From assembly GCA_018897195.1 (NCBI GenBank), contig JAHILH010000004.1:83678-147677 (forward strand): a stretch of 64,000 bases of DNA, in the 5' to 3' direction. The notes below the pieces were generated by a model that was given only the letters and a program-made list of their open reading frames with translations, did no database searches and was not told the origin of the DNA. Within the stretch, counting starts at the first letter, position 1; each line of letters starts with the position of its first letter. Shown here in pieces: positions 1 to 64,000 of this stretch. The stretch comes from Patescibacteria group bacterium (lineage in GTDB: Bacteria; Patescibacteriota; Patescibacteriia; Patescibacteriales; UBA12075). The position numbers and the translations under genes were made by a program.

Positions 1-1
1 G

Positions 2-580
2 AATAAAAAAATCCCTGAGCTATATGAAATAATCCAAAAAGAATTAACTAGGATGACCGGTATTTTAAATGATCTTACAGACCTTACCAACTCCGACGCC
101 AAGACAGAAAAAATCGAGCAGGAAATAGTCAGTCTAAATATTATTACCAAAACTGCTGTACGCTCATTAGACATTCTGGCTAAACAAAAAAATATCAAAC
201 TAGAACTTGCCAAAAACAATCCTAATATCAATATTATTGGCGATGAACAAAAATTAGAAAAATTATTATTAAACATTATCAGAAACGCCACTAAATATAC
301 CGACGTTGGTGGTTGGATAAAAGTTCACCTTGAAGAAAAAAATAAAATTGCCAAAATCATAGTCGAAGACAATGGCATTGGTGTTCCCCCGGAAGATTTG
401 CCTTATATTTTTGAAAGATTTTATCGCGTTGATAAAGCTCGCTCTCGTCAAGAAGGCGGGACCGGCCTTGGTCTCTCAATCTGTAAATGGATTGCCGAAG
501 CTCATGGCGGCAATATCCAAGTAGAAAGCCAAGAAGGGGTAGGAACAAAGTTTATTTTAGAATTACCAATAACTATATAA
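2..580 (+). CDS. Sensor histidine kinase, C-terminal HATPase_c fragment (5' end outside window)
   Basis: The reading frame is open from the window edge. The N/G1/G2 ATP-lid motifs are present: IIRNATKYT, DNGIGV, GGTGLGLSICKWIAEAHGG. Confidence 0.8.
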   Translation, partial: NKKIPELYEIIQKELTRMTGILNDLTDLTNSDAKTEKIEQEIVSLNIITKTAVRSLDILAKQKNIKLELAKNNPNINIIGDEQKLEKLLLNIIRNATKYTDVGGWIKVHLEEKNKIAKIIVEDNGIGVPPEDLPYIFERFYRVDKARSRQEGGTGLGLSICKWIAEAHGGNIQVESQEGVGTKFILELPITI

Positions 581-586
581 ATAAAA

Positions 587-618
587 AGCTCTGACCAACA
601 TCGTCAGAGCTTTTTATT
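587..618 (+). terminator. Rho-independent terminator after the kinase gene
   Basis: A 9 bp stem AGCTCTGAC/GTCAGAGCT with a 7 nt loop is followed by TTTTT. Confidence 0.6.
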
Positions 619-623
619 TATAT

Positions 624-652
624 TTGACACAAAACATAATAAGGATTATGAT
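624..652 (+). promoter_or_regulatory. Sigma70-type promoter TTGACA-N17-TATGAT for the csoR-copA operon
   Basis: A perfect -35 hexamer and a 17 nt spacer are followed by TATGAT. The promoter lies about 50 nt upstream of the csoR ATG. Confidence 0.55.
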
Positions 653-658
653 ATAGAT

Positions 659-677
659 ATACCTCCACCCCAGGTAT
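659..677 (+). promoter_or_regulatory. Putative CsoR operator (pseudo-palindrome ATACCT-CCACCCC-AGGTAT)
   Basis: A GC-rich inverted repeat of the TACC-N-GGTA type sits between the promoter -10 and the csoR start. It resembles known CsoR boxes. Confidence 0.45.
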
Positions 678-702
678 AGGTAATAAATTATTAAACACAC
701 TT

Positions 703-969
703 ATGGACTACAATAAAACAATTGCGATTAACTTTAAAAAGGCCAAAAGCTTAATTGCCAAACTTGAAACAATGTTAGAGCAAAAAGAATACTGCATTGA
801 CATTATGCAACAAAATCTTGCCGCGATTGGAATTTTGAAATCTGCCAATCAACAACTTCTGGAAAAGCATCTAAATTCCTGCTTCAAAAATGCGATGGCT
901 GCCAAAAATGAAGCTTTAAAACAAAAAATGATTGATGAAATAATTAAAGTTAACAAACTAGCTAAATAA
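703..969 (+). CDS. csoR: CsoR/RcnR-family metal-sensing transcriptional repressor
   Basis: The protein is 88 aa and all-helical, with conserved Cys and His/Cys ligand positions (YCIDIMQQ ... HLNSC). It lies immediately upstream of copper-export genes. Confidence 0.7.
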   Translation: MDYNKTIAINFKKAKSLIAKLETMLEQKEYCIDIMQQNLAAIGILKSANQQLLEKHLNSCFKNAMAAKNEALKQKMIDEIIKVNKLAK

Positions 970-974
970 ATTAT

Positions 975-2354
975 ATGACGCAAATTAATTTTAAAATTAA
1001 TGGCCTTCATTGTAAAAGCTGCAAAGCTCTAATTGAAAGCGAGGTTAAAGCCACCAATAAAATTGAAAACATTAACGTTGACCACATTAGCGGTGACACT
1101 TCTTTGGATTTTGACGGCAACATTGAAGAGATTTACAAAACCATCGAAGATCTGGGCTATGGCATTGTCAGAGAACCCAGCGCCGCTGATTCAAAAAAAA
1201 AAGATGTTGTAGCCGGTGTCATAACTAAAGAACAGAATCAATTTCTAGTCCCTGGTATTTCCCTGGCTTTGTTTATACTAGCTTATTTTCTGATTCAAAA
1301 ATTTGATCTATTCAGGATCATGTCACAACTAAACGAAGCAAGTATTAGCTATGGTGTTATTTTTGCCATCGGTCTCTTAGCAAGCTTTCATTGCATTGGC
1401 ATGTGTGGCGGACTTATTATAACTTATACAGCCTCAGGCAAACTCGATGAAAATCAAGAAACTAAAGACTCAAAAATAAAAAATCTACTGCCGCATATTC
1501 AATATAATCTTGGGCGCTTAATCTCCTACACCGTCATCGGTGGCGTCTTGGGCGGATTTGGCTCTTTCTTCGGAGTCAATCCAGTCTTTGCCGGCATTAT
1601 GACAATTTTTGTCGCAATTTTCATGCTCTTAATGGGAATTTCACTATACTCTGAACACAGATTTTTAAACAAGATTAAATTAAGCACACCAGCATTTATT
1701 GCTAAGTTCATTTTTAGCAATAAACACAATCAAAAACCAAAAGGACCATTTATCATTGGCATTCTTACTGGCTTTATGCCTTGCGGACCATTACAGGCGA
1801 TGCAATTATTCGCCCTTGCCTCTGGCAGCGTTTTTAATGGCGCGATGGCGATGTTTCTTTATTCCCTTGGCACTATTCCGCTCATGCTAGGCTTTGGCAC
1901 TCTAATTAGCTCCATTAGCCATATTAAAATTAGACAACTCATGAGATTTTCCGGCGTATTGGTTGTGCTCTTGGGTTTATTGATGGTCAATCGCGGTTTG
2001 GTAAATTTTGGTTATGGATTTAACCCATCGATGCAAAAAAATACGCCGGTGCAAACATCAAACACCGACAAAAATTCCAAAGAAGTTCAAGTAGTTGAAA
2101 TGGCTGTCACTTACAACGGTTATTCACCCAATGTTTTACATATCAAAAAGGATATACCAGTTAAATGGATTATTAAGGATAAAGGTATTACTGGTTGCAC
2201 CAGTGCTATCAAATTATATTTACCAGAAGGCACAATTAATAAAAACTTAGTTCAAAAAAGTGATACCATTATCGAATTTATACCGACGCGGGCCGGCGAA
2301 TTAAAATTCAGCTGCTGGATGAGTATGGTTTGGGGTAAGTTTATAGTTGAATAA
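975..2354 (+). CDS. Copper-handling fusion protein: N-terminal HMA domain (GLHCKSC), DsbD_2/UreH-like polytopic membrane domain (HCIGMCGG, MPCGP), C-terminal cupredoxin-like domain (FSCWMSMVWG)
   Basis: An MxCxxC heavy-metal-associated motif lies at residues 11-16. It is followed by about 6 TM segments carrying paired Cys motifs. The C-terminal ~100 aa carry a C..M.M motif typical of Cupredoxin_1. Confidence 0.55.
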   Translation: MTQINFKINGLHCKSCKALIESEVKATNKIENINVDHISGDTSLDFDGNIEEIYKTIEDLGYGIVREPSAADSKKKDVVAGVITKEQNQFLVPGISLALFILAYFLIQKFDLFRIMSQLNEASISYGVIFAIGLLASFHCIGMCGGLIITYTASGKLDENQETKDSKIKNLLPHIQYNLGRLISYTVIGGVLGGFGSFFGVNPVFAGIMTIFVAIFMLLMGISLYSEHRFLNKIKLSTPAFIAKFIFSNKHNQKPKGPFIIGILTGFMPCGPLQAMQLFALASGSVFNGAMAMFLYSLGTIPLMLGFGTLISSISHIKIRQLMRFSGVLVVLLGLLMVNRGLVNFGYGFNPSMQKNTPVQTSNTDKNSKEVQVVEMAVTYNGYSPNVLHIKKDIPVKWIIKDKGITGCTSAIKLYLPEGTINKNLVQKSDTIIEFIPTRAGELKFSCWMSMVWGKFIVE

Positions 2355-2379
2355 TTAAACTCCCGCCGTCGCTAATGCT

Positions 2380-4599
2380 ATGGCGTGGCAAAGTAAAAAT
2401 ATGAAAAAAATAATTATTAAAATCACCGGCATGACCTGTGCAAGCTGTGCACTCAATAATGAAAAAACTTTAGGGAGCACCAAGGGCATTATCAGCGCGA
2501 ATGTTAATTTTGCCAACAAGAAAGCAACAATTATATATGACGATAATATTCTAAACCAAACTCAGGTAAAAAAAATCATCATTAATAATGGCTACAATGT
2601 TGAGGAAGAAATAAAAAATAATGAAGATCATGGGCAACACATCCATGAAAATGGCGAAATTATTAAAGTACGCCGCACTTTTATCGGTGCCAGCATTTTC
2701 AGCCTTCCGTTATTACTTGAAATGTTTTATAAATGGCGACTAGGCATCATGTTCCTTCATCTCGACCTGGTGATGTATTTTCATTTTGTATTAGCAACTG
2801 TTGTTGTTTTTTACTACGGCTGGCGCTTTCATAAGATGGCCTTCAAACAAGCTTCTCATTTCCAAGCTAACATGGACACACTTGTCTCCATGGGCACCTT
2901 GTCGGCTTACTTTTATAGCTTCTGGTTACTAATTCAGGTCATTTTTTTCAACATTGAAAAGATGGGCTACTTTGAAACTGCAGCCATTATTATCACCCTA
3001 ATCTTACTCGGTAAATACTTCGAAGCCCGCGCTGCCGGTCAAGCAGGTCAAGCAATGAAAAAACTCATGGAACTAGGAGTTAAAAAAGCCCGTCTACTTA
3101 TCAATGGCGAAGAACGAGAAATTGATATTGAAAATATTAAGATTAATGACATTGTCATAGTTCGACCAAGTGAAAAAATCCCGCTTGATGGTATCATCGA
3201 AGATGGCGAGTCCAGTATTGACGAATCCATGTTGACTGGCGAATCTTTACCGTTAGAAAAAAAACCAGGTGACACTGTTTATGGTGCGACAATTAATCAG
3301 ACTGGCGTCTTGAGAATTAAAGTTACCCAAATTGGCGAAGGCACAATACTGGCCAAGATTATCAAAACTGTCGAAGAAGCTCAAGGGTCAAAAGCACCGA
3401 TTCAAAAATTAGCCGACAAAATATCTGGCATTTTTGCACCAGTCGTAATCATCATCGCCCTATTAACTTTTATCACCTTATATTTCAGCTCCGGTAATTT
3501 TGCCACCTCCCTAATCAATGCTATCACTGTTCTAGTTATTGCCTGTCCTTGCGCTCTTGGTTTGGCAACACCAACAGCCATTATGGCCGGTACTGGCCGT
3601 GGGGCTAAGAATGGAATACTATTTAAAAATAGTGAGAGCTTTGAAAGAGCCAAAAATATTACCATGATTGTCTTTGACAAAACCGGTACTCTCACCGAAG
3701 GCGCACCGCAGGTAAAAAAAATTATTACTAATCCAGAATTCAAATTCGAAGAGGCTCATATCATAAAAATCGGCGCCTCCGTTGCCCAAAATTCCAACCA
3801 TCCTCTTTCGATGGCTGTCAGCCAATACGCCGAACAAAAGAACACGCAACTTGCCGAATTAGAAAACTTCCAGGAGTTAAGCGGTCGTGGCGTTAGTGGC
3901 ACATGTAAAGCTCACAAAACTTCTCTAACACTTGGTAATAAAAAATTACTAACAGAAAACAATATCGACACTACGTGGGCTAATGAACTTCTAAGGGCCG
4001 AAAATCTGGAATCAGGTACAAGACTATTTGTCACACATGGTCAAAACTTAATTGGCGCCTTTATTATCGCTGATAAAATTCGAGCTGAGTCTGCTCAAGT
4101 TATCGCCGATCTTAAATCTATGGGCCTGAAGATTACAATGCTATCGGGCGACAATATTCAAACCGCTCAAGAAGTGGCCCGGGAATTGCAAATTGATAAT
4201 GTAATCGCCGAAGTCTTGCCAAACGAAAAATCACAAAAAATTAAAGATCTACAGGCTAGTGGCGAAAAAATTATTTTCGTTGGTGACGGTATCAATGACG
4301 CTCCTAGTCTCGTGCAAGCCAACCTCGGCATTGCCATGGGCAACGCGACTGATATTGCCAAAGAAGCCGGGCAAATAATTTTAATGCAAAATAATTTGAA
4401 TAAAGTTGTCGAAGCAATCAAATTGTCCAAAACAACTTTCCGCACTATCAAACAAAATATTTTCTGGGCCTTCTTCTATAACACCATTGCCATTCCATTA
4501 GCCATCCTTGGCGTTCTAAATCCAATCATCGCCTCGGCGGCCATGGGCTTTAGTTCCGTTTCGGTGGTCTTGAATAGTTTGCGGATATATAAGAAGTAA
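2380..4599 (+). CDS. copA: Copper-translocating P1B-type ATPase
   Basis: An HMA motif GMTCASCA is present. TM6 carries CPC (ACPCALG), followed by [13 protein letters not shown] and TGES motifs. The true start may be the internal Met at 2401. Confidence 0.95.
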
Positions 4600-4612
4600 G
4601 AGTATCGTATAA

Positions 4613-4703
4613 CTCCCTCTCCTGGATAGGAGAGGGCAGGGTGAGGTAGATTTTCGGTGACGGCTCCCCCACCCCGACCCTCTCCCGGCGGGGCGAGGGA
4701 GAA
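4613..4703. repeat. GC-rich palindromic intergenic repeat, copy A (about 90 bp)
   Basis: The sequence is CTCCCTCTCCTGGATAGGAGAGGGCAGGGTGAGGTAGA...CTCCCGGCGGGGCGAGGGAGAA. It is about 93% identical to copy B at 14719-14811. Confidence 0.8.
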
Positions 4704-4725
4704 TTACAGTCGTCTTCGCAGATAA

Positions 4726-4760
4726 TAAAAAATGAGTGATTATATATCACTCATTTTTTA
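4726..4760. terminator. Bidirectional intrinsic terminator between copA and the ABC-F gene
   Basis: A 13 bp stem AATGAGTGAT/ATCACTCATT is flanked by an A-run and a T-run. Confidence 0.65.
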
Positions 4761-4803
4761 TTATCCTATATTCGTAATTCGCAAATTTTTAATTGATAAT
4801 TAA

Positions 4804-6258
4804 TTATATCTTCCCTAATTCCAGAAACTGATTAAATTTAATCTGATCCGTAAATTCCTTCATATGACTCACCATGATCAATGTCCCTTCAAATTTATTC
4901 ACCGCCTCAGCGATGATTGGGATATGACGGAAGTTAATATGATTGGTCGGCTCATCCATAATCAATAGTCCCGGTTTCATCAATACAATACTTGCCATCG
5001 ATAACAAACCCTTCTGACCTTCGGATAAAGCGGATATTTTTCGGCCCATCAATTCGCCAGAGATTAAGAAACGCGCCGCAATACCACGTAGGTGCTCAAC
5101 GCTTAAACCATCAGCCATTACCTTTTGCAAAAAATCCATCACCGTACTATCATAATCTAAATTCGCAAAATCCTGACTGTAATAACCAACTGTTACACCC
5201 TCAAGGATTTTCACACCCTCGGCTTTATTCTCAACCATTTTTTTCAATAATGTACTTTTACCAATTCCGTTTGGTCCAGTAATAATCATATGATCACCGC
5301 GACGCAAAATAATGTTTTGGGGCACGACAATTATTTCATAATTTTTCATCACGCTCACCGATTCAATCTCCACAATCTTACCAACAATCTCTTGTGCTGG
5401 AATATCAAAATCACGAATGCTCACATCTTCCTTGCGCACATCGACCATATTTTCCTCGGCTTCCTCAACTTCGTTTCTCATCTTCTGTGCTAGTTTTCTC
5501 ATTTTACCACCCTTATGTGAAAAGAAATTGGCTTTTTCTTTACGATCTTGAATTTGTTTTTCCAAGCGTGCATTTTGCATCTTCTCTTTTTCCACACGTG
5601 CGGAAATATTTTCTACCACGGTGTAATAATCACCAGTATATTGTTCAACTTTGTGCGTGTGAATATCTAGATAAATCACGCCTTCAGTAAAGCAGTTTAA
5701 AAAATCCGCATCATGTGAAATGACAATTACCGTTTTGTCATACATGATTAAAAACTGAATCAAATGATCAATGCCCGCATCATCAAGATTATTAGTAGGC
5801 TCATCCAAGAGTAAAATATCGGGATTCTGAATCAAGGCGTATGCCAAAAGCAAGCGCGCCTGCTGACCACCAGACAAATCACGCACTTTCTTATCAATCG
5901 GTACATCTAAATTAACCGCACTCATCACGCCCGCGATGCGTCCTTTAATATTACCAGGTGTTTCATGAAAGGCTTGGGAAAAATATTCTTCCAAAGTAAA
6001 GTCTAAATCCTTTTTCTCAATTACCTGTTTCGCGGTGCCAATCACCACGCCATCGCCAAAATGAACCTTCCCCTCTTTAGGTTTATTTTCACCAGTTATT
6101 AATTTAAAAATTGTGCTCTTTCCAGCCCCATTCTGCCCCATTAAGGTTATTTTTGAACCATTACGGATACTAAAAGATGCCTCATCTAAGACTTTCTTCT
6201 TGTCCACGTATTCAAATGTCACTTCATCAAAGCGCAAAACGACTTTATTATCTGCCAT
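4804..6258 (-). CDS. ABC-F family ATPase (tandem ABC domains, no TMD)
   Basis: There are two Walker A motifs (GQNGAGKST, GPNGIGKST) and two signature motifs (LSGGQQARL, LSEGQKGLL). Confidence 0.85.
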   Translation of the reverse strand: MADNKVVLRFDEVTFEYVDKKKVLDEASFSIRNGSKITLMGQNGAGKSTIFKLITGENKPKEGKVHFGDGVVIGTAKQVIEKKDLDFTLEEYFSQAFHETPGNIKGRIAGVMSAVNLDVPIDKKVRDLSGGQQARLLLAYALIQNPDILLLDEPTNNLDDAGIDHLIQFLIMYDKTVIVISHDADFLNCFTEGVIYLDIHTHKVEQYTGDYYTVVENISARVEKEKMQNARLEKQIQDRKEKANFFSHKGGKMRKLAQKMRNEVEEAEENMVDVRKEDVSIRDFDIPAQEIVGKIVEIESVSVMKNYEIIVVPQNIILRRGDHMIITGPNGIGKSTLLKKMVENKAEGVKILEGVTVGYYSQDFANLDYDSTVMDFLQKVMADGLSVEHLRGIAARFLISGELMGRKISALSEGQKGLLSMASIVLMKPGLLIMDEPTNHINFRHIPIIAEAVNKFEGTLIMVSHMKEFTDQIKFNQFLELGKI

Positions 6259-6352
6259 AGTTTATAAATGATTATTTAATTACTAAAATATAATAACAAA
6301 AAAGACAACTTTTGTAAAGGTGTCTTTTTGATAACTTTTAAAATCTTAAAAT

Positions 6353-6748
6353 CTAACTAACCGATGCTTCAAGTAATTTATTTATTTCCTGAGTTAATAT
6401 TTCTGGAGTAATTCTCGATTTCACCAAATAAGCATTCACACCTTGCATATAAACCATCTGCTTATCTCGTTCACTGTCTAAATTAGTCAAAACAATTAAG
6501 GGAATATTATTAACCTTAGAATTTCCTTTTACTTTTTCAATCAAATAAAAACCGTCCTTTTTCGGCATCACCAGATCGGTGATAATTATGTCTGGTCTTT
6601 CATCTAAAACCACGTCGTATCCCTCCTTGCCATTTCGCGCGATATAAACAATAAAATTTTCCATTTCCAATTTTGCACAATACATATCCATTAGCACTTC
6701 ATCATCCTCCACTAAAACAATTTTCTTTTTATTATCTGTTGTTTCCAT
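6353..6748 (-). CDS. Stand-alone response-regulator receiver (CheY-like) protein
   Basis: The DD...D...K receiver pattern is present (VLVEDDEV, IITDLVMP, K at the C-terminus). There is no output domain. Confidence 0.8.
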   Translation of the reverse strand: METTDNKKKIVLVEDDEVLMDMYCAKLEMENFIVYIARNGKEGYDVVLDERPDIIITDLVMPKKDGFYLIEKVKGNSKVNNIPLIVLTNLDSERDKQMVYMQGVNAYLVKSRITPEILTQEINKLLEASVS

Positions 6749-6817
6749 AATTTTAACTCACAGTTTATTAATAACTATATTATAGCAAATTTTCAAAATA
6801 AGAAAATACCGGCAATA

Positions 6818-7888
6818 TTAATTAATAAACATCCCGTCGCCATAACTATAAAAACGATAATTTTCTTTAATCGCCTCAGTATAAGCTTTTTTAATATTTT
6901 CCGTTCCAGCTAGGGCGGAAATTAGCATCAACAAGGTTGATTTGGGCAAATGAAAATTAGTGATCATCGCATCAACTATTTTAAACTCATAGCCGGGATA
7001 AATAAATATATTCACCAAGCCAGAATGAACGTTATTCAATAATTTAAAATTCTTCTGATTGTATGCATAAGCTTCCAGGGCGCGCGCTGAAGTGGTGCCA
7101 ACACTAATAATCCGTCGCTCCTCCACTTTTGCCTCGACAATACGGCGCAAAACCTCTTTGCGAATCTCCACAAACTCAGAGTGCATTTTATGACCCTTAA
7201 TATCATCAACTTTTACCGGTGCAAAAGTACCTAGACCAACGTGCAGGGTCACATATTCAATCTGTACGCCTTTGCCTTTTATTTTTTGCAACAACTCCGG
7301 CGTGAAATGCAGGCCTGCTGTCGGCGCCGCCACTGAGCCCTTTTTGTCATCATCAGCATAAACGGTTTGATAATTATGCTCATCATTTTTCTGCACATCA
7401 TTCAAATTTAAAAATTCACGCTGCTTCTTGATATAGGGAGGAATCGGCACTTCACCTAAAATCTCAACCGCTTTCCAAAAATTTTTTCCATGCTTGTCAA
7501 ATGAAATTTCAAAAGTTCCGTCATTATTGTCTCCCTCTACCTTGCCCGTCAATTCTTTTTTATTACCAAATTCAATCAGCATCCCCGCTTTCATACCCTT
7601 GCCACCGATTAAACATTGCCAATTATCACCTTGCAGTTGATGTAAAAAAACTTCCACCTTGCCACCCGTCACCTTCTTTCCAACTAAACGTGCTGGTACC
7701 ACTTTAGAATTGTTCAACACTAAGACATCGCCCTTTTGCAAATATTCAACAAAATCGTAAAAATGCCTATGCTCAATCGCGCCACTATGCTTATTTAAAA
7801 CCAAAAGCCGCGAATGATCCCGCGGACTAACTGGATGGGTTGCTATTAAATTTTCTGGCAAATTATAATCAAAATCTGATAATCGCAT
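6818..7888 (-). CDS. queA: S-adenosylmethionine:tRNA ribosyltransferase-isomerase
   Basis: The N-terminus is the typical MRLSDFDYNLPENLIATHP and the full length matches QueA. Confidence 0.9.
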   Translation of the reverse strand: MRLSDFDYNLPENLIATHPVSPRDHSRLLVLNKHSGAIEHRHFYDFVEYLQKGDVLVLNNSKVVPARLVGKKVTGGKVEVFLHQLQGDNWQCLIGGKGMKAGMLIEFGNKKELTGKVEGDNNDGTFEISFDKHGKNFWKAVEILGEVPIPPYIKKQREFLNLNDVQKNDEHNYQTVYADDDKKGSVAAPTAGLHFTPELLQKIKGKGVQIEYVTLHVGLGTFAPVKVDDIKGHKMHSEFVEIRKEVLRRIVEAKVEERRIISVGTTSARALEAYAYNQKNFKLLNNVHSGLVNIFIYPGYEFKIVDAMITNFHLPKSTLLMLISALAGTENIKKAYTEAIKENYRFYSYGDGMFIN

Positions 7889-7906
7889 ATGTTTCTCCCG
7901 TAAATT

Positions 7907-8452
7907 TTAAACTGTTTTATTTTCCTCTTTCTTATGATTCTCGGTCAACTTAATTATTATATCTCTCAGGCCGTCCGGGTCTGGCACATCTTCAAAAATA
8001 AACCTTTCTTTGGCGGCAGCTGTCTGAATATATAAATAACCGAATTTTAATAAGGTTGGTATTACGCCTTTTATTTCACTGGTAATATCCTGAATATTGG
8101 CAATTTTTTGTTCGGAAATTGTTCTCGAAAAAAAACCACGCTGTTCAATGTCTATAATTCTCTCAGTTGTTATAATCCAAAGATCTAAATAATAATCAAC
8201 AAAATTAAAAAACAAAAACAACCAGACAAAAAGATAGTAAGCGCTCGCGCCAAGAGTTGCTAGCGGTAAAAAAATTTCATTATCCATTATTCCCGCCTTT
8301 CCCAAAATAAGCGCCGCCACAATAAGCAGTGGCAAAATCATTAATAATATAGACAATAAAACAGATTTAAACAAGATAAAAAAATCACGATGAATAACCT
8401 TAATCACTTTTTCCCCTGGCATTTGATTTGGTAATTTATAAACTGAAAACAT
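7907..8452 (-). CDS. Membrane protein with bacterial PH (YdbS/bPH_2-like) domain
   Basis: Two N-terminal TM helices are followed by a DUF304-like PH fold. Confidence 0.45.
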   Translation of the reverse strand: MFSVYKLPNQMPGEKVIKVIHRDFFILFKSVLLSILLMILPLLIVAALILGKAGIMDNEIFLPLATLGASAYYLFVWLFLFFNFVDYYLDLWIITTERIIDIEQRGFFSRTISEQKIANIQDITSEIKGVIPTLLKFGYLYIQTAAAKERFIFEDVPDPDGLRDIIIKLTENHKKEENKTV

Positions 8453-8455
8453 AAT

Positions 8456-8710
8456 TTAAAATTTAAATTGATTATTTGGATTAAAATCGATATTAAAAAA
8501 AGAAACTGGCGTTGTCCAATTAACTTGCTCTATATAATAAAATGACGATGACAGCATCAATCCAGATACACCAACAAAAACAACAGTGGCAAATACCGTT
8601 GCTAAATCACGAACTCCATAGGATAAAATATGAAAAAGAGAAATCACTGCTATCAATGCCCAGATAGCTAAAAAAATATAATAAGCGTAGAGAAATATTA
8701 TTAAAGACAT
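8456..8710 (-). CDS. Small hydrophobic membrane protein, unknown function
   Basis: The protein is 84 aa with two predicted TM segments. It is tightly spaced with its neighbouring genes. Confidence 0.4.
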   Translation of the reverse strand: MSLIIFLYAYYIFLAIWALIAVISLFHILSYGVRDLATVFATVVFVGVSGLMLSSSFYYIEQVNWTTPVSFFNIDFNPNNQFKF

Positions 8711-8730
8711 AGCTTAAATTTATTAAATTA

Positions 8731-9753
8731 TTATTTTTGAATTTTATTTAAATGTTTGCGCGCAATGTCCGTAACAATTCGTCCTCGTGGTGAACGATCC
8801 AAAAATCCCAATTGCATTAAATATGGTTCATACACGTCCTCTATTGTAGACATATCCTCACCAGTCGCTGCCGCAATCGTATTCAAGCCAACAGGCCCTC
8901 CTTTATATTTATCAATAATCGTTTCCAAAATACGGCGATCAATCCAATCAAGACCAAGATCATCAACCTCTAACATGCCAAAAGCGCCGTGACACATTTC
9001 TTCATTAATAATACCGGCCCCCTTAACATCTGCATAGTCGCGCACACGCTTCAAGAGTCGATTGGCCACACGTGGCGTACGACGAGCGCGCTGCGCAATC
9101 GCTTGTGAAGAAATGTCATCAGTCGCCATATTCAAAATTCGTGAACTGCGACTAATAATCTTTTTTATGTCGTCATTGTTATAAAAATCCAAATGGTGAA
9201 TCATGCCGAAGCGATCACGCAAAGGCGCAGACAACATGCTCGCTTTCGTCGTCGCGCCAATAATTGTAATCCGTGGCAAATCAATGCGTAAAGTCCGCGC
9301 CGATGGCCCCTTGCCAATAATAATATCCAGGGCATAATCCTCCATCGCCGGATACAAAATCTCTTCAATCGTCTTGTTCAAGCGGTGAATCTCGTCAATA
9401 AACAAAATATCTCCTTCACTTAAATTCGTCAGAATCGCCGCCAAGTCGCCACTCTTCTCAATCGCCGGCCCGGAAGTAATCTTAATATTCGCCCCCATCT
9501 CATTCGCAATAATATGCGCCAATGTTGTTTTGCCTAGTCCTGGCGCCCCATACAACAACACATGTTCAATTGTCTCATTTCGATTCTTTGCCGCTTGAAT
9601 TGCAATCTTAATATTTTCTTTAATCTTATCTTGCCCCACATACTCCTCAAAGTTTTTTGGACGCAAAGAAAAATCCAGCGCCTTATCAACGCCAGTTTCC
9701 ACCGGACTAATCACCCGCCCTTCTTCATCTTCACTAAAAGTAGAGAAATTCAT
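8731..9753 (-). CDS. ruvB: Holliday junction branch-migration ATPase
   Basis: [12 protein letters not shown] and the Walker A motif GAPGLGKTT are present. The full-length RuvB architecture is conserved. Confidence 0.95.
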
Positions 9754-9789
9754 AAATATATTATATAATTTTGGCAGTAATTTAGCAAA

Positions 9790-10467
9790 CTATTTCTTCC
9801 TCATCCAAAAAACCCAAAACTTCAACGGATAGTCTCCTTTTTGCATTTCTTCTTTTTTCAAAATTTCAAAATCCTTCTGAAACAACTTTTCAACTTCCCA
9901 ATCGTAAAAAATGTGATTATAGTGGCCATTTTTAAGAGACCAGTTTTTTACCTTGATTCCGCGGGTAAATTTCTTGATATTACGGTCGGAATTAATACTG
10001 AAACAAATTAAAAAGAAATAACCGCCTGGTTTTAAAACAAAATTCAAATTTCGCAAATATTCCCGCCATTGATATTTGCGAATGTGGTGAAGACAACCAG
10101 AGTCGAGCACTACTTCAAATTCTTCTTTAATATAAGGCAAATTTAAGACGTCGCCAACTTGAAAATCAACTGAAACTTTGGATATTTCAGCATTTTTTTT
10201 GGCTAATTTTACTGCCTCTTCTGAAAAATCAATTCCGCTGCTTTTTAAACCTATTTGCGCAAAAGGAATCGCTTGACGCCCATTGCCACAGCCAAAATCC
10301 AAGAATTTACCATTAATTTTCTCTTTCTTGATAAATTCGACAAATTTAAAAATCACCGGATACGGTGTTTGTGAGGAAAAGTGCCAATTATCACCCGAAT
10401 AACCCCCTTTTAAATTTAGCCAAAATTTATCGTAAAATATTTTCTCTTTTTTAATAACTTTATCCAT
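9790..10467 (-). CDS. Class I SAM-dependent methyltransferase
   Basis: Motif I LDFGCGNGRQ is present on a Rossmann-like methyltransferase fold. Confidence 0.7.
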   Translation of the reverse strand: MDKVIKKEKIFYDKFWLNLKGGYSGDNWHFSSQTPYPVIFKFVEFIKKEKINGKFLDFGCGNGRQAIPFAQIGLKSSGIDFSEEAVKLAKKNAEISKVSVDFQVGDVLNLPYIKEEFEVVLDSGCLHHIRKYQWREYLRNLNFVLKPGGYFFLICFSINSDRNIKKFTRGIKVKNWSLKNGHYNHIFYDWEVEKLFQKDFEILKKEEMQKGDYPLKFWVFWMRKK

Positions 10468-10555
10468 AACCTCATTTTACCTGCAAAATTCAATCTTTAC
10501 AAATACCCAAAAACGTTGTAGGATATGCGTATAATTAATCGATTATTTTGACTCT

Positions 10556-11593
10556 ATGATCATTCTCGGAATTGAAACCAGTTGTGACGAAACCGCCGCC
10601 TCAATTATCAAAGGCGAGGAAAACAAAATTGAAGTCTTATCAAATATAATTTCTTCTCAAATAGATATTCATCGCCAATATGGCGGTGTAGTTCCCGAGG
10701 TTGCCGCTCGTGAACATGTTTTGAATATTATGCCCGTCATCGACGAAGCCTTAAAAATTGCCAATCTAAAACACGGCGCTATAGACGCAATTGCTGTCAC
10801 TGTCGGCCCTGGGCTAGTCACCTCATTACAAACTGGCGTTGAAACAGCTAAGGTCTTGTCTTATGCTTGGAATATTCCCGTTATCGGCATTAATCACATC
10901 GAGGGGCACATTGCGGCGAATTTCATTGGCGAATTTTCAGTTTTAAATTTTGAATTTCCAATGATTGTGCTTACAGTTTCTGGTGGACACACAATGCTTA
11001 TTTTATCCAAGCAATTAGGTCAATTTGAAACCGTCGGCGAAACCGTTGATGATGCGGCTGGCGAGGCTTTTGATAAAGCAGCCAAACTAATGGACATTGG
11101 CTACCCCGGCGGTCCGATTATTTCCACTGAAGCCGATAAATTCAACGAAATTAATAACACTCAACCCGCCATCAAACTCCCGCGCCCGATGCTCACCTCT
11201 AAAAATTTTAATTTCTCTTTCTCTGGTTTAAAAACTGCTCTTCGCTATGCCCTAGAAAAAGATTCTACATGGCAAAATCGGATTTCAGAATATTGTTTTC
11301 ATTTTCAACAAGCCATTATCGATGTTTTAATTCACAAAACAATCAAAGCTGCAGAAAAATACAATGCCAAGACAGTAATGTTGGCCGGTGGCGTTTCAGC
11401 TAATAAAGAATTGCGCTTACAATTGGAAACAGCTGTTAAAGAGCGGTTAATTGGTACTAAGTTTAATTTACCAGATTTGAAATACACCACCGACAACGCG
11501 GCGATGATTGCCGCGGCTGGCTATTTCAAAGCCCAACAACAAGAATTTACCAAATGGTCAGATTTAAAAGTTGATAGCAATTTAGAATTATAA
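10556..11593 (+). CDS. tsaD: tRNA N6-adenosine threonylcarbamoyltransferase (Kae1/TsaD)
   Basis: MIILGIETSCDETAASII is present along with conserved His motifs. The length matches TsaD. Confidence 0.9.
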   Translation: MIILGIETSCDETAASIIKGEENKIEVLSNIISSQIDIHRQYGGVVPEVAAREHVLNIMPVIDEALKIANLKHGAIDAIAVTVGPGLVTSLQTGVETAKVLSYAWNIPVIGINHIEGHIAANFIGEFSVLNFEFPMIVLTVSGGHTMLILSKQLGQFETVGETVDDAAGEAFDKAAKLMDIGYPGGPIISTEADKFNEINNTQPAIKLPRPMLTSKNFNFSFSGLKTALRYALEKDSTWQNRISEYCFHFQQAIIDVLIHKTIKAAEKYNAKTVMLAGGVSANKELRLQLETAVKERLIGTKFNLPDLKYTTDNAAMIAAAGYFKAQQQEFTKWSDLKVDSNLEL

Positions 11594-11648
11594 AAAGAGT
11601 CCCGAGAATAAACCTCGGGACTCTTTTTCTTTTGTCTTGAATTTTATT

Positions 11649-14039
11649 TTATTTCTTCTTTTTCTTAGCCATTTCTTCTTCCTTTTTTAATACCGCTAAT
11701 GTTGTCTTCACGACTGTATCTGGAATCAAGGAAATGCTATCAATGCCCTCCTCTACCAAGAAAGTCGCAAACTCAGGAAAGTCACTCGGCGCTTGTCCGC
11801 AAATACCAACCTTAGTCTTGGTATCTTTACCAACCTGAATTAAATACTTAATTAAAGTCTTCACAGCCGGATTCTTTTCATTGGAAGGACCAGCGACATC
11901 AATCATGCCAGCGGCATCGCGATCAATACCCAGTGTCAATTGTGTTAAATCATTAGAACCGATAGAGAAACCATCAAACTCTTTAGCAAAATCAGTTGCT
12001 AAAATGATATTCGCTGGAATCTCGGCCATTACGTAAACCTCTAAACCATTTTTTCCTTGTACCAAGCCATTTTCGGCCATAATCTTTTTCACCGCCTTAC
12101 CTTCTTCTACGGTTCGACAAAATGGAATCATGATTTTTAAATTTGTTAAGCCCATGTCATCACGCACCTTTTTCAAAGCTGCACATTCCAATTTGAAAGC
12201 TGGTAAAAATTTCTCAGAATAATAACGACTAGCGCCACGATAACCAATCATGGGATTTGATTCTACTGGTTCATACTCCGCTCCACCAATCAAGTTCGCA
12301 TATTCATTTGATTTAAAATCAGACAAACGCACAATTACATCCTTGGGATAAAAAGCGGCCGCAATCATAGCCACACCAGAGGCTAATTTTTCCACAAAGA
12401 AATCGGTTTTGTTTTTATAACCGAAGGTAATCTCGTCAATTTTTCTTTTAACTTCCTTATCTTTTATCTTAGTATAATTTATCAAAGCCAGAGGATGAAT
12501 CTTAATATAGTTATTGATAATAAACTCTAAGCGCGCCAAACCGACACCATCATTCGGAACAAATGAAGTTAAGAAGGCCTGATCGGGCTCACCGACGTTC
12601 ATCATGATCTTGGTCTTTGGTTTTTTCAAATTCTTCACGTCAGTTCTATTGATCTTATACGGCAATTCACCTTCATAAACAAAACCTTCTTCACCCTCCG
12701 CACAACTCACGGTAACTTTTGTGCCTGTTTTTATAGTTGATGATGCGGTGTTAGTACCAACCACACAAGGAATGCCCAGCTCACGAGAAATAATCGCCGC
12801 GTGACAAGTTCGTCCGCCTTTATCAGTCACAATCGCTGACGCAATCTTCATAATCGGCTCCCAATCAGGATCAGTCATATCAGTCAAAAGCACATCGCCT
12901 TTTTTAAAACTCTCAATCTGCTTAATATCCATGATTTTGTTCACGGTACCGGCACCAATACGACTACCAACACTTTGTCCGCTAATCAACAATTTACCTT
13001 TTGCTTGCAAACGATAATCTTCCAAAACATTCACATCGCGAGTGCTATGCACTGTCTCTGGACGCGCTTGAATGATATATAACTTGTTATCGTTGCCATC
13101 CAATGCCCATTCCATATCCATTGGTCGGCCATAATGCTTTTCAATAATCATCGCCCATTTCGCTAACTGCTTAATTTGCGCATCATTAATAGAATACTTA
13201 GCTTGCTCAGCCGGAGGCACATTGATATCCTTCACTGGATTTTTTGGATCAGAGCTGTAAATCATTCGTAAATTTTTCTTACCCATTTTCTTAGTAATAA
13301 TTGCACCCGTTGGCTTAAATACATAGAATTCATCAGGATTTACTTTGCCCTGCACGATGTTTTCGCCCAAGCCATAAATAGAATTAATCATGACCACATT
13401 TTGAAAACCAGACTCAGTGTCGATTGAGAACATAACACCGGAAGAACCCTTATCAGAGCGCGCCATTTTTTGCACACCAGCTGACAAAGCAATTTGAAAA
13501 TGATCAAAGCCTTTGTCCGTTCTGTATGAAATCGCGCGATTAGTAAACAAAGATGCAATACATCTCTTTACTGCATCAATTACATATTCCGCGCCTTGAA
13601 TGTTTAAGTAAGTATCCTGTTGTCCTGCAAAAGAAGCATCAGGCAAGTCTTCTGCTGTCGCTGATGAGCGCACTGCCACATCAACATTCTTCATTTTATG
13701 ACTCTTGGACAACTTGGCATAAGCAGTTCGAATTTCCGCCTCTAATTCTTTTGGCAGTCTTGCAGCTAAAATAGTCTTACGAACTTTAGCTCCCCTCCTC
13801 ACAAGATCACCAACATTCTTGGTGTCCAAACCTTTTAAAATTTTCTCAATCTCTTTCTTTAAACCACCTTTTTCCATGAAGAAATTGTAGGCTTCGGCCG
13901 TTGTGGCAAAACCATTTGGAACAGTAATTCCTTGTTTTGTTAACTTTTGATACATCTCACCTAGAGACGCATTCTTTCCACCAACCATCGGCACATCTTT
14001 GATGCCAAGTTCGTCGAAAAATTTAATAAATTTTGACAT
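11649..14039 (-). CDS. ppsA: Phosphoenolpyruvate synthase (pyruvate, water dikinase)
   Basis: The protein is 796 aa. It has an N-terminal ATP-grasp domain, a central phosphohistidine domain and a C-terminal PEP-utilizing domain. The sequence begins MSKFIKFFDELG...GGKNASLGEM. Confidence 0.9.
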   Translation of the reverse strand: MSKFIKFFDELGIKDVPMVGGKNASLGEMYQKLTKQGITVPNGFATTAEAYNFFMEKGGLKKEIEKILKGLDTKNVGDLVRRGAKVRKTILAARLPKELEAEIRTAYAKLSKSHKMKNVDVAVRSSATAEDLPDASFAGQQDTYLNIQGAEYVIDAVKRCIASLFTNRAISYRTDKGFDHFQIALSAGVQKMARSDKGSSGVMFSIDTESGFQNVVMINSIYGLGENIVQGKVNPDEFYVFKPTGAIITKKMGKKNLRMIYSSDPKNPVKDINVPPAEQAKYSINDAQIKQLAKWAMIIEKHYGRPMDMEWALDGNDNKLYIIQARPETVHSTRDVNVLEDYRLQAKGKLLISGQSVGSRIGAGTVNKIMDIKQIESFKKGDVLLTDMTDPDWEPIMKIASAIVTDKGGRTCHAAIISRELGIPCVVGTNTASSTIKTGTKVTVSCAEGEEGFVYEGELPYKINRTDVKNLKKPKTKIMMNVGEPDQAFLTSFVPNDGVGLARLEFIINNYIKIHPLALINYTKIKDKEVKRKIDEITFGYKNKTDFFVEKLASGVAMIAAAFYPKDVIVRLSDFKSNEYANLIGGAEYEPVESNPMIGYRGASRYYSEKFLPAFKLECAALKKVRDDMGLTNLKIMIPFCRTVEEGKAVKKIMAENGLVQGKNGLEVYVMAEIPANIILATDFAKEFDGFSIGSNDLTQLTLGIDRDAAGMIDVAGPSNEKNPAVKTLIKYLIQVGKDTKTKVGICGQAPSDFPEFATFLVEEGIDSISLIPDTVVKTTLAVLKKEEEMAKKKKK

Positions 14040-14104
14040 AGTTTTCTCCCTGTCCGCCCCTGCAGAAGCCCTGACGGATATAGTATTAATAAATAATTTA
14101 AAAC

Positions 14105-14449
14105 TTAAAGTTTAATTTTTTTACTCAAATCATAAACAAAAGGAATTTTCCACCATTCTCCATTATATGCCTTTACCGCCGCTGTCGCTGAAACAACAAT
14201 TAAGGCTAAAAGTAAAATCTGTCCAAAAAAAGGCACGATAGTGGCAAAGCTTAAACCAAATAAAACTAATCCTTGCTTCGCATGAAACTGCGCATACTTA
14301 GATTTCTGCTTAGTCAGCAAGGGAATAAGACATAAGATCCATAAATACCCGCCCGCCGCGATGGTTTTATTCTTTTCAATGTCTGGATTTAACGATTGGT
14401 TGTTTTGTTCTTCGGTCATATTTTTAAATTTAATAATAGTTAATAACAC
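14105..14449 (-). CDS. DUF4870-family small membrane protein
   Basis: The pattern AAGGYLWILCLIPLL...FHAKQGL is typical of DUF4870. Confidence 0.5.
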   Translation of the reverse strand: MLLTIIKFKNMTEEQNNQSLNPDIEKNKTIAAGGYLWILCLIPLLTKQKSKYAQFHAKQGLVLFGLSFATIVPFFGQILLLALIVVSATAAVKAYNGEWWKIPFVYDLSKKIKL

Positions 14450-14499
14450 CTCCCATTATACAAAATATTATACCATAAAAATTAAAAATTATAAAATAT

Positions 14500-14528
14500 T
14501 TGACTTTTCCTAAAATACCGTGTAATAA
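14500..14528 (+). promoter_or_regulatory. Candidate promoter TTGACT-N17-TAATAA upstream of tRNA-Leu
   Basis: The hexamers have the correct spacing and lie about 50 nt upstream of the tRNA 5' end. Confidence 0.35.
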
Positions 14529-14578
14529 TATAGATATAGAAAAAACGTAAAAAATTGCTTTTTGCGTATTTTTTTTCT

Positions 14579-14663
14579 GCGGACGTGGCGAAATTGGTAG
14601 ACGCACTTGCCTTAGGAGCAAGCACCGCAAGGTATGAGAGTTCGAGTCTCTCCGTCCGCACCA
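14579..14663 (+). tRNA. tRNA-Leu (anticodon TAG), type II with long variable arm, CCA encoded
   Basis: Acceptor stem GCGGACG/CGTCCGC. The anticodon loop is CT-TAG-GA. The variable arm is long. A T-arm GTTCGAGTC is present. Confidence 0.85.
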
Positions 14664-14670
14664 AAAAAAT

Positions 14671-14700
14671 AAAAGCTGACATTTTTGTCAGCTTTTATTT
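14671..14700. terminator. Intrinsic terminator after tRNA-Leu (bidirectional)
   Basis: A stem AAAAGCTGAC/GTCAGCTTTT has U-tracts on both sides. Confidence 0.6.
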
Positions 14701-14718
14701 TACAAAGATTATTACATA

Positions 14719-14811
14719 GTTCCCTCTCCTGGATAGGAGAGGGGCAGGGTGAGGTAGATATTCGGTGACGGCTCCCTCACTCCGACCTTCTCCCGGCGGG
14801 GCGAGGGAGAA
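14719..14811. repeat. GC-rich palindromic intergenic repeat, copy B
   Basis: It is near-identical to copy A. It lies between the tRNA terminator and the 3' end of polA. Confidence 0.8.
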
Positions 14812-14825
14812 ATCTTGAATACAAT

Positions 14826-17621
14826 TTATATCTTCTCCATCTCCCCCCAACTCTGCCCTACTTTCGCATCCACCACAATCGGCACAGTCAAAGTAATCGC
14901 ATTTTCCATAATCGCTTTGATCTGAGGCACATATTTTACGACCAAGTCTTCGCGCATCTCAAAGATTAATTCGTCGTGTACTTGCAATAAAACTCTTGCA
15001 TCGCTGTCAGTTATCTTTGCCAACACCTCAATCATCGCTTTTTTAATTAAATCCGCCGCCGTGCCTTGAATTGGAGTATTGACCGCCATCCGCTCGGCCG
15101 CTTTGCGAATTTGCATGTTCGATGAGTTAATGTCAGCCAAGAAACGACGACGACCGAACATGGTTTCAACAAAACCCTCCTCTTTTGCCTTAGCAATAGT
15201 GTTATCAATAAAATTTTTCACACCGGGGAATTTTTTGAAATATTCTTCAATAAATAAGCGAGCTTTTTCAAAAGAAATATCCGTCGCCTGCGCAAGTCCG
15301 TGCGGCCCTTGGCCATAGAGAATACCAAAATTGATTGCCTTGGCTTCACGACGCATTGTACTCGTTACTTCCGACAAATCCACTTCATTAATCTTGGCCG
15401 CCGTTAAAGAATGAATGTCAACATTATTTTTAAAAGATTCTAGCATTGTCTCATCACCAGACATATGTGCTGCAACCCTTAACTCAATTTGCGAATAATC
15501 AAAAGCAACTAACATATAACCAGCCTTAGCAACAAATGCCTTGCGAATCTCACGACCCATCTCGGTACGCACAGGAATATTTTGTAAATTTGGCTCAGTC
15601 GATGACAAACGACCCGTCGCAGCTACAGCCTGGTTGTAGCTCGTGTGGATTCTTTTTGTTTTCGGATTAATTAATTGCGGTAGGGCTTCGATATAAGTAC
15701 TAATCAACTTCGCCAACTCGCGATATTCCTGAATATATTTAATAATCTCATGACGATCTTTCATTTTTTCCAATTCATCAAAAGCCGTGGAAAAACCAGT
15801 TTTCGTCTTTGTAATTCCCTCGGCTGAAATCTGCAACTTATCAAACAAAACTTCTTTCAACTGTTTGGTCGAGTTAATATTAAAATCACCGCCCGCCAAA
15901 GTCCAAATTTCTTTCTTAATTTTATCAATTTTCTTGGTTAATTCTTTATTTAATTTTTGTAAAAAACCACCATCCAAAGAAATTCCGTTCTCCTCCATTT
16001 CTACTAAAACAGAGATCAACGGCATTTCCATTTCATTAAATAAAGTTTCTAATTTTTGTTCTTGCAACTGCTTACGCAAAACCTCAACCAAACGAAAGGT
16101 AAAATCCGCATCTTCGCACGCATATAAGGATAATTTTTCCGCCTCTACGTTAGCGTATTCAATTTTATCTTTACCCTTACCAAGCAAATCTTCTTTATTG
16201 ATTTTTACAAAACCCAACTCCGCAAACACAACAGCGTCTAAATTATGTTGTCGATTATCTGGATTCAAAAGATAAGAAGCAATCATGGTGTCAAAGTTAA
16301 TTCCCTCGACATTGACGCCCTGATTCTTTAAAACCCGCACATCATACTTCATATTGTGTCCATATTTTTGGATACTTACGTCTTCTAAAATTGGTTTTAA
16401 TTGCTTTAACCAATTATTATCAACTTGCGCCTCTTCTTTAATATCAGACATGCTACCATAATTAAACAAGTTAGTTTCCTGTTCTCCCTGCTTCTTTTTT
16501 GCGGCTTGTAATTTCAAATAATAAGCTTCACCTGCTTTCCAAGAAAAACTCACTCCTAAAATCTCACATGTAATCGGATCCAATGAAGTCGTTTCAGTGT
16601 CCACCGCAAATGCCTTTTGTTTTTTCAATTCAGTAAAGAATTTTGCAAACTTTTTTTCATCATCCACTAAAACATATTTAAACTCCGTTCGATTACGTTC
16701 AAATTTATCAATTACTTCCTGAGCACTTTCTGCCTTGGTTTGATTAGCTCCGGATAAATCCGCCACGCGGGGCAATAATGATTTAAAACCTAGGTCGCTA
16801 AACACGTCCACTAAACCATCTTTATCATAAACACCAAACTTAGCTGCCTCCAAATTAAAATCCATCGGCACATCAAGTTTTATAGTTGCCAATTCTTTAG
16901 ACATATATGCATCTTCCTTGTGAGTCTTCAATAATTCCGCAATCCGCGGTTTCACTTTGTCTAGATTTTTATACAACTCGTCCAAATTTCCAAATTCCTT
17001 CAATAACTCCGTCGCTGTTTTTTCACCGATCCCCTTCACACCCGGAATATTATCCGAGGTATCACCACGCAGGGCCTTGTAATCAATTAACTGCGCCACC
17101 TTCAATCCATATTTCTCTTCCACTAATTTTTCATCATACAAAACACTATCCAAAATCCCTCGACTCATCGTGTAAACTTTTGTATCCGCCCGCACCAATT
17201 GAAAAGCATCCGCATCACCTGTCACAATAATCTTATCAACTTCCGGCTCGTGCCTCGTAATCGTCCCAATCAAATCATCCGCCTCAAAACCATCCATCTC
17301 AAAAATCGGAATCCCAAACGCCCGCACCACTTTCTTCACCATCGGAATCTGCGCATACAGCTCATCCGGCGCCTTCTCGCGATGCGCCTTATACTCCGTA
17401 TATTGAATATGCCGAAAAGTTGGCGCCTTCCGATCCAAAGTCACCACCACATACTCCGGCTTAAACTCTTTAATTGCCTTCAACAACACAGTCGTAAATC
17501 CATACACCGCATTTGTCATTTCCCCCGCGCTATTTTTCATAGTCGGCGGTAAAGCGTGAAAACTACGATGAATCAAAGCGTTCCCATCAATGATAATAAT
17601 CTTTTCTTTTTTTATAATCAT
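14826..17621 (-). CDS. polA: DNA polymerase I (5'-3' exonuclease + 3'-5' exonuclease + polymerase domains)
   Basis: The protein is 931 aa with the canonical domain order. Motif A DYSQIELR and motif B RRxAKxxNFGxxYG are present. Confidence 0.95.
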   Translation of the reverse strand: MIIKKEKIIIIDGNALIHRSFHALPPTMKNSAGEMTNAVYGFTTVLLKAIKEFKPEYVVVTLDRKAPTFRHIQYTEYKAHREKAPDELYAQIPMVKKVVRAFGIPIFEMDGFEADDLIGTITRHEPEVDKIIVTGDADAFQLVRADTKVYTMSRGILDSVLYDEKLVEEKYGLKVAQLIDYKALRGDTSDNIPGVKGIGEKTATELLKEFGNLDELYKNLDKVKPRIAELLKTHKEDAYMSKELATIKLDVPMDFNLEAAKFGVYDKDGLVDVFSDLGFKSLLPRVADLSGANQTKAESAQEVIDKFERNRTEFKYVLVDDEKKFAKFFTELKKQKAFAVDTETTSLDPITCEILGVSFSWKAGEAYYLKLQAAKKKQGEQETNLFNYGSMSDIKEEAQVDNNWLKQLKPILEDVSIQKYGHNMKYDVRVLKNQGVNVEGINFDTMIASYLLNPDNRQHNLDAVVFAELGFVKINKEDLLGKGKDKIEYANVEAEKLSLYACEDADFTFRLVEVLRKQLQEQKLETLFNEMEMPLISVLVEMEENGISLDGGFLQKLNKELTKKIDKIKKEIWTLAGGDFNINSTKQLKEVLFDKLQISAEGITKTKTGFSTAFDELEKMKDRHEIIKYIQEYRELAKLISTYIEALPQLINPKTKRIHTSYNQAVAATGRLSSTEPNLQNIPVRTEMGREIRKAFVAKAGYMLVAFDYSQIELRVAAHMSGDETMLESFKNNVDIHSLTAAKINEVDLSEVTSTMRREAKAINFGILYGQGPHGLAQATDISFEKARLFIEEYFKKFPGVKNFIDNTIAKAKEEGFVETMFGRRRFLADINSSNMQIRKAAERMAVNTPIQGTAADLIKKAMIEVLAKITDSDARVLLQVHDELIFEMREDLVVKYVPQIKAIMENAITLTVPIVVDAKVGQSWGEMEKI

Positions 17622-18655
17622 ATTTCAGTAATTATTTACAATACTTCCATTATACCACAGAAAACAAAAAAAAATAGCTCAAAATAAAAAAAATAATAAC
17701 TTATTCTCTTAAAGATAATCAATATTTTGATTATTTTATTAGAGAGCGAAATTTTTACCTCTCCGAGAACCAACTATTTATTCTATAGCTAGACTGATTG
17801 CCCGCTTACCAAAATATATTTTACAAGCCAGGTAACTGCTTACTTTATTATTACTGAGATATTAAAGAAATTCCTCATCCTTGCCTTTGTCCTAAATTGA
17901 AGCAAGGTGTTCCCGTTTATTTTTCGTCGGCCTGGCGGGAGTCCGACTATATCGAAGAGATCAAACTCTTTGATATAAAAACCGCTTTAGATTGACAAAT
18001 CTACTCATCACAGCACCTCAAATGAACGAGGTTTATTACTTTACTACATTATTAAGCTGCGTTTTTTATAAATTAACCAATATTTTTTATTGCCGTTCTC
18101 ATCTCCTAAATCTCACAAAGATTTAACTACAAAAAAACTTCGCTTAAAATTGTAGACGATATTTCCATAAGATTAATGAATTATTTTTTATAGATCCATT
18201 TATCATTATTTCAATATCCCAATCTTTGCGAAGTTTTAGGAGATGAGTATTTTCATATACCGATGTTAACGTTCAAGGCACGACCCGCCGAGGCGGATCA
18301 TAATGAATTAAGTTTCATTATGACAAGCATGAAATTTAATTTACTTTGTTTGCTGCCGACTCGTGAATTAAACGAAGTCAGAAGCGCTTTGGTCTTAAGC
18401 AATCTTTCAGCTTAATAAATCAGTATAGCAAACATTTTGAAACTTGTCAATAGTCTTTGACGGAAATTATCATTATTAATTATTTATTGCTAACTTTAAA
18501 TATAATTATAATCAATATCTTGTTATTTATATAAAACAAAAGTAGGCTAATAATGTAATATAAATAATATACATTTATTTTCGCATTATAGACAATACAT
18601 GATGCTTTCTTAACACAATGAGATTATGCATTATGATTTAAGAAAATAAGTGCTG

Positions 18656-18745
18656 CCTCCCTCTCCTTTGTAGGAGAGGGTTAGCGTAATCCTCGTCCGA
18701 TTAATTATAAAGGGGACGGGGTGAGGTAGAACGGGCGAGGGAGAA
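18656..18745. repeat. GC-rich palindromic repeat, diverged copy C
   Basis: It shares the 5' hairpin CCTCCCTCTCCT..AGGAGAGGG and the 3' GGTGAGGTAGA...GGCGAGGGAGAA with copies A and B. The middle differs. Confidence 0.6.
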
Positions 18746-19347
18746 TACAATGGCAAACTTCTCGATATATTTATTCAAAATCATAAATTGCATATAAAAC
18801 TAAAAAAGACCAATTTTTTAGATTGATCTTTTTTATTACTTATATTTTTATCTTCCCAGACATCGCAAGATTAATACAATAAAACTTCGCTTAAAATTGC
18901 ATCAATCAATACGAAGTTTTGGGAGATAATATAATGTACAGGCTTGAAAAAGCCATTGGGACAAATCTAAATGTATTTAGCACAACGTTTTTTGGAATAA
19001 ATTCTTTACTCGTTGTAAATAACTTTGAAGAAAAGATAATCATTCCATATTTATAACCACATCAGATAAACCACTTTAGTCGCAACAACGAAATAAAATA
19101 GTTCATGTAGAATATTAATTCTAGGTAGATGTAACAAGTGTGGAAAATTTTAGATTTGTTTCAATGTGCTTTTTAAGTTAATTTGTCAGTTTAGCAAACA
19201 TTTTTAAAAATGTCAATAATAAACAACAATTTTACAATATTAATTAATTAATAGCTATTATTAAATAAAATAAAACAATAATATATGTCACATGCATACA
19301 ACTTTAATAAAATTATCTGCCAAAATAACTATATCCGTCAATAAGTA

Positions 19348-19376
19348 TTGACAAATATTTTTAAGTATGCTAGACT
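19348..19376 (+). promoter_or_regulatory. Candidate promoter TTGACA-N17-TAGACT for the 19526 small ORF
   Basis: A perfect -35 hexamer and a 17 nt spacer are followed by a weak -10. Confidence 0.3.
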
Positions 19377-19525
19377 AATATATTAACTCAGAACATTCAA
19401 AACTAAAAAGGAAATTACCCCCTGTAAAGCCTTCAACAAATTATGGTGACGGCCTTACAGAGGAAGAATTATAAAAAATATCTGCGCAAAGCAGAATCCC
19501 CTCTCTAAATCATAAAGATAAATAT

Positions 19526-19684
19526 ATGATGAGATCAATTTCCGGAACCTTGTCGTTGATGCTATCAATGGCAGTCCTACGAACAACACTACCTGAAGCC
19601 GCAGATCTTCTAGGTCAAATCCTAGTAACGTCATTAACCATGGTTAACGGCTTACTACACCACGCCGGATCATTGCAGATATAG
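19526..19684 (+). CDS. Small ORF (52 aa, MMRSISGTLSLMLSMAVLRTTLPEAADLLGQILVTSLTMVNGLLHHAGSLQI), unusually GC-rich; alternatively a structured ncRNA
   Basis: GC content is about 48% in a ~30% background. A strong terminator follows immediately. The ORF is below the track's size threshold. Confidence 0.3.
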   Translation: MMRSISGTLSLMLSMAVLRTTLPEAADLLGQILVTSLTMVNGLLHHAGSLQI

Positions 19685-19692
19685 AAACCCAA

Positions 19693-19720
19693 AAGGGATT
19701 CGAAGAATCCCTTCTTTTTC
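19693..19720 (+). terminator. Intrinsic terminator (AAGGGATTC-GAA-GAATCCCTT + T-run)
   Basis: A perfect 9 bp stem and a 3 nt loop are followed by CTTTTTCC. Confidence 0.6.
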
Positions 19721-20186
19721 CGGAAGAGGAATTACAAAGCGATTTAGCGAGCAACATCACTCATGGAATTACTTTGTCATTTCTGACAAACAGCACATTA
19801 AAAACACAAAGACTACTGTTTGTATCGCAATCAACTAATTTTGTCTCTTCTTACTAAGAGAGATAATATATTTTTTTCACTACAATAATGGAGGTGTTAT
19901 ATGGGTGGATGAAATTGCATAAGCAAAATCGTCTGTGGTTCTAGTAACTGGACTAGAACCATAAAACCTACGTGACATTTTAAAATCCATAAGGAGAAAA
20001 ATGAACGGTTAATCAGCTTTCAAATCATCGGTAAGGGAAAAATAACTAATTTATTTTCTACTTTTCTGGAGAAAAAAATGAACGGCTAAATTCCAACTAG
20101 GCATCTCTAATATTGATGAAGTTGATTGTTTTGACACAAAATAGAAAAAATCTATAAGCTGGTATAATCACTACCACTTAAAACAA

Positions 20187-20225
20187 AACCCCCTTCGAAT
20201 AAATTCGAAGGGGGGTCTTTTTTTA
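20187..20225. terminator. Bidirectional terminator (CCCCCTTCGAAT/ATTCGAAGGGGG) at the 3' end of the TrmB-like gene
   Basis: A 12 bp perfect GC-rich stem has a T-run on the + strand and an A-run upstream. Confidence 0.7.
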
Positions 20226-20229
20226 TAAA

Positions 20230-20976
20230 CTATTTTTTGGATTTTAAATACTTTAGAGCTAAATCATATAAAATTTTAAAAGTATTCGCTATTTCCTTAT
20301 TTTCAATAATTACACCGCTCGACGGACCACTTTGGGATATAATCCTGATTTTATTTCCAAAAATGGCAATATCACTATTAATTTTATAATCCTTTGACGA
20401 TATTCGTACCACATCAGCGTCTGTTTTTAATCTTTTTTTATCATCATTGGTTATAATTTCAGCATTTATTTTTTTATTCTGTCTTTTTTTCCTCATTTCC
20501 AAAACTTCTTCTTCGGTAAACATTTTCAACAAAAGATCATAAGAATATATCATTCTAAGTTTTTCATCACCATTCTTAAAATCAAATATCTCTTCTGCGA
20601 TTGCCCTCATGCCTTCCTTGCCTTCAAAATACCTAACAGTTGGGCCCTCTTTGTCTCTAGATTTTAATGCTTTTAAATTCGGTAATATCCTATCTAAATA
20701 CTCTTGCTTTTTTTGTATCTCCATTGCCTGCTCTCGAAACAATAAATTTAATTTCTCCGGTGATTCCGCATAAAAATATTGCTTTTTATTCTCATAGGCG
20801 CTACTCATTAACCCCTTTTGAATTAAAGATTCAATAACTACATAAGTAGTAGCTCTATTCACTTTTGCCTTTTCAGAAATCTTCTGCACGGTGCTTTGTC
20901 CCAGCTCTAAAGTAGCTAAATAAACCTTAGCCTCTTTCTCGGCTAAACCGAGATTTTTCAATTCTTTATAATCCAT
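20230..20976 (-). CDS. TrmB-family (winged-HTH) transcriptional regulator
   Basis: The N-terminal HTH LGLAEKEAKVYLATLELGQSTVQKISEKAKVNRATTY is typical of TrmB. Confidence 0.55.
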   Translation of the reverse strand: MDYKELKNLGLAEKEAKVYLATLELGQSTVQKISEKAKVNRATTYVVIESLIQKGLMSSAYENKKQYFYAESPEKLNLLFREQAMEIQKKQEYLDRILPNLKALKSRDKEGPTVRYFEGKEGMRAIAEEIFDFKNGDEKLRMIYSYDLLLKMFTEEEVLEMRKKRQNKKINAEIITNDDKKRLKTDADVVRISSKDYKINSDIAIFGNKIRIISQSGPSSGVIIENKEIANTFKILYDLALKYLKSKK

Positions 20977-21059
20977 ATATAATATTTATTATTAATATCT
21001 AATTACAGTATAGCAAAAAAAACAAAAAATGTCAACGAGCGTTGACATTTTTTTTCTAT

Positions 21060-22016
21060 TTATATAATCTTCTCAATAATCGCCGCTAACTTCTCCTCAT
21101 CATGTCGGACAATTCCTCCCTGGGTACTAACAATATCCTCCCTAATTACCGTCCGTCCATTCCACTTTTTCTCGCGGTGCATTTTAACCGGCTCTGCTTT
21201 TTGTTTCTTATATTGTTGTAAAATCTTTTTATCCAGAATCTTCGAATTAAAAATCACAAAATCGACTTTTCGCCCCATCGCTTTTTCCAAATCATAAACA
21301 AAATCCTCGCCTTTAAAATTATCTGTTTCACCAAACTTGGTCATCACATTGACTACGTAAATTATTTTCGCTTGGGTTTTTTTAATCTCCTCTTTCACCT
21401 CGGCTATTAAAAAGTTCGGGATAATACTAGTAAACAAATCACCAGGTCCAACAACGATATATTTCGCCTGCTTAATTGCCTTTAACACCGGTGGATAGAC
21501 CTTGATACAATTAGCATGATGTGGCACAAGATAGGTTTTTTTAATTTTTTCTCTTTGATTCCCGCGGGGAACATCAATCGCCGCTTCGCCATAAAGACGA
21601 CTACCGTCTGTTAGTTCAGCCACCAAAGTAGCTTTGTCGGTGGTAACCGGCAAAACCTGACCCTTAATATCCAAAACTTCGCCCAAGGCCTTAATGCCGT
21701 CTGGAAAAGAACCAGCATATTGCGACAAAATCGACAGTAACATATTGCCAGCATTGTGTCCGCTCAAACGATTATCGGAATTAAATCTTTTTTGCAAAAT
21801 TTTACGTGCATAGTCACGATCTGGAGACAAAGCCAGGACACATTTCAAGACATCTCCAGGCGGCAAAACCCCCAACTCATCACGAAGGCGACCAGTGCTG
21901 CCACCACTATCCACCATGGAGACCACAGCCTTAATATTTATATTTTTAACATCGCGCAAACCGGAAAGGAGGACAAATTGTCCAGAGCCGCCACCGATAG
22001 TTACAATATTTTTCAT
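21060..22016 (-). CDS. yvcK: Gluconeogenesis factor / YvcK (UPF0052, CofD-like) family protein
   Basis: The N-terminus VTIGGGSG...DSGGSTGRLR is typical of YvcK. Confidence 0.85.
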   Translation of the reverse strand: MKNIVTIGGGSGQFVLLSGLRDVKNINIKAVVSMVDSGGSTGRLRDELGVLPPGDVLKCVLALSPDRDYARKILQKRFNSDNRLSGHNAGNMLLSILSQYAGSFPDGIKALGEVLDIKGQVLPVTTDKATLVAELTDGSRLYGEAAIDVPRGNQREKIKKTYLVPHHANCIKVYPPVLKAIKQAKYIVVGPGDLFTSIIPNFLIAEVKEEIKKTQAKIIYVVNVMTKFGETDNFKGEDFVYDLEKAMGRKVDFVIFNSKILDKKILQQYKKQKAEPVKMHREKKWNGRTVIREDIVSTQGGIVRHDEEKLAAIIEKII

Positions 22017-22021
22017 AGATC

Positions 22022-22357
22022 TTATTTTTTAACTAGCACATCCTCCATTTTCAAAATTTTCTTCACAACAATATATAATATTGTCATGACAATCAAGAAA
22101 GTCAAAGCGCTATTAATTACAATTCCAATATTAAATTCCACTCCATTAACAAGGTAAACCAGTTGACTAACACCTTCACCTGGAATCATTAAATTAATCG
22201 AGGGCATTAAGATACCTTTAACCAAGGAGTCAACCAAGTCTTTCACGATTTGGGCGACCACCACACCAATAGCCATACCGATTATGGCATTGTTTTTTAA
22301 AAACTCAAACAAGCCTACCCAAAGTGATTTATGCTTATCTCTTATTGCTCCAATCAT
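22022..22357 (-). CDS. mscL: Large-conductance mechanosensitive channel
   Basis: The protein is 111 aa with two TM helices. The N-terminus FKEFLKNNAIIGMAIGVVVAQ is MscL-like. Confidence 0.8.
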   Translation of the reverse strand: MIGAIRDKHKSLWVGLFEFLKNNAIIGMAIGVVVAQIVKDLVDSLVKGILMPSINLMIPGEGVSQLVYLVNGVEFNIGIVINSALTFLIVMTILYIVVKKILKMEDVLVKK

Positions 22358-22376
22358 AGATTTAAAAATTAATTAA

Positions 22377-23129
22377 TTATTTCTTTTCATTCGCTTCTTT
22401 ATCACATAAACAAAGAACATCGCGATGTAGCCATAATAAAGAAGCTGGATTTTGAGTAGAAATTTTCTTCTCTTTAAATTTAGCAAATATTTCTTGTTTG
22501 CTTTTACCGCTAACTAAAAATAACACTTTCTTCGCTTCAAAAATACTGCGCATTCCTAATGTTAAACCATAAGAAATATGACCATCGCTTTTCTCTGTCA
22601 TGGTGTGATGTAAAGTCTGCTCACTTAGATTGTGCGCCACGTGCGCTTCTAATTCCAAAGTTTCAGCTGGATCGTTAAGCCCAATATGCCCGTTCTTACC
22701 AAGACCCAAGATACACAAATCAATCCCGCCCAAAGCGTCAATCTTGACTTGATAATCAACCAAGCTTTGTTCCATTTTTTCTGGAGTGTTGTCGAAAGTA
22801 ATATAACGATCACTAGAAACATTTAGTGGAACAATAATTTTTTCATTAATCTCGGTTTCACAAGTGGCTGGATCATTCAACGGCACGCCACCCCATTCAT
22901 CTAGTTTTATAATATAAATTTGTGCAAATAGCTCTGGTGATTTAACACGCTCTGCGGCCAACAATTCATAAGTCCGACTAGGCGTCGCCCCGGTCGCAAT
23001 ACTTATTACCGTTCGTTGCTTCTTTTTTAAAGCCTTAATAATTTCTTCAGCTGCTTTCTGGCTCATTGCCTCGTAGTTTTTGACCACTTTGATTTTAAAT
23101 TTATTCTTCATATTTTTGCGCCACGCCAT
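22377..23129 (-). CDS. Glucosamine-6-phosphate deaminase / 6-phosphogluconolactonase family (NagB-like)
   Basis: ISIATGATP and GLGKNGHIGLNDP motifs are present. Confidence 0.7.
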   Translation of the reverse strand: MAWRKNMKNKFKIKVVKNYEAMSQKAAEEIIKALKKKQRTVISIATGATPSRTYELLAAERVKSPELFAQIYIIKLDEWGGVPLNDPATCETEINEKIIVPLNVSSDRYITFDNTPEKMEQSLVDYQVKIDALGGIDLCILGLGKNGHIGLNDPAETLELEAHVAHNLSEQTLHHTMTEKSDGHISYGLTLGMRSIFEAKKVLFLVSGKSKQEIFAKFKEKKISTQNPASLLWLHRDVLCLCDKEANEKK

Positions 23130-23204
23130 ATTTTTTTTAGCGATAACTGGATTAAAAATTTAATCAATATCTTAATTTTATCATCTATAACACTTTTAAG
23201 CAAA

Positions 23205-23238
23205 CAAAAACTGTTCGCAATAGAGAACAGTTTTTTTA
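23205..23238. terminator. Bidirectional intrinsic terminator downstream of the pheST-containing operon
   Basis: A stem AACTGTTC/GAACAGTT is followed by TTTTTTT. Confidence 0.55.
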
Positions 23239-23250
23239 TATAAAGCTATA

Positions 23251-23541
23251 TTATTTTTTCTTTTTCTTATCTTTCCCGGAATAGTCCTTGGCAATTTCAA
23301 CTACTTTTTTTATACCCTCACTGATCAACAATAAATAAGATGTACTATGTTCGATTTTTTCCTTCACGCTCTGAATCACATCGTCAATTTTGTTAAGTCG
23401 TTCTCGCGTTTCGCGGACTATTTTAAAAAGATCGCGTACGATTTGAACCAAATAATAAAGCAGTATAAAGGTAATCGCCGATAAACTAATTACGGCTGCT
23501 GTTTTTGCAATATTTAAGATGTCTTGTGAAGTTTCAAACAT
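23251..23541 (-). CDS. Small membrane-anchored coiled-coil protein (DUF948-like)
   Basis: An N-terminal TM helix is followed by a charged helical region and a K-rich tail. Confidence 0.4.
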   Translation of the reverse strand: MFETSQDILNIAKTAAVISLSAITFILLYYLVQIVRDLFKIVRETRERLNKIDDVIQSVKEKIEHSTSYLLLISEGIKKVVEIAKDYSGKDKKKKK

Positions 23542-23544
23542 ATT

Positions 23545-25989
23545 TTAAAAATTTCTTACCTTCGCCTCAAACCTTTCTTCGATTTTTTTGATCAAATCAT
23601 TTTGCCATTGATCAACCTCCTCGGAAGTCAGGGTCTTTTCAGCTTGGTAGATAATATGAAAAGCTAAGTTTTTGTTATCTTTGCCAATTTTCTCACCTTG
23701 ATAAATATCAAAAAGTTCAACCTCCTTGATGTATTTATTAAAATTTTTAATCTCGGCTACAATATCATTATACAATATTTTTTCATTTACCACAAAGGCT
23801 AAGTCGCGAGTTAAGGCTGGATATTTTTCAGATGGCACATACATCTTAGCAAAAGACTCATCGATAGTTTGCAAAAGTGACTTTAAAATAATTTCCACAA
23901 ACACCACCTTCTTTTTAAGGCCGTTTTTCTTGGCGATTTCGTCATCCATTTTACAAATATTGCCCAATTCAGTCTTACCGCAACAAATAGTAGCCGACAT
24001 TTCAGGATTAGCCCAGTTGGGAATAGATTCTATAAAATCAAATTTCACTTTCAAGTCCAAGTTCGCCAGTAAGTGCTCAACCACTCCCTTGGCTTCACCA
24101 AACAACTCCACGTCATTTTTGCCTGCCAATATAATACCTAGTCTTTTTTCTTGATATGGGATGCTTTCCTTGGAATCGGTGCTTTTCTTCACACTGCTTT
24201 CAGTATCAACAAAAACTGAACCGATTTCAAAAAATTTCAAATCATCATATCGCGCTTGATTAGCGCGAATGTTGTTGAACATATTTGTCGCCAAAGTTTG
24301 ACGTAACATTGTTTGATGGGAAGCAATTGGATTTGCCAAGCGGATATGTTTGGAGAAATCTACTCCCAGTTTTTTAAGCTGCTCCTCACCTACAAATGAA
24401 TAATTATAAATTTCAGTCAATGCTGGTGCGCCTGATAGTATTTTTCTAATTTTTCTTTCCAAGGCTTTATCTCTTTTCAACTCCACTGACTCAATCATAA
24501 TTTCCGGCATCACTGCCTCAATGTTATTAAAACCGTAAATACGCGCAATCTCCTCAACGATATCTTCTTTTAGTTCAACATCCTTTGTTGCCCGCCAAGT
24601 GGGAATAGTCACGGCTAAAACGTCTTCTTTTTTATCGACACCAAAGCCAAGACTGGTTAAAATTCGTATAATCTCTTTTTCTTCAATTTTCTGCCCAATA
24701 GTCTGAGCAATCCAATTAGCTGTTAGTTCCACTGGTCCAGTTGTTAAATGAAATTCTTTTTGATCAGTAACCTCGCTAATCACTTTCGCGCCCGGCACGA
24801 TTTTCTTAATCAATTCCACCGCGCGCATCAATGCCACGTCACACAGACTCGGGTCCAAGCCTTTTTCATAACGCATTGACGCTTCACTGCGTAAAGCCAG
24901 CTTGCCTGATGTTTTCCTAATAGAGGTATAATTAAAATTTGCTGATTCTAAAATAATCTTTTTAGTCTTATCATCAACTTCGCTACTCTCACCACCCATT
25001 ACACCAGCAATTGCCAAAACTTCTTCATCATTGGCAATTACCAACATCTCACTGTCTAATTTTCTTGTCTCGCCATCAAGGGTTACTACCACCTCATCCT
25101 TCTTGGCATTCCGTACAGTAATTTTTACTTTCTGATTCTTTTTCATTTTTTTAATTTCTATTTTTGAAAAATCAAAAGCATGCATTGGTTGTCCCAATTC
25201 AAACATTACATAATTCACCGCGTCCACAATATTGTTAATCGGCTTCACATTAATCGCTGTTAATCGTTCTTGCATCCATTTCGGAGAAGACTTCACGGTA
25301 ATACCATCCATTGCCACTGCCATATAGCGCGGACATAATTTAAAATCATCATTTCTTACCTCTATCTCAATTTCCTCATTAGCTTCTTTTTTCAAAACGT
25401 CTACATTAGGCTTATACTCATTAAACTTCTCATCCAAAATTACTGCCAACTCCCTGGCAATACCCATGTGTCCCCAAAGATCCGGTCGATTGGATAAAGA
25501 TTTATTATCAACTTCTAGAATTGTGTCCTTAAAATCTAAATAATCCGCAAAATCCTGACCAACTTTGGCTTTTTCCAATATCATAATCCCCTCATGATTC
25601 TCACCCAATCCCAATTCATCTTCGGCGCATAACATACCAAAAGATTTCTCCCCACGGACTTCCGCCTCCCTAATTTCAATATTACCAGGCAAAACTGTGC
25701 CTACGGTTGCAACTGGCACCAATTGTCCAACCTCAATATTCGGCGCACCACAAACAATATCTAATTTTTCGCTTCCCGTGTCCACTTTGGCCAATTGCAA
25801 ACGATTCGCATTTGGGTGTTTGCTAATTTCCAAAATCTTACCAACCACTACTCCCTTAAATTTCTCCGATTGTTCTTTAATACCTTCAACTTCAACTGTA
25901 TGCATCGTCAAAACCTCACCAATCTTTTCCGCCGTTGTCGACTTTGGTAAATTTACATATTCTTTTAACCAATTTAAACTTAAATACAT
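23545..25989 (-). CDS. pheT: Phenylalanine--tRNA ligase beta subunit
   Basis: The protein is 814 aa. It has an N-terminal tRNA-binding domain, B3/B4 and B5 domains, and a C-terminal FDX-ACB domain. Confidence 0.95.
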   Translation of the reverse strand: MYLSLNWLKEYVNLPKSTTAEKIGEVLTMHTVEVEGIKEQSEKFKGVVVGKILEISKHPNANRLQLAKVDTGSEKLDIVCGAPNIEVGQLVPVATVGTVLPGNIEIREAEVRGEKSFGMLCAEDELGLGENHEGIMILEKAKVGQDFADYLDFKDTILEVDNKSLSNRPDLWGHMGIARELAVILDEKFNEYKPNVDVLKKEANEEIEIEVRNDDFKLCPRYMAVAMDGITVKSSPKWMQERLTAINVKPINNIVDAVNYVMFELGQPMHAFDFSKIEIKKMKKNQKVKITVRNAKKDEVVVTLDGETRKLDSEMLVIANDEEVLAIAGVMGGESSEVDDKTKKIILESANFNYTSIRKTSGKLALRSEASMRYEKGLDPSLCDVALMRAVELIKKIVPGAKVISEVTDQKEFHLTTGPVELTANWIAQTIGQKIEEKEIIRILTSLGFGVDKKEDVLAVTIPTWRATKDVELKEDIVEEIARIYGFNNIEAVMPEIMIESVELKRDKALERKIRKILSGAPALTEIYNYSFVGEEQLKKLGVDFSKHIRLANPIASHQTMLRQTLATNMFNNIRANQARYDDLKFFEIGSVFVDTESSVKKSTDSKESIPYQEKRLGIILAGKNDVELFGEAKGVVEHLLANLDLKVKFDFIESIPNWANPEMSATICCGKTELGNICKMDDEIAKKNGLKKKVVFVEIILKSLLQTIDESFAKMYVPSEKYPALTRDLAFVVNEKILYNDIVAEIKNFNKYIKEVELFDIYQGEKIGKDNKNLAFHIIYQAEKTLTSEEVDQWQNDLIKKIEERFEAKVRNF

Positions 25990-26007
25990 ATATTATAAAA
26001 ATTAATT

Positions 26008-27033
26008 TTAAAATTGTTCCAAAAATCTCATATCACCGCTATTAAAAGTTCGAATATCCTCGATACCATATTTCAACATTGTTAAACGATTCAAGCCGAA
26101 GCCAAAGGCAAAGCCAGTATATTCATTTGGATCAATACCACCTGCCTTCAAAACATTCGGATGAATCAAGCCACAGCCACCAACCTCTAACCAGCCCGTC
26201 TTCTTACACAAATTACAACCCTGCCCATTGCAAAGAAAACAAGTATATTCAATGTTGGCACCTGGTTCTACAAATGGATAAAACTTCGGACGCATCCGCA
26301 CCTGTGTTTCCGCACCGTATAAACGCTTGCCAATCTCGGCTAAAATGCCTTTTAAATGTGAGAAATTAATTTTCTTATCAACCATCAAACCCTCAAATTG
26401 ATAAAAAGTATGTTCATGGCGCACATCAGTTGCCTCACAACGAAATGTTCGTCCTGGCACCACCGCGCGCAGGGGCGCACCATGTTCCTGCATCGCTCGC
26501 ACCTGCACTGGTGAAGTGTGCGTGCGCATCACCAAATCCATATCTCCATCTTTATTTTTTTTATCAATATAAAAGGTATCCTGCATATCGCGTGCAGGAT
26601 GAGTCGAAGGAATATTCAAAGCTTCAAAATTATAAAAATCACTTTCTAGTTCCGGCCCCTCCAAAATCATAAAACCCATCGACATAAACAAATCTTCCAG
26701 CTCATCTTGCACAAGAGAAATCGGATGAATATGACCACGGGCGATTTTCTTACCGGGTAAGGTTACATCCATAAAACCAATTTTATCTTCAGCTGTTAAT
26801 TCTTTTCTAATATCCAAAAAAGCTTGTTGTATATCGTTTTTAATTTCATTAGCCAGTTTGCCAATTTTTTTGCGTTCGTCCGCTCCCAAATCAGACAAGC
26901 TGCGCAACAGTGTCGTCAATTCACCCTTGCGTCCCATATATTTAGTCTCTAACTCGCTCAAAAACTCCGAGTCTTTCACCTCTTTTAACTTCGTCAAAAT
27001 TTCTTCTTTAATTTTTTGTAATTCTTTTTGCAT
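26008..27033 (-). CDS. pheS: Phenylalanine--tRNA ligase alpha subunit
   Basis: Class II aaRS motifs are present. The C-terminus is GFAFGFGLNRLTMLKYGIEDIR. Confidence 0.95.
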   Translation of the reverse strand: MQKELQKIKEEILTKLKEVKDSEFLSELETKYMGRKGELTTLLRSLSDLGADERKKIGKLANEIKNDIQQAFLDIRKELTAEDKIGFMDVTLPGKKIARGHIHPISLVQDELEDLFMSMGFMILEGPELESDFYNFEALNIPSTHPARDMQDTFYIDKKNKDGDMDLVMRTHTSPVQVRAMQEHGAPLRAVVPGRTFRCEATDVRHEHTFYQFEGLMVDKKINFSHLKGILAEIGKRLYGAETQVRMRPKFYPFVEPGANIEYTCFLCNGQGCNLCKKTGWLEVGGCGLIHPNVLKAGGIDPNEYTGFAFGFGLNRLTMLKYGIEDIRTFNSGDMRFLEQF

Positions 27034-27112
27034 ATACGTATATTATAAAAGCCTAGGGCTTTTTGTCTAGTCGGAATACTAAAACTCAACGACTGTAAAA
27101 TAAATTTAAAAA

Positions 27113-27496
27113 CTAGTTAACCGGCTTCTCATATCCCAACAAGAAAAATTCTAAAATTGACAACCCACCAATCAGATAAAACAAATTCAACCACGTAAAT
27201 AAATCCTTTGCTAATAAATACAGGCCAATCACCACTAACAATGAAAACAAGAACGATTGTCGAAAAGCCTCTTTTACTGATTTAAACGCCAAGGCCCTTT
27301 TCAAACCAACAAAACGCACCAAAAAGCCAACTATCGCCGCCGTGCCCACTAAAGAAATAAACAAGGTTGAATAGAACATCGTAAAGCCCACAAAATTAGT
27401 CTGCGTTGGATCAATTGTAAGCACCACATAACCAAACATTACCCAACAAACAAGGGTTAAGGCAATCATTGTTGCTAAATATTTTTTCAAATTCAT
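27113..27496 (-). CDS. Hypothetical 4-TM membrane protein
   Basis: Only a hydrophobic profile is available. Confidence 0.4.
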   Translation of the reverse strand: MNLKKYLATMIALTLVCWVMFGYVVLTIDPTQTNFVGFTMFYSTLFISLVGTAAIVGFLVRFVGLKRALAFKSVKEAFRQSFLFSLLVVIGLYLLAKDLFTWLNLFYLIGGLSILEFFLLGYEKPVN

Positions 27497-27630
27497 ACCT
27501 TACAACCTTATCACCTTTTTTGATATTTTTCAAGATAAAAAAACTGGAAACTGAAAATGTTTATCTATTTTGCGACTTTTCCCAACACTACCATTGATTT
27601 TACATTTTTATAATTAATTTTACCCAATAA

Positions 27631-27672
27631 TAGCAAAAAAACAGAGCTAGTTAAATTATCTTAACTAGCTCC
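27631..27672 (-). terminator. Intrinsic terminator (GAGCTAGTTAA/TTAACTAGCTC) 23 nt downstream of the 27695 small ORF
   Basis: An 11 bp stem is followed by a minus-strand U-tract. Confidence 0.55.
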
Positions 27673-27694
27673 AAAAATAAATAAAAAATTACTT

Positions 27695-27841
27695 TTATTT
27701 TTCTTTTTTTAAAAGAAGATTTTTACAACTAAAGTCTTTGGGGAAAGGATTTAGAAAAAAAAATCCTTTACACGTTTTAAATTGACAATATCGAAGACAT
27801 TGCTCCTTGTCTTTGCAATTCATTTTTGTGCCGCGTTGCAT
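27695..27841 (-). CDS. Small Cys-rich ORF (47 aa, MQRGTKMNCKDKEQCLRYCQFKTCKGFFFLNPFPKDFSCKNLLLKKEK)
   Basis: A strong SD AAGGAGGG lies 8 nt upstream of the ATG. The ORF has five Cys residues and a terminator directly downstream. It is below the ORF-track threshold. Confidence 0.35.
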   Translation of the reverse strand: MQRGTKMNCKDKEQCLRYCQFKTCKGFFFLNPFPKDFSCKNLLLKKEK

Positions 27842-27858
27842 TATTTCACCCTCCTTTT

Positions 27859-28056
27859 TTAATCTATTCCTTTGGAAAAGGAATAATTACCTTTTTCTAG
27901 GTCCGCGGGTAACGACAACACCTTTGCATTAGAGCCACAGATTGGGCACCCTGGTTGATAAGCCAAAAAATTATTGCCACATTTTTGACATTGATGCGTG
28001 TGTCTTAGTTCGCGCTCAAAGTTCGTAATACCATCATCTTCGGGATTTTCACACAT
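27859..28056 (-). CDS. Small zinc-ribbon protein (CxxC...CxxC)
   Basis: CQKCGN and CPICGS pairs are present. Confidence 0.45.
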   Translation of the reverse strand: MCENPEDDGITNFERELRHTHQCQKCGNNFLAYQPGCPICGSNAKVLSLPADLEKGNYSFSKGID

Positions 28057-28134
28057 GTATTATCTCCTTTGCAATTATTTATATAAAGAACAACATTTAT
28101 TTTACCTTTTCAATAAATATTAAAACGAGATCAT

Positions 28135-28641
28135 TTATTTTCTATCTAAAATTTTACCTGCAATATAACCATTAACTAACGAAAATATTAACACATAAAT
28201 CGAGACGACCACTGTAAAAGCTAGACCGAAATAATGAATCATAACTGGGATAAATACGGGTTGAACATTACGGTTACTAAAAAAAGCAACAATCAAGGAG
28301 TTTTTCATGCCATTTTTTTTCAACTCTCCAAAAATCGGAAACAGCACATATGGTGGGCCCACAATAATAACCGAGCCTATAACTACATAAAGCCACTTCC
28401 TCCATCCAACATCCGCCCCTAAGTGCTTCTTAATCATTTCCGGTTTAACGAAAAGATTAACTAAAAATATAATAATAAAAACTAAAACTAAAAAAGGCAA
28501 AACCCCTTGAAGCGCCGTCCAGGACTCCTCAAAAGCTTTTTTGGTTATTTCCTGCCTAAAATATCCAACTACAAAATAAACCAAAACAACTCCAAGTAGA
28601 AATTTTTGACCATTGGGTATTTTTTTAATAAAATTAAACAT
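28135..28641 (-). CDS. Predicted permease (DUF318/ArsP-like), C-terminal half
   Basis: The protein is polytopic and in-frame with the upstream half. The two halves are separated only by TAA plus one codon. Confidence 0.45.
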   Translation of the reverse strand: MFNFIKKIPNGQKFLLGVVLVYFVVGYFRQEITKKAFEESWTALQGVLPFLVLVFIIIFLVNLFVKPEMIKKHLGADVGWRKWLYVVIGSVIIVGPPYVLFPIFGELKKNGMKNSLIVAFFSNRNVQPVFIPVMIHYFGLAFTVVVSIYVLIFSLVNGYIAGKILDRK

Positions 28642-28644
28642 ATA

Positions 28645-29055
28645 TTATTTCAAGATATTCATAGTCAGCACGGTTAAAATAGCAATAATAATTGAAGATA
28701 GAAAATTTAAAGAATTTCTAACAAAGGCAAAACGCTTACCAAAAATCGAAATCTCCAGTGGCAGCATAACCATCCCAACTGTTGCCCAGGTTAAAATAAA
28801 CGCAGTCACTGCCAAAAGACTAACCCCAGTTCTTAAAAGCTCTCCACCTGCCACGTAGCTTGCAATCGGAATACCAAAGGAGATACTACCGGCAATTGCC
28901 CCAATTAAGGGATCAATAAAATAATCTCCTGTAAAAATCTTTAAATAAAGCCCCTCTAGAAGCGGATTCAATAAACTAAACAACATCAAAACTCCCACCA
29001 CAATCGGTAAAGCCGTCTTGATGTTTTTGACAGTTTTTTGCAAAGCTTCCTTCAT
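28645..29055 (-). CDS. Predicted permease (DUF318/ArsP-like), N-terminal half
   Basis: It has four TM segments and is contiguous and in-frame with 28135..28641. Confidence 0.45.
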   Translation of the reverse strand: MKEALQKTVKNIKTALPIVVGVLMLFSLLNPLLEGLYLKIFTGDYFIDPLIGAIAGSISFGIPIASYVAGGELLRTGVSLLAVTAFILTWATVGMVMLPLEISIFGKRFAFVRNSLNFLSSIIIAILTVLTMNILK

Positions 29056-29059
29056 TGTT

Positions 29060-29452
29060 TTATTTTGATAAACGAGTTAATATTTTTAAAATCTTATCTA
29101 ATTTTTCATTTGCAATTTCAAACTGATTAACACTTGTCTTGCTACTAAAACGTTCAATCTTATTATCATCGCCATCACTACTCTTAGCAAAACAAAAACT
29201 ACAAAGTATCGGTTTTTTACCATTCGGTTTAAACGGCACTTCACAGTCATTGCCACATTCACTACAAGTGGCTTTATATTTTGTCGACTTCTCATCTTTC
29301 TTCATGCCAAAACTTCTGCTAACCGGTATTTCCTCTCTTTTGCCACCAAAACTTCTTCCGCTGGGCTTGTCTCCCCTTCGACTACCATCAAAACTTCGAC
29401 CACTTGGTCTCTTGCTATCGCGCACATTATTATCTTTTTTAAAAGTTTTCAT
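29060..29452 (-). CDS. Basic zinc-ribbon protein with SGRSFGG repeats (C-x2-C-x3-C ... C-x2-C)
   Basis: CSECGNDC...CSFC is present. The start is more likely the internal Met at 29452, because the + strand promoter at 29530 overlaps the longer ORF. Confidence 0.45.
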   Translation of the reverse strand: MKTFKKDNNVRDSKRPSGRSFDGSRRGDKPSGRSFGGKREEIPVSRSFGMKKDEKSTKYKATCSECGNDCEVPFKPNGKKPILCSFCFAKSSDGDDNKIERFSSKTSVNQFEIANEKLDKILKILTRLSK

Positions 29453-29529
29453 ATTTTTAAAGTATTTATTAATTAGATAAACTAAGAATAGCCTTGAAAT
29501 GGGAAAATAGCAAGAGTAAAAATACTTAT

Positions 29530-29558
29530 TTGACAAACACCATTACACATACTAATAT
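29530..29558 (+). promoter_or_regulatory. Sigma70-type promoter TTGACA-N17-TAATAT for the receiver gene
   Basis: The -35 hexamer and spacing are consensus. Confidence 0.5.
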
Positions 29559-29617
29559 ACTTAATTAAGTATAAATTTGTAAAATCGTTCTTTAATAATA
29601 AAAATGGAGACACTGCT

Positions 29618-30085
29618 ATGCCGTCATTTAACCATAAAACAAAAATATTGATTATTGAAAATGAAAACACGGCACGCACCATGGCCAGGGGTATGTTAAA
29701 TCGTATGGGCTATTTACAGGTTGACGAGGCAGAAGATGGCGAAATCGCTTGGAATAAAATCTTAACGAACGAACATCTTAAAAGTGTTCGTCCAATGTAC
29801 GAATTAATTTTGTGCGATTTAGACATGCCAAATATGTCTGGCCTCGACCTCTTAAATAAAGTCCGACTAGACATACGTTTTAAAAACATTCCCTTCATTA
29901 TGATAACGGGACATACCGCCCAAAGACATGTTGTCGCCGCAGCCGCCGTTGGCGTAGACGATTATCTCATCAAGCCACTAACGGAAAACCTCCTCCAGGC
30001 AAGCTTAAAGAAGGCTTATGAAAAATTCATCAAACGTCAAAAAAAACTAGAAAGCGTTAATGAAAAAATTTTCAAACGGCCATAA
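29618..30085 (+). CDS. Stand-alone response-regulator receiver protein
   Basis: KILIIENE..., LCDLDMPNMSG and the K of DDYLIKP are present. There is no output domain. Confidence 0.8.
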   Translation: MPSFNHKTKILIIENENTARTMARGMLNRMGYLQVDEAEDGEIAWNKILTNEHLKSVRPMYELILCDLDMPNMSGLDLLNKVRLDIRFKNIPFIMITGHTAQRHVVAAAAVGVDDYLIKPLTENLLQASLKKAYEKFIKRQKKLESVNEKIFKRP

Positions 30086-30145
30086 CAACAAAAGGGATCA
30101 TATTTTGATCCCTTTTTTATTTGTTAATAAATTTGGATTTATTTT

Positions 30146-31150
30146 TTAATTTCCATAATAAATTTGAAACCATTTTTTTCCCACCAAATAAGCAAAAGCT
30201 CTAAACAACATTAATTGCATAAATGGCAACAATATAAATAATTTCAATAATCGCTCTTGCCGACTCTTAAGCACTAAAACTTTATTTAACTTAATCATCT
30301 GATATTTTTGATTTAGTATTTTTTTAGCAACTTCTTCTCCGCTTATTAATGCGAAAGAAATACCTTCTCCAGTTGACTTAGATGCCAAACCAGCAGCATC
30401 GCCAACAAGAAAAATATTTTCAAAAACACAGCCTTTATACAAATAACTAATGGGAGCAGCCTCAAACTTACTATCAGAATAATCATATTTATTCAAATTT
30501 AAAAACTCTTCCAAAAACGCTCTTGCTTTTACCGAAGAAACATTATTGGGGTCAAAATAAACCCCGACATTCGTATAATTAATATGAGGAAAAACCCAGA
30601 CGTAACCAGCTTTTAATTGTCGATGATTTAAATGCCAAGAAAATCTGCTTACCCCTTTATTAATATTATAATACATGCCTATGTTGATTTTTGTTTCAAG
30701 ACCAAGATGCCTTCTAACAATTGAACTTGAACCATCTGCGCCAACTAAATATTTGTAATAAAAGTCTCCAATAGATGTTTTTATTATGTCTTTTTTTATT
30801 TCTTCAACCGAAACATCGGTCACAATTTTTATATTTCCACAATTGTTTATTTTACTCAATTGATACTGTCCTAAATCTAATCTAGAAATAGTTTTTAAAG
30901 GATTTACAAGTTTTATGAGACGTGGTGTATTTTCAAGAAAAAAATCATACTCTTGAAAACTCCTTATTTTATCCTTTGGGATATCAAAATCAGAAACCAA
31001 GGTGGTTAACCCGCCAGCACATACCTTGGGACCTATTATTTTGTTTTTTTCTATTAGAAGAACTGATAAGCCAGTATTTTTTAGTTGTTTCGCGCATTCT
31101 AATCCGCCTGGTCCAGCACCAATAATAATAACGTCGTATATTTTTTCCAT
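30146..31150 (-). CDS. FAD-dependent geranylgeranyl reductase family oxidoreductase
   Basis: The Rossmann motif VIIIGAGPGG is present, along with the PKVCAGGL and GDAAG motifs typical of the GGR family. Confidence 0.75.
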   Translation of the reverse strand: MEKIYDVIIIGAGPGGLECAKQLKNTGLSVLLIEKNKIIGPKVCAGGLTTLVSDFDIPKDKIRSFQEYDFFLENTPRLIKLVNPLKTISRLDLGQYQLSKINNCGNIKIVTDVSVEEIKKDIIKTSIGDFYYKYLVGADGSSSIVRRHLGLETKINIGMYYNINKGVSRFSWHLNHRQLKAGYVWVFPHINYTNVGVYFDPNNVSSVKARAFLEEFLNLNKYDYSDSKFEAAPISYLYKGCVFENIFLVGDAAGLASKSTGEGISFALISGEEVAKKILNQKYQMIKLNKVLVLKSRQERLLKLFILLPFMQLMLFRAFAYLVGKKWFQIYYGN

Positions 31151-31200
31151 AAAAAATTATTATTAACAAATCCCCAAAGCGCCTCCTCCAGCGTTTAATA

Positions 31201-31779
31201 TTATTTTAAAATAATATTAAACGAATCTAGTAAGGTCGAAGCTTCGGGATAAGAAAATTTTGCGCCCTTAATTTTATTCTGCATCAGGTCAATATAGTAA
31301 TTTTTCGCCCCGGATAAATCTGCTTTTTCCAAAATTGTATTTTGAAATTTACTGCCTTGCAAATCAGAGCCGGAAAAATCAACTCCCGTTAAATTAGTTT
31401 TAGAGAAATCCGTTTCTTTTATAGTACAGTCAATAAATTTCGTCAATCGAATTTCTAAGCTTTGAAAATCACAAAGATCGATAACACAATTATGAAACGA
31501 CCATTCTATTAATAAAGTCTTTACACTCGAAAAAGCGACACCGACTATTTTACAATTTTTAAAAACAACATTTTGAAAACTACAATTATCAATCTTAATG
31601 TTGGCAAGATTTGAGTCTGTAAAAGCACAATCGACAAACGACGCGCCGGAGAATTTACTATAACTAAAGTCACATTTTACAAATAAACAGCGAACAAATT
31701 CTTTATCCTGTAAGTCTTGTCCGGTACACTGAATCTTATTAAACGTTTCTTTTTCAAAACTTTGCTCTTCAAATTCCAT
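31201..31779 (-). CDS. Pentapeptide-repeat protein
   Basis: Consecutive A(D/N)LXX-type pentapeptides (CDFSYSKFSGASFVDCAFTDSNLANIKIDNCSF...) cover most of the protein. Confidence 0.8.
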   Translation of the reverse strand: MEFEEQSFEKETFNKIQCTGQDLQDKEFVRCLFVKCDFSYSKFSGASFVDCAFTDSNLANIKIDNCSFQNVVFKNCKIVGVAFSSVKTLLIEWSFHNCVIDLCDFQSLEIRLTKFIDCTIKETDFSKTNLTGVDFSGSDLQGSKFQNTILEKADLSGAKNYYIDLMQNKIKGAKFSYPEASTLLDSFNIILK

Positions 31780-31789
31780 AAGATTATTT

Positions 31790-32797
31790 TTAATTCAGCT
31801 CAATGTCAATATGACGAATCTCCGGAATCTCTCTTTGAATTTCCTCCTCAATCTTATTAATTTTAGAGCCGATTAAACGCGGAATACGATCGGCATAGTC
31901 GGCACAAAAACGAATAAACTCTTGATAGTCCTCTTTGATATCGTCATACTCTTCGCGCATCTCATTATTTTTATAAAGTTCACGCAAGAGCGACGGACCA
32001 TTAAATTCAACTTCACATATAACACGATAAACACCGACATTAAGAATTGATGATTTTAAATCAATCACTCTTTCAATCGCCGGCTCGGATTCCAAGATTT
32101 CAATCAAGCGCTCTTTGGCCTCTTCGGGAATAGACCTACTCTTCAAAAGCTCCATGTTTTTCTTAATCAAAACCACTGCAATAAAACCCAACAACAAACC
32201 AACTACTATCGAACCAGCTGCATCCCAATAATGCTGACCGGTTATCATCGTTAAAACCATACTCAAAGAAGCAACCAAAATACCAAGAACGGCGACACTA
32301 TCTTCATATAAAACTGCCAATGTGGTCGGATCAGCAACCTCCAAAGCTTTAAAGAATTTTCGGCCGTTGCTGTTTTTCTTTATTTCTCTAACGGCTACCA
32401 ATAAAGTAAACGTCTCAATAATCAAAGATAAGCCCAAAATAATAAAAACATATTTATTTAAAAAAATCGAGTTTTCTCCACGCAACGATTCGATACCATT
32501 ATAAATTGTCACACCAGCGCCAAGAAAAAAAATACCGCATGCTGAAATTAATGCCCACAAAAATCTTTCCTGACCATAACCATAATCAAAATAAGCATCC
32601 GCTTTTTTCATTGATCGTTTAATACCGACCATTAATAAACCCTGATTGGCGGTATCGGCAAAACTATGGATTGCTTCCGAAAACATAACGCTTGATCCAG
32701 AAACAAAAAAAGCAATCAACTTCATAAAAGCAATAAAAAGATTTCCCAAGAAGGCAAGCGCAACAGAAGTAAGACCAGTGGTTCTTTGATTTGACAT
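31790..32797 (-). CDS. Cation diffusion facilitator (CDF) family metal efflux transporter
   Basis: A TM2 HSFADTANQ-type motif and six TM segments are followed by a C-terminal cytoplasmic domain. The ORF extends to 32923 in the track, but the Met at 32797 (MSNQRTTG) gives a typical CDF N-terminus. Confidence 0.8.
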   Translation of the reverse strand: MSNQRTTGLTSVALAFLGNLFIAFMKLIAFFVSGSSVMFSEAIHSFADTANQGLLMVGIKRSMKKADAYFDYGYGQERFLWALISACGIFFLGAGVTIYNGIESLRGENSIFLNKYVFIILGLSLIIETFTLLVAVREIKKNSNGRKFFKALEVADPTTLAVLYEDSVAVLGILVASLSMVLTMITGQHYWDAAGSIVVGLLLGFIAVVLIKKNMELLKSRSIPEEAKERLIEILESEPAIERVIDLKSSILNVGVYRVICEVEFNGPSLLRELYKNNEMREEYDDIKEDYQEFIRFCADYADRIPRLIGSKINKIEEEIQREIPEIRHIDIELN

Positions 32798-32963
32798 AAA
32801 ATGTTTAAAAATTATTATAATACCACAATTGTAACACATAAATTTAGATAAAAATAGATATATCTTTGACACAAAAAAGTCTTGCAAAAAAGCACGCACT
32901 ATGCTAATATCTAAAATCAGCAATGGCTGATAAAAATAAAAATCAAAGGAGGAGAATAATAAT

Positions 32964-33425
32964 ATGCATCCAGGTTTAATAAACAGGACTTATCCTGTTA
33001 AAAAAACTGAAAAGGGCTATATTATCAAAGGAAAAATTTCATCAAAACTAGAACCTCAATATTTGGCAATAAATCCAAATAACGGTGAGCTATTTTTACT
33101 GCTCATAAACCTGGAATTTTCTGAAAATCGAAAACAAGGCGCAGACAAACCCAGTAAGGAGCGCTATTTCTACAAAGATAATGGAGGTTTATTTGCCATT
33201 TTAAAAGGAAACGAGGTTACTGGCTTACGCTTTGGAAATGTTACCGATGCCGACTCTTGTCCCTATTGTTGGAATGTTTACTTCACAACTCAAGACGGTG
33301 TCTCTGGTGTTATGATTTCTCCTGATCCTGACCAAATGACAAAATTAAGACCACGTTTTCAAAAAAAGGAACCTGGTTCTAAGGCAGAGGTACTAAAAAC
33401 TGTTCCTTACCGAATCATTGATTAA
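32964..33425 (+). CDS. Hypothetical protein (153 aa)
   Basis: A strong SD AAAGGAGGAG is present. No motif was recognised. Confidence 0.4.
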   Translation: MHPGLINRTYPVKKTEKGYIIKGKISSKLEPQYLAINPNNGELFLLLINLEFSENRKQGADKPSKERYFYKDNGGLFAILKGNEVTGLRFGNVTDADSCPYCWNVYFTTQDGVSGVMISPDPDQMTKLRPRFQKKEPGSKAEVLKTVPYRIID

Positions 33426-33516
33426 TAATTAAAGCCGCCAGTGGACTCATCGAGCACCGCGGGCTTTTTTCTTTTTCGGAAAAATAAAAAAGAGTATTCC
33501 ATTTCGAAATACTCTT

Positions 33517-33864
33517 TTAAGTTTCTGCGCTATGTGCCACCATGGCATATAAATAAGCCACAATATAATGTGACTCCATTTCGGCAAAAGCTTTTACCTC
33601 TGGCCATGCTTCTTTTCTTGGAACATCATCAAGGAAGCGCGCTGTTTGTTGTTTTAAACAGCTTAATTGCATACCGTCATGAAACCTAATATTCAAAAGA
33701 AAAACATTTCGGTCTTCTAAACCGATATCTTCAAACACTAGACCATCTCTTGTGAAAGCATTATACAAAAAATCTCTTTCTCTGGACGAGATAATTTGCC
33801 TGCCATGTACCAGGTCATCAAAGAAAGCTTTCCACACAACGTTTTCGTTAATCGGTTTAGCCAT
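33517..33864 (-). CDS. Hypothetical protein (115 aa), GC-rich island
   Basis: This is the last of four co-oriented genes. It lies 12 bp downstream of 33877..34242. No motif was recognised. Confidence 0.4.
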   Translation of the reverse strand: MAKPINENVVWKAFFDDLVHGRQIISSRERDFLYNAFTRDGLVFEDIGLEDRNVFLLNIRFHDGMQLSCLKQQTARFLDDVPRKEAWPEVKAFAEMESHYIVAYLYAMVAHSAET

Positions 33865-33876
33865 TATCTCCTCCTC

Positions 33877-34242
33877 TTAAAATTCGACATGGTCGATGAT
33901 TGTTGCCAAGATGAACGCAATAATTGGTTGACTGCGATAATCGGCGTACTTGTTAATTTCCCGCCATATAATGGTCAGTTTGTTCCCATGCATTCCGCTT
34001 TGTTTTTGTTGCCTACGCGCCGCTTCGGCTAAACATTCACACTCGCGGTCGGTGCAATACAACGTAATCTCTTTTAACATTGAATCAAACTGTTCTCTTT
34101 TAATTTTCACAAAGGTGGCTGGCAATTGCTCCAAAAGCGCGATTATCATCATTTTGTCGTCAGCCAATATTACTCTTGTCCGTACCAAAACTCCCAATAG
34201 CGACAACCCAGTTAGATTTTGAAGTTCAGCGACAATGGCCAT
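33877..34242 (-). CDS. Hypothetical protein (121 aa), GC-rich island
   Basis: It is tightly paired with 33517..33864. No motif was recognised. Confidence 0.4.
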   Translation of the reverse strand: MAIVAELQNLTGLSLLGVLVRTRVILADDKMMIIALLEQLPATFVKIKREQFDSMLKEITLYCTDRECECLAEAARRQQKQSGMHGNKLTIIWREINKYADYRSQPIIAFILATIIDHVEF

Positions 34243-34395
34243 TGTTTTTCTCCTTCTATTTTTTAGTTTTAATGTGCGGTTGATAATAAATTAAATTAGC
34301 ACATTAGTTGACCAAAGTCAAGACGAAGTAATTCGCCAAAATTTAAAAAGGGCTTACTAATTTCTTAGCAAGCCCCAATTTTACTTCATGCAATT

Positions 34396-35166
34396 TTACT
34401 CTATAATACCAGCTGCATGAGCCAACATCATAGCTGTGTCGGTGTATGCATCCTTGCACACATAACTTCGGCCGCCGTGTACCAGAGACCCGGCTCGTCG
34501 AAATTCTAAATATCTGGAATAAGAAAGTTCCGTCGTGCCTGTCGTAACCGTGTCCCGCACCTGGCCACTGATGACCTTGACCTCAACGGCGAATATTGGC
34601 ACCTCGTTCCCGAGAATACCACGCTCCGAGATGATGTCACCGACCTTGGTAATGGAGCCAATTTCCGTTCCAACTCCAAGCTCATTCAAGACACAACGCT
34701 TAACCGAGTCTTCAACAGATTCTCCATCCACTGAAATGGTTCCAGGAATTTCCACACACCATTTTCTGGTAGCATGTCGAAATACCAGCGACATTATTGC
34801 CTTGCCGTCGCATACCGGCAATACCGCCACGCCGACAGATCCATGCAGACCGTTGATATACACCAACCGGTCGTACAAGCCAGTCGTTACAGTTTTGCCA
34901 GGAAACAGCACCGGGTCGCGCAAAAAAGCAAAATACTTGTCCATAACGATGATTCCGCTTTTCCATGAAGTCGTCTGTCCAACCAGACCGTTAAAATTGA
35001 AATGATTATGCTTATGAAGCTCCTCAATTTCGATAATGGTAGCCGGATTGGTAACGATTTCAATCTCGCCTCGATTCACATCACCGAGGTAAACTCCAGA
35101 CATCTTAATGAAGTCTAGATACTGTTTGATGTGCATCGGTACATATTTTCTATCGTCGTCAGTCAT
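34396..35166 (-). CDS. NudF-like NUDIX protein with degenerate catalytic box
   Basis: GESVEDSVKRCVLNELG aligns with the E. coli NudF GESVEDVARREAIEEAG, but REx2EE is replaced by RCx2NE. The upstream core AVLPV...W..EIPG matches. GC content is about 50%, against ~33% in the flanks. Confidence 0.55.
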   Translation of the reverse strand: MTDDDRKYVPMHIKQYLDFIKMSGVYLGDVNRGEIEIVTNPATIIEIEELHKHNHFNFNGLVGQTTSWKSGIIVMDKYFAFLRDPVLFPGKTVTTGLYDRLVYINGLHGSVGVAVLPVCDGKAIMSLVFRHATRKWCVEIPGTISVDGESVEDSVKRCVLNELGVGTEIGSITKVGDIISERGILGNEVPIFAVEVKVISGQVRDTVTTGTTELSYSRYLEFRRAGSLVHGGRSYVCKDAYTDTAMMLAHAAGIIE

Positions 35167-35516
35167 TTCTCAGCCTCTTTCTTGTTATTATTTTTATAAA
35201 CAAAATAAGCGATCATCACAAACGAGCTTGAAAACAACTTGATACCATTCCCAATTATCAATGGCCAGTTTCGGATACTCCAGCCATAACAAAGCCAGAT
35301 TAATCCTATCGACAAGATCATTACAAACGTCCACAGAGAAACATCCTTCGCCTCTTTAAGCTTGATAATTTTAGCCGCCTGAAATAGCGGATTAAACTCA
35401 AGCAAGGTGGTTCCAAAAGCCATCAACAATAGTGGGTCCTGCTTCGTTTTTGAAACAAATGACAATATTTCTACTATTAAAGTCTTCATCATTTCCCCCT
35501 TTACCATTATTGGCAT
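35163..35516 (-). CDS. Small 3-TM membrane protein, PQ-loop/SemiSWEET-like
   Basis: NPLFQAAKIIKLKEAKDVSLW...LIWLCYGW resembles the PQ-loop consensus. Its stop overlaps the NUDIX start (ATGA). Confidence 0.4.
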   Translation of the reverse strand: MPIMVKGEMMKTLIVEILSFVSKTKQDPLLLMAFGTTLLEFNPLFQAAKIIKLKEAKDVSLWTFVMILSIGLIWLCYGWSIRNWPLIIGNGIKLFSSSFVMIAYFVYKNNNKKEAEK

Positions 35517-35806
35517 ATTTGATTATTTTCAAAGATCACAACCAATAAATATAGCACAAGTACCGCTATTTGTCAATAATATTTTCCAAATTCCTTGTTA
35601 TTATATATTGTCCTTAATATTAGCCATAATATCACAATATATGGGCTTTTGCATTAATCCTAAAATTTTGATATTATCAATATATATTGCTCTGGACAAA
35701 ATCACAAAAACGTGCTAATGTTAGAAGACCGTAAACTTCTATCAAAGTAATGAATTTCTGGTTTTAAAAATTATAACAAACTTCTTTGACTTAATACATA
35801 AATAAT

Positions 35807-37333
35807 ATGGCAGAAAATAAAAAAGCGCCTCTCGTGGTTCTCTTTGGACGCACCAATGTAGGCAAATCAACCCTTTTCAACGTTTTAACAGGCAAGAAAA
35901 TTGCCCTAGTTTCCGACATTGAAGGTTCTACTCGCGACGCCAACACCGGCATGGTTGATTGGCAAGGTAAAAAATTCAAACTAGTTGATACTGGTGGCAT
36001 CTTAGACGTTCGTCATTTAAACAAAACCAAAAAAGAAATCAAAGAAATTGGTCAGACTGACAATATCGATGCCAAGGTACAACAACAAGCCCGTGATTAT
36101 TTGAAAAAGGCTGATTTGATCTTGTTTATGGTTGATGCGCAGGTTGGTATTATCGGTGATGATAAGATCATGGCTCTGGCCTTGAAGAAAATTATTCCTG
36201 AAGCAAAAAATGTCTTGTTGGTAGTAAACAAATCCGACAGTCCAAAATTGCGTCGTGATGTAAATGAATTTAATAAGCTTGCTCTAGGTGATCCAATCTC
36301 TGTTTCTGCTGTAACCAGCTCCGGTACTGGTGATTTGCTTGATATTGTGGTAAAAAATTTAAAAGTTCGCAAGACAAAAGATATTGATCTTGAGAAGGAT
36401 GCGGATAAAACAATCAACGTTACCATTATCGGCAAGCCAAATGTTGGTAAATCGAGCTTTATCAATAAATTAATCGATCGCTTCTCCACCGATGAAGACG
36501 CGCAAAGAATGATTACCTCTGCGACGGCACACACCACAAGAGAACCAAAAGATGTCCAATTTAATTATCAAAACTATATTATCAATTTAATCGATACTGC
36601 CGGCATCAGCAAAAGCGCGCGCAAGAACCTAAAAAAGGGTCGCTCTCATGACGCCCTGGAAAAATTCAGTATTGAAAAATCAATCGCCACTCTAGGCAAG
36701 GCAGACATCGCTATGTTAATGATCGACATTCACGAAGGCATCACCCAACAAGAATCCAAAATCATCGACGATATTATCGAAAGACAGGTTAGTTTAATTA
36801 TTGTCGCTAACAAATGGGATTTAGTCGAAGATCGCGACACAAAAAAATACAAGCAAACAATTTACAACGAATTCCCTTACGCCACCTGGGCACCAATTCA
36901 ATTCATCTCTGCGCTTACTGGCGAAAAGGTTGAAAAAACCTTAGAAATGATTGTTAGACTAGCCAATGCCCGTAAAACTGAAATTAACGAAAATTATTTA
37001 ACCAAGTTCTTATTAAGGATTGTAAAAAAACACGCTCCCGTTCGTGGTGGTGGTGTAAAGAATCCCTACATCTACAAGTTAAGACAGAAGCGATCAAATC
37101 CGCCAAAGTTCGAAATCGTAATTGGCTCCGATGATAATATCGACCAGACCTATGTTCGGTATATCGAGAATCGTCTCCGCGAAAATTTCAAAATCGAAGG
37201 TACTCCAGTTTTTGTAAGTGTAATTCGTAAAAAAGGCGTTCATGGTCAACATGATCTTGTTAAGCTTGCTAATCCGGAAAAAAGAAAGAAGCCAAGAATT
37301 TTCCATTCACCATCTATTGTTCGAAGGCGATAA
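35807..37333 (+). CDS. der: Ribosome-biogenesis GTPase Der/EngA (tandem G domains + KH-like domain)
   Basis: Two G1 motifs (GRTNVGKST, GKPNVGKSS), two DxxG motifs and NKxD motifs are present. Confidence 0.95.
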   Translation: MAENKKAPLVVLFGRTNVGKSTLFNVLTGKKIALVSDIEGSTRDANTGMVDWQGKKFKLVDTGGILDVRHLNKTKKEIKEIGQTDNIDAKVQQQARDYLKKADLILFMVDAQVGIIGDDKIMALALKKIIPEAKNVLLVVNKSDSPKLRRDVNEFNKLALGDPISVSAVTSSGTGDLLDIVVKNLKVRKTKDIDLEKDADKTINVTIIGKPNVGKSSFINKLIDRFSTDEDAQRMITSATAHTTREPKDVQFNYQNYIINLIDTAGISKSARKNLKKGRSHDALEKFSIEKSIATLGKADIAMLMIDIHEGITQQESKIIDDIIERQVSLIIVANKWDLVEDRDTKKYKQTIYNEFPYATWAPIQFISALTGEKVEKTLEMIVRLANARKTEINENYLTKFLLRIVKKHAPVRGGGVKNPYIYKLRQKRSNPPKFEIVIGSDDNIDQTYVRYIENRLRENFKIEGTPVFVSVIRKKGVHGQHDLVKLANPEKRKKPRIFHSPSIVRRR

Positions 37334-37346
37334 TCCCCTCTTTTAT

Positions 37347-37516
37347 CGTCATTCCCGCGAAGGCGGGAATCCAGGTGCCTCGTATTTTATTTCACATATA
37401 AGGAAAATTAAAATAAATAAAGTTTTTTTGTTAATAATATTTATATCACGATTAGTCTCTATAATTATTGACCCACTTTTTGTGGCGCCTGGATTCCCGC
37501 CTTCGCGGGAATGACG
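37347..37516. mobile_element. MITE-like 170 bp element with 33 bp terminal inverted repeats CGTCATTCCCGCGAAGGCGGGAATCCAGGTGCC
   Basis: The TIRs match 32 of 33 positions. Each TIR contains the internal palindrome ATTCCCGC-GAAG-GCGGGAAT. The AT-rich core has no ORF. The element sits exactly between the der stop and the pth start. Confidence 0.6.
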
Positions 37517-37529
37517 TAAGTAATAAACT

Positions 37530-38093
37530 ATGCCAACAGTATTAGTCGGTCTCGGCAACCCCGGTGACCAATACAAATTAACCAGACACAATGCCGGCTT
37601 TTTAGCGATTGATAAAATCGTAACCAGCCTTGGTTTGTCGTGGGAAACAAACAAGAAATTCCAAGCTGAAATTTGCAAGAACGAACAGTATATTTTTATC
37701 AAGCCGCAAACCTTTATGAATAACTCCGGACAGGTAGTGCGCGCCATTCTTTCTTATTATAAATTACTGCCCCAAAAATTTCTTATTTTTAAAGAAAGTA
37801 ATGCTGATCTTTCCGATGAGCTAATCGTTATTCATGATGATCTTGATATAGAACTCGGTAAGTTTAAGAAATCAGTTGACTCTCGTGCGGCTGGCCACAA
37901 TGGTGTGCAATCTATTATCAATCATTTAAAAACTAAAAACTTTACGCGTCTCCGCATCGGCATTAAAACAAAAAACCTGGAAAAAATTCCAGGCGTTAAA
38001 TTTGTTTTACAAAGACTTCCAGAAGAAGAGTTAACCATCATCAATCAAACGATTAATGATATTATCATTAACAAACAATTTGCTGCTCGCTAA
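37530..38093 (+). CDS. pth: Peptidyl-tRNA hydrolase
   Basis: LVGLGNPG...HNAG is present, along with a catalytic His/Asp pattern. Confidence 0.9.
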   Translation: MPTVLVGLGNPGDQYKLTRHNAGFLAIDKIVTSLGLSWETNKKFQAEICKNEQYIFIKPQTFMNNSGQVVRAILSYYKLLPQKFLIFKESNADLSDELIVIHDDLDIELGKFKKSVDSRAAGHNGVQSIINHLKTKNFTRLRIGIKTKNLEKIPGVKFVLQRLPEEELTIINQTINDIIINKQFAAR

Positions 38094-38268
38094 AAAAAAG
38101 TAGAGCAATAAATACCCAAGGAGGATAGATATTCATTGTCCACAATTCTAGTAACAAACAGCAAATTGGTTGCTAGCTTCTTAGATATCTCTAATGATTC
38201 CTGAATCTTAGCACAAGGATTTACAGCTGTCAACACTCATTTTTTATTTAAAATTAGCCATAATATAA

Positions 38269-39372
38269 ATGAATGATTTTTCTGAAAATACAAAGTACCT
38301 AATTGCCCTCTCTCACTTCCTAAAACTCGGCCCTGTCAAAATTAAAAGACTTAGAAAATATTTTCCAGACTTCAAAACAGTTTTTTGTGCTTCTGTCAAT
38401 GAATTAATGCAGGCCGGCATCGAAGAAAAGCTCGCGCTTGAATTTATTTCCAAGCGACAACTCGTCCCCATTGATAAAATTCTCGACCAACTCGATCGCG
38501 AAGATATCGGCGTCATAAACATCGGTCACGAAAAATATCCCAAGCTCCTCGCCGAGATTTATGATCCACCAGAGATTCTATATTATCGTGGCAACCTTAA
38601 TAACATTACCAACTTCAACATCGCTATTGTTGGTTCACGTAAATACACTGACTATGGTGCGCAAGCAACAGAGACCATCGTTAAGGATTTGGTTCGTCAT
38701 GGTCTCACCATCGTCAGTGGCCTTGCTCTTGGCATCGACACAGTCGCGCACAATGCCACAATTAAAGCAAACGGCTGCACTATCGCTGTCCTTGGGACTG
38801 GCATCAACAATCGCGCCATTTACCCAGCCGCGAATAAATATTTAGCTGATAAAATTATCGCTAGCGGCGGTCTTATTTTTTCCGAATTTCCCCTTAACAC
38901 TCCGCCACTGCGACATCACTTTCCACAAAGAAACCGCATTGTCGCTGGCCTATCGCTAGGCACACTAGTAGTCGAAGCCGCCGAAAAATCTGGCGCTCTT
39001 ATTACTTCTAAATATGCACTTGATCAAAATCGCGAAGTCTTCGCTATCCCTGGCAATATTTATTCACCAGTCTCAATAGGACCGAATAATCTTATTAAAC
39101 AGGGTGCTAAAGCTGTTACTAGTGCTGATGATATTATCGAGACTCTCAATATTGAAAATGTCCCAGCCAAAATTGTCAGTCAAAAAATAATCACCGACAC
39201 TTTGGAGGAAAAATTAATTCTCAAACACCTCAATCACGAACCAATTCACATCAACGACATTATCAGAACCACAAACCTCTCAACCTCTGTCGCTAGTAGC
39301 ACATTAATTATGATGGAAATAAAAGGTCTAGCCAGAAACGTTGGCGGTATGAAATATGTTTTGGGGAATTAG
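38269..39372 (+). CDS. dprA: DNA processing protein A (Smf)
   Basis: The Rossmann-like core IAIVGSRKYTDYG...SGLALGID is present, with a C-terminal wHTH. Confidence 0.9.
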   Translation: MNDFSENTKYLIALSHFLKLGPVKIKRLRKYFPDFKTVFCASVNELMQAGIEEKLALEFISKRQLVPIDKILDQLDREDIGVINIGHEKYPKLLAEIYDPPEILYYRGNLNNITNFNIAIVGSRKYTDYGAQATETIVKDLVRHGLTIVSGLALGIDTVAHNATIKANGCTIAVLGTGINNRAIYPAANKYLADKIIASGGLIFSEFPLNTPPLRHHFPQRNRIVAGLSLGTLVVEAAEKSGALITSKYALDQNREVFAIPGNIYSPVSIGPNNLIKQGAKAVTSADDIIETLNIENVPAKIVSQKIITDTLEEKLILKHLNHEPIHINDIIRTTNLSTSVASSTLIMMEIKGLARNVGGMKYVLGN

Positions 39373-39469
39373 TTTTTAAAATCATAATAGCTTTTATTAA
39401 TCATATTTACTATTCTTTGAAAAATGCTATACTTTTATTATAATCAAATCTTAATGAAATTTTAATAAT

Positions 39470-39934
39470 ATGCCAGATTCACAAACTTCTATCAAAGACG
39501 AATTCCTCTTAGCCCTTAGGGCTAATATTTCTTTTCTAAATCGGAATTTTCCCAAAAATCAAAATACCAATGTTTGTCAAAATTCTTGTAATATTATCAA
39601 TGAAATTGAGAAAAAACTTAAAAACAGTACTGAAAATTTTCTCAATATTTCTAACAATTTAGAAAATTTTAACAAACTAATTTCCAAAAGTACCTTGTTT
39701 AAAAAAATCTATTTTGATCAGCTCTCAGATAATAAATATCTAATAACAGTAAAGGGTTGTGAATTAGCACAAAACTGTATTCACCCTCGACTAAATCCTG
39801 AAAAAGAAATCTGTCCGATTGCTTTACTGGCTGGTTCATTTTTAAAATACAATAAGTCAGACTTACAACTATATATCGAAGCATCTAAATTCACCTCACA
39901 AGACTCGGAAACAACAATTATCTCAATCAATTAA
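39470..39934 (+). CDS. Hypothetical protein (154 aa)
   Basis: Only the ORF is available. No motif was recognised. Confidence 0.35.
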   Translation: MPDSQTSIKDEFLLALRANISFLNRNFPKNQNTNVCQNSCNIINEIEKKLKNSTENFLNISNNLENFNKLISKSTLFKKIYFDQLSDNKYLITVKGCELAQNCIHPRLNPEKEICPIALLAGSFLKYNKSDLQLYIEASKFTSQDSETTIISIN

Positions 39935-39944
39935 GAATTGCAAT

Positions 39945-39981
39945 AAAAAAAGAGCTTGAAAATTAATCAAGCTCTTTTTTT
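39945..39981. terminator. Bidirectional intrinsic terminator (AAAGAGCTTGA/TCAAGCTCTTT)
   Basis: An 11 bp stem has A and T runs on either side. It lies between convergent genes. Confidence 0.65.
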
Positions 39982-40001
39982 ATTCATACAAAGAATTTCA
40001 A

Positions 40002-40919
40002 CTAGACAGCTACCTTCTTGCTGTGTTTCTGAATGCTCACTGCTGCCACTGCGCCTTCAGCGGCGGCTGTTACAATTTGCTTAAACTTATTAGAGTTTGT
40101 GGAAATATCTCCCGCTGCCCACACGCCCGCAATATTAGTTTTTTGTTCAGCGTCAACCTTAATAAAACCGCCATCGTCAATTTCTACCCCCAAGCCACGA
40201 ACTAGCTCTACGTTTGGCACAAAACCGATTTCAATAAACAAACCGTCAATGGCAATGGAGTTTAAATCTTTATATGGTACATCTAAAATAATTTCATTCA
40301 ATTTTGTATCACCTTTAATTTCTTTGATGTTGGTATTATAAACCACTTCAATCTTTGGATTTTTTTTCACCGATTCAATCCAAAAATCTTCCGCACGGAA
40401 CTCGTCACGACGATGAATTAAGTAAACCTTCTCAGCGATATCAGCCATAAAAACAGCAGCACTCAGGGCACTATCGCCACCACCATTAATTGCCACTGTC
40501 TTGCCCCGATAAAAATAACCATCGCAAGTTGTACAATAAGATAACCCTTTTCCTAAAAACTCTTTTTCACCAGCAATACCCAATGAACGGTGAGCAGTGC
40601 CGACGGCAATTAAAATATTTTTTGCCTCAAGCTCTTTACTATTATCTAAAGTAATTTTAAAAACATTATCTTCCTTACTTAATTGTTTAACTAAGGCATA
40701 TTCCATTTCCGCTCCATATTTTTTAACATGCGCTTCACCTTTTTGCGCAAACTCAAAACCAGTAATCGTTTCGAATCCAAGATAATTACCGATCTCGTGT
40801 GTATTTGCCGCCAAACCACCTGGTTGGCCAATAACAATATTTTTTACACCGTACCGTGAAGAATAGATTGATGCCGACATTCCTGCCGGCCCCGCGCCAA
40901 TAATTGCTAAATCGTACAT
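40002..40919 (-). CDS. trxB: Thioredoxin-disulfide reductase
   Basis: GAGPAG FAD and NAD motifs and the redox-active CTTC are present. Confidence 0.9.
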   Translation of the reverse strand: MYDLAIIGAGPAGMSASIYSSRYGVKNIVIGQPGGLAANTHEIGNYLGFETITGFEFAQKGEAHVKKYGAEMEYALVKQLSKEDNVFKITLDNSKELEAKNILIAVGTAHRSLGIAGEKEFLGKGLSYCTTCDGYFYRGKTVAINGGGDSALSAAVFMADIAEKVYLIHRRDEFRAEDFWIESVKKNPKIEVVYNTNIKEIKGDTKLNEIILDVPYKDLNSIAIDGLFIEIGFVPNVELVRGLGVEIDDGGFIKVDAEQKTNIAGVWAAGDISTNSNKFKQIVTAAAEGAVAAVSIQKHSKKVAV

Positions 40920-40935
40920 AATTTTTACTAATTAA

Positions 40936-42174
40936 TTATAATCGTCCGCGCTCCTTCATAGCTTGAGCAACCCTTTTAACCGCTAACGCATAAGCACCCA
41001 TGCGCATAGTTGTATTATATTTTTCTTTTTCAGCCCAAACCTCATTAAAGGAATTAACCATCATTTTTTCTAGTTTATCAAGAACTTTGTCTTCTGTCCA
41101 ATAATTACCATAAGCATTTTGTATTTGCTCAAAATAACTTACGCCTACGCCCCCAGCATTGGCTAAAATATCAGGAACAACTAAAATATTCTTCTTGTGT
41201 AAAATTTCATCAGCCTCAGGAGTAATTGGTCCATTCGCTAATTCGATAATCAATTTCGCGTTAATATTTTCAACGTTATCCTTGTTGATAGAATTTTCCA
41301 AAGCAGCCGGAATTAAAATATCCACTTCGTAGTCAAGGCAATGTTTTTTGCCATCATTCATACCACCATGAAAACCAGCTACTGATCCAGAGGCCTTCTT
41401 ATGTTCATCAATCTGATCGACATCTAGGCCCATGTAATTCGCTACCGTTCCGCGTGAATCACTTAAAACCACAATTTTATAACCACGCTCCTGTAGGAGT
41501 TTTGCCATATAACTACCTGCGTTGCCAAAACCTTGAATACCTACGGTTGCCCCTGAGTCCAAGCCGATTTTTTTAACCGCTTCCTCCAAGACATAAACCG
41601 CCCCTTGTGCTGTTGAATAAGCCCGTGCCTCTGAACCACCAATTGATAATGGCTTCCCGGTAATGACACCGGGCTGATGCCGCCCAATAAGCAATTCATA
41701 TTCATCCATCATCCACGCCATTATGCGTGAATCAGTATAAATATCTGGCGCTGACACATCCACCTCAGGGCCAATTAATTTATAGATCGCTCGAATATAA
41801 CCACGCGCCAATTTTTCAAGTTCATCAATTGATAGTTGACGAGGATCAACTATCACACCACCCTTACCACCTCCGAGAGGAATATTTACAACGGCTGTTT
41901 TCCATGTCATCCAAGTAGACAAAGCTTTTACCTCAGATACATTAACAGCAGGATGAAATCTAATCCCGCCCTTATACGGACCGCGCGCATTGTTATGCTG
42001 TGATCGAAAACCAATAAAAACTTTCACACTTCCATCATCCATTTTTACCGGAATTGACACTTCTAAAACCTTTTGTGGATACTTTAGTTGTTCTAAAATA
42101 TTTTTATCGATTTTAATCAATTTATCAATCTGCTCTAACTGCTTCAGGGCATTAGAGAATGGGTTATTTGGCAT
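40936..42174 (-). CDS. gdhA: Glutamate dehydrogenase (Glu/Leu/Phe/Val DH family)
   Basis: The catalytic Lys region GGGKGG is present with a C-terminal NAD(P) Rossmann domain. Confidence 0.85.
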
Positions 42175-42219
42175 ATGTGTTTTTTATTTTTAATTAATTT
42201 TAATGTTTATGATCTGGTT

Positions 42220-42552
42220 TTATTTTATTCTACTTTCAATGTCTGCCTTTAATGCGTCCTTTGGTCGCGCGCCTACAAAATCACCAATAACTTGGCCACC
42301 TTTAAATAATTTCATATTAGGAATACTTTGAATCTGATATTGCATTGCCAATTGTTGATGATTAGGATTTTCCACATCCAATTTTGCAATTTTCACCTTA
42401 CCGCTCATTTCCCCTGATAATTCATCAAGAACCGGCGCCATCATTCGACATGGACCACACCAAGGTGCCCAAAAATCGACCAACACGGGAATGTCAGACT
42501 TTAATACCTCTGTTTCAAAATTTTCGTTTGTTAAATCTAAAGCTTTACTCAT
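42220..42552 (-). CDS. trxA: Thioredoxin
   Basis: The active site WCGPC is present in a 110 aa protein. Confidence 0.9.
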   Translation of the reverse strand: MSKALDLTNENFETEVLKSDIPVLVDFWAPWCGPCRMMAPVLDELSGEMSGKVKIAKLDVENPNHQQLAMQYQIQSIPNMKLFKGGQVIGDFVGARPKDALKADIESRIK

Positions 42553-42644
42553 AAATTTTTTTATTTTACAATTAATTTTAAAAAAAATACAATCGCAAAA
42601 TTATTTCATTAATTATATTATTACATTAAAACATTAACACTAAA

Positions 42645-43700
42645 TTAATTTCCTTTATTCATTTTCTTCGCTAATAAAAACGAAAAGGGAATTTGTACAA
42701 AATAAGACAACATTATCACAATCACCATCACTGACAAAGAATTATCTTGGAAAATCAATGTAGTTGCCAATCCCAAGGCCAACGTAATATAACGCAAATA
42801 AATTCCCCAGGAAAAAGCCTTTCCGATTTCCTTATCTGAAAATTTATCAAACGACCAATAGGCCATAGCCAGCATTGAAGTATAGTACAACAACAGAGGG
42901 ACAATCGCTCGCAATAATAATGACCAATTATCAAAAACTACGGCATTAGCCTTCAAGCTCATTAACACAAAAATTACTATTAACATTCCCACATTGCTTA
43001 AATTCTTAAACAAGCCACGTTTTGATTGTAAATATTCTCGCCCCTTCTTTTTGGCAATCGCCTCGCGAGTATAATAAGCCAAAAGCAACGGAAAAATTAC
43101 AATCACCACAATTGGCAAAGCAATCTTTAAAGGACTAATACCATTAGTGCCACCAAATAAACAATTAGTCGCGCCCTTGGTTACTGTATCGACCACACAC
43201 TGCTCACCCGTTTGCTGTACTACCAACTGATTTTGCACGCTATTCATTGAGGCTGAAATTACAAACGGCGCTATTAGGGCCGCTACCAATAAATTTACTA
43301 AAATAATGCCGATCACCGCCCCCATATGCGCCCTTGTTTTCAAAGCCCAAGAAGTTGCCATGCCCCCACCGGGTAAAATTGACAATAAAATTAAGCCCAA
43401 CTTCAAGGCTGGATAGTTATTTAAAAATAAACTCGCGAATAAATACGCCAAAGCCGGTGAAATCACAAAGTTTATCAATACTGTCAGACTAATTATTTTA
43501 TAATTCTTGTGCACTGTTTTTAATTCTGAAAAATCCAATGGCAGTAATGATGGATAAATCATTACCAAGGCTGCTAACAAGCAAATCAAAGAGCTAAACG
43601 CAATTCCACCCCCAAACTTCGAAAACAAAATACCCGCTAATGACACGCTCAACAACCACCACATCATATTTTTTTCAATTTGAATTAAAAATTTTTGCAT
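42645..43700 (-). CDS. BASS/ACR3-superfamily (bile acid:sodium symporter-like) transporter
   Basis: The protein has 8-10 TM segments and an LSILPGGGMATSWA-type crossover motif. Confidence 0.5.
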   Translation of the reverse strand: MQKFLIQIEKNMMWWLLSVSLAGILFSKFGGGIAFSSLICLLAALVMIYPSLLPLDFSELKTVHKNYKIISLTVLINFVISPALAYLFASLFLNNYPALKLGLILLSILPGGGMATSWALKTRAHMGAVIGIILVNLLVAALIAPFVISASMNSVQNQLVVQQTGEQCVVDTVTKGATNCLFGGTNGISPLKIALPIVVIVIFPLLLAYYTREAIAKKKGREYLQSKRGLFKNLSNVGMLIVIFVLMSLKANAVVFDNWSLLLRAIVPLLLYYTSMLAMAYWSFDKFSDKEIGKAFSWGIYLRYITLALGLATTLIFQDNSLSVMVIVIMLSYFVQIPFSFLLAKKMNKGN

Positions 43701-43780
43701 ATATAAAATTTAAGAATTAATACACCCTATGGGGGTATATTACACCAAATTCTACATATCGTCAAATAATTTAAAATTAG

Positions 43781-43816
43781 CCAAAAAATGCCCGTGATTT
43801 TTGAATCACAGGCATT
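43781..43816 (-). terminator. Intrinsic terminator downstream of the HD-domain gene
   Basis: A stem AATGCCCGTGATT/AATCACAGGCATT with one mismatch is followed by a minus-strand U-tract. Confidence 0.5.
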
Positions 43817-43836
43817 GAGATAATAAATAATATTTC

Positions 43837-44436
43837 CTACTTTTTCAACTTAGTATATGTCATTTTTTTCAAACCATTAAACCAATCCGTAAACTCCACA
43901 TTTTTCATCTCGGCAATAATCTTCTTCGCTGATTTTGTTTCAACAGCTATAGCCACATTATCAATCCAGTTCTGCGCCGCCTTATACCCCGTATCAACAT
44001 ATTCCTTAGCCTGAAAAGCAACTTCAAGCCAATCAGCATCCTTGGCTATAATTCCCTCTTTTGTACTTCGCCCTTCAAATTCATTAAAACATCGTTGCCA
44101 TTTTTCTTGAATCATTTCTGGCAGAAGTTCAGTCTGCTCTCTAAAAGCTTTGTCCTCTCCTTCTTTTTTAGAATAATATCGTGCGCCTATCTTGTCTTGA
44201 TCACCAACTCTAGTTTCCATATTGTCATGTATGATTAACATGGTAACAATTTTATCTGGATCAACATCGCCTTCCATCACTGCTAAAATATAACCAATCT
44301 GTGCTGCGCGAAATGAATGCTCGGCGACTGTTACTGGATATTTAATACCAGCCTTTAACCATCCAGAGTGGCTCTAACGTTTTAATTGACCGAGTTCAAA
44401 AATAAAATTCACAATTTGATTTATAGATTTTTTCAT
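43837..44436 (-). pseudogene. HD-domain phosphohydrolase (YfbR-like 5'-deoxynucleotidase) interrupted by an in-frame TAG at 44374-44376
   Basis: Reading through the TAG gives MKKSINQIVNFIFELGQLKR*SHSGWLKAGIKYPVTVAEHSFRAAQIGYILA...IHDNMETRVGD...KDADWLE. That is a complete ~199 aa HD protein. The track shows only the C-terminal 147 aa. Confidence 0.6.
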
Positions 44437-44452
44437 ATATTATTTAAATGAA

Positions 44453-45256
44453 TTATAAACTAATTTTCTCCACTAACACCATCTTCTCACCTAAAAATTT
44501 CTCTCCTAATAATTTAAATCTCTCCACTGAATCCGTGATATAAAACTTTCTTATCTTACTGTTTTTTTGTAAATTATATTCCGGATGCCTGGTTAAATAT
44601 TCACGCAAGCTTTTGGCGACCACGTCACCAGGATTACAAACCCTGCATCGTGCCCCCATAATATTTTGCATTTCTTTAAGCAAGAGTGGATAGTGTGTGC
44701 AGCCAAGAATCAAGGACTGCACTTTTTGTTCCTTCAATGGGCGTAAATATTTTCTTAAAATCATTCTCGTTTCCGCTTTCTTACTCCAACCTTCTTCAAT
44801 CAGTGGAACCAATATAGGTGCTGCATTTTGCAAGACCTCCATCTCTTGATTTAGTTTATGAATTTCAATCGGATAGACATCAGATTCTATTGTTGCCCTT
44901 GTGCCAATCACACCTACTCGTTTTAACTTTTTATCACGAACAATGTTCTCCGCCAGTGGTCGAATAACGCCTAATACATTTTTACCAGGATATTTGGCCG
45001 GCAAATATTCTTGCTGAATCCGACGCAAAGCCATTGAGGAGGCCGTATTACAAGCAATCACAATTAAGGACGCTCCATGAGAAAATAAAAAATCGACTGC
45101 CTCGCGGGTATACTGATAAATCACCTCCTGTGAACGACCACCATATGGCGCCCGTGCGTTATCACCCAAATAAATATAATCGTATTCTGGCATTTCTTGC
45201 AAAACTGCTTTCAAAACAGTTAAGCCCCCAAAACCAGAATCAAAAAATCCAATCAT
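44453..45256 (-). CDS. murI: Glutamate racemase
   Basis: IGFFDSGFGGLTV and the second Cys motif GCTHYP are present. Confidence 0.9.
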   Translation of the reverse strand: MIGFFDSGFGGLTVLKAVLQEMPEYDYIYLGDNARAPYGGRSQEVIYQYTREAVDFLFSHGASLIVIACNTASSMALRRIQQEYLPAKYPGKNVLGVIRPLAENIVRDKKLKRVGVIGTRATIESDVYPIEIHKLNQEMEVLQNAAPILVPLIEEGWSKKAETRMILRKYLRPLKEQKVQSLILGCTHYPLLLKEMQNIMGARCRVCNPGDVVAKSLREYLTRHPEYNLQKNSKIRKFYITDSVERFKLLGEKFLGEKMVLVEKISL

Positions 45257-45265
45257 AAAACAATT

Positions 45266-46573
45266 TTATTTCATAATCCCCTCTTTAAACAAATTCCCTC
45301 GCTCCTTATAATTTTTAAAGACACCAAAGCTCGCACATGCAGGTGATAACAAAACAATATCACCAGCCACAGCCTTTTTCCTAGCCACTATAATCGCCTT
45401 ATTCATATCATCAACCACGATATATTTATCCGCTGAATACTTTATCCTTTCTAATTCAATAATAATCCGTTCACTACCAACACCCTTGAATAAAACCAGG
45501 AACTTCACCCGCTTTTTTATTTCTTTGGCAAAATTTTTAAAATCAGCCCCCTTGTCCGCACCACCCGCTAACAAAATTATCGCTTGCGTAAACGATTTCA
45601 AGGCAATAATCGCGGAATCCGGAATTGTGGCAAAGCTGTCATCATAATAAATAATTCCTTTAACCTCGGCCACTTTTTCAATTCGATGCTCTAAGCCCTT
45701 AAAGCTTTTCACCGTTCTCCCTGCAATCCCTTCATCAATCTTTAATATTTTCGCCACTTCTAAAGCGGCAGCCACATTCTCTTTATTGTGCTCGCCTACC
45801 AACCCAGAGACTAATTCAGATTTAGTAAATTTAATAATTCTTCCAGAAGTCTTACATTTAGCATCCTGAACCTTATAGTTCGCAACCAAGTAATCATTTT
45901 TTTTCTGATGAATAAAAAGATTAGCCTTGGCATCCCAATAACTCTTTAGATTTTGATGAAAATTAGGATTAAACGGATCGGCCGGTGCCAAATGTTCCGG
46001 CGAAAAATTAGTCAACACGGCAATGTGTGGTGATTTATGCAAATCTTCTAATTGAAATGATGATAATTCCAAAACTACCCAGTCATTTTTTTTAATCTTA
46101 TTAATAAATGAGAAAGGCGCCACACCAATATTTCCACCCAACCAGACACGCTTTTTCGCTGTTTTCAAAATCGCCACAATTAAAGATGATGTTGTCCCCT
46201 TACCCTTTGTTCCAGTCACACCAATCAAATTCGTCGTTGGACATAGTTCAAAAAATAAATTCATTGCACTAAATAACAAACTTCCTTCCTTTAATCCAGC
46301 CTGAACACCTGGGCAGGCAATTGGCCAACCTGGAGAACGAAATAAGATATTAAAAACACCAAGATTACGATTGAATTCCGCTTCTAGCTTCCACTGCACG
46401 CCCAATTTTGAAAATTCTAAATATTTCTCACCCAATTGTTTCTCACTCCGTAAATCACAGATTGTTATCTCACATTCAACCTTCTCTTTTAATAAATATT
46501 TAATCAAAAAATAGTTCTCCACACCTAATCCCAGAATAGCAATTTTTTTCTTTTTTAATTCATTTAATTTCAT
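45266..46573 (-). CDS. murD: UDP-N-acetylmuramoyl-L-alanine--D-glutamate ligase
   Basis: The Mur ligase ATP-binding site GTKGKGTT is present. An N-terminal Rossmann domain and the overall length match MurD. Confidence 0.85.
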   Translation of the reverse strand: MKLNELKKKKIAILGLGVENYFLIKYLLKEKVECEITICDLRSEKQLGEKYLEFSKLGVQWKLEAEFNRNLGVFNILFRSPGWPIACPGVQAGLKEGSLLFSAMNLFFELCPTTNLIGVTGTKGKGTTSSLIVAILKTAKKRVWLGGNIGVAPFSFINKIKKNDWVVLELSSFQLEDLHKSPHIAVLTNFSPEHLAPADPFNPNFHQNLKSYWDAKANLFIHQKKNDYLVANYKVQDAKCKTSGRIIKFTKSELVSGLVGEHNKENVAAALEVAKILKIDEGIAGRTVKSFKGLEHRIEKVAEVKGIIYYDDSFATIPDSAIIALKSFTQAIILLAGGADKGADFKNFAKEIKKRVKFLVLFKGVGSERIIIELERIKYSADKYIVVDDMNKAIIVARKKAVAGDIVLLSPACASFGVFKNYKERGNLFKEGIMK

Positions 46574-46671
46574 GTTTTTATTATACTATACTTCCGAGAA
46601 AAGCCAAATATACTATTTGACAGAAAAATAAAATATTTTATAATAAGGATATAACTTTTAATCTAAATTTT

Positions 46672-46920
46672 ATGGAAATAGAAATTGAAAAAATACTTTC
46701 TTTAACTAAAAAGAAAATGAACGAGTCGGGCGCATATTCGCGCGAGGCCTTTGAACAGTTTGTTGAGGAAGCGATTGATTATTATCTACAAAAAGGCGAA
46801 TTATCCGATGATGATAATTTAGAATTCATTGAAGATCAAGTCATGGAAATGTATGACGTGGTTAAAGAAACAATTAGTGACGATGGCGGTATTAATGAAG
46901 AAACTTTTTATAATTTTTAA
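46672..46920 (+). CDS. Small acidic hypothetical protein (82 aa)
   Basis: Only the ORF is available. Confidence 0.35.
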   Translation: MEIEIEKILSLTKKKMNESGAYSREAFEQFVEEAIDYYLQKGELSDDDNLEFIEDQVMEMYDVVKETISDDGGINEETFYNF

Positions 46921-46976
46921 CCCTACCCAATCCAAAGCCATAGCTTCCTGTTATGGCGCGCACTAAACACTCTCAT

Positions 46977-47013
46977 AAAAAAAAGAAAGCCGATTTACGG
47001 CTTTCTTTTTTTA
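46977..47013. terminator. Bidirectional intrinsic terminator (GAAAGCCG/CGGCTTTC)
   Basis: The stem-loop is flanked by A-run and T-run between convergent genes. Confidence 0.65.
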
Positions 47014-47028
47014 TTCTAAATTTTCTAA

Positions 47029-48918
47029 CTACACTTTAATGATAACTGGTAGAACCATCGGTCTACGTTTAGTTTGACTAAACAAGAATTGTCCAACTTC
47101 ATTACGAATTCGATTCTTAATATAATCATCATCAGCTGGAGCACCTTTGCAATGTTCCTTTACCAAGGCTTTAACCTTCATGCGAGTTTTTTCTATCAAC
47201 TCACGATTGTCTTTCATGTAAACGAAGCCTCTAGAAATTAAATCGGGGTTACCAATAATATCCGATGTTTTGGTATCAATTGTAGCAATTACCACAATCA
47301 TACCATCTTCAGCCATCACACGACGATCACGAAGCACAATATTAGACACATCGCCAACACCAAGGCCGTCAACCATAACATAATCAGCTGGCACCTTTTC
47401 TTTGGTTAATTTACCAGTCACCTTATCATTTTCTTTAGTAAACTCGGTAACTTGTCCATTATCCGGCACAAAAATATTTTCACGCGGGATACCAATCTGC
47501 TCAGCTAAGTCAGCATGGATTTGCAACATGTAGTGATTGCCCTCAATCGGCATAAAAAATTCCGGTTGCAAAAGACGCATCATCAATTTCAAATCCTCTT
47601 GTTTGGCATGACCACCAGCATGCACATCCATCATTTCATAGTGAATAATGCGACCACCCTGTCTCACGATTTGATCTTTTAAAGACTGAATTGAGCGCTC
47701 ATTACCAGGAATAACTGATGATGAAAAAATAATTGTATCTCCTCTTTGAATATGAATCGTGCGATGATCACCATTAACCACCTTCATTAAGAAGGCATTA
47801 CTCTCGCCTTGTGCACCCGTACCCAAAATCAAAATCTTATCATCGGGGATATTTTTCAAATCTGCATCGCGAATCAGTAATTTAGAATTAAATTTCAAAT
47901 AACCAATACCATGGGCAATTTCCACATTATCATTCATACTTCGTCCTTGCAGATAAATCTTACGTCCATGCTTAGCCGCCAAATCAAAAATCTTTTGCAA
48001 ACGACTTAATTGTGAAGCAAAAGTACCAATCATAATACGACCAGTAATCTTGTCAAAAATTCTATCCATCTCATCACCAATCGCTGACTCTGAAACTTGA
48101 TAACCAGGATGAGTGGCGTCAGTCGAATCGGCCATTAACAAAGTTACACCTTGTCCACCAATTTGTGCAATACGATTCAAATCAGCCGGTTTATCATTTA
48201 CTGGCGAATAATCAATCTTAAAATCGCCTGTATGAATTACATTACCAACGGGGGTGTGAGCAATAATTGCAAAACAATCAGGAATTGAGTGATTAACACG
48301 TAAGAATTCAATTCGGAAATTTCTGCCCAATTGAATAGCCTTAGTTTCATCAATTTCCGTAATCGCCAACTTCGGACATTTATTATATTCCTCAACACGC
48401 TTACGAACCAATCCAGCTGTTAGTCTACCCATAAACATCGGCGGATTACCAATCATACCCATTAAATGAGGGATAGCACCAATGTGATCCATGTGTCCAT
48501 GAGTAATAATTACACCCTTAATCCAATCTTCCTTGCCTTTTAAATATTCAGTGTTAGGAATAATATAGTCAATACCAGGCATATCCTCTTCAGGAAACTG
48601 TAGTCCCATATCAATAATAATTATTTCTTGCTCATATTCAATTAAAGTCATGTTGCGACCAACTTCTTCAAGCCCGCCTAAAACCATTACTCTTAATTTT
48701 CCTTTGGCAAAAATATGACTAGTGTCTTTCACCGCTTCTTCTTTGCGACCACCCATCTTACTATAATTACCACCCCGTCTATACGGAACAGCAGCCTTAA
48801 CTTCTTCTTTTTTATCACCCACCGCTTTTGTGTGCGCAATATTTTCGCCTTGAGGCAAACTTTTTACCTGTGGCTTAAACTTTCTTATCATATTTTCTTT
48901 ATCGAAAATAAAAAACAC
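47029..48918 (-). CDS. rnj: Ribonuclease J (metallo-beta-lactamase/beta-CASP)
   Basis: HGHMDHIG and beta-CASP motifs are present. A ~75 aa N-terminal extension is rich in basic residues. Confidence 0.9.
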   Translation of the reverse strand: MFFIFDKENMIRKFKPQVKSLPQGENIAHTKAVGDKKEEVKAAVPYRRGGNYSKMGGRKEEAVKDTSHIFAKGKLRVMVLGGLEEVGRNMTLIEYEQEIIIIDMGLQFPEEDMPGIDYIIPNTEYLKGKEDWIKGVIITHGHMDHIGAIPHLMGMIGNPPMFMGRLTAGLVRKRVEEYNKCPKLAITEIDETKAIQLGRNFRIEFLRVNHSIPDCFAIIAHTPVGNVIHTGDFKIDYSPVNDKPADLNRIAQIGGQGVTLLMADSTDATHPGYQVSESAIGDEMDRIFDKITGRIMIGTFASQLSRLQKIFDLAAKHGRKIYLQGRSMNDNVEIAHGIGYLKFNSKLLIRDADLKNIPDDKILILGTGAQGESNAFLMKVVNGDHRTIHIQRGDTIIFSSSVIPGNERSIQSLKDQIVRQGGRIIHYEMMDVHAGGHAKQEDLKLMMRLLQPEFFMPIEGNHYMLQIHADLAEQIGIPRENIFVPDNGQVTEFTKENDKVTGKLTKEKVPADYVMVDGLGVGDVSNIVLRDRRVMAEDGMIVVIATIDTKTSDIIGNPDLISRGFVYMKDNRELIEKTRMKVKALVKEHCKGAPADDDYIKNRIRNEVGQFLFSQTKRRPMVLPVIIKV

Positions 48919-48969
48919 AAAAACTACACTTAGTTTTGTTTTTTTATTTTATTTCTTTTATGAGACCAG

Positions 48970-50886
48970 TTACCAAATAATTTTTTTACCGGTTTTCAAA
49001 TACCATTCATTGATATTATCAAAACGATCACTTGGCACTAAAATATCTTTTATATTAAAATTTTTAATTTTCTTTACTTGTGGGTAGGTATAAATCGGTG
49101 AATATAAAAATATCGCCGGCACCTCCTCTGTAATAATTTCTTGAAATTTCTTATATTTAATCTGTCTATCTTCTTGTTTTAAAGATTGACGTGCGTCTTC
49201 TAATAATTGATCAACTTCTTTATTTTGGAAGTTAGCTACATTATAGCCTCCTTCATTGGTTTGAGTCGAATGCCAAAATAAATATGGATCCGGATCAGCT
49301 CCTAAGACTTGACCATATAGCAAGACATCAAAATTTCTCGTCTTAATCACTTCTGATTGTGCAATTGCTACTGGCACAATTTCTACTTCAGTTTTTACAC
49401 CAAGGCTTTCCCAATACTTCTTTACGCGGTCAGCCACCTTGACATACTCCGGTCTATCGACGGTTACCAATCTAACGGCAAAATATTTGCCATCTTTTTT
49501 GCGCCACTTACCTTGACCTAGGGCAGCTATTACATTAGCGTCGGCTACCACGCCCTCATCATTACTCTCTAAATTATTTTTTGCTTCTTCAACCATCGTT
49601 GCGGTAACTTCAATCATTTTCCAGTCAACACTATCAAGTAATTCATTTGCTTTTTTTATATCAAAATTATATTTTTTAATCTTGTCGTTGTAGGCAAAAT
49701 TATTCGGCAAAATTGGTCCATCAATTGAATAAGCACCGCCATTCAAATCTGTATTTACGATTTCATTTTTATCAATGCCATAAGCCAAGGCTTGTCTAAT
49801 TGCCTTATCAGCCAAAGACGCATTTTTCTTTTGATTAAAGAATAATACTGACAACTGTGGTAAATACAACTTATTGAAATTAAAATTCTTTGGTGTTAGG
49901 ATTTCCTCCCTACGATCAAATGGTAAATAACTTATACCATCAATCAAACCATCATTTAAGGCTTTGATTGCCTCGTCAACTACTGAATAAAATTTAAATT
50001 TCACTTCAACTAAGGGCTTAACGCCATAATAATCTTCATTAATTACCAAGTCATATTCCTTGATAGTTCCCGATTTTTCCTTGGTCAATTTATCAAACTT
50101 ATACATACCGCTCCCGATTGGCTTCTTATTCAATTCCACCGTCAAGGCTGATTCTGGAGAAATTTGATACCACTTCTCAGCCGGCAAAATACCAAAATTT
50201 AATAAATCCAAAAAAGCCACATATGGATTACCTAAAGTAAATTTAAATTTCTTCTCATCAATCTTTTCTACTTCAACACCAATAAAGCTAGTTCGCAAAG
50301 GTGATTTATATCTTGGCTCCTTAATAGCATTAAAAGTAAAAACAATATCATCAACCGTTAATGGCGCACCATCATGCCAATGTACATTGTCTTTAATTTC
50401 AAAAGTATAAACCTTGCCATCGGCACTAATTTCATAATTGGCCACTAAATCTTTTTCCAATTGTCCATCTTTACTCCGTCGGAATAATTTTGAATAAACT
50501 AAACTAGAAATATCCTTATCAACGTCATTAGCATCAACATATAAAGGATTAATATTAATCGGCACACCAACCAAACCTTCACTGTAAACACCACCTCGTA
50601 AAGGCACTTCCTGTAAACGTGTTAAATAAAAACGTGTCCCCAAAAAAACTAAACCAATAAAAACGACAAAAAAACTTATCTTCATCATGAGTATTTCTCT
50701 AGATGATAAGTATTTATTAAGATATTTTAATTGTTTAATGCTTGGAATTCTTGACTTAGAAAGAGAATAGACTAATTTTCGATCTGAGTTAGAAGTTATT
50801 TTTAAATTTTTCCTTTTTTTAAAATCGGTAATTACACCAAACAATAATAATCTATATTTTTTAATTAGATTTTTTATCGAGTCCAC
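48970..50886 (-). CDS. ABC transporter substrate-binding protein, family 5 (peptide/nickel type)
   Basis: An N-terminal TM anchor is followed by an SBP_bac_5-like fold, at the length typical for this family. Confidence 0.7.
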   Translation of the reverse strand: MDSIKNLIKKYRLLLFGVITDFKKRKNLKITSNSDRKLVYSLSKSRIPSIKQLKYLNKYLSSREILMMKISFFVVFIGLVFLGTRFYLTRLQEVPLRGGVYSEGLVGVPININPLYVDANDVDKDISSLVYSKLFRRSKDGQLEKDLVANYEISADGKVYTFEIKDNVHWHDGAPLTVDDIVFTFNAIKEPRYKSPLRTSFIGVEVEKIDEKKFKFTLGNPYVAFLDLLNFGILPAEKWYQISPESALTVELNKKPIGSGMYKFDKLTKEKSGTIKEYDLVINEDYYGVKPLVEVKFKFYSVVDEAIKALNDGLIDGISYLPFDRREEILTPKNFNFNKLYLPQLSVLFFNQKKNASLADKAIRQALAYGIDKNEIVNTDLNGGAYSIDGPILPNNFAYNDKIKKYNFDIKKANELLDSVDWKMIEVTATMVEEAKNNLESNDEGVVADANVIAALGQGKWRKKDGKYFAVRLVTVDRPEYVKVADRVKKYWESLGVKTEVEIVPVAIAQSEVIKTRNFDVLLYGQVLGADPDPYLFWHSTQTNEGGYNVANFQNKEVDQLLEDARQSLKQEDRQIKYKKFQEIITEEVPAIFLYSPIYTYPQVKKIKNFNIKDILVPSDRFDNINEWYLKTGKKIIW

Positions 50887-50944
50887 AAATATAAGATTCT
50901 GTCATGCTATAGAGTATAGTGACCGTGACAGAAATAAGCTTATT

Positions 50945-51154
50945 TTAAATAAAATTAGCCAAAGAGATAGCAAAGAATAATACTGCTAAGACGATTGTTG
51001 CCACAAAAAGTTTTTTTTCAAAACCTCTTTTGGTCATAAAGACATTACCACTGCCACCAAAAACACCAGATAAACCAGAGCCCTTGCTTTGCAACAAGAT
51101 AACGACGATAAGAAGGATTGCTATAATTAATTGTCCTATTTTTAATAGATTCAT
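50945..51154 (-). CDS. secG: Preprotein translocase subunit SecG
   Basis: The protein is 69 aa with two TM segments. LLQSKGSGLSG...GG is typical of SecG. Confidence 0.7.
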   Translation of the reverse strand: MNLLKIGQLIIAILLIVVILLQSKGSGLSGVFGGSGNVFMTKRGFEKKLFVATIVLAVLFFAISLANFI

Positions 51155-51162
51155 ATACGACC

Positions 51163-51510
51163 TTATTTTTTAACTTGCGCTAAAATTTCTGTAAGAACTG
51201 CTTTATTATTTACTGCAAAATCAGCCAAAATCTTTCGGTCAACTTCCACGTTTGCCACTTTTAACATATTAATGAATTTAGAATAGCTTACACCTTGCTC
51301 TCTTACAAAAGCGCTAATCTTAATCAACCATAAAGCACGATTGGTTCGCTTTTTCTTGCGGCGATCCATAAAAGCGTGAGCACCTGCGTGCATAATCGCT
51401 TCTTTAGCTTTTTTGATCAAATTCTTGCGTCCCCATTTATAACCTTTGGTTTTCGCTAATATATTTGCTCGTCTTTTTACATGGGTTGTACCTCTTTTTA
51501 CTCTTGGCAT
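51163..51510 (-). CDS. rplT: 50S ribosomal protein L20
   Basis: The N-terminus MPRVKRG...KRR matches the bL20 consensus. Confidence 0.95.
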   Translation of the reverse strand: MPRVKRGTTHVKRRANILAKTKGYKWGRKNLIKKAKEAIMHAGAHAFMDRRKKKRTNRALWLIKISAFVREQGVSYSKFINMLKVANVEVDRKILADFAVNNKAVLTEILAQVKK

Positions 51511-51553
51511 ATCTTTCTATGTTTAAAAAAAATTTATAATAAGTTCTAACTTC

Positions 51554-51748
51554 CTATTGTTGAATAAGAGTTCTGATAGTTTTAGTAATTGTACTACTAG
51601 TCGCAATGTCTTTTCGCTTATTTCTCTTAGTATTACCAGATTCACGAGCATTATAATGATCTTGACCAGCCTTTCTTTGAGTAACCTTATTATTTTTGGT
51701 TATTTTAAATCTTTTGACAGTTGCTTTATGAGTTTTAATTTTCGGCAT
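51554..51748 (-). CDS. rpmI: 50S ribosomal protein L35
   Basis: MPKIKTHKATVKRFKITKNNKV...KRNKRK is present. The start was moved to the internal Met, because the track ORF begins 23 codons upstream. Confidence 0.85.
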   Translation of the reverse strand: MPKIKTHKATVKRFKITKNNKVTQRKAGQDHYNARESGNTKRNKRKDIATSSTITKTIRTLIQQ

Positions 51749-51834
51749 ATTATTCGTTAATTTCCTTTTCTTTTTTAAAAACTGAATTTTAAACAAAAAA
51801 ACAGGGTAATTACCCAATCTTCAATGGTTAATTA

Positions 51835-52413
51835 TTATATTTTATTTACCAATATCATTATAAACTTTCCACCCTGCATTGTCAAGTCTTGCTCTGGAAT
51901 CAGATTCATACCCTCTTTTTCTTGTAACTTTTGCACAAAAACACCAATTATCTCCCTTGCCTTCTCTGGGTGCGCTTTTTCTCTTCCTTTTAAAGATAGT
52001 TCAATTTTAAGTTTGTTGCCTTTTTCCAAAAATTTAACCGCTTGATCCATTCGGAAATTAAAGTCATGTTCACTAATACGAACCGACAAACGAACACCCT
52101 TGGTTTCAGTCTTTTTTTGTTGAATCTTCTGTTTATGGGCCTTTTTCTCCTGTTCATACTTAAATTGGCCATAATTCATGATTTTACAAACCGGTGGTTC
52201 AGCCACTGGGTTCACTTCCACCAAATCCATGCCCAATTCCGAGGCCATCTCTTTTGCCTTTGCGGTGCTAATAATACCAATATTTTCACCATTTTCATCA
52301 ATTACGGACACTTCTAGCACTCTAATGAGGTCATTAGTTTTAAATCGCTTTTCTAATTTCGGCTTTGCCCGTTTCCAAATTCTACGCATTAAAAATTCAT
52401 TCAAAAATACCAA
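51835..52413 (-). CDS. infC: Translation initiation factor IF-3
   Basis: IRVLEV...GENIGIIS (IF3 N-terminal domain) and the C-terminal domain are present. This is the first gene of the infC-rpmI-rplT operon. Confidence 0.9.
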   Translation of the reverse strand: MVFLNEFLMRRIWKRAKPKLEKRFKTNDLIRVLEVSVIDENGENIGIISTAKAKEMASELGMDLVEVNPVAEPPVCKIMNYGQFKYEQEKKAHKQKIQQKKTETKGVRLSVRISEHDFNFRMDQAVKFLEKGNKLKIELSLKGREKAHPEKAREIIGVFVQKLQEKEGMNLIPEQDLTMQGGKFIMILVNKI

Positions 52414-52528
52414 GATTTTAAAACATTTCTAAAATCATTAAATATCTTTTTTCTAAAATTAAACAAGATTAAATCAATCTTGATGATAGAATAGCAGGAA
52501 AGGAAATAAAAGTCAACTAATATATCTA

Positions 52529-52557
52529 TTGACAATATTTTACAAATGTGCTATACT
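52529..52557 (+). promoter_or_regulatory. Sigma70 promoter TTGACA-N17-TGcTATACT (extended -10) upstream of the flotillin gene
   Basis: A perfect -35 hexamer, a 17 nt spacer and a TG-extended -10 are present. They lie about 155 nt upstream of the ATG. Confidence 0.55.
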
Positions 52558-52713
52558 CAAAAATTAGTGTTAAATATTGATTTATTTTAATACTTGTTCA
52601 TTGAACAATTAAATACAAAAAGGAGGCAAAAATCAAAATTTGATTTAGTGTCACAAAAAAACTTAATTAGTAGTTAACCGATCGTCAAATCAAGCTAAGG
52701 ATAAAAGGAAATT

Positions 52714-54708
52714 ATGGACGCAATTTTGGGTTATTGGTGGATCATTCCGATTGTAGCTACGCTCGTCGGATACAAGTTGGTGCTGAGATTCTTTTTCGGT
52801 GCTGTTATTATCGCCGAAGATGAAATCGGTATTGTCAACAAAAAATTCGTGCTCTGGGGTGCCAACAGAACCTTGCCTGACGGTGCAATCATTGCCCTCG
52901 AGGGTGAGGCTGGTTATCAGGCTGATACACTGGCTCCCGGACTACACTGGGGTCTTTTCCCTTGGCAGTATGAGGTCGAACGTGTGAAATTTATCACGAT
53001 CGAACGAGGAAAAATTGGTGTAGTTGAATCGAGAGACGGCATACCGCTTTCCGATGGTCGCGTTCTTGCAAAAAGGGTTGGGTGCGACTCTTTCCAGAGT
53101 GCGCGGATGTTTTTGGAAAATCAGGGTGAGCGTGGTCCGCAAATCACAATCATTCCTCCAGGAACCTACCGGATCAACACCCGCATTTTTAGCGTTAATA
53201 TGGAAAATATGCTGGAAATTGCGGACGGTATGGTGGGCATTGTAACAACCAAAGAGGGTCAACAACTTCCTGCTGGCGATATTGCTGGTAAAGCAGTTGG
53301 TGGACATAACAGTTTTCAAGACGGACAATCCTTTGTTACTAGCGGTGGATATAAGGGCATGCAAGAACAAGTTATTCTTGCTGGCCGTTACTACATCAAC
53401 CCTCGCTTTGCGACTGTTGAGGTCCGCGATATGACCAGTGTTCCGATTGCCCATGCTGGCGTTGTCGTTGCCTTTGTCGGTGAAGCCGCTGAAGACACAA
53501 CGGGCGCAAATTTTAAGCATGGTAATCAGGTTCCTAAGGGCTGCAAAGGTGTTTGGAATGAGCCATATGATCCGGGTAAATACCCAGTCAATTCATTCAC
53601 TCACACTGTTGAGCTTGTTCCCACGGCCAATATCGTTCTAAACTGGGCTGATGCCAAAACTGAAGCACACAATCTCGACGCTAATCTGTCGACAATTACC
53701 GTGCGTTCATCTGACGGCTTCACTCTTAATTTGGATGTTGCTCAAATCATCCATATTCCCAGAAACGACGCACCGAAGGTAATCTCCCGTTTCGGAACAG
53801 TGGCAAATATGGTCACCCAGGTACTGGAGCCTATTATCGGAAACTATTTCCGTAACGCAGCCCAGAGTTCTGATGCCATTGATTTCCTTAAAGATCGGGA
53901 AAAAAGGCAATCGGAAGCCAAGGCTGCAATTCAGGCTGCCTTGCAAGAGTACGATGTTCAGGCTGTTGACACTTTGATCGGTGATATTGTCCCTCCGGCA
54001 GAGTTGATGAAAACTCTGACGAACAGAAAGATTGCCGAACAAGAAGAAATAACCTATGGCACACAGAAAAAAGCGGAAGACGCACGCATGACATTTGAGC
54101 AATCAAAAGCCATGGCTGCTACACAAGCCAATGTTGTTGCTTCCGAACGGAAAGTAACAATTGCGGATTTTGATGCCCAGGCTGCTGTTAAACAGGCAGA
54201 TGGTGTAGCAAAATCCAAAAAAATTAACGCTGAGGCTGACGCTGAGGTTATTAAGGTAGTTGGTAATGCCACCGCCGAAAGAACCAAGGCTATCGGTACA
54301 GCCGAGGCAGAGGTCATTGAACGCAAAATTCAGTCGATGGAATCTGGAAACTTCGCCATGATCGAAGTTGCGAAGGCTCTCGGCGCGAGCGGACAGAAGT
54401 GGGTTCCGGAAATTGTCATGCATGGTGGTGCCGACGGAAAATCAAGCAATTCAATTGCTGACGTTCTGATGGCCAACCTGATCAAAGACAATCTGGCTCC
54501 CGCAAAACCGCTGGTCAAAAAACCAAAGGAAGAGAAGCTTAACGAGGCTGACCTTGCTGAGGACAAGACCGCTGTAAAGGATGGCGAAGATAAACCGGCT
54601 GACGTTGTCAACCCGGAACTTCCCACTGATGCTATTCTTCATCCAACCACCACTCTTGAATTGGAGGAAAAGTCGGTCGATGATGAACAGCATGACGAAG
54701 AAAAATAA
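52714..54708 (+). CDS. Flotillin-like SPFH/Band-7 protein (YqiK family), GC-rich
   Basis: An N-terminal TM segment and an SPFH domain are followed by a long C-terminal EA-rich coiled coil (AEADAEVIKVVGNATAERTKAIGTAEAEVIERK). GC content is about 50%. Confidence 0.8.
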   Translation: MDAILGYWWIIPIVATLVGYKLVLRFFFGAVIIAEDEIGIVNKKFVLWGANRTLPDGAIIALEGEAGYQADTLAPGLHWGLFPWQYEVERVKFITIERGKIGVVESRDGIPLSDGRVLAKRVGCDSFQSARMFLENQGERGPQITIIPPGTYRINTRIFSVNMENMLEIADGMVGIVTTKEGQQLPAGDIAGKAVGGHNSFQDGQSFVTSGGYKGMQEQVILAGRYYINPRFATVEVRDMTSVPIAHAGVVVAFVGEAAEDTTGANFKHGNQVPKGCKGVWNEPYDPGKYPVNSFTHTVELVPTANIVLNWADAKTEAHNLDANLSTITVRSSDGFTLNLDVAQIIHIPRNDAPKVISRFGTVANMVTQVLEPIIGNYFRNAAQSSDAIDFLKDREKRQSEAKAAIQAALQEYDVQAVDTLIGDIVPPAELMKTLTNRKIAEQEEITYGTQKKAEDARMTFEQSKAMAATQANVVASERKVTIADFDAQAAVKQADGVAKSKKINAEADAEVIKVVGNATAERTKAIGTAEAEVIERKIQSMESGNFAMIEVAKALGASGQKWVPEIVMHGGADGKSSNSIADVLMANLIKDNLAPAKPLVKKPKEEKLNEADLAEDKTAVKDGEDKPADVVNPELPTDAILHPTTTLELEEKSVDDEQHDEEK

Positions 54709-54737
54709 GAAATAAATTTCAAATCAATATTAACAAA

Positions 54738-54772
54738 GGGTGAAGTCAAACGACTTCACCCTTCTTTTTTTT
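54738..54772 (+). terminator. Intrinsic terminator after the flotillin gene
   Basis: A stem GGGTGAAGTC/GACTTCACCC is followed by T9. Confidence 0.7.
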
Positions 54773-54881
54773 AATTTCTCTTAACTTGATTTTTTTACCA
54801 ATCCATGCTTTATTAAACATAACATCAGTTAAAGAATAAATTCTCCGCTCTTTAAAAAATATCACCCACGAGGAATAAGTC

Positions 54882-55259
54882 ATGACAAAATCTGACAAAA
54901 AACAGCTACCATTTCAAATTACTGGTCCTTGCGATATCAGCGTGATTAAACGTCATCTTCCAAATTTTGATTTCAAACAGCCGGTAACTAAGGCTGGCTA
55001 CGATTCCGTAAAAAGAGTGGTTGCGACAAAAATTGGACAACAGCGTGGATTTAATTTAATAAAGTATATCAAAGAAAACAATATTACTATCGGTTGTACG
55101 GTTAAAGAAATGAAAACTGGACATCTAGAAGTCGTTTCAAGTATCACTAAGGGCGGACGTCTAGCCTTCAAGGGTGTTCGCAAAGGCTCTTTCTCACCAA
55201 TTCATTGGAAACTTCATCAACCCACAGGAGATAAACATGACGATGAAAAAAAAGAATAA
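54882..55259 (+). CDS. Hypothetical protein (125 aa)
   Basis: A good SD (GAGGAA) is present. No motif was recognised. Confidence 0.4.
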   Translation: MTKSDKKQLPFQITGPCDISVIKRHLPNFDFKQPVTKAGYDSVKRVVATKIGQQRGFNLIKYIKENNITIGCTVKEMKTGHLEVVSSITKGGRLAFKGVRKGSFSPIHWKLHQPTGDKHDDEKKE

Positions 55260-55370
55260 ACGCTTCAAACCGCGCTTATCGACAAGCGCCCAAAAGGTCT
55301 TACGCCACAAGGGCGGTGCTCACGGCCCGCCCAAAGGCAAACGCGGCTATAACCGCAAAAACATTTCCGG

Positions 55371-55397
55371 CCCATCTGACAAAGATGGGCTTTTTTT
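55371..55397 (+). terminator. Intrinsic terminator (CCCATC/GATGGG + T7)
   Basis: The stem-loop is followed by TTTTTTT. Confidence 0.55.
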
Positions 55398-55401
55398 ATA
55401 T

Positions 55402-55431
55402 TAAAAAAGAGCAGTCTTATTGACCTGCTCT
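55402..55431 (-). terminator. Intrinsic terminator for the minus-strand 200 aa gene
   Basis: A stem AGAGCAG/CTGCTCT is followed by a minus-strand U-tract. Confidence 0.5.
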
Positions 55432-55444
55432 TAATCTTTGCGTC

Positions 55445-56047
55445 CTATGGAACTATAACAATTTTTTCTTTTTTAAGTGCCTCTTGTAATAACTTCTTGT
55501 TCCCTTCTGACAACTCACGTCCATCACTAATCATTTTTATAATTGACGAAATAGACTTGATTGTTTTATCAATAGTTTCCTCCGACCAAATTTTTCCTTT
55601 ATCATTTTGAAAGAGAGAAAAAGAGCGAAATTTTTTATTTTTTGTTTCCGTTCTGATGGCAATAATTATACGACCAAGCTTTTTAACCTTAGTGGAATAT
55701 GGAATATCTTTGTAATGCACACCATCTTTTTCATAGTCATTTAGCTGTGGCATTTTTTTTGTAACTATTCCCTGCCACATATCATTTTCACACATTGATA
55801 TCACAACATCTAATTTTTCTTCCTTCACCGCAACTGCAGTTGGAATCAAACTATCCCGTAGTGGTGCGCACTCTGTTTTTGTCGACACATTATCGACTGT
55901 TACCACCACTCGTTCATTTCTCGAAACTAAATGTCTTTCCATTATTGCGCGACGCTCGTGGTGCGGAAGGGGTCGTTTTGGTTCACCGGGTTTTTGACCA
56001 AAAATAACGGCACTTTTTTTATTTTTAGTAACCATTGTCGTCCTCAT
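55445..56047 (-). CDS. Hypothetical protein (200 aa)
   Basis: Only the ORF is available. No motif was recognised. Confidence 0.4.
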   Translation of the reverse strand: MRTTMVTKNKKSAVIFGQKPGEPKRPLPHHERRAIMERHLVSRNERVVVTVDNVSTKTECAPLRDSLIPTAVAVKEEKLDVVISMCENDMWQGIVTKKMPQLNDYEKDGVHYKDIPYSTKVKKLGRIIIAIRTETKNKKFRSFSLFQNDKGKIWSEETIDKTIKSISSIIKMISDGRELSEGNKKLLQEALKKEKIVIVP

Positions 56048-56445
56048 GATTATAACCTCCTTTATATATAAAAAGAACTGTTTATTTTTTAAACTTCAAA
56101 ATAGATTATCATAAAAAACAAATTTAGTCAAGTTAAAAGCCGAGACACTAGGTGCTCGGCTTTATATATTCTACCTTCATAATTAATTTTCTATTGCTCT
56201 TATATTCGCCATTTGGCTTAAGACGCAAAAGAAATAACTATAAAAGATTTTTTCCAAATTAACAATAGCAATAACTTGATATTTGTTTTTTCAACCCCTT
56301 GCTGTCATTTTGTCGCGTTGGTTAAAAAAATAAATTCTCGTTAAACTATCAAACTCAACAAATTTTAAGAAGTAAAAAAACAAACTACAAACAATTTAAC
56401 AAGAAATGTCAGACAGACTTTTCTTAACTTCTTCGGTATTAGCCT

Positions 56446-57144
56446 TTAAACGTTTATGTCTTTAAGGCCATAATATTTTTTTGCATGAGACATTACTGCT
56501 TTGGCATATTTTTCGGTTTTAGGATTCTTTACAGAGCCATTATACCTACGTAATGCCATGAAAGAGTTTTGTTTATATCCTTGCTTGATCAAATAGTCAG
56601 CCGCCCAGTTTGCGCTCCATTCCCAATTCATCGCTTGCGCACGTGTTACTTCTGGGTGTGCTGAAAGATTAATCTGAAAGGGACCAATTGAACGTCCGTC
56701 GTCACCTACAAGGCTTCTACCAAAACTGGATTCCTGCCTTGCTTGTCCTGCCAAAACTTCCTGATGAACGCCAGTTCGTTTATCAACCTGGCCCAAGATA
56801 TTCATTTTTTCCTCAAAGGAAAGATTTCGACAAGAATTACGTTGCGCTTGTTTACGCCTTGCTATGGGTTGTTCGCTAGACCTCTCCTTCATTTCCAATT
56901 TCAAAGTCTGACCAATATAAATTAAATCAATATTGGCAATATTATTATCAACCTTGATTTTCCAAGGATTAATTTTGTGTTTACTACCAAGTTCTGATAA
57001 AGTGTCTCCTTTTTGTACAAAATGAAATATCGTAATTTTACCCGGAGGGGCTTTCGCCTCGGCCTCAATTTCCGCCCTGGCTTTTGATGGCGATATAAAA
57101 AATGCCATAAAAAGCATTAGGACTAAAAAGGTTTTATTCATCAC
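56446..57144 (-). CDS. Secreted LysM-domain lytic transglycosylase (SLT/GEWL-like)
   Basis: A signal peptide, a LysM motif (VQKGDTLSELGSKH...YIGQTLKL) and a catalytic region AGQARQESSFG...GPFQI are present. Confidence 0.75.
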   Translation of the reverse strand: MMNKTFLVLMLFMAFFISPSKARAEIEAEAKAPPGKITIFHFVQKGDTLSELGSKHKINPWKIKVDNNIANIDLIYIGQTLKLEMKERSSEQPIARRKQAQRNSCRNLSFEEKMNILGQVDKRTGVHQEVLAGQARQESSFGRSLVGDDGRSIGPFQINLSAHPEVTRAQAMNWEWSANWAADYLIKQGYKQNSFMALRRYNGSVKNPKTEKYAKAVMSHAKKYYGLKDINV

Positions 57145-57414
57145 TTACCTCTTTTTTGTAAATGTTTTTAATAAATACGCCTCTCTTTCATTAATTGGTT
57201 CTCCTTCTGTGTGAGTGTTTATAGATTTTACCCCCGAAGCTCTTTTGACGCACATGTCTGGTAATGATTCCTCTCCTTTTAATAAGAAATTGCACGTAAT
57301 CCCACATTTTGAACATTCATATTGCGGGTATTCTATACCATCTTCTTTCTCAAAACCAGCGAGGTACCACTCTGGTACAAACATCAAAGATTTTTCACCT
57401 ACCTTTTTATTCAT
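57145..57414 (-). CDS. Small Cys-rich protein, paralog 1 (Y-C-x2-C-G-x-T-C ... LPD-x-C)
   Basis: The motif is shared with the 57441..57623 ORF. The stop abuts the start of the lytic transglycosylase. Confidence 0.45.
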   Translation of the reverse strand: MNKKVGEKSLMFVPEWYLAGFEKEDGIEYPQYECSKCGITCNFLLKGEESLPDMCVKRASGVKSINTHTEGEPINEREAYLLKTFTKKR

Positions 57415-57440
57415 AAGTACAATATCCCTCCTTAAATTTT

Positions 57441-57623
57441 TTACGGGTTATTATTCAAACTGAGATCTATAATTTGACAAGTATCCGGCAATTCACCGTC
57501 ATCCTTGATTGTTTCGTCACATGTACTACCACATTGAATACAAACACAATATTTATACATCACTCCTTCTTTTTTTATGTAATCTATTGGATGCCAAACA
57601 GGAAACCATATCACCAAAGACAT
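57441..57623 (-). CDS. Small Cys-rich protein, paralog 2
   Basis: YCVCIQCGSTC...ELPDTC aligns with YECSKCGITC...SLPDMC of paralog 1. Confidence 0.45.
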   Translation of the reverse strand: MSLVIWFPVWHPIDYIKKEGVMYKYCVCIQCGSTCDETIKDDGELPDTCQIIDLSLNNNP

Positions 57624-57783
57624 TTCTATCTCCCTTTTGTTGAGTATTTAATTTTCAATGAACAGTTTATTATATAAAAAAGACATTGTTTCAGTCTTTA
57701 TTTACCTTTTGTATAGCAAGTATTAACCAATTTGTCAATGCTTTTGTGCAAATTCAAAATTTTAAAAATAAATACTCTCACCG

Positions 57784-57812
57784 TTGACTTTTTTCTTTTT
57801 TTAGCTTAAAAT
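57784..57812 (+). promoter_or_regulatory. Candidate promoter TTGACT-N17-TAAAAT for proB
   Basis: The hexamers and spacing lie about 70 nt upstream of the ATG. Confidence 0.4.
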
Positions 57813-57881
57813 GAGCGGATGAATATTATATAATATATCAGAAACAAATTAATCGCACATTAAAATACAAGGAGAATATCG

Positions 57882-58646
57882 ATGGAAAAATTAATTGTTA
57901 TTAAAGTTGGCACCAACTCTATCGTCACCCCCGGAGACCGCATTCGCAAAAAACTTCTCGACAACATCGCTGAAAGCGTCCGCGTTATACGAAAATATGG
58001 CTACCGTGTCATTATTGTCAGTTCTGGAGCAATTAGTTGTGGCAAAATAATTACCAAACAAGCTCTTAGTGACCGAGCTTATGCCGGCATCGGTCAACCA
58101 AGTTTAATGATGCATTGGCAAGAAGCCTTTGCCAAAGTGGACTTGGTCACCGCCCAAGGATTGTATGTCAACAATAATCTCCATAAGAAAAAAAATCGAC
58201 AATCAACCACCAAGATATTAAGCGAATTATTAATGGCTGGCATTATTCCAATTATAAATGAAAACGATTTTGTAACCGACGCCGAAACAAAGGACTTGTT
58301 CGGCTTTGGTGATAACGACCAACTCGCCTCATTAATAGCTATCGCAAAACAGGCTGCGTATCTTTTTCTATTAACAACCGTAGATGGCGTCTTTAGTCCC
58401 GAAACTGACTTGTTGATTTCCGAACTTCATCCCTATGAAAAGAAGATTGAAAACAGTTTGCAGACTTGGAAAGGCGAAAGCAATGGTGGAATGATTTCCA
58501 AGGTTAAAAATGCAAAGACTTTTGTTCGCAGTGTTCAAAAATCTGAAGCAATAATTGCCTCCTTCAAAGAAGCTAACATTCTCTTCCGCGCCATAATCGC
58601 TAAAGAAAATATTGGCACTAAGATAAAACGAAAATTCCAGCGCTAA
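57882..58646 (+). CDS. proB: Glutamate 5-kinase (amino-acid kinase family, no PUA domain)
   Basis: LVIKVGTNSI...VIIVSSGAISCG matches the glutamate 5-kinase N-terminus. Confidence 0.75.
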   Translation: MEKLIVIKVGTNSIVTPGDRIRKKLLDNIAESVRVIRKYGYRVIIVSSGAISCGKIITKQALSDRAYAGIGQPSLMMHWQEAFAKVDLVTAQGLYVNNNLHKKKNRQSTTKILSELLMAGIIPIINENDFVTDAETKDLFGFGDNDQLASLIAIAKQAAYLFLLTTVDGVFSPETDLLISELHPYEKKIENSLQTWKGESNGGMISKVKNAKTFVRSVQKSEAIIASFKEANILFRAIIAKENIGTKIKRKFQR

Positions 58647-58679
58647 ACCAAACAAAGCGCTAAATATTAAAATCAAAAA

Positions 58680-58711
58680 CCTCCCAAGAAAATCCTTCGG
58701 GAGGTTTTTTA
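58680..58711 (+). terminator. Intrinsic terminator after proB
   Basis: A stem CCTCCC/GGGAGG is followed by T6. Confidence 0.55.
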
Positions 58712-58718
58712 CTATCTG

Positions 58719-58802
58719 TGCCTAGAGCGGGAGTCGAACCCGCACGAGATTGCTCTCAAGAGATTTTAAGTCTCTCGTGTATACCAATTTCACCATCTAG
58801 GC
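58719..58802 (-). tRNA. tRNA-Leu (anticodon TAA), type II, CCA not encoded
   Basis: Reverse complement: acceptor GCCTAGA/TCTAGGC, anticodon stem AGAGA/TCTCT, loop CT-TAA-AA, long variable arm, T-arm GGTTCGACTCC. Confidence 0.85.
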
Positions 58803-58875
58803 GTATAAGGTCAAAAAAATAACAACTTTTGTTGCTATAAAATTATACTAGCAAATAAAAATTATTTTTGCAATA

Positions 58876-60642
58876 TTACAACTTTTGCTTCTCCCATAAC
58901 TCAAAAAATCGGCCTTTTTTGCTATACAACTCATCAAAATTACCGCTCTCAACCAATTCTCCCCGCTCAATTACCAAAATCTTATCCATCTCCTTAATAG
59001 TCGTCAAGCGATGGGCTATTACCACGGCGGTTACCTTTTGAAAAAACTTATGTAAAGAATCCTTAATTTTTTCTTCTGACTCCAAATCCAAATGTGAAGT
59101 TGCTTCATCCATAAAAAGCACCTGTGGTTTTTTATAAATCGCCCGCGCAATCCCAAGGCGTTGTTTTTCACCACCAGATAACTTAATTCCTTTTTCTCCA
59201 ATGGTGGTATCAATTCCCTTTGGCAATTTACCGATAAAATCAGTCACGTGTGCAATATCTAAAGCTTGTTGTAATTCGTCTTCACCAAATTCGTCATCAG
59301 CCGCGATTGTAATATTTTCACGTAAGGTAAAATTAAAAACTTCAGTGTCTTGCAAAACCACACCCATCTTTTTTAGATAAGAGTTTTTCTTAATGTTTTT
59401 CAAGGGGGTGTTATCAAATAAAATTTCCCCGCCATAATTTTCATTTTCCTTAAGTAATAATTTAAACAAAGTTGTTTTACCCGCTCCGGACAAGCCAATG
59501 ATGCCCACTCGCTCACCTTTATTAATTTCAAAAGAAACATTTTTTAAAACCTGATTCTTGCCATAAGCAAACGATAAATTTTTCGCAATAATCTTGTTCC
59601 ATTTTGCTGGAAAATCAACCTTATCCATCTCGTCGTCGATTCGCACTGGCTCGCTTAACAATTCCTGCATGCGCGCAATGGCCATTTTGTTAATTATTAA
59701 GTCTTGGGTTGTGTCAGCCAGTTCACTTACTGATTGCCAGACACGCATAAAATAAACATTAAATAACACTAGATAACCAACTTCTAACCGCCCCTGAATA
59801 ATTCCGTAACCAATAAATATAAAAGCGCCGATTCGAAAAAACATGCCAATAAAATTTAAAATAAAACCTCTTACTTGAAAAAGGAGAATGCGCCTTTTTA
59901 TGGTTTTAAAAAAATCAATATTTTTTGCAAAAATCAGATTATATATTTTTTCTCCAATTCCCACCACTTTAATACTGCGAATATTATTCATGGCTTGAAA
60001 AATCAAACCACTAATATCTTCTTCCTGTTCATTAATTTCGTGGACTATTTTTTTTGCCTTTTTTAACAAGGACGAAGAAAAAACGAAATGAACCACCACA
60101 AACGAAATCATAATTAAACCGACGCTTTTATCTCCGCGCGACAATATAATAATTATACCGATAAAATTTACAGTTATCTCAATATAGTTATTAACCCACA
60201 TTCGAATAATACGATCAACACCATTACTGCCCCGTTGAATTTTTTTCAACTTACTGCCGGCGTTCTCTTTCTCATGCCAATCCATATCCAAATTAAATAA
60301 ATGTTTTGTCGCTCCAAGATTAATATCAATGGCCGCCTTTTCAGAAATTTGAAACATTAGATTTTTAGCCCACGGTGTTAGCACACTTCGTAAAAAGCTC
60401 GCCCCTGCCCACAAACCAACAACATACCAAAAATAATCCAGGGAATCACCAATGTGATACTTACTAAATAAAGTCACAATTGTCGCAATTGCAATTGCGG
60501 GATACAGATTTACAACATCACCCAATAAACGCAACAAAGTAGCCACCCAAAACTTTTTCCGATATGGCCTAATATAGTTATACAAATCTCGAACCAATGT
60601 CCAAGTTGAATATTTGATTGTTTTATTTTCTTTTGATGTCAT
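58876..60642 (-). CDS. ABC exporter, fused permease-ATPase (MsbA/type I exporter-like)
   Basis: Six TM helices precede an NBD with GLSGAGKTT and LSGGEKQRLGIARA. Confidence 0.85.
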   Translation of the reverse strand: MTSKENKTIKYSTWTLVRDLYNYIRPYRKKFWVATLLRLLGDVVNLYPAIAIATIVTLFSKYHIGDSLDYFWYVVGLWAGASFLRSVLTPWAKNLMFQISEKAAIDINLGATKHLFNLDMDWHEKENAGSKLKKIQRGSNGVDRIIRMWVNNYIEITVNFIGIIIILSRGDKSVGLIMISFVVVHFVFSSSLLKKAKKIVHEINEQEEDISGLIFQAMNNIRSIKVVGIGEKIYNLIFAKNIDFFKTIKRRILLFQVRGFILNFIGMFFRIGAFIFIGYGIIQGRLEVGYLVLFNVYFMRVWQSVSELADTTQDLIINKMAIARMQELLSEPVRIDDEMDKVDFPAKWNKIIAKNLSFAYGKNQVLKNVSFEINKGERVGIIGLSGAGKTTLFKLLLKENENYGGEILFDNTPLKNIKKNSYLKKMGVVLQDTEVFNFTLRENITIAADDEFGEDELQQALDIAHVTDFIGKLPKGIDTTIGEKGIKLSGGEKQRLGIARAIYKKPQVLFMDEATSHLDLESEEKIKDSLHKFFQKVTAVVIAHRLTTIKEMDKILVIERGELVESGNFDELYSKKGRFFELWEKQKL

Positions 60643-60788
60643 TTATATAATATTTTAAAATTTACCTTATTTATCTTACACCTATTTTTAACATTTGTTA
60701 AGCCATCCTTGCACGAACAAACAGCTCAATAAAAAAGGCTGCTGTTTATTTAAAAAACAGCAGCCGGAAAAATTTTTATATTATCTTC

Positions 60789-62055
60789 TTAGCTCTCATT
60801 AACGAGATTAAACTTCGTGGCGATTACCTGGGCTGCCACATTCAAATCCTTAAGACCAACCATCACTTCAATGGTAATACCCGGAGAAGCCTGGGATACG
60901 ATATTAATTCCCGCTCTACCCAAAGCGTCACAGACATCACGCAGGTAGCCAGGGCGGTCATCCATTAACGGATCAACCAGAGTTAAAACTGCCAAGGTTT
61001 CCAAGGCGGAAATCTTAATGCTTGGCATCATGTCAATTTTTAACGTTGCCAAAGAGGTTTGAACTTCTTGGCTCACGTTATCAGAAAACAATATAGAGAT
61101 AGAGGCTTCCCGTTCTTTAGCCGGAGCCTGAATACTGCCGCGTAAATTAATATTGTGCAAGGCATTATAAATATTCGCTGCTGCTCCGGGTTGATTGGGC
61201 ACGTGAGAAATTCGAATCATGTTCAATTTTTGAATAGCCAATCCGGCCTGACTCTCCTCAGTGTCAATCTGCGACAAGGTGCTCCCGGAACACACTACGG
61301 TTCCGCCGGTACTTTTACCAAAACTCGGACTAAGCATCACTCGAATTATCACACAAGTTTTGAGCCAGAAGCACCGCCCGATCCATCAACTTGCCACCGC
61401 CAACCGAGGCTAGCTGTGTCAGCTGATGATAAGAAATATGCTCGAATCTTTTAGCGTTGGGCACTACGCGCGGGTCGGTAGCATAAATCCCGTCGACGTC
61501 GGTGTAGTTTTCACAACAACATCCGCCCAAAACAGCCGCCAAACAAACAGCAGTCACATCCGAACCGCCACGACCCAAAGTCGTGACCACTCGCACAGAA
61601 CCAGAAACCTTAATACCCTGGAAGCCGGTGACAATAACCACCTTGCCTTTATCCAGCTCGCCTTTGATCAAATTATTTCCCTTAATCATCTTTACTCGCC
61701 CAGTAACGCTTGCCTCTAATTGAATTTCGCGACTAGTCAAGGAAATCGCTGGCACATCAAGACTGGCCAACGCCAATGCCAAAAGTGGCGCGGACTGTTC
61801 TTCGCCAGTAACCAAAAGCTTATCCAACTCATCCCGCAAACTAGCGGGAATAACGCCCTGATAATTTTCCTCTGCTAGTTTAATCAAGTCATCGGTGGTG
61901 TCACCCATCGCCGATAAAACAACGACTACGCGCCAACCCTTTTCTCTGTTTGACTTGATATGTTCCGCAACCTTGCGCATCCTTTCCGGATTAGCAATCG
62001 AACTGCCCCCAAACTTCATTACCAGGTTTTTACCCTTACCATTTGTGTTTCCCAT
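60789..62055 (-). pseudogene. lysC: Aspartate kinase split by a +1 frameshift near 61345 (kinase domain 61330..62055, ACT domains 60789..61352)
   Basis: The N-terminal ORF ends ...GGKLMDRAVLLAQNLCDNSSDA*. The shifted frame continues ...IIRVMLSPSFGKSTGGTVV then the ACT motifs ISHVPNQPGAAANIYNAL. The junction is at a TGTGTG tract. Confidence 0.65.
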
Positions 62056-62182
62056 TTCCTTCTCCTTGTATAATTAATTGTGAAATGAACGAATTTATTG
62101 AATAACCTTAGAATATATTTATCGCTTTGTCAATCAAAAAAAATAGAGAGCATTTTACCAATGCTCTCTTATTGTAATCATT

Positions 62183-63304
62183 TTAACTGTTCAATGCCAA
62201 TAAATCATCATGGACGAATTTTCCATCTTCCATTATCGGCACACCGTCAAATTTTATAAGTCCGCCTCCAAATTCAGGAGTCAAGATTTTTACCAAATCC
62301 CAGTGAATTGCCGACTTGTTGCCATTGTCAGCTTCATCATAAGCTCTACCAGGTGTCAGATGAAATGATCCAAAAATTTTTTCATCAAACAATGTATTTT
62401 TTGCCGCCTGCTGAATACCAATATTAGTGCCAATAGCAAACTCGCCGATAAATCGCGCACCCTTGTCGGTATCCAAAACTTTTTCAAGTTCTGTTTCACC
62501 TTGATCACAGCTACAACCAATGATTTTACCCTTGCTAAATTCAAAACAAATATTACTCCATTCTCGATCTTTATATAAGGATGGCACGTTATAATTAATC
62601 ACGCCAGTAACACTGTTACGAATCGGAGCAGTAAAAACTTCGCCGTCGGGAATATTTCTTTCTCCATGACAGCTGACTACGCCTATGTTTTTGATTGAAA
62701 ATTTCAACTCTGTGCCCGGAGCTTGAATATGTACAGAATCAGTTCTTTCCATTAATTTCTTTAGAGCTAAATTTTTCTTTTTCAAAGCTCTGTAGTCTTG
62801 CAGAACGGCAGCAAAATAATAATCGATGTATGCAGGCGTGCTCATTCCAGCCAGGATAGCATCGTGGTCTGTCGGCACCCTCGTCACACACCATCGCGTG
62901 TTTTTTACTCGTTCATCCAAAACTCGTCTGGTTGCACGACTTCGTCGCATAACACGTTCTGTTTTTATCTCCTTCAGATTTAATCCATTCATACATGCAC
63001 GCGCCGCAATAAATACATCCACCTCCTTCATTTGAACCATATTCCATTTCGGAACAAAATCCAATTGCGTATCAGTAGCTCTCTCAAAAAAACTTCGTTC
63101 AAGATCGGGCAAGATAATCTGATAATCAACCGAAGCAGCCCCAGCCTCAAGAGCTTTTCTTTGTAAGGCGAAAAGCAGTGGCAGGGCATCCAGATCGACA
63201 ATCTGCAATAAAACCTTATCACCAGACTTGATCGAAGTTGAAGAACAAAAAACCTTAGCCAGTTTGTCCCACCGCGGATCATTCATCGTTGTCAAAGTGT
63301 ACAT
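62183..63304 (-). CDS. M29-family aminopeptidase (AmpS/PepS-like)
   Basis: The C-terminal signature GTNI...FDEKI.GSFHL..G.AY...DNGNKSAIHWDLV is present. Confidence 0.7.
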   Translation of the reverse strand: MYTLTTMNDPRWDKLAKVFCSSTSIKSGDKVLLQIVDLDALPLLFALQRKALEAGAASVDYQIILPDLERSFFERATDTQLDFVPKWNMVQMKEVDVFIAARACMNGLNLKEIKTERVMRRSRATRRVLDERVKNTRWCVTRVPTDHDAILAGMSTPAYIDYYFAAVLQDYRALKKKNLALKKLMERTDSVHIQAPGTELKFSIKNIGVVSCHGERNIPDGEVFTAPIRNSVTGVINYNVPSLYKDREWSNICFEFSKGKIIGCSCDQGETELEKVLDTDKGARFIGEFAIGTNIGIQQAAKNTLFDEKIFGSFHLTPGRAYDEADNGNKSAIHWDLVKILTPEFGGGLIKFDGVPIMEDGKFVHDDLLALNS

Positions 63305-63448
63305 TATTCGTCTCCTTGGTTTGAGTTAAATTATTATTTAATTTAAAGAGCATTTCGACACATTAACATTAATTTATTCATTTTGTCAATGTAATGCTCC
63401 AAAACCACGCAATTATTATGACTGGCAATATACCAATAAAAGTTATTT

Positions 63449-63486
63449 AAAAACAAATCCCTCAGCCAAGATTACGGTTGAGGGAT
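63449..63486 (-). terminator. Intrinsic terminator downstream of the 63496 small ORF
   Basis: A stem CCCTCA/TGAGGG is followed by a minus-strand U-tract. Confidence 0.5.
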
Positions 63487-63495
63487 TTTTCATAT

Positions 63496-63660
63496 TTAAT
63501 CTTTAGCTTTTTCTTTTTGCTCCTTAAGCGCAATCGTCGTCTGCGCCCACTTACAAGTCTTGCTCTCTGAATAAAGCAATTGATTCACGACTGCATCAAC
63601 CGGATTCACTTCGCGCTTGCTCGGATCCAGAGCATCACTTAAACTTTTTTCATCAGACAT
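63496..63660 (-). CDS. Small ORF (54 aa, MSDEKSLSDALDPSKREVNPVDAVVNQLLYSESKTCKWAQTTIALKEQKEKAKD)
   Basis: A terminator lies directly downstream. The ORF is below the track threshold and has no clear SD. Confidence 0.3.
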   Translation of the reverse strand: MSDEKSLSDALDPSKREVNPVDAVVNQLLYSESKTCKWAQTTIALKEQKEKAKD

Positions 63661-63815
63661 AATATTTTAAATTTATATTAATTATTTTTGGATTATACGA
63701 TTTATTTAGGAAAAAAACAAGCACTTATCTATCTATAAATCATTACTTTTGACAAAATAATAATTTTAAATTAATCCTACATTAACAAACAATAAATAAA
63801 GGGAGGAAAAAATAA

Positions 63816-64000
63816 TGGAAATAATTTCATTAACAGCTGTTCTTTTACACATTTTAGCCTCTTATATTCAATTAAGAAAAAGACGCGCAAGCAAAAAAGG
63901 AGAGAACACTATTATAATTGAAGGTAGTTTAAATTTAGCAATGCTGTTTAAAGACTATATTATTAAATCATTGGCGGTTATTACTCTAATCATCTATTTA
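63816..64000 (+). CDS. Hypothetical membrane protein, 3'-partial (runs off the window)
   Basis: A strong SD AAAGGGAGGAAAAAATA precedes the ATG. The frame is open to the window end, and the visible sequence is hydrophobic. Confidence 0.4.

Follow-up and report, generated by a model that had tools for sequence, protein, structure and literature searches.

A 2.6 kb interval lacking long ORFs between polA and a TrmB-like gene in a Patescibacteria genome: a probable island of conserved small genes

Introduction

Bacterial small RNA (sRNA) genes can be clustered, each with a sigma-70 promoter and an intrinsic terminator, and bacterial membrane proteins of fewer than 60 residues are among the genes missed by annotation. 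Dual-function small RNAs, including SgrS/SgrT, RNAIII/hld and SR1/SR1P, also encode a small peptide, while the bar minigenes of phage lambda, or 'start-stop' mini-ORFs, consist of a ribosome-binding site, an AUG, one or two sense codons and a stop. In tisB/istR-1, the promoter of a divergent antitoxin RNA lies near the toxin gene. The genomes of Patescibacteria are tiny and contain very little non-coding DNA, and, to our knowledge, almost nothing is known of their regulatory RNAs and small proteins; our search of the literature on minigene RNAs and Patescibacteria small RNAs found no description of the elements reported here.

The 64,000 nt stretch of Patescibacteria DNA analysed here in full, referred to as the window, carries one conspicuously empty interval. 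The original prediction, made from the sequence, was that this interval could hold one or more structured non-coding RNAs, or else be a decayed mobile element or prophage remnant or a graveyard of MITEs. We put the probability at roughly 0.7 that it is a compact island of small genes unseen by ordinary ORF calling, and not a decayed remnant; the functions of its elements are all inferred from sequence.

Results and Discussion

Extent and composition of the interval

17622-20229: the interval, between polA and the TrmB-like gene
20230-20976, minus strand: gene for a TrmB-family regulator (Pfam PF01978, E = 7e-15), with a promoter at 21007-21035 of the consensus described below

The interval spans 2608 nt and, as had been claimed, contains no ORF of 60 aa or more in any frame. 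It is the largest interval between ORFs of at least 100 aa in the window, the next largest being 737 nt and the median 91 nt, in agreement with the short intergenic regions described elsewhere in this genome. Its AT-richness is likewise evident, with a GC content of 30.8% versus 36.8% for the window. A conserved gene of 52 aa lies below the 60-aa cut-off. Every repeat and palindrome named in the original prediction was located where it had been placed. The TrmB-like protein has 582 homologues, mostly labelled Patescibacteria.

Two general explanations for the interval were rejected. Reading TGA or TAG as a sense codon opens no long frame, the longest being 96-126 codons and not above expectation. 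A replication origin is not indicated, with one near-match to a DnaA box in the interval, fewer than expected by chance across the window, and no cluster; cumulative GC skew keeps dropping through the region without a switch. No Rfam 15 covariance model matched the interval at gathering thresholds, and only terminator look-alikes appeared at E up to 10. RNase P, tmRNA, SRP and 6S RNA, which had not been recognised by eye, are among the families without a match, as are riboswitches, T-box, OLE, GOLLD, ROOL and raiA. ARAGORN identified no tRNA or tmRNA. Rfam searches of seven related loci returned tRNAs only, and permissive scans of two of them, L166 and L171, gave nothing credible.

Promoters and terminators

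18422-18450, minus strand: promoter P1, TTGACA-N14-TGCTATACT, kept in L165 and in L166 (9441-9485)
19188-19216, minus strand: promoter P2, TTGACA-N14-TGCTAAACT, 79% identical to L165
19348-19376, plus strand: promoter P3, TTGACA-N14-TGCTAGACT, divergent from P2, 87% identical to L165
19693-19713, plus strand: intrinsic terminator after the small-protein gene, kept in L165, with an equivalent in L175
20189-20214, both strands: bidirectional intrinsic terminator common to the RNA U4 (plus) and the TrmB-like gene (minus), with compensatory changes in L165

All promoters and terminators in the interval are consensus matches on the sequence. The pattern TTGACA-N14-TGNTANANT (TTGACA-N14-TGnTAnAnT) occurs at six sites in the 64 kb where 0.1 would be expected; three of these are in the interval and a fourth is placed to drive the TrmB-like gene. 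Terminator-like sites in the interval number six, against 1.3 expected. A duplicated segment previously put at about 35 bp is 48 nt long (18405-18452 and 19171-19218, 79% identical) and corresponds to a consensus sigma-70-type promoter, with a third, inverted copy at 19324-19386. The palindrome noted at 19199 is also real (19198-19213), its sequence ACATTTTTAAAAATGT being the spacer of P2. In L175, the gene homologous to the small-protein gene is preceded by a promoter equivalent to P3.

This layout resembles that of clustered sRNA genes in several respects: the promoters are consensus promoters, the candidate RNAs U1 and U2, the mRNA of the 52-aa ORF and U4 all end at a terminator-like hairpin, the predicted transcripts are 130-400 nt long, conserved structured regions alternate with diverged spacers, and paralogous copies lie side by side. 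The units differ from known sRNAs in having no Rfam family, and no seed or target of the Hfq or ProQ type could be named. U1 and U2 also end in an unusually long inverted repeat, the sequence of which (AAAACTTCGC) is conserved across genera.

Conservation of the locus and mobile-element content

18622-18772, strand not assigned: window-specific insertion carrying a diverged copy (18642-18745) of a GC-rich repeat of ~105 nt with inverted ends, absent in L165

The same TrmB-interval-polA order is found in L165, the only relative covering the whole interval. Between the two, identity is 82-90% in blocks of the interval and drops to 41-61% in the spacers, a pattern that argues for selection; at third codon positions of TrmB it is 65%. 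Because only L165 spans the entire interval, the blocks U0, U1 and U2 rest on two sequences and a partial third. The expectation of structured RNAs is borne out by at least three conserved blocks that fold far better than shuffled sequence (z = -4.2, -4.7 and -7.0), and comparison with relatives in two- and three-sequence consensus folds gave compensatory and wobble-compatible pair changes and zero broken pairs. Each structured block is preceded by a strong promoter or followed by a terminator.

The locus varies among other relatives. L086, a closer polA relative (83% identical), has two ordinary ORFs between CofD and polA and neither TrmB nor the interval, and therefore the island is dispensable and the locus variable. 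A scan of the genome collection with polA was uninformative because the nearest relatives were only 58% identical and without synteny. The interval is larger in the window strain than in L165 because of two strain-specific additions, a local duplication of a promoter-RNA-hairpin unit of ~750 nt and the insertion of the GC-rich repeat.

This repeat copy, previously placed at 18656, is related to copies at 4598-4703 and 14705-14811, and fragments of the family also occur in L103 and L175. The ~105-nt element resembles MITE or REP-like repeats in its inverted ends (CTCCCTCTCC ... GGCGAGGGAGAA), in its several copies in the genome and in relatives, and in its presence or absence at orthologous sites; however, it covers only ~150 nt of the 2.6 kb. 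The idea of a graveyard of MITEs thus holds for one MITE-like insertion and is otherwise mostly unsupported, only 18642-18745 belonging to a dispersed family and the other repeats being local. Little more was found for a mobile element or prophage remnant: a six-frame Pfam scan of the interval identified no domain, BLASTN against phages and plasmids no similarity, and the interval contains neither integrase nor transposase.

A broader possibility, that lost genes, a prophage or an insertion sequence left the interval behind as decaying DNA whose repeats and hairpins have no function, is quite improbable in our judgement. It would fit the AT-richness, the local duplication and repeat insertion, and the variability of the CofD-polA interval among close relatives, with other ORFs present in L086 and L103. 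In L166, furthermore, small ORFs follow a U1-type unit; the window lacks them, and its units could therefore be orphaned leaders. The contrast in identity between blocks and spacers, the compensatory nature of the base-pair changes, the three consensus promoters against 0.1 expected in the whole window, and the lack of any Pfam domain, phage or plasmid similarity, integrase or transposase all speak against decay, and we favour an island of small genes.

Candidate RNAs U0, U1 and U2

17700-17985, minus strand (tentative): U0, conserved structured block upstream of polA
18098-18247, minus strand: hairpin module 1, a long imperfect inverted repeat with arms CTCATCTCCTAAAACTTCGCAAAGATT and AAATCTTTGTGAGATTTAGGAGATGAG
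18125-18416, minus strand: U1, candidate small RNA of ~290 nt from promoter P1 to the module 1 terminator
18797-19182, minus strand: U2, diverged duplicate of the U1-type unit, adjoining U1, with module 2 (18850-18927) and an AT-rich terminator hairpin (18801-18835)

The hairpin module reported as present twice was found at 18128-18152 with 18220-18244 and at 18875-18899 with 18903-18927, and both copies are larger than first described, being long imperfect inverted repeats (18098-18247 and 18850-18927). The arrangement AAAACTTCG-N22-CGAAGTTTT at 18881-18920 has zero matches expected by chance. The AAAACTTCG modules have MITE-like arms and are confined to this locus. The predicted 3' end and terminator of U1 is the inner stem of module 1, AAAACTTCGC/GCGAAGTTTT, with the T7 run that comes after it on the minus strand. 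L165 and L166 (9826-9990) share this architecture, and in L166 the two arms complement each other perfectly over 23 nt. The U1-type promoter and hairpin module of L166 also keep their position with respect to the TrmB/U4 unit.

U1 shares 88% identity with L165 and has a folding z-score of -4.2. Of the 79 pairs predicted with L165, two show compensatory changes and none is broken, and the minus strand is the only one on which several G-U pairs can form. On the opposite strand, ORF50 (18263-18415, plus) overlaps U1 and is annotated as a hypothetical protein in one assembly. It has no homologue, and its substitutions are non-coding in pattern ([2,4,4] by codon position) with radical changes, suggesting that it is probably not a gene at all. 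U1 can be aligned with U2, with a repeat spacing of 747-766 nt, and the body of U2 is ~80 nt in L165 versus ~310 nt in the window, with promoter and terminator kept. As in independent sRNA genes, the consensus promoters P1 and P2 and terminator hairpins followed by U-runs bracket conserved non-coding sequence.

U0 contains hairpins at 17712-17745 (terminator-like on the minus strand), 17875-17905, 17918-17950 and 17946-17975. The part at 17871-17950 is 90% identical to L165 and the adjoining spacer 41%, and no copy of U0 was found beyond L165. The two-sequence consensus fold reaches -59.2 kcal/mol on the minus strand, with ten pairs changed on both sides and none broken, versus -48.4 on the plus strand. 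U0 ends in its terminator-like hairpin ~90 nt before polA, a riboswitch-like layout that would suit a reading of the conserved blocks as long untranslated regions of the flanking genes, with U0 and U1 forming a polA leader with an attenuator and U4 an antisense or 3' element of the TrmB-like mRNA. We consider this unlikely. Downstream of the U0 hairpin, polA has its own conserved extended -10 element (TGGTATAAT, read from the sequence at ~17650-17658), and in L086 polA directly follows an ORF without such a leader.

The 52-aa small-protein gene and its leader

19384-19525, plus strand: structured 5' leader of the small-protein mRNA, with a hairpin at 19418-19463 and the start codon paired in AUCAUA/UAUGAU
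19526-19684, plus strand: gene encoding a two-helix protein of 52 aa, from a family of small proteins without annotation
19723-19805, plus strand: conserved block between the terminator and U4, with the hairpin TTGTCA-TTTC-TGACAA

The 52-aa ORF is the only coding-like segment in the interval and has the top coding score. Compared with L165, its differences by codon position are [5,0,11], with nine synonymous and six conservative codons and an unchanged length. Six homologues (P0124-P0129), 44-57% identical, were found among 1.84 billion representatives; one family member is convergent to the TrmB orthologue in L175, and those in L176 and L177 are single genes in other contexts. Judged by this substitution pattern and these homologues, the ORF, entered in GenBank as a hypothetical protein, is a real conserved gene. 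Pfam, NCBIfam and PDB contain no detectable relative of the protein, and a weak match of one homologue to SpoIIIAC (E = 0.04) is below threshold. No homology was found between this family and a 71-aa protein encoded upstream of U4 in L166.

The product is largely hydrophobic, with helices at residues 2-21 and 23-50 in the predicted model (pLDDT 83), and is probably membrane-associated. It is similar to the small bacterial membrane proteins missed by annotation in its 52 residues, two mostly hydrophobic helices, own promoter and terminator, and occurrence in several genomes, but differs in having no named family, a long, structured leader and no Shine-Dalgarno sequence. The leader hairpin at 19418-19463 is kept in the window, L165 and L175, with one compensatory and several wobble changes. 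A previously reported palindrome, TTAACCATGGTTAA (within 19623-19657), is present, but lies inside the coding sequence and is not conserved in L165. The block at 19723-19805 is 80% identical to L165 versus 46% for the next spacer, and no convincing promoter was found for it.

A small, two-helical and largely hydrophobic protein, a long folded leader in which the start codon is paired and no Shine-Dalgarno is seen, and a divergent RNA promoter ~130 nt from that of the protein, as in tisB/istR-1, might suggest a type I toxin-antitoxin system with U2 (or U1) as the antitoxin RNA and a leader that hides the toxin start. We regard this as very improbable. BLAST and repeat searches detected no extended complementarity between U1 or U2 and the small-protein mRNA beyond the promoters, the feature expected of a type I antitoxin, and whole-length duplexes were no better than shuffles in a duplex search, a crude method poorly suited to the question. 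The U2 body is also not conserved in L165, the homologues in L176 and L177 stand as single genes in other contexts, and the protein is under purifying selection like an ordinary gene.

U4 RNA and the TrmB-like gene

19888-20100 (approximately), plus strand: U4, structured RNA of ~200 nt, convergent to the TrmB-like gene

U4 folds with z = -6.5 to -7.0 and contains a three-way-junction domain (19890-19981) that includes a covarying hairpin. The stem of this hairpin, originally given as 10 bp at 19935-19962, is real and comprises 11 bp (19935-19945/19952-19962), with covariation seen with L165 and L170. U4-like RNAs with the same motif order and position were identified in L165, L170, L175, L166, L169, L171, L173/L174 and L178. 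U4 is convergent to the TrmB-like gene in nine of the ten orthologous loci examined, with TrmB orthologues down to 57% identity, and its two composite motifs occur only at TrmB/U4 loci within about 2.1 Mb.

In the U4 hairpin P3, 63 of 64 outer pairs are canonical across eight sequences, and all eight pair positions show at least two pair types. Among six distant members, 85% of cells are paired and seven pairs are changed on both sides; their covariation score is 0.349 versus 0.230 for shuffles, one of 500 of which was as high, and at most 0.173 with partners slid. Base pairs are thus kept by compensatory changes across diverged members, as in a structured RNA family. The window-type RNAs (the window, L165 and L170) fold somewhat differently from the distant type. 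An nhmmer profile from the distant group gave no match to the window-type copies, and a covariance model of the other members matches the window at 19887-20014, the correct coordinates, at only 15.6 bits (E = 0.48), within noise. The window type thus has no statistical link to the distant type, and the putative family membership of the window copy rests on synteny and the two composite motifs. MAFFT with RNAalifold on all eight sequences yielded no joint structure, the alignment being too poor.

U4 has no Rfam 15 match. Resemblances of the elements GGGUGG, AGUAGG and CUGA...GAAA to T-box, 5S rRNA, the SRP Alu domain and the hammerhead were rejected, since neither the defining motifs nor the Rfam models of these RNAs fit. 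The distant members do resemble the loop E or sarcin-ricin motif (AGUA opposite GAA) in that, beneath the covarying hairpin, CC-GAA-(A)GGY pairs with RCC(Y)-ANUA-GG, with three of the six reading AGUA/GAA. However, the position of the bulged G, which is normally invariant, is occupied by G, A, C or U, and the window lineage has Watson-Crick pairs instead of the loop.

No promoter was found for U4 in the window, and in L166 it is the 3' part of a small-protein mRNA. Together with the terminator common to U4 and the TrmB-like gene, the latter arrangement fits the untranslated-region reading introduced for U0, but the G-U pairs assign U4 to the opposite strand from TrmB, and a consensus promoter of its own is present in L169, L174 and L178.

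Mini-ORFs within U4

19901-19912, plus strand: Shine-Dalgarno-led mini-ORF 1 (MGG)
20001-20012, plus strand: Shine-Dalgarno-led mini-ORF 2 (MNG)
20078-20089, plus strand: Shine-Dalgarno-led mini-ORF 3 (MNG)

The two M-N-G mini-ORFs noted at the outset are present as GGAG-A5-ATGAACGGYTAA units at 19993-20012 and 20068-20089, and a third unit, missed previously, lies at 19890-19912. In the predicted fold, the first is inside the folded domain and one or two further ones are in an unpaired A-rich tail. The eight RNAs carry 20 such units, two or three in each, and all have a Shine-Dalgarno element, a spacing of 4-9 nt, an AUG or GUG, and one to four sense codons followed by a stop. Internal differences among the nine M-N-G copies (mini-ORFs 2 and 3) are all AUG/GUG, AAC/AAU or GGU/GGC/GGA. 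Eight of these copies close with TAA, TAG or TGA; in the remaining one, from L173, the stop position reads CGA and the frame continues for two codons to TAA, giving MNGRY. Distant members keep the ribosome-binding site and 2-5 codons with a different peptide (MD, ME, MGC, MMHT), the mini-ORFs of L178 being M-D-stop and M-E-stop.

The 20 units have the make-up of minigenes, with ribosome-binding site, start, few sense codons and stop, and so are comparable to lambda bar. They differ from it in that the frames sit in a conserved, covarying structured RNA that is chromosomal, tied to the TrmB-like gene and kept across lineages. U4 also resembles the dual-function small RNAs as a structured RNA with a conserved translatable frame, but its frames have just 2-5 codons each and their peptide is not kept in more distant members. 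From these patterns, the act of translation, and not its product, appears to be what selection keeps.

Alternatively, the mini-ORF pattern could stem from conservation of an RNA sequence motif, with GGAG and AUGAACGG as sites that bind a protein (as in a CsrA-type sponge RNA), the 3' end of 16S rRNA or another RNA, and with the stops incidental. This is a real if minority possibility: the first GGAGG is one strand of helix P1 and hence normally paired, the peptide is not conserved in distant members, and three-codon products have no obvious function. Against it, all 20 units place an AUG or GUG 4-9 nt after the Shine-Dalgarno, in-frame stops are retained while swapping among UAA, UAG and UGA, the variable positions of M-N-G are exactly the silent ones, and the second unit is in a predicted unpaired A-rich stretch, which favours initiation. 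We tentatively propose, as a speculative extension of the translated reading, that U4 may be the founding member of a new Patescibacteria RNA class. Such RNAs would join a folded domain to two or three frames that are translated, are 2-3 codons long and are each led by a strong ribosome-binding site; they would act through ribosomes initiating and terminating on them, and not through a product. They might sense translation capacity, sequester ribosomes or tRNA, or gate convergent transcription that enters the TrmB-like gene.

Proposed organisation of the island

In the arrangement we propose, P3 would drive an mRNA with a 140-nt structured leader that encodes the 52-aa protein and has its own terminator. 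Downstream on the same strand, U4 would end at the bidirectional terminator common to the convergent TrmB-like gene. P2 and P1, divergent from P3, would drive the paralogous minus-strand RNAs U2 and U1, each ending in a long conserved hairpin with a terminator. U0 adds another conserved structured block, which lies immediately upstream of the promoter that belongs to polA. U1, U2 and U0 may act as small regulatory RNAs or leaders. U4 may work by engaging ribosomes, its tiny frames being translated or at least initiated on; since the ribosome-binding site of the first mini-ORF forms one strand of helix P1, access to this mini-ORF would compete with folding of the U4 domain, and this competition could couple the state of U4, or convergent read-through into the TrmB-like gene, to translation.

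Conclusions

A conspicuous 'empty' interval in a Patescibacteria genome can contain four or five conserved small genes, and a 60-aa ORF cut-off conceals real genes. The island provides two testable objects, an unnamed family of 52-aa proteins and an RNA family with ribosome-binding sites before frames of 2-3 codons, positioned tail-to-tail with one regulator gene. If the mini-ORFs are translated, the phage lambda minigenes would have in U4 a counterpart that is natural, chromosomal and conserved, and U4 would offer a handle on translation-linked regulation in organisms not yet grown alone.

The polA-TrmB Interval and Its Conservation

The 2608-nt gap at window positions 17622 to 20229 is flanked by minus-strand genes on both sides, with CofD, MscL and other genes located beyond the regulator on the right.

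14826-17621 (-): polA, 931 aa, left of the gap
20230-20976 (-): TrmB-family regulator gene, right of the gap

As originally predicted, the gap lacks any ORF of at least 60 aa, and reading TGA or TAG as sense opens no long frames in it. It is the largest interval between ORFs of at least 100 aa in the window (next 737 nt, median 91 nt) and has a GC content of 30.8% (versus 36.8%). The repeats, palindromes and stems described in the original prediction were all found at or near the positions assigned to them. Ranking below the gap among stretches that lack an ORF of at least 100 aa are 57145-57881 (737 nt), 27497-28134 (638 nt) and 46574-47028 (455 nt), which could hold further small genes like those of the gap; Rfam searches of the window returned no match except a tRNA at 58719-58802.

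The window sequence corresponds, in reverse complement, to contig JAHIQA010000006.1 from MAG GCA_018902835.1, labelled 'Patescibacteria group bacterium', and three identical assemblies of the source organism (L002 to L004) added nothing to the comparison. Scans with polA identified the relatives L085, L086 and L103 at 78-86% identity. The CofD-polA interval of L086 (1749-3036; polA 83% identical) contains two ordinary ORFs of 190 and 246 aa, and the region upstream of polA in L103 (947-2224; 78%) contains a different ordinary ORF of 425 aa; both lack the TrmB-like gene and the gap, indicating that the interval upstream of polA is a variable locus. A search with the TrmB-like protein identified L165, a 3991-nt contig encoding a 95%-identical homologue, in which the TrmB-gap-polA order is the same as in the window and the gap, of ~2.2 kb, contains zero called genes. 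Pairwise alignment with L165 is a mosaic of candidate structured RNA units (U0, U1, U4), predicted promoters (P1, P3), a small coding sequence and diverged spacers.

Identity of gap elements to L165
17871-17950: block B of U0, 90%
U1 transcript: 88%
Promoter P1: 85%
Promoter P3: 87%
52-aa coding sequence: 90%
U4 core: 87%
Gap spacers: 41-61%
Reference, third positions of TrmB codons: 65%

These conserved blocks, set against the diverged spacers, indicate selection on discrete elements rather than uniform decay.

Predicted Promoters and Terminators

The repeat originally described as ~35 nt is present (35-48 nt), and its predicted identity is that of a promoter. The consensus TTGACA-N14-TGNTANANT occurs at six sites in 64 kb, versus 0.1 expected; three of these are in the gap and a fourth precedes the TrmB-like gene. 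The remaining two exact matches are at 35548-35576 (-) and 52529-52557 (+). Terminator-like hairpins are also enriched (6 versus 1.3 expected) and coincide with the expected ends of units.

18450-18422 (-): promoter P1, consensus match
19216-19188 (-): promoter P2, consensus match
19348-19376 (+): promoter P3, consensus match
19693-19713: terminator-like hairpin
20189-20214: terminator-like hairpin, bidirectional
18801-18835: terminator-like hairpin, AT-rich
AAAACTTCGC/GCGAAGTTTT (-): terminator-like stems followed by U-runs

A Conserved 52-aa Protein Gene

When the window and L165 were compared codon by codon in six frames, a single segment of the gap was flagged as coding, the ORF at 19526-19684 (+). 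Its 16 differences from L165 are distributed as five, zero and eleven over the three codon positions, with nine codon changes synonymous, six conservative and the length unchanged. A word-indexed search with the 52-aa protein found nothing beyond itself; when 1.84 billion representatives were searched in full with HMMER, six homologues of 52-73 aa with 44-57% identity emerged, the longer of which appear to have their start called upstream of the conserved Met. Relatives were absent from Pfam, NCBIfam and the PDB. The AlphaFold model (pLDDT 83) consists of helices 2-21 and 23-50 with a break at the invariant Pro23. The predicted mRNA has a 140-nt leader containing a hairpin (19418-19463) that is kept in both L165 and L175, the latter a more distant relative; base pairing is predicted to involve the start codon, and a Shine-Dalgarno sequence is absent. 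Together, these comparisons provide good support for the existence of a conserved protein gene at this position.

A second reading frame, ORF50 (18263-18415, +), is annotated as the 50-aa hypothetical protein P0122 in one public assembly of the source organism. It is probably a false call: no homologue was found, its substitutions relative to L165 ([2,4,4] by codon position, with radical replacements) follow a non-coding pattern, and it overlaps U1 on the opposite strand.

Candidate Paralogous RNAs U1 and U2 and the Structured Block U0

U1 (18416-18125, -) would be transcribed from P1 and has a folding z of -4.2. Relative to L165, its 79 consensus pairs include 0 broken and 2 compensatory changes, and several G-U pairs are functional on the minus strand only. 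Its 3′ end is the hairpin module of the original prediction, which is real but larger than described, being a 150-nt imperfect inverted repeat (18098-18247) whose inner stem and U7 form a predicted terminator. U2, comprising P2, a body, a module (18850-18927) and the terminator at 18801-18835, is a diverged tandem duplicate of the U1 unit at a spacing of 747-766 nt; its body is ~80 nt in L165 versus ~310 nt in the window. In the relative L166 (TrmB 71% identical), the same promoter leads into a module with arms perfectly complementary over 23 nt, and this unit has the same position relative to the TrmB unit as in the window. As the L166 unit precedes small ORFs, a leader role for the U1-type unit is possible. 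That U1 and U2 exist as a pair of paralogous RNAs, each ending in an unusual hairpin that is conserved, appears well supported.

The end of hairpin module 2 also forms a good ribosome-binding site, GGGAGAT, 7 nt upstream of the start of a 40-aa ORF (18934-19056, +; MYRLEKAIG...), a segment absent from L165.

A further structured block, of tentative strand and role, lies next to polA.

17700-17985 (strand tentative): U0, four hairpins

In ten pairs of U0, both partners differ from those of L165, the sole relative in which U0 was seen, and its minus-strand end is a terminator-like hairpin directly before the conserved extended -10 element of polA.

Window positions 18622-18772, not found in L165, hold a diverged member of a GC-rich repeat family, ~105 nt long, that has inverted ends (CTCCCTCTCC ... 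GGCGAGGGAGAA) as well as strong internal hairpins and is dispersed in the source genome and its relatives.

Window 4598-4703, 14705-14811 and 18642-18745: copies of the GC-rich repeat
L103 2336-2371 and L175 4712-4747: fragments of the GC-rich repeat

This repeat resembles MITE or REP-type elements. Its insertion and the U1/U2 duplication account for the ~400 nt by which the gap is longer in the window than in L165. The L002 and L004 assemblies break exactly at one copy.

The U4 RNA and Its Proposed Family

U4 begins at ~19888 (+), with z values of -7.0 for 19870-20225 and -6.5 for a 92-nt domain. The stem originally described as 10 bp is real but 11 bp in length (19935-19945/19952-19962), and has four covarying positions among the window, L165 and L170 (TrmB 89%), the third U4 sequence. 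Reading the sequence beyond the 3′ end of each retrieved TrmB orthologue identified a U4-like RNA with the same motif order in L165, L170, L175, L166, L169, L171, L173/L174 and L178, the last from a MAG labelled Falkowbacteria (TrmB 57%). At these loci the RNA is convergent to the TrmB gene and ends at a terminator common to both. U4 has its own consensus promoter 80-120 nt upstream in L169, L174 and L178, and lies immediately downstream of an unrelated hydrophobic ORF of 71 aa in L166. Downstream of the TrmB gene of L180 (45%, Kerfeldbacteria), U4 is not clearly present: positions 3326-3762 lack the U4 core motifs and have a consensus promoter together with a 5-codon frame (MGMGG) led by a Shine-Dalgarno sequence, the U4 model scores 18.4 bits (E = 0.14), and a second TrmB-family gene is next (3796-4632).

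In the variable hairpin of eight sequences, 63 of 64 outer pairs are canonical and every position has two or more pair types. When the six distant members are aligned by model, 85% of cells are paired and seven pairs are changed on both sides. Their covariation score is 0.349; shuffles gave 0.230, with 1 of 500 scoring as high, and slid partners did not exceed 0.173. An internal loop resembling loop E, CC-GAA-(A)GGY / RCC(Y)-ANUA-GG, is common to the distant members, whereas the window lineage has Watson-Crick pairs in its place. No Rfam family matches any U4 member. A sequence profile built from these six did not detect the window-type copies; the covariance model has hits placed exactly on L170 1244-1377 (E = 0.02) and on window 19887-20014, the latter with 15.6 bits (E = 0.48), a score matched by an unrelated ribosome-binding site at 32919. 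The proposed link between window-type and distant members therefore rests on the same genomic position and orientation and on two composite motifs, GGAGG-N3-9-ATGRRNGGNTRA and GGAG-N4-12-RTGAAYGGNTRR, which occur only at U4 loci in ~2.1 Mb of fetched DNA, with one occurrence in the window and none expected by chance.

Each U4 contains two or three units composed of a Shine-Dalgarno sequence, a 4-9 nt spacer, a start codon, 1-4 sense codons and a stop. The GGAGG of the first unit is one strand of the U4 helix P1; six RNAs encode MGG in this unit, one encodes MNG and one M-D. Later units lie in an A-rich stretch predicted to be unpaired and encode MNG in nine copies, which vary in start (AUG/GUG), Asn codon (AAC/AAU), Gly codon (GGU/GGC/GGA) and stop (TAA/TAG/TGA); the sole exception is a TGA to CGA change, with a stop two codons further. 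More distant members keep the layout and not the peptide (MGC, MMHT, M-E). Variation of this kind has the pattern expected for selection on translatability, rather than on the peptide or a fixed RNA sequence, which we infer from ~20 short, mutually non-independent units. The existence of U4 as a structured RNA with ribosome-binding sites before 2-3-codon frames is likewise well supported by the sequences compared, and its window-type and distant members probably form one family.

On the far side of U4, the Falkowbacteria-labelled L178 has a nucleotidyltransferase/HEPN gene pair (3728-4452), a toxin-antitoxin-type module. In L166 (8748-13750) and L171 (1652-4077), 2.4-5 kb beyond the TrmB-like gene and U4 contain no called ORFs except tiny ones (64-119 aa, without Pfam matches), one of which, of 97 aa, has a weak STIV_B116-like match (E = 5e-4); nrdR-nrdD comes next. 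These low-coding stretches may contain more small genes or RNAs.

Nature of the Gap

A decayed mobile or prophage remnant or a graveyard of MITEs, as alternatively proposed, is largely not supported: the gap has no similarity to phages or plasmids and no Pfam domain in six frames. Searches of the gap also found neither a DnaA-box cluster nor a skew switch, and tRNA and tmRNA genes were likewise absent. The possibility of a type I toxin-antitoxin pair was considered and set aside, as BLAST and repeat searches found no extended antisense complementarity between units beyond the promoters themselves. The proposal of structured ncRNAs is supported by the conservation of U0, U1 and U4 and their pair-compatible changes relative to L165. 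The gap is best read as a small-gene island of a 52-aa gene, two paralogous RNAs, the structured block U0 and U4, whose existence is well supported on sequence grounds and whose functions, for every element, are those that we infer. In several lineages of Patescibacteria, the putative U4 RNA accompanies a TrmB-like regulator gene.

Follow-up and report, generated by a model that had tools for sequence, protein, structure and literature searches.

Four co-oriented genes in a Patescibacteria/Parcubacteria (CPR) contig, encoding a SemiSWEET-like membrane protein, a Nudix-like protein of 256 aa and two small proteins (p121 and p115), raise the question of whether they belong together, how they came to be there and what they might do. 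An earlier note on this DNA had seen in them a horizontally acquired, GC-rich island carrying a single operon for defence or toxin-antitoxin activity, with NAD/ADP-ribose salvage as an alternative. We examined the locus within its window, i.e., the whole stretch of 64,000 nucleotides (64 kb) that was analysed. The reading that we prefer, with a rough probability of 0.55, is that of an old, vertically inherited locus made of two units. In unit 1, a SemiSWEET would be partnered by a remodelled Nudix-fold protein, in which the RE of the Nudix box is RC (the RC protein); unit 2 would consist of the paralogs p121 and p115.

Table 1. Genes and predicted transcription signals of the locus (positions within the 64-kb window).
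Feature	Position	Strand	Details
Unit 1 promoter, sigma-70-like, predicted	35548..35576	-	TTGACA, 17-nt spacer, TATATT, TG before -10
SemiSWEET-type 3-TM transporter gene, ORF of 117 aa	35163..35516	-	PF03083
RC-clade Nudix-fold gene, 256 aa, ADP-sugar pyrophosphatase-like	34396..35166	-	start overlaps SemiSWEET stop (ATGA)
Intrinsic terminator, unit 1 end, after Nudix gene	34349..34376	-	12-pair stem, 4-nt loop, T-run
Unit 2 candidate weak promoter	34293..34321	-	TTGACT, 17-nt spacer, TAATTT; read from sequence
p121, small lineage-restricted protein, 121 aa	33877..34242	-	AAGGAG upstream of start
p115, small lineage-restricted protein, 115 aa	33517..33864	-	GAGGAGGAG upstream of start; predicted six-helix bundle
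Intrinsic terminator, unit 2 end, after p115	33488..33518	-	terminator scan

An ORF check confirmed the four minus-strand genes (Table 1), and the spacing described in the earlier note is likewise present in the sequence: the ATGA stop/start overlap of the SemiSWEET and Nudix genes, the 153-bp gap from the Nudix gene to p121 and the 12-bp gap from p121 to p115. The single four-gene operon proposed there is not supported, since a terminator with a 12-bp stem and a T-run splits the cassette after the Nudix gene. Because this intrinsic terminator is strong, two transcription units are likely, and the sequence signals suggest that SemiSWEET and Nudix genes probably form one unit and p121 and p115 the other. 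The predicted unit 1 promoter matches the consensus at 11 of 12 positions and is the top site of the region in a promoter scan, which reports consensus match only. The candidate for unit 2, with 3/6 matches in its -10 element, was not called by the scan; given this weak predicted promoter, there may be read-through from unit 1. No riboswitch or other Rfam element was detected in the leader or the 153-bp gap by an Rfam search. The ATGA is the sole 4-nt overlap among the 42 same-strand gene pairs of the window and is kept in the relatives L001, L004 and L021; tight spacing is common in the window, with 12 of the 42 pairs at ≤20 nt.

Composition had been the reason for suspecting foreign DNA. Mean GC is 36.8% for the window and 37.7% (sd 4.1) for its genes, compared with 47.2% for the Nudix-like gene (GC3 0.50, GC z = 2.3), and 100-nt windows within 34.4-34.9 kb reach 58%. 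The GC peak noted before is therefore real in this gene, but the elevated stretch spans only approximately 0.7 kb and not 33.5-35.2 kb, because the remaining three cassette genes (37.0%, 42.1% and 38.2%) lie within the normal range; raised GC3 is seen in three of the cassette's four genes, and the Nudix gene is the only one to deviate in GC. Moreover, GC of at least 50% in 300-nt windows occurs at four other sites of the window (dprA, an SPFH gene twice, and an amino-acid kinase/ACT pair). In the codon-usage comparison that the earlier note had suggested, the cassette does not stand out: the Nudix gene, with z = 5.0, comes 10th among 56 genes, behind der, polA, ruvB and dprA. A GC just as high is seen in this gene in each of the four close relatives. 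For genome scanning, the lesson is that recent transfer is only weakly indicated by a local GC peak in a CPR genome.

Each of the four close relatives found carries the cassette in synteny, between the same flanks (der and a CDF transporter). For all four genes, synonymous sites are saturated relative to these relatives (dS >1) and dN/dS is 0.05-0.19, with values of 0.08-0.19 for the SemiSWEET, 0.05-0.09 for the Nudix gene and approximately 0.14 for p121. Synteny that persists despite saturated dS, together with the low dN/dS, argues for old, vertical inheritance; we regard the locus as an accessory region of a Parcubacteria chromosome. A search around the locus found no tRNA, integrase or mobility gene, and no direct repeats flank the cassette that would mark an insertion. 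Recent horizontal acquisition is not supported by these observations; no feature identifies the locus as a recently acquired island or as a defence system.

The membrane protein was identified correctly in the earlier note as a SemiSWEET/PQ-loop-like protein. It passes the PF03083 gathering score (E = 8.9e-11, 42.1 bits vs a cut-off of 23.7) and matches the solved SemiSWEETs 4rng (E = 2.4e-6), 9kax, 4qnc and 4x5m. Three hydrophobic segments can be read from its sequence, and the pocket Trp and Asn (W74 and N90) are retained in the alignment to 4rng and 9kax. Given that it misses the cut-off of NCBIfam SemiSWEET_2 (44.9 bits vs 80), we regard it from its sequence as a divergent member. Translation may in fact begin at the ATG at 35492 or 35489, giving 108-109 aa as in relatives.

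In the Nudix-like protein we found GESVEDSVKRCVLNELG. The box reads T143(x5)E149(x7)R157-C158-V-L-N161-E162-L-G164-V, with the first Gly displaced by one residue (G148 precedes E149), and departs from the canonical GX5EX7REUXEEXGU in that RC..NE replaces RE..EE. Two of the three REx2EE glutamates are absent in the profile alignment to solved ADPRases, in line with the degenerate, NudF-like box reported before. Alone, the protein falls below the Pfam NUDIX (PF00293) cut-off (15.7 bits vs 21.1); PF00293 is matched at E ≤0.01 by 34 of 51 relatives, an HMM search gave 701 relatives, and relatives match NCBIfam NudE (best E = 1.8e-19). A profile of the RC clade matches solved ADPRase, NUDT5, NudF and Ndx2 with E = 7e-9 to 3e-5, and RC aligns on RE. 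By these matches, the protein belongs to the NudE/NudF-like family of the Nudix superfamily, with ADPRases as the nearest characterised kin. The ADP-ribose pyrophosphatase subfamily reportedly (Dunn et al. 1999) has a proline about 15-16 residues after the box. This proline is absent from the 256-aa protein, in which residue 180 is Ser; across RC members, Ser occupies the position in 13, Pro in 8 and Ala in 5. From the alignments, Cys158 would be placed at the metal site; an AF2 model from a 6-sequence alignment had a pLDDT of 38.8. The Nudix domain runs nearly to the C-terminus, and Pfam and NCBIfam detected no HTH family in the protein. A genome scan for Nudix relatives turned up only one RC locus, most of its matches being canonical RE-type genes of Chlamydiae, and a metagenome scan, made with a poor search pattern, gave only 3 loci.

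The altered box is shared by a whole clade, which is monophyletic in an NJ tree (27 tips) and contains no RE member. Position 158 is Cys in 23 of 28 RC members and Glu in none, compared with Glu in 115/125 other family members. Position 142 is Gly in 28/28 (Arg in 109/125 others) and position 182 is Arg in 27/28 (Ser/Thr in others), while E149 and R157 are invariant in the clade and 21/28 retain E162. EE or DE persists at positions 161-162 in several RC members; in the protein of this locus, the second box glutamate is lost as well (N161). A signature that holds across the clade (G142, C158, R182, E149 and R157) indicates that the site is conserved, and we read it as remodelled rather than decaying. 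The clade thus carries a conserved cysteine where the first box glutamate stood, and its arginine has shifted from PRG to ERG; such remodelling singles it out as a candidate for either new chemistry or ligand sensing. In earlier cases, loss of Nudix-box residues has marked a change of mechanism (PMC5389931). Our literature search for a Nudix box with cysteine found nothing, and that for Nudix and Patescibacteria only irrelevant papers.

A second, distant RC member lies directly beside a SemiSWEET gene. At locus L024, the RC protein P0023 comes from the other RC subclade and is 37% identical to ours; 7 nt after its gene follows a SemiSWEET with 47% identity to ours over 83 aa (E = 3e-21). Compared with this locus, the two genes stand in the opposite order, and a terminator follows the pair. 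On this evidence SemiSWEET and RC-Nudix genes are a recurrent pair. The partnership is not obligatory, since among the roughly 11 independent RC lineages that we examined only 2 have a SemiSWEET within the flanks. Other genes near RC genes encode NTP_transferase (L024 and L031), dTDP-sugar isomerase or epimerase (L024, L026 and L027) and HIT proteins (L026 and L027), and radical SAM genes, for an enzyme of roughly 365 aa, adjoin RC genes at L025, L027 and L029. A literature search for Nudix and SemiSWEET returned no paper linking the two. Linkage of the full four-gene set does not extend beyond close relatives, whereas that of SemiSWEET and Nudix genes recurs.

The two small proteins remain outside this pattern. 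For p121, a set of 5.8 billion proteins contains only 4 clusters, at 65-100% identity, and neither protein matches a known family or structure in Pfam, NCBIfam, PADLOC, PHROG or the PDB; they were rightly described before as unknown. The C-terminal 28 aa of p121 resemble those of p115 (Smith-Waterman score 48, z = 5.3-5.7, reached by ≤1/2000 shuffles; hhalign E = 0.029), and judged on these 28 residues the two resemble tandem paralogs that have diverged. For p115, modelling gives a six-helix bundle without a fold match, and a check for a toxin fold matched none. We take as chance the weak single matches to Peptidase_C101 (E = 0.084), VisN (E = 0.097) and sortase B (E = 0.33), as well as weak fold matches to Bcl-2-like or Insig helical bundles. 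Homologs of p121 and p115 are absent from all fetched loci except those of close relatives; they never accompany distant Nudix homologs, so that the same four-gene cassette does not appear in the more distant loci examined. Small ORFs near other RC genes (108 + 124 aa at L005, 132 + 115 aa at L031) are unrelated to them. Unit 2 would encode all-alpha cytosolic proteins confined to this lineage, and we see no evidence of a functional tie to unit 1.

Could the cassette nevertheless be a horizontally acquired defence or toxin-antitoxin island, with a membrane effector, a pseudo-Nudix nucleotide sensor and a small toxin and antitoxin? The GC of the Nudix gene (47% vs 37.7%), the raised GC3 in three of four genes, the degenerate box and the TA-like size of the two adjacent small genes would fit such an island, and one distant homolog adjoins an IS element (L007). 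Against this, PADLOC and PHROG gave no match for any of the four proteins, nor was a defence family matched in Pfam or NCBIfam, and relatives are absent from viral contigs, phage records and plasmids except for distant Streptomyces Nudix genes. The neighbours are housekeeping genes (der, pth, dprA and CDF), and distant homologs neighbour nucleotide-sugar genes rather than defence genes. With the terminator that splits the cassette, the p115 model without a toxin fold, the synteny in all four relatives at saturated dS, and the lack of a tRNA, integrase or flanking repeat, the island is largely refuted and we consider it very improbable.

An ordinary, active ADP-ribose/ADP-sugar pyrophosphatase in NAD or nucleotide-sugar salvage, with an unusual box and a transporter beside it by chance, is an unlikely explanation that nevertheless accounts for several observations. 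Its top PDB and NCBIfam relatives are ADPRases, NUDT5 and NudE, nucleotide-metabolism genes occur in the neighbourhoods, and several RC members have EE or DE at 161-162; as E139, E149, E162 and E181 are conserved, the metal site could persist. However, none of the 27-tip clade keeps the RE glutamate, which in MutT/ADPRase is a direct metal ligand whose mutation cuts kcat by orders of magnitude, and the protein of this locus also lacks the second glutamate (N161). Nucleotide or ADP-sugar metabolism suits the neighbourhoods of distant homologs better than defence. NAD salvage genes are not seen nearby (none of pnuC, nadR, nadM or prs in the flanks). It is also quite improbable, in our estimate, that there is no functional module and that unrelated genes are merely neighbours in a compact genome, the second adjacency reflecting a co-transferred DNA segment. 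Most distant RC members do lack a SemiSWEET neighbour, p121/p115 never co-occur with RC-Nudix outside this lineage, and tight spacing is general (12/42 pairs). The pair is nevertheless found in both major RC subclades and in opposite gene orders, with identities of only 37% (Nudix) and 47% (SemiSWEET), which disfavours recent co-transfer of a fragment. The close spacing is kept, as an overlap or at 7 nt, and since SemiSWEET genes are rare, it is very unlikely that chance would twice bring together an RC gene and this one specific subtype, which has the motif EFNPL[FW]Q.

The reading that we prefer, a SemiSWEET with a remodelled Nudix partner, implies that unit 1 would be a translationally coupled pair of a SemiSWEET-type sugar uniporter and an RC protein of ADP-sugar-pyrophosphatase fold. 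The latter would be unable to carry out canonical three-carboxylate, Mg2+-dependent pyrophosphate hydrolysis and would keep a pocket for a ligand of the nucleoside-diphosphate-sugar type. It might work with the SemiSWEET by sensing a ligand and thereby controlling the flux of sugar, or as an altered, thiol- or soft-metal-dependent enzyme that makes or consumes the transported sugar. In a bolder form, which we regard as speculative and improbable, the RC clade would be a new functional class of the Nudix fold, dedicated to a SemiSWEET subtype as its cytosolic partner. Such a partner could be a nucleotide-sugar or ADP-ribose sensor gating the SemiSWEET, a prokaryotic two-protein analogue of TRPM2/NUDT9-H, or an NDP-sugar glycosyl hydrolase dependent on the cysteine, with the SemiSWEET carrying its free-sugar product or substrate. 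If true, either version would give the first defined physiological pathway for bacterial SemiSWEETs. A conserved operon partner makes the role of the SemiSWEET experimentally approachable via binding, co-purification and transport.

To our knowledge, little is established about what bacterial SemiSWEETs do in the cell or which substrates they naturally carry, and their genomic context is seldom informative. The protein described here resembles those of known structure (4rng, 4qnc, 4x5m and 9kax) in its length of approximately 100 aa, its three TM helices and its pocket Trp and Asn. It differs from them in TM1, which has NPLFQ and no contiguous PQ, and in its conserved operon partner, the RC-Nudix protein. 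This partner has its best sequence and profile matches in NudF, T. thermophilus Ndx2 (2yvm), Bacillus ADPRase (8wv3) and human NUDT5. The region of the pre-Nudix beta-strand aligns with Ndx2 (residues 82-110 vs 13-40), and the box starts with GESVED, which we take to be identical to E. coli NudF. Unlike the ADPRases, it has RC for RE, NE for EE and PGT for PRG, a post-box loop of S-E-R-G instead of P-D/N-S/T-G, and an additional N-terminal stretch of approximately 70 aa that is common to the wider 250-aa family.

Known Nudix proteins with altered boxes offer models for both versions of the partnership. NrtR has a degenerate ADPRase-like Nudix domain, as here, and binds ADP-ribose without hydrolysing it; in contrast to our protein, in which approximately 20 residues follow the Nudix domain, it carries a C-terminal winged-helix DNA-binding domain. 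GDP-mannose mannosyl hydrolase is a Nudix enzyme that has lost box residues, changed its chemistry and releases a free sugar (PMC5389931). It sets a precedent for box loss in an NDP-sugar enzyme accompanying a different cleavage, with a free sugar as SemiSWEET-type cargo. However, it belongs to another Nudix clade, is not among the PDB profile matches of the RC clade, has lost other box residues and has no conserved Cys. In vertebrates, the NUDT9-H domain of TRPM2 is a catalytically dead ADPRase homolog that gates the channel upon binding ADP-ribose (PMC6461439). There the domain is fused to the channel, whereas here the two are separate proteins, and specific sequence kinship does not extend beyond the ADPRase family. 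What NUDT9-H and the RC protein have in common is ADPRase homology, a mutated box and an association with a protein of membrane transport, and by analogy TRPM2 NUDT9-H may serve as a model for how a ligand-sensing partner of the SemiSWEET could work.

The 4 minus-strand ORFs of the cassette lie exactly where the earlier note placed them, and the ATGA overlap between the genes for the SemiSWEET (a small three-TM sugar uniporter) and the Nudix-like protein, the 153-bp gap, and the 12-bp gap between the genes for the small proteins p121 and p115 were all confirmed in the sequence. A predicted near-consensus promoter (TTGACA, 17-nt spacer, TATATT, with TG) is present 5' of SemiSWEET. The Nudix gene is followed by a T-run hairpin of 12 pairs, and a second terminator is located 3' of p115. 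Together, these signals suggest that the cassette most simply comprises two units, one of SemiSWEET and Nudix and the other of p121 and p115; the hairpin in particular disfavours the single operon proposed previously. The Shine-Dalgarno sequences of p121 and p115 are good, and of the window's 42 same-strand gene pairs, SemiSWEET/Nudix is the only one with a 4-nt overlap. An Rfam scan revealed no riboswitch or other Rfam element at the cassette.

Positions of the cassette genes and other features (window coordinates unless another contig or locus is named)
Feature	Contig or locus	Position	Strand
SemiSWEET	window	35163-35516	-
Nudix-like	window	34396-35166	-
p121	window	33877-34242	-
p115	window	33517-33864	-
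p121 + p115 same-frame span	window	33517-34242	-
p121 + p115 same-frame span	L001	1350-2072	
p121 + p115 same-frame span	L004	3149-3874	
153-aa ORF	window	32964-33425	+
Pentapeptide-repeat gene	window	31201-31779	
der-pth inverted repeat	window	37347-37516	
ORF-free stretch	window	17622-20229	
Amino-acid-kinase ORF	window	61330-62055	
ACT-domain ORF	window	60789-61352	
Kinase/ACT ORFs together	window	60789-62055	
RC-Nudix gene, IS context	L007	6960-8768	
Radical SAM and RC genes	L027	4232-6105	
Radical SAM and RC genes	L029	3543-5390	

The window is an AT-rich Parcubacteria/Patescibacteria chromosome segment (36.8% GC), and identical proteins in NCBI are named as hypothetical proteins of 'Candidatus Parcubacteria bacterium'. 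The description of the cassette as a GC-rich island is accurate for the 256-aa Nudix gene (47.2% GC, GC3 0.50, with 100-nt windows up to 58%, versus a gene mean of 37.7%, sd 4.1), but not for SemiSWEET (37.0%), p121 (42.1%), and p115 (38.2%). GC contents of at least 50% (300-nt windows) also occur at 4 other window sites (dprA, an SPFH gene twice, and an amino-acid-kinase/ACT pair), and by codon-usage deviation, corrected for length, the Nudix gene comes 10th among 56 genes, with der, polA, ruvB, and dprA ahead. The kinase and ACT-domain ORFs, both 45-49% GC and overlapping by 23 nt, resemble an aspartokinase-type gene that has been split or frameshifted. A 2.6-kb stretch at approximately 30% GC separates polA from a TrmB-like gene; it has no ORF of at least 60 aa and no Rfam match, an unusual length for a genome as compact as that of CPR bacteria. 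The der-pth spacer is filled by a 33-nt inverted repeat (arms 97% complementary, 104 nt apart; single copy within the window) that scores 35.7 bits against Rfam WsnRNA46, below the cut-off of 65.3, and may represent a small palindromic or MITE-like element or else a structured RNA.

The same 4 genes occur in the same order on 4 related contigs (L001, L002, L004, and L021), with proteins 65-84% identical to those of the window and a Nudix gene of 45-48% GC in every relative. A CDF transporter gene flanks the cassette on one side in 4/4; on the other side, only L004 extends far enough to show the neighbour, which is der. Synonymous sites are saturated (dS at least 1), and dN/dS is 0.05-0.19 for all 4 cassette genes; purifying selection thus acts on each of them, as expected of real genes. 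Around the cassette, neither a tRNA nor an integrase nor a flanking repeat was found. Horizontal acquisition was suggested previously, but the synteny, saturated dS, and lack of mobility marks speak against a recent island; if the DNA was once foreign, this origin is older than the split of these lineages. It is very improbable that the cassette is a defence or toxin-antitoxin system, a possibility raised in the earlier note: its proteins have no PADLOC or PHROG match, no relatives were found in viral contigs, phage, or relevant plasmids, its neighbours are housekeeping genes, and vertical synteny holds in all relatives found.

Right beside the cassette, the window has two genes that L004 lacks: a 153-aa plus-strand ORF that matches no family, and a pentapeptide-repeat gene. 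In L004, the CDF gene comes straight after p115; these are local gene gains or losses. In Candidatus Azambacteria (L007), a homologous Nudix gene adjoins an IS-type transposase pair and precedes spermidine synthase, which hints that it can move in other lineages.

p121 and p115 seem to be an orphan paralog pair unrelated to SemiSWEET and Nudix. Among 5.8 billion proteins, each has only 4 clusters, none from outside this lineage, and neither has a family or PDB sequence match. The similarity of their C-terminal 28 residues is significant, with a Smith-Waterman score of 48 (z = 5.3-5.7, including block shuffles preserving local composition), hhalign gives E = 0.029, and their HMMs are each other's best non-self match, so that from sequence we read them as diverged tandem paralogs. 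In 3/3 lineages checked they share a reading frame, parted by TAA plus 3-4 codons, with a GAG-repeat Shine-Dalgarno sequence in the spacer; this may be coincidence or the trace of a once-fused two-repeat gene.

A word-indexed search with the Nudix-like protein yielded only 6 clusters, whose alignment, used as query for a full HMM search, retrieved 701 relatives forming a family of approximately 250-aa proteins. Canonical members match PF00293 and the NCBIfam NudE/YffH models; this RE-type branch is common in Chlamydiae MAGs (genome-contig matches L008-L018). The family splits two ways, between a majority pattern (PRG...GEx7RELxEETG...PDxG) and a monophyletic clade of 27 tips, including the window protein, with the signature PGT...GEx7RCxxxELG...SERG (RC clade). 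Position 158 is Cys in 23/28 RC members and Glu in none, versus Glu in 115/125 others; position 142 is Gly in 28/28 (Arg in others) and position 182 Arg in 27/28 (Ser or Thr in others). All RC members retain E149 and R157, and 21/28 retain E162. The box is thus remodelled and conserved, not decaying. The clade profile matches solved ADP-ribose/ADP-sugar pyrophosphatases (2yvm, 8wv3, NUDT5, and NudF) with RC aligned on RE, and the earlier 'degenerate NudF-like' call therefore stands when the alignment is corrected. An AF2 model failed (pLDDT 38.8).

Among approximately 10 independent contexts of distant RC members, none contains p121/p115 homologs, and one (L024) has an adjacent SemiSWEET. The L024 RC gene belongs to the other RC subclade (37% identity to the window's). 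A gene for a 92-aa SemiSWEET lies 7 nt beyond it, and a terminator comes next; the gene order is the reverse of the window's. The two SemiSWEETs are 47% identical (E = 3e-21), with the motif EFNPL[FW]Q as well as the Trp and Asn of the pocket in common. Since it is very unlikely that the same rare transporter subtype is adjacent twice by chance, we treat SemiSWEET and RC-Nudix as a recurrent but non-obligatory pair. A second recurrent partner is a radical SAM protein of approximately 365 aa (CNHxCPxC), orthologous in L027 and L029 (39% identity, E = 1e-96) and encoded immediately next to RC-Nudix in opposite gene orders; in L025, the adjacent radical SAM gene is shorter. RC genes also adjoin genes for sugar-1-phosphate nucleotidyltransferases (L024, L031), dTDP-sugar isomerases or epimerases (L024, L026, L027), and HIT hydrolases (L026, L027). 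What these neighbourhoods share is nucleotide-sugar and nucleotide metabolism rather than defence.

What emerges is a newly recognised, Cys-substituted clade of the ADP-ribose pyrophosphatase fold that is a recurrent partner of a SemiSWEET subtype. In MutT/ADP-ribose pyrophosphatase enzymes, the RE glutamate coordinates metal, and Mg2+-dependent hydrolysis is crippled without it. Beyond the genetic architecture, clade signature, and recurrent pairing, which are shown, RC-Nudix is proposed to act as a ligand-binding or altered-chemistry partner of the sugar uniporter in nucleotide-sugar handling. Earlier losses of Nudix-box residues go with new chemistry, as in GDP-sugar glycosyl hydrolases (PMC5389931), or with non-enzymatic roles (PMC5389931; TRPM2: PMC6461439).
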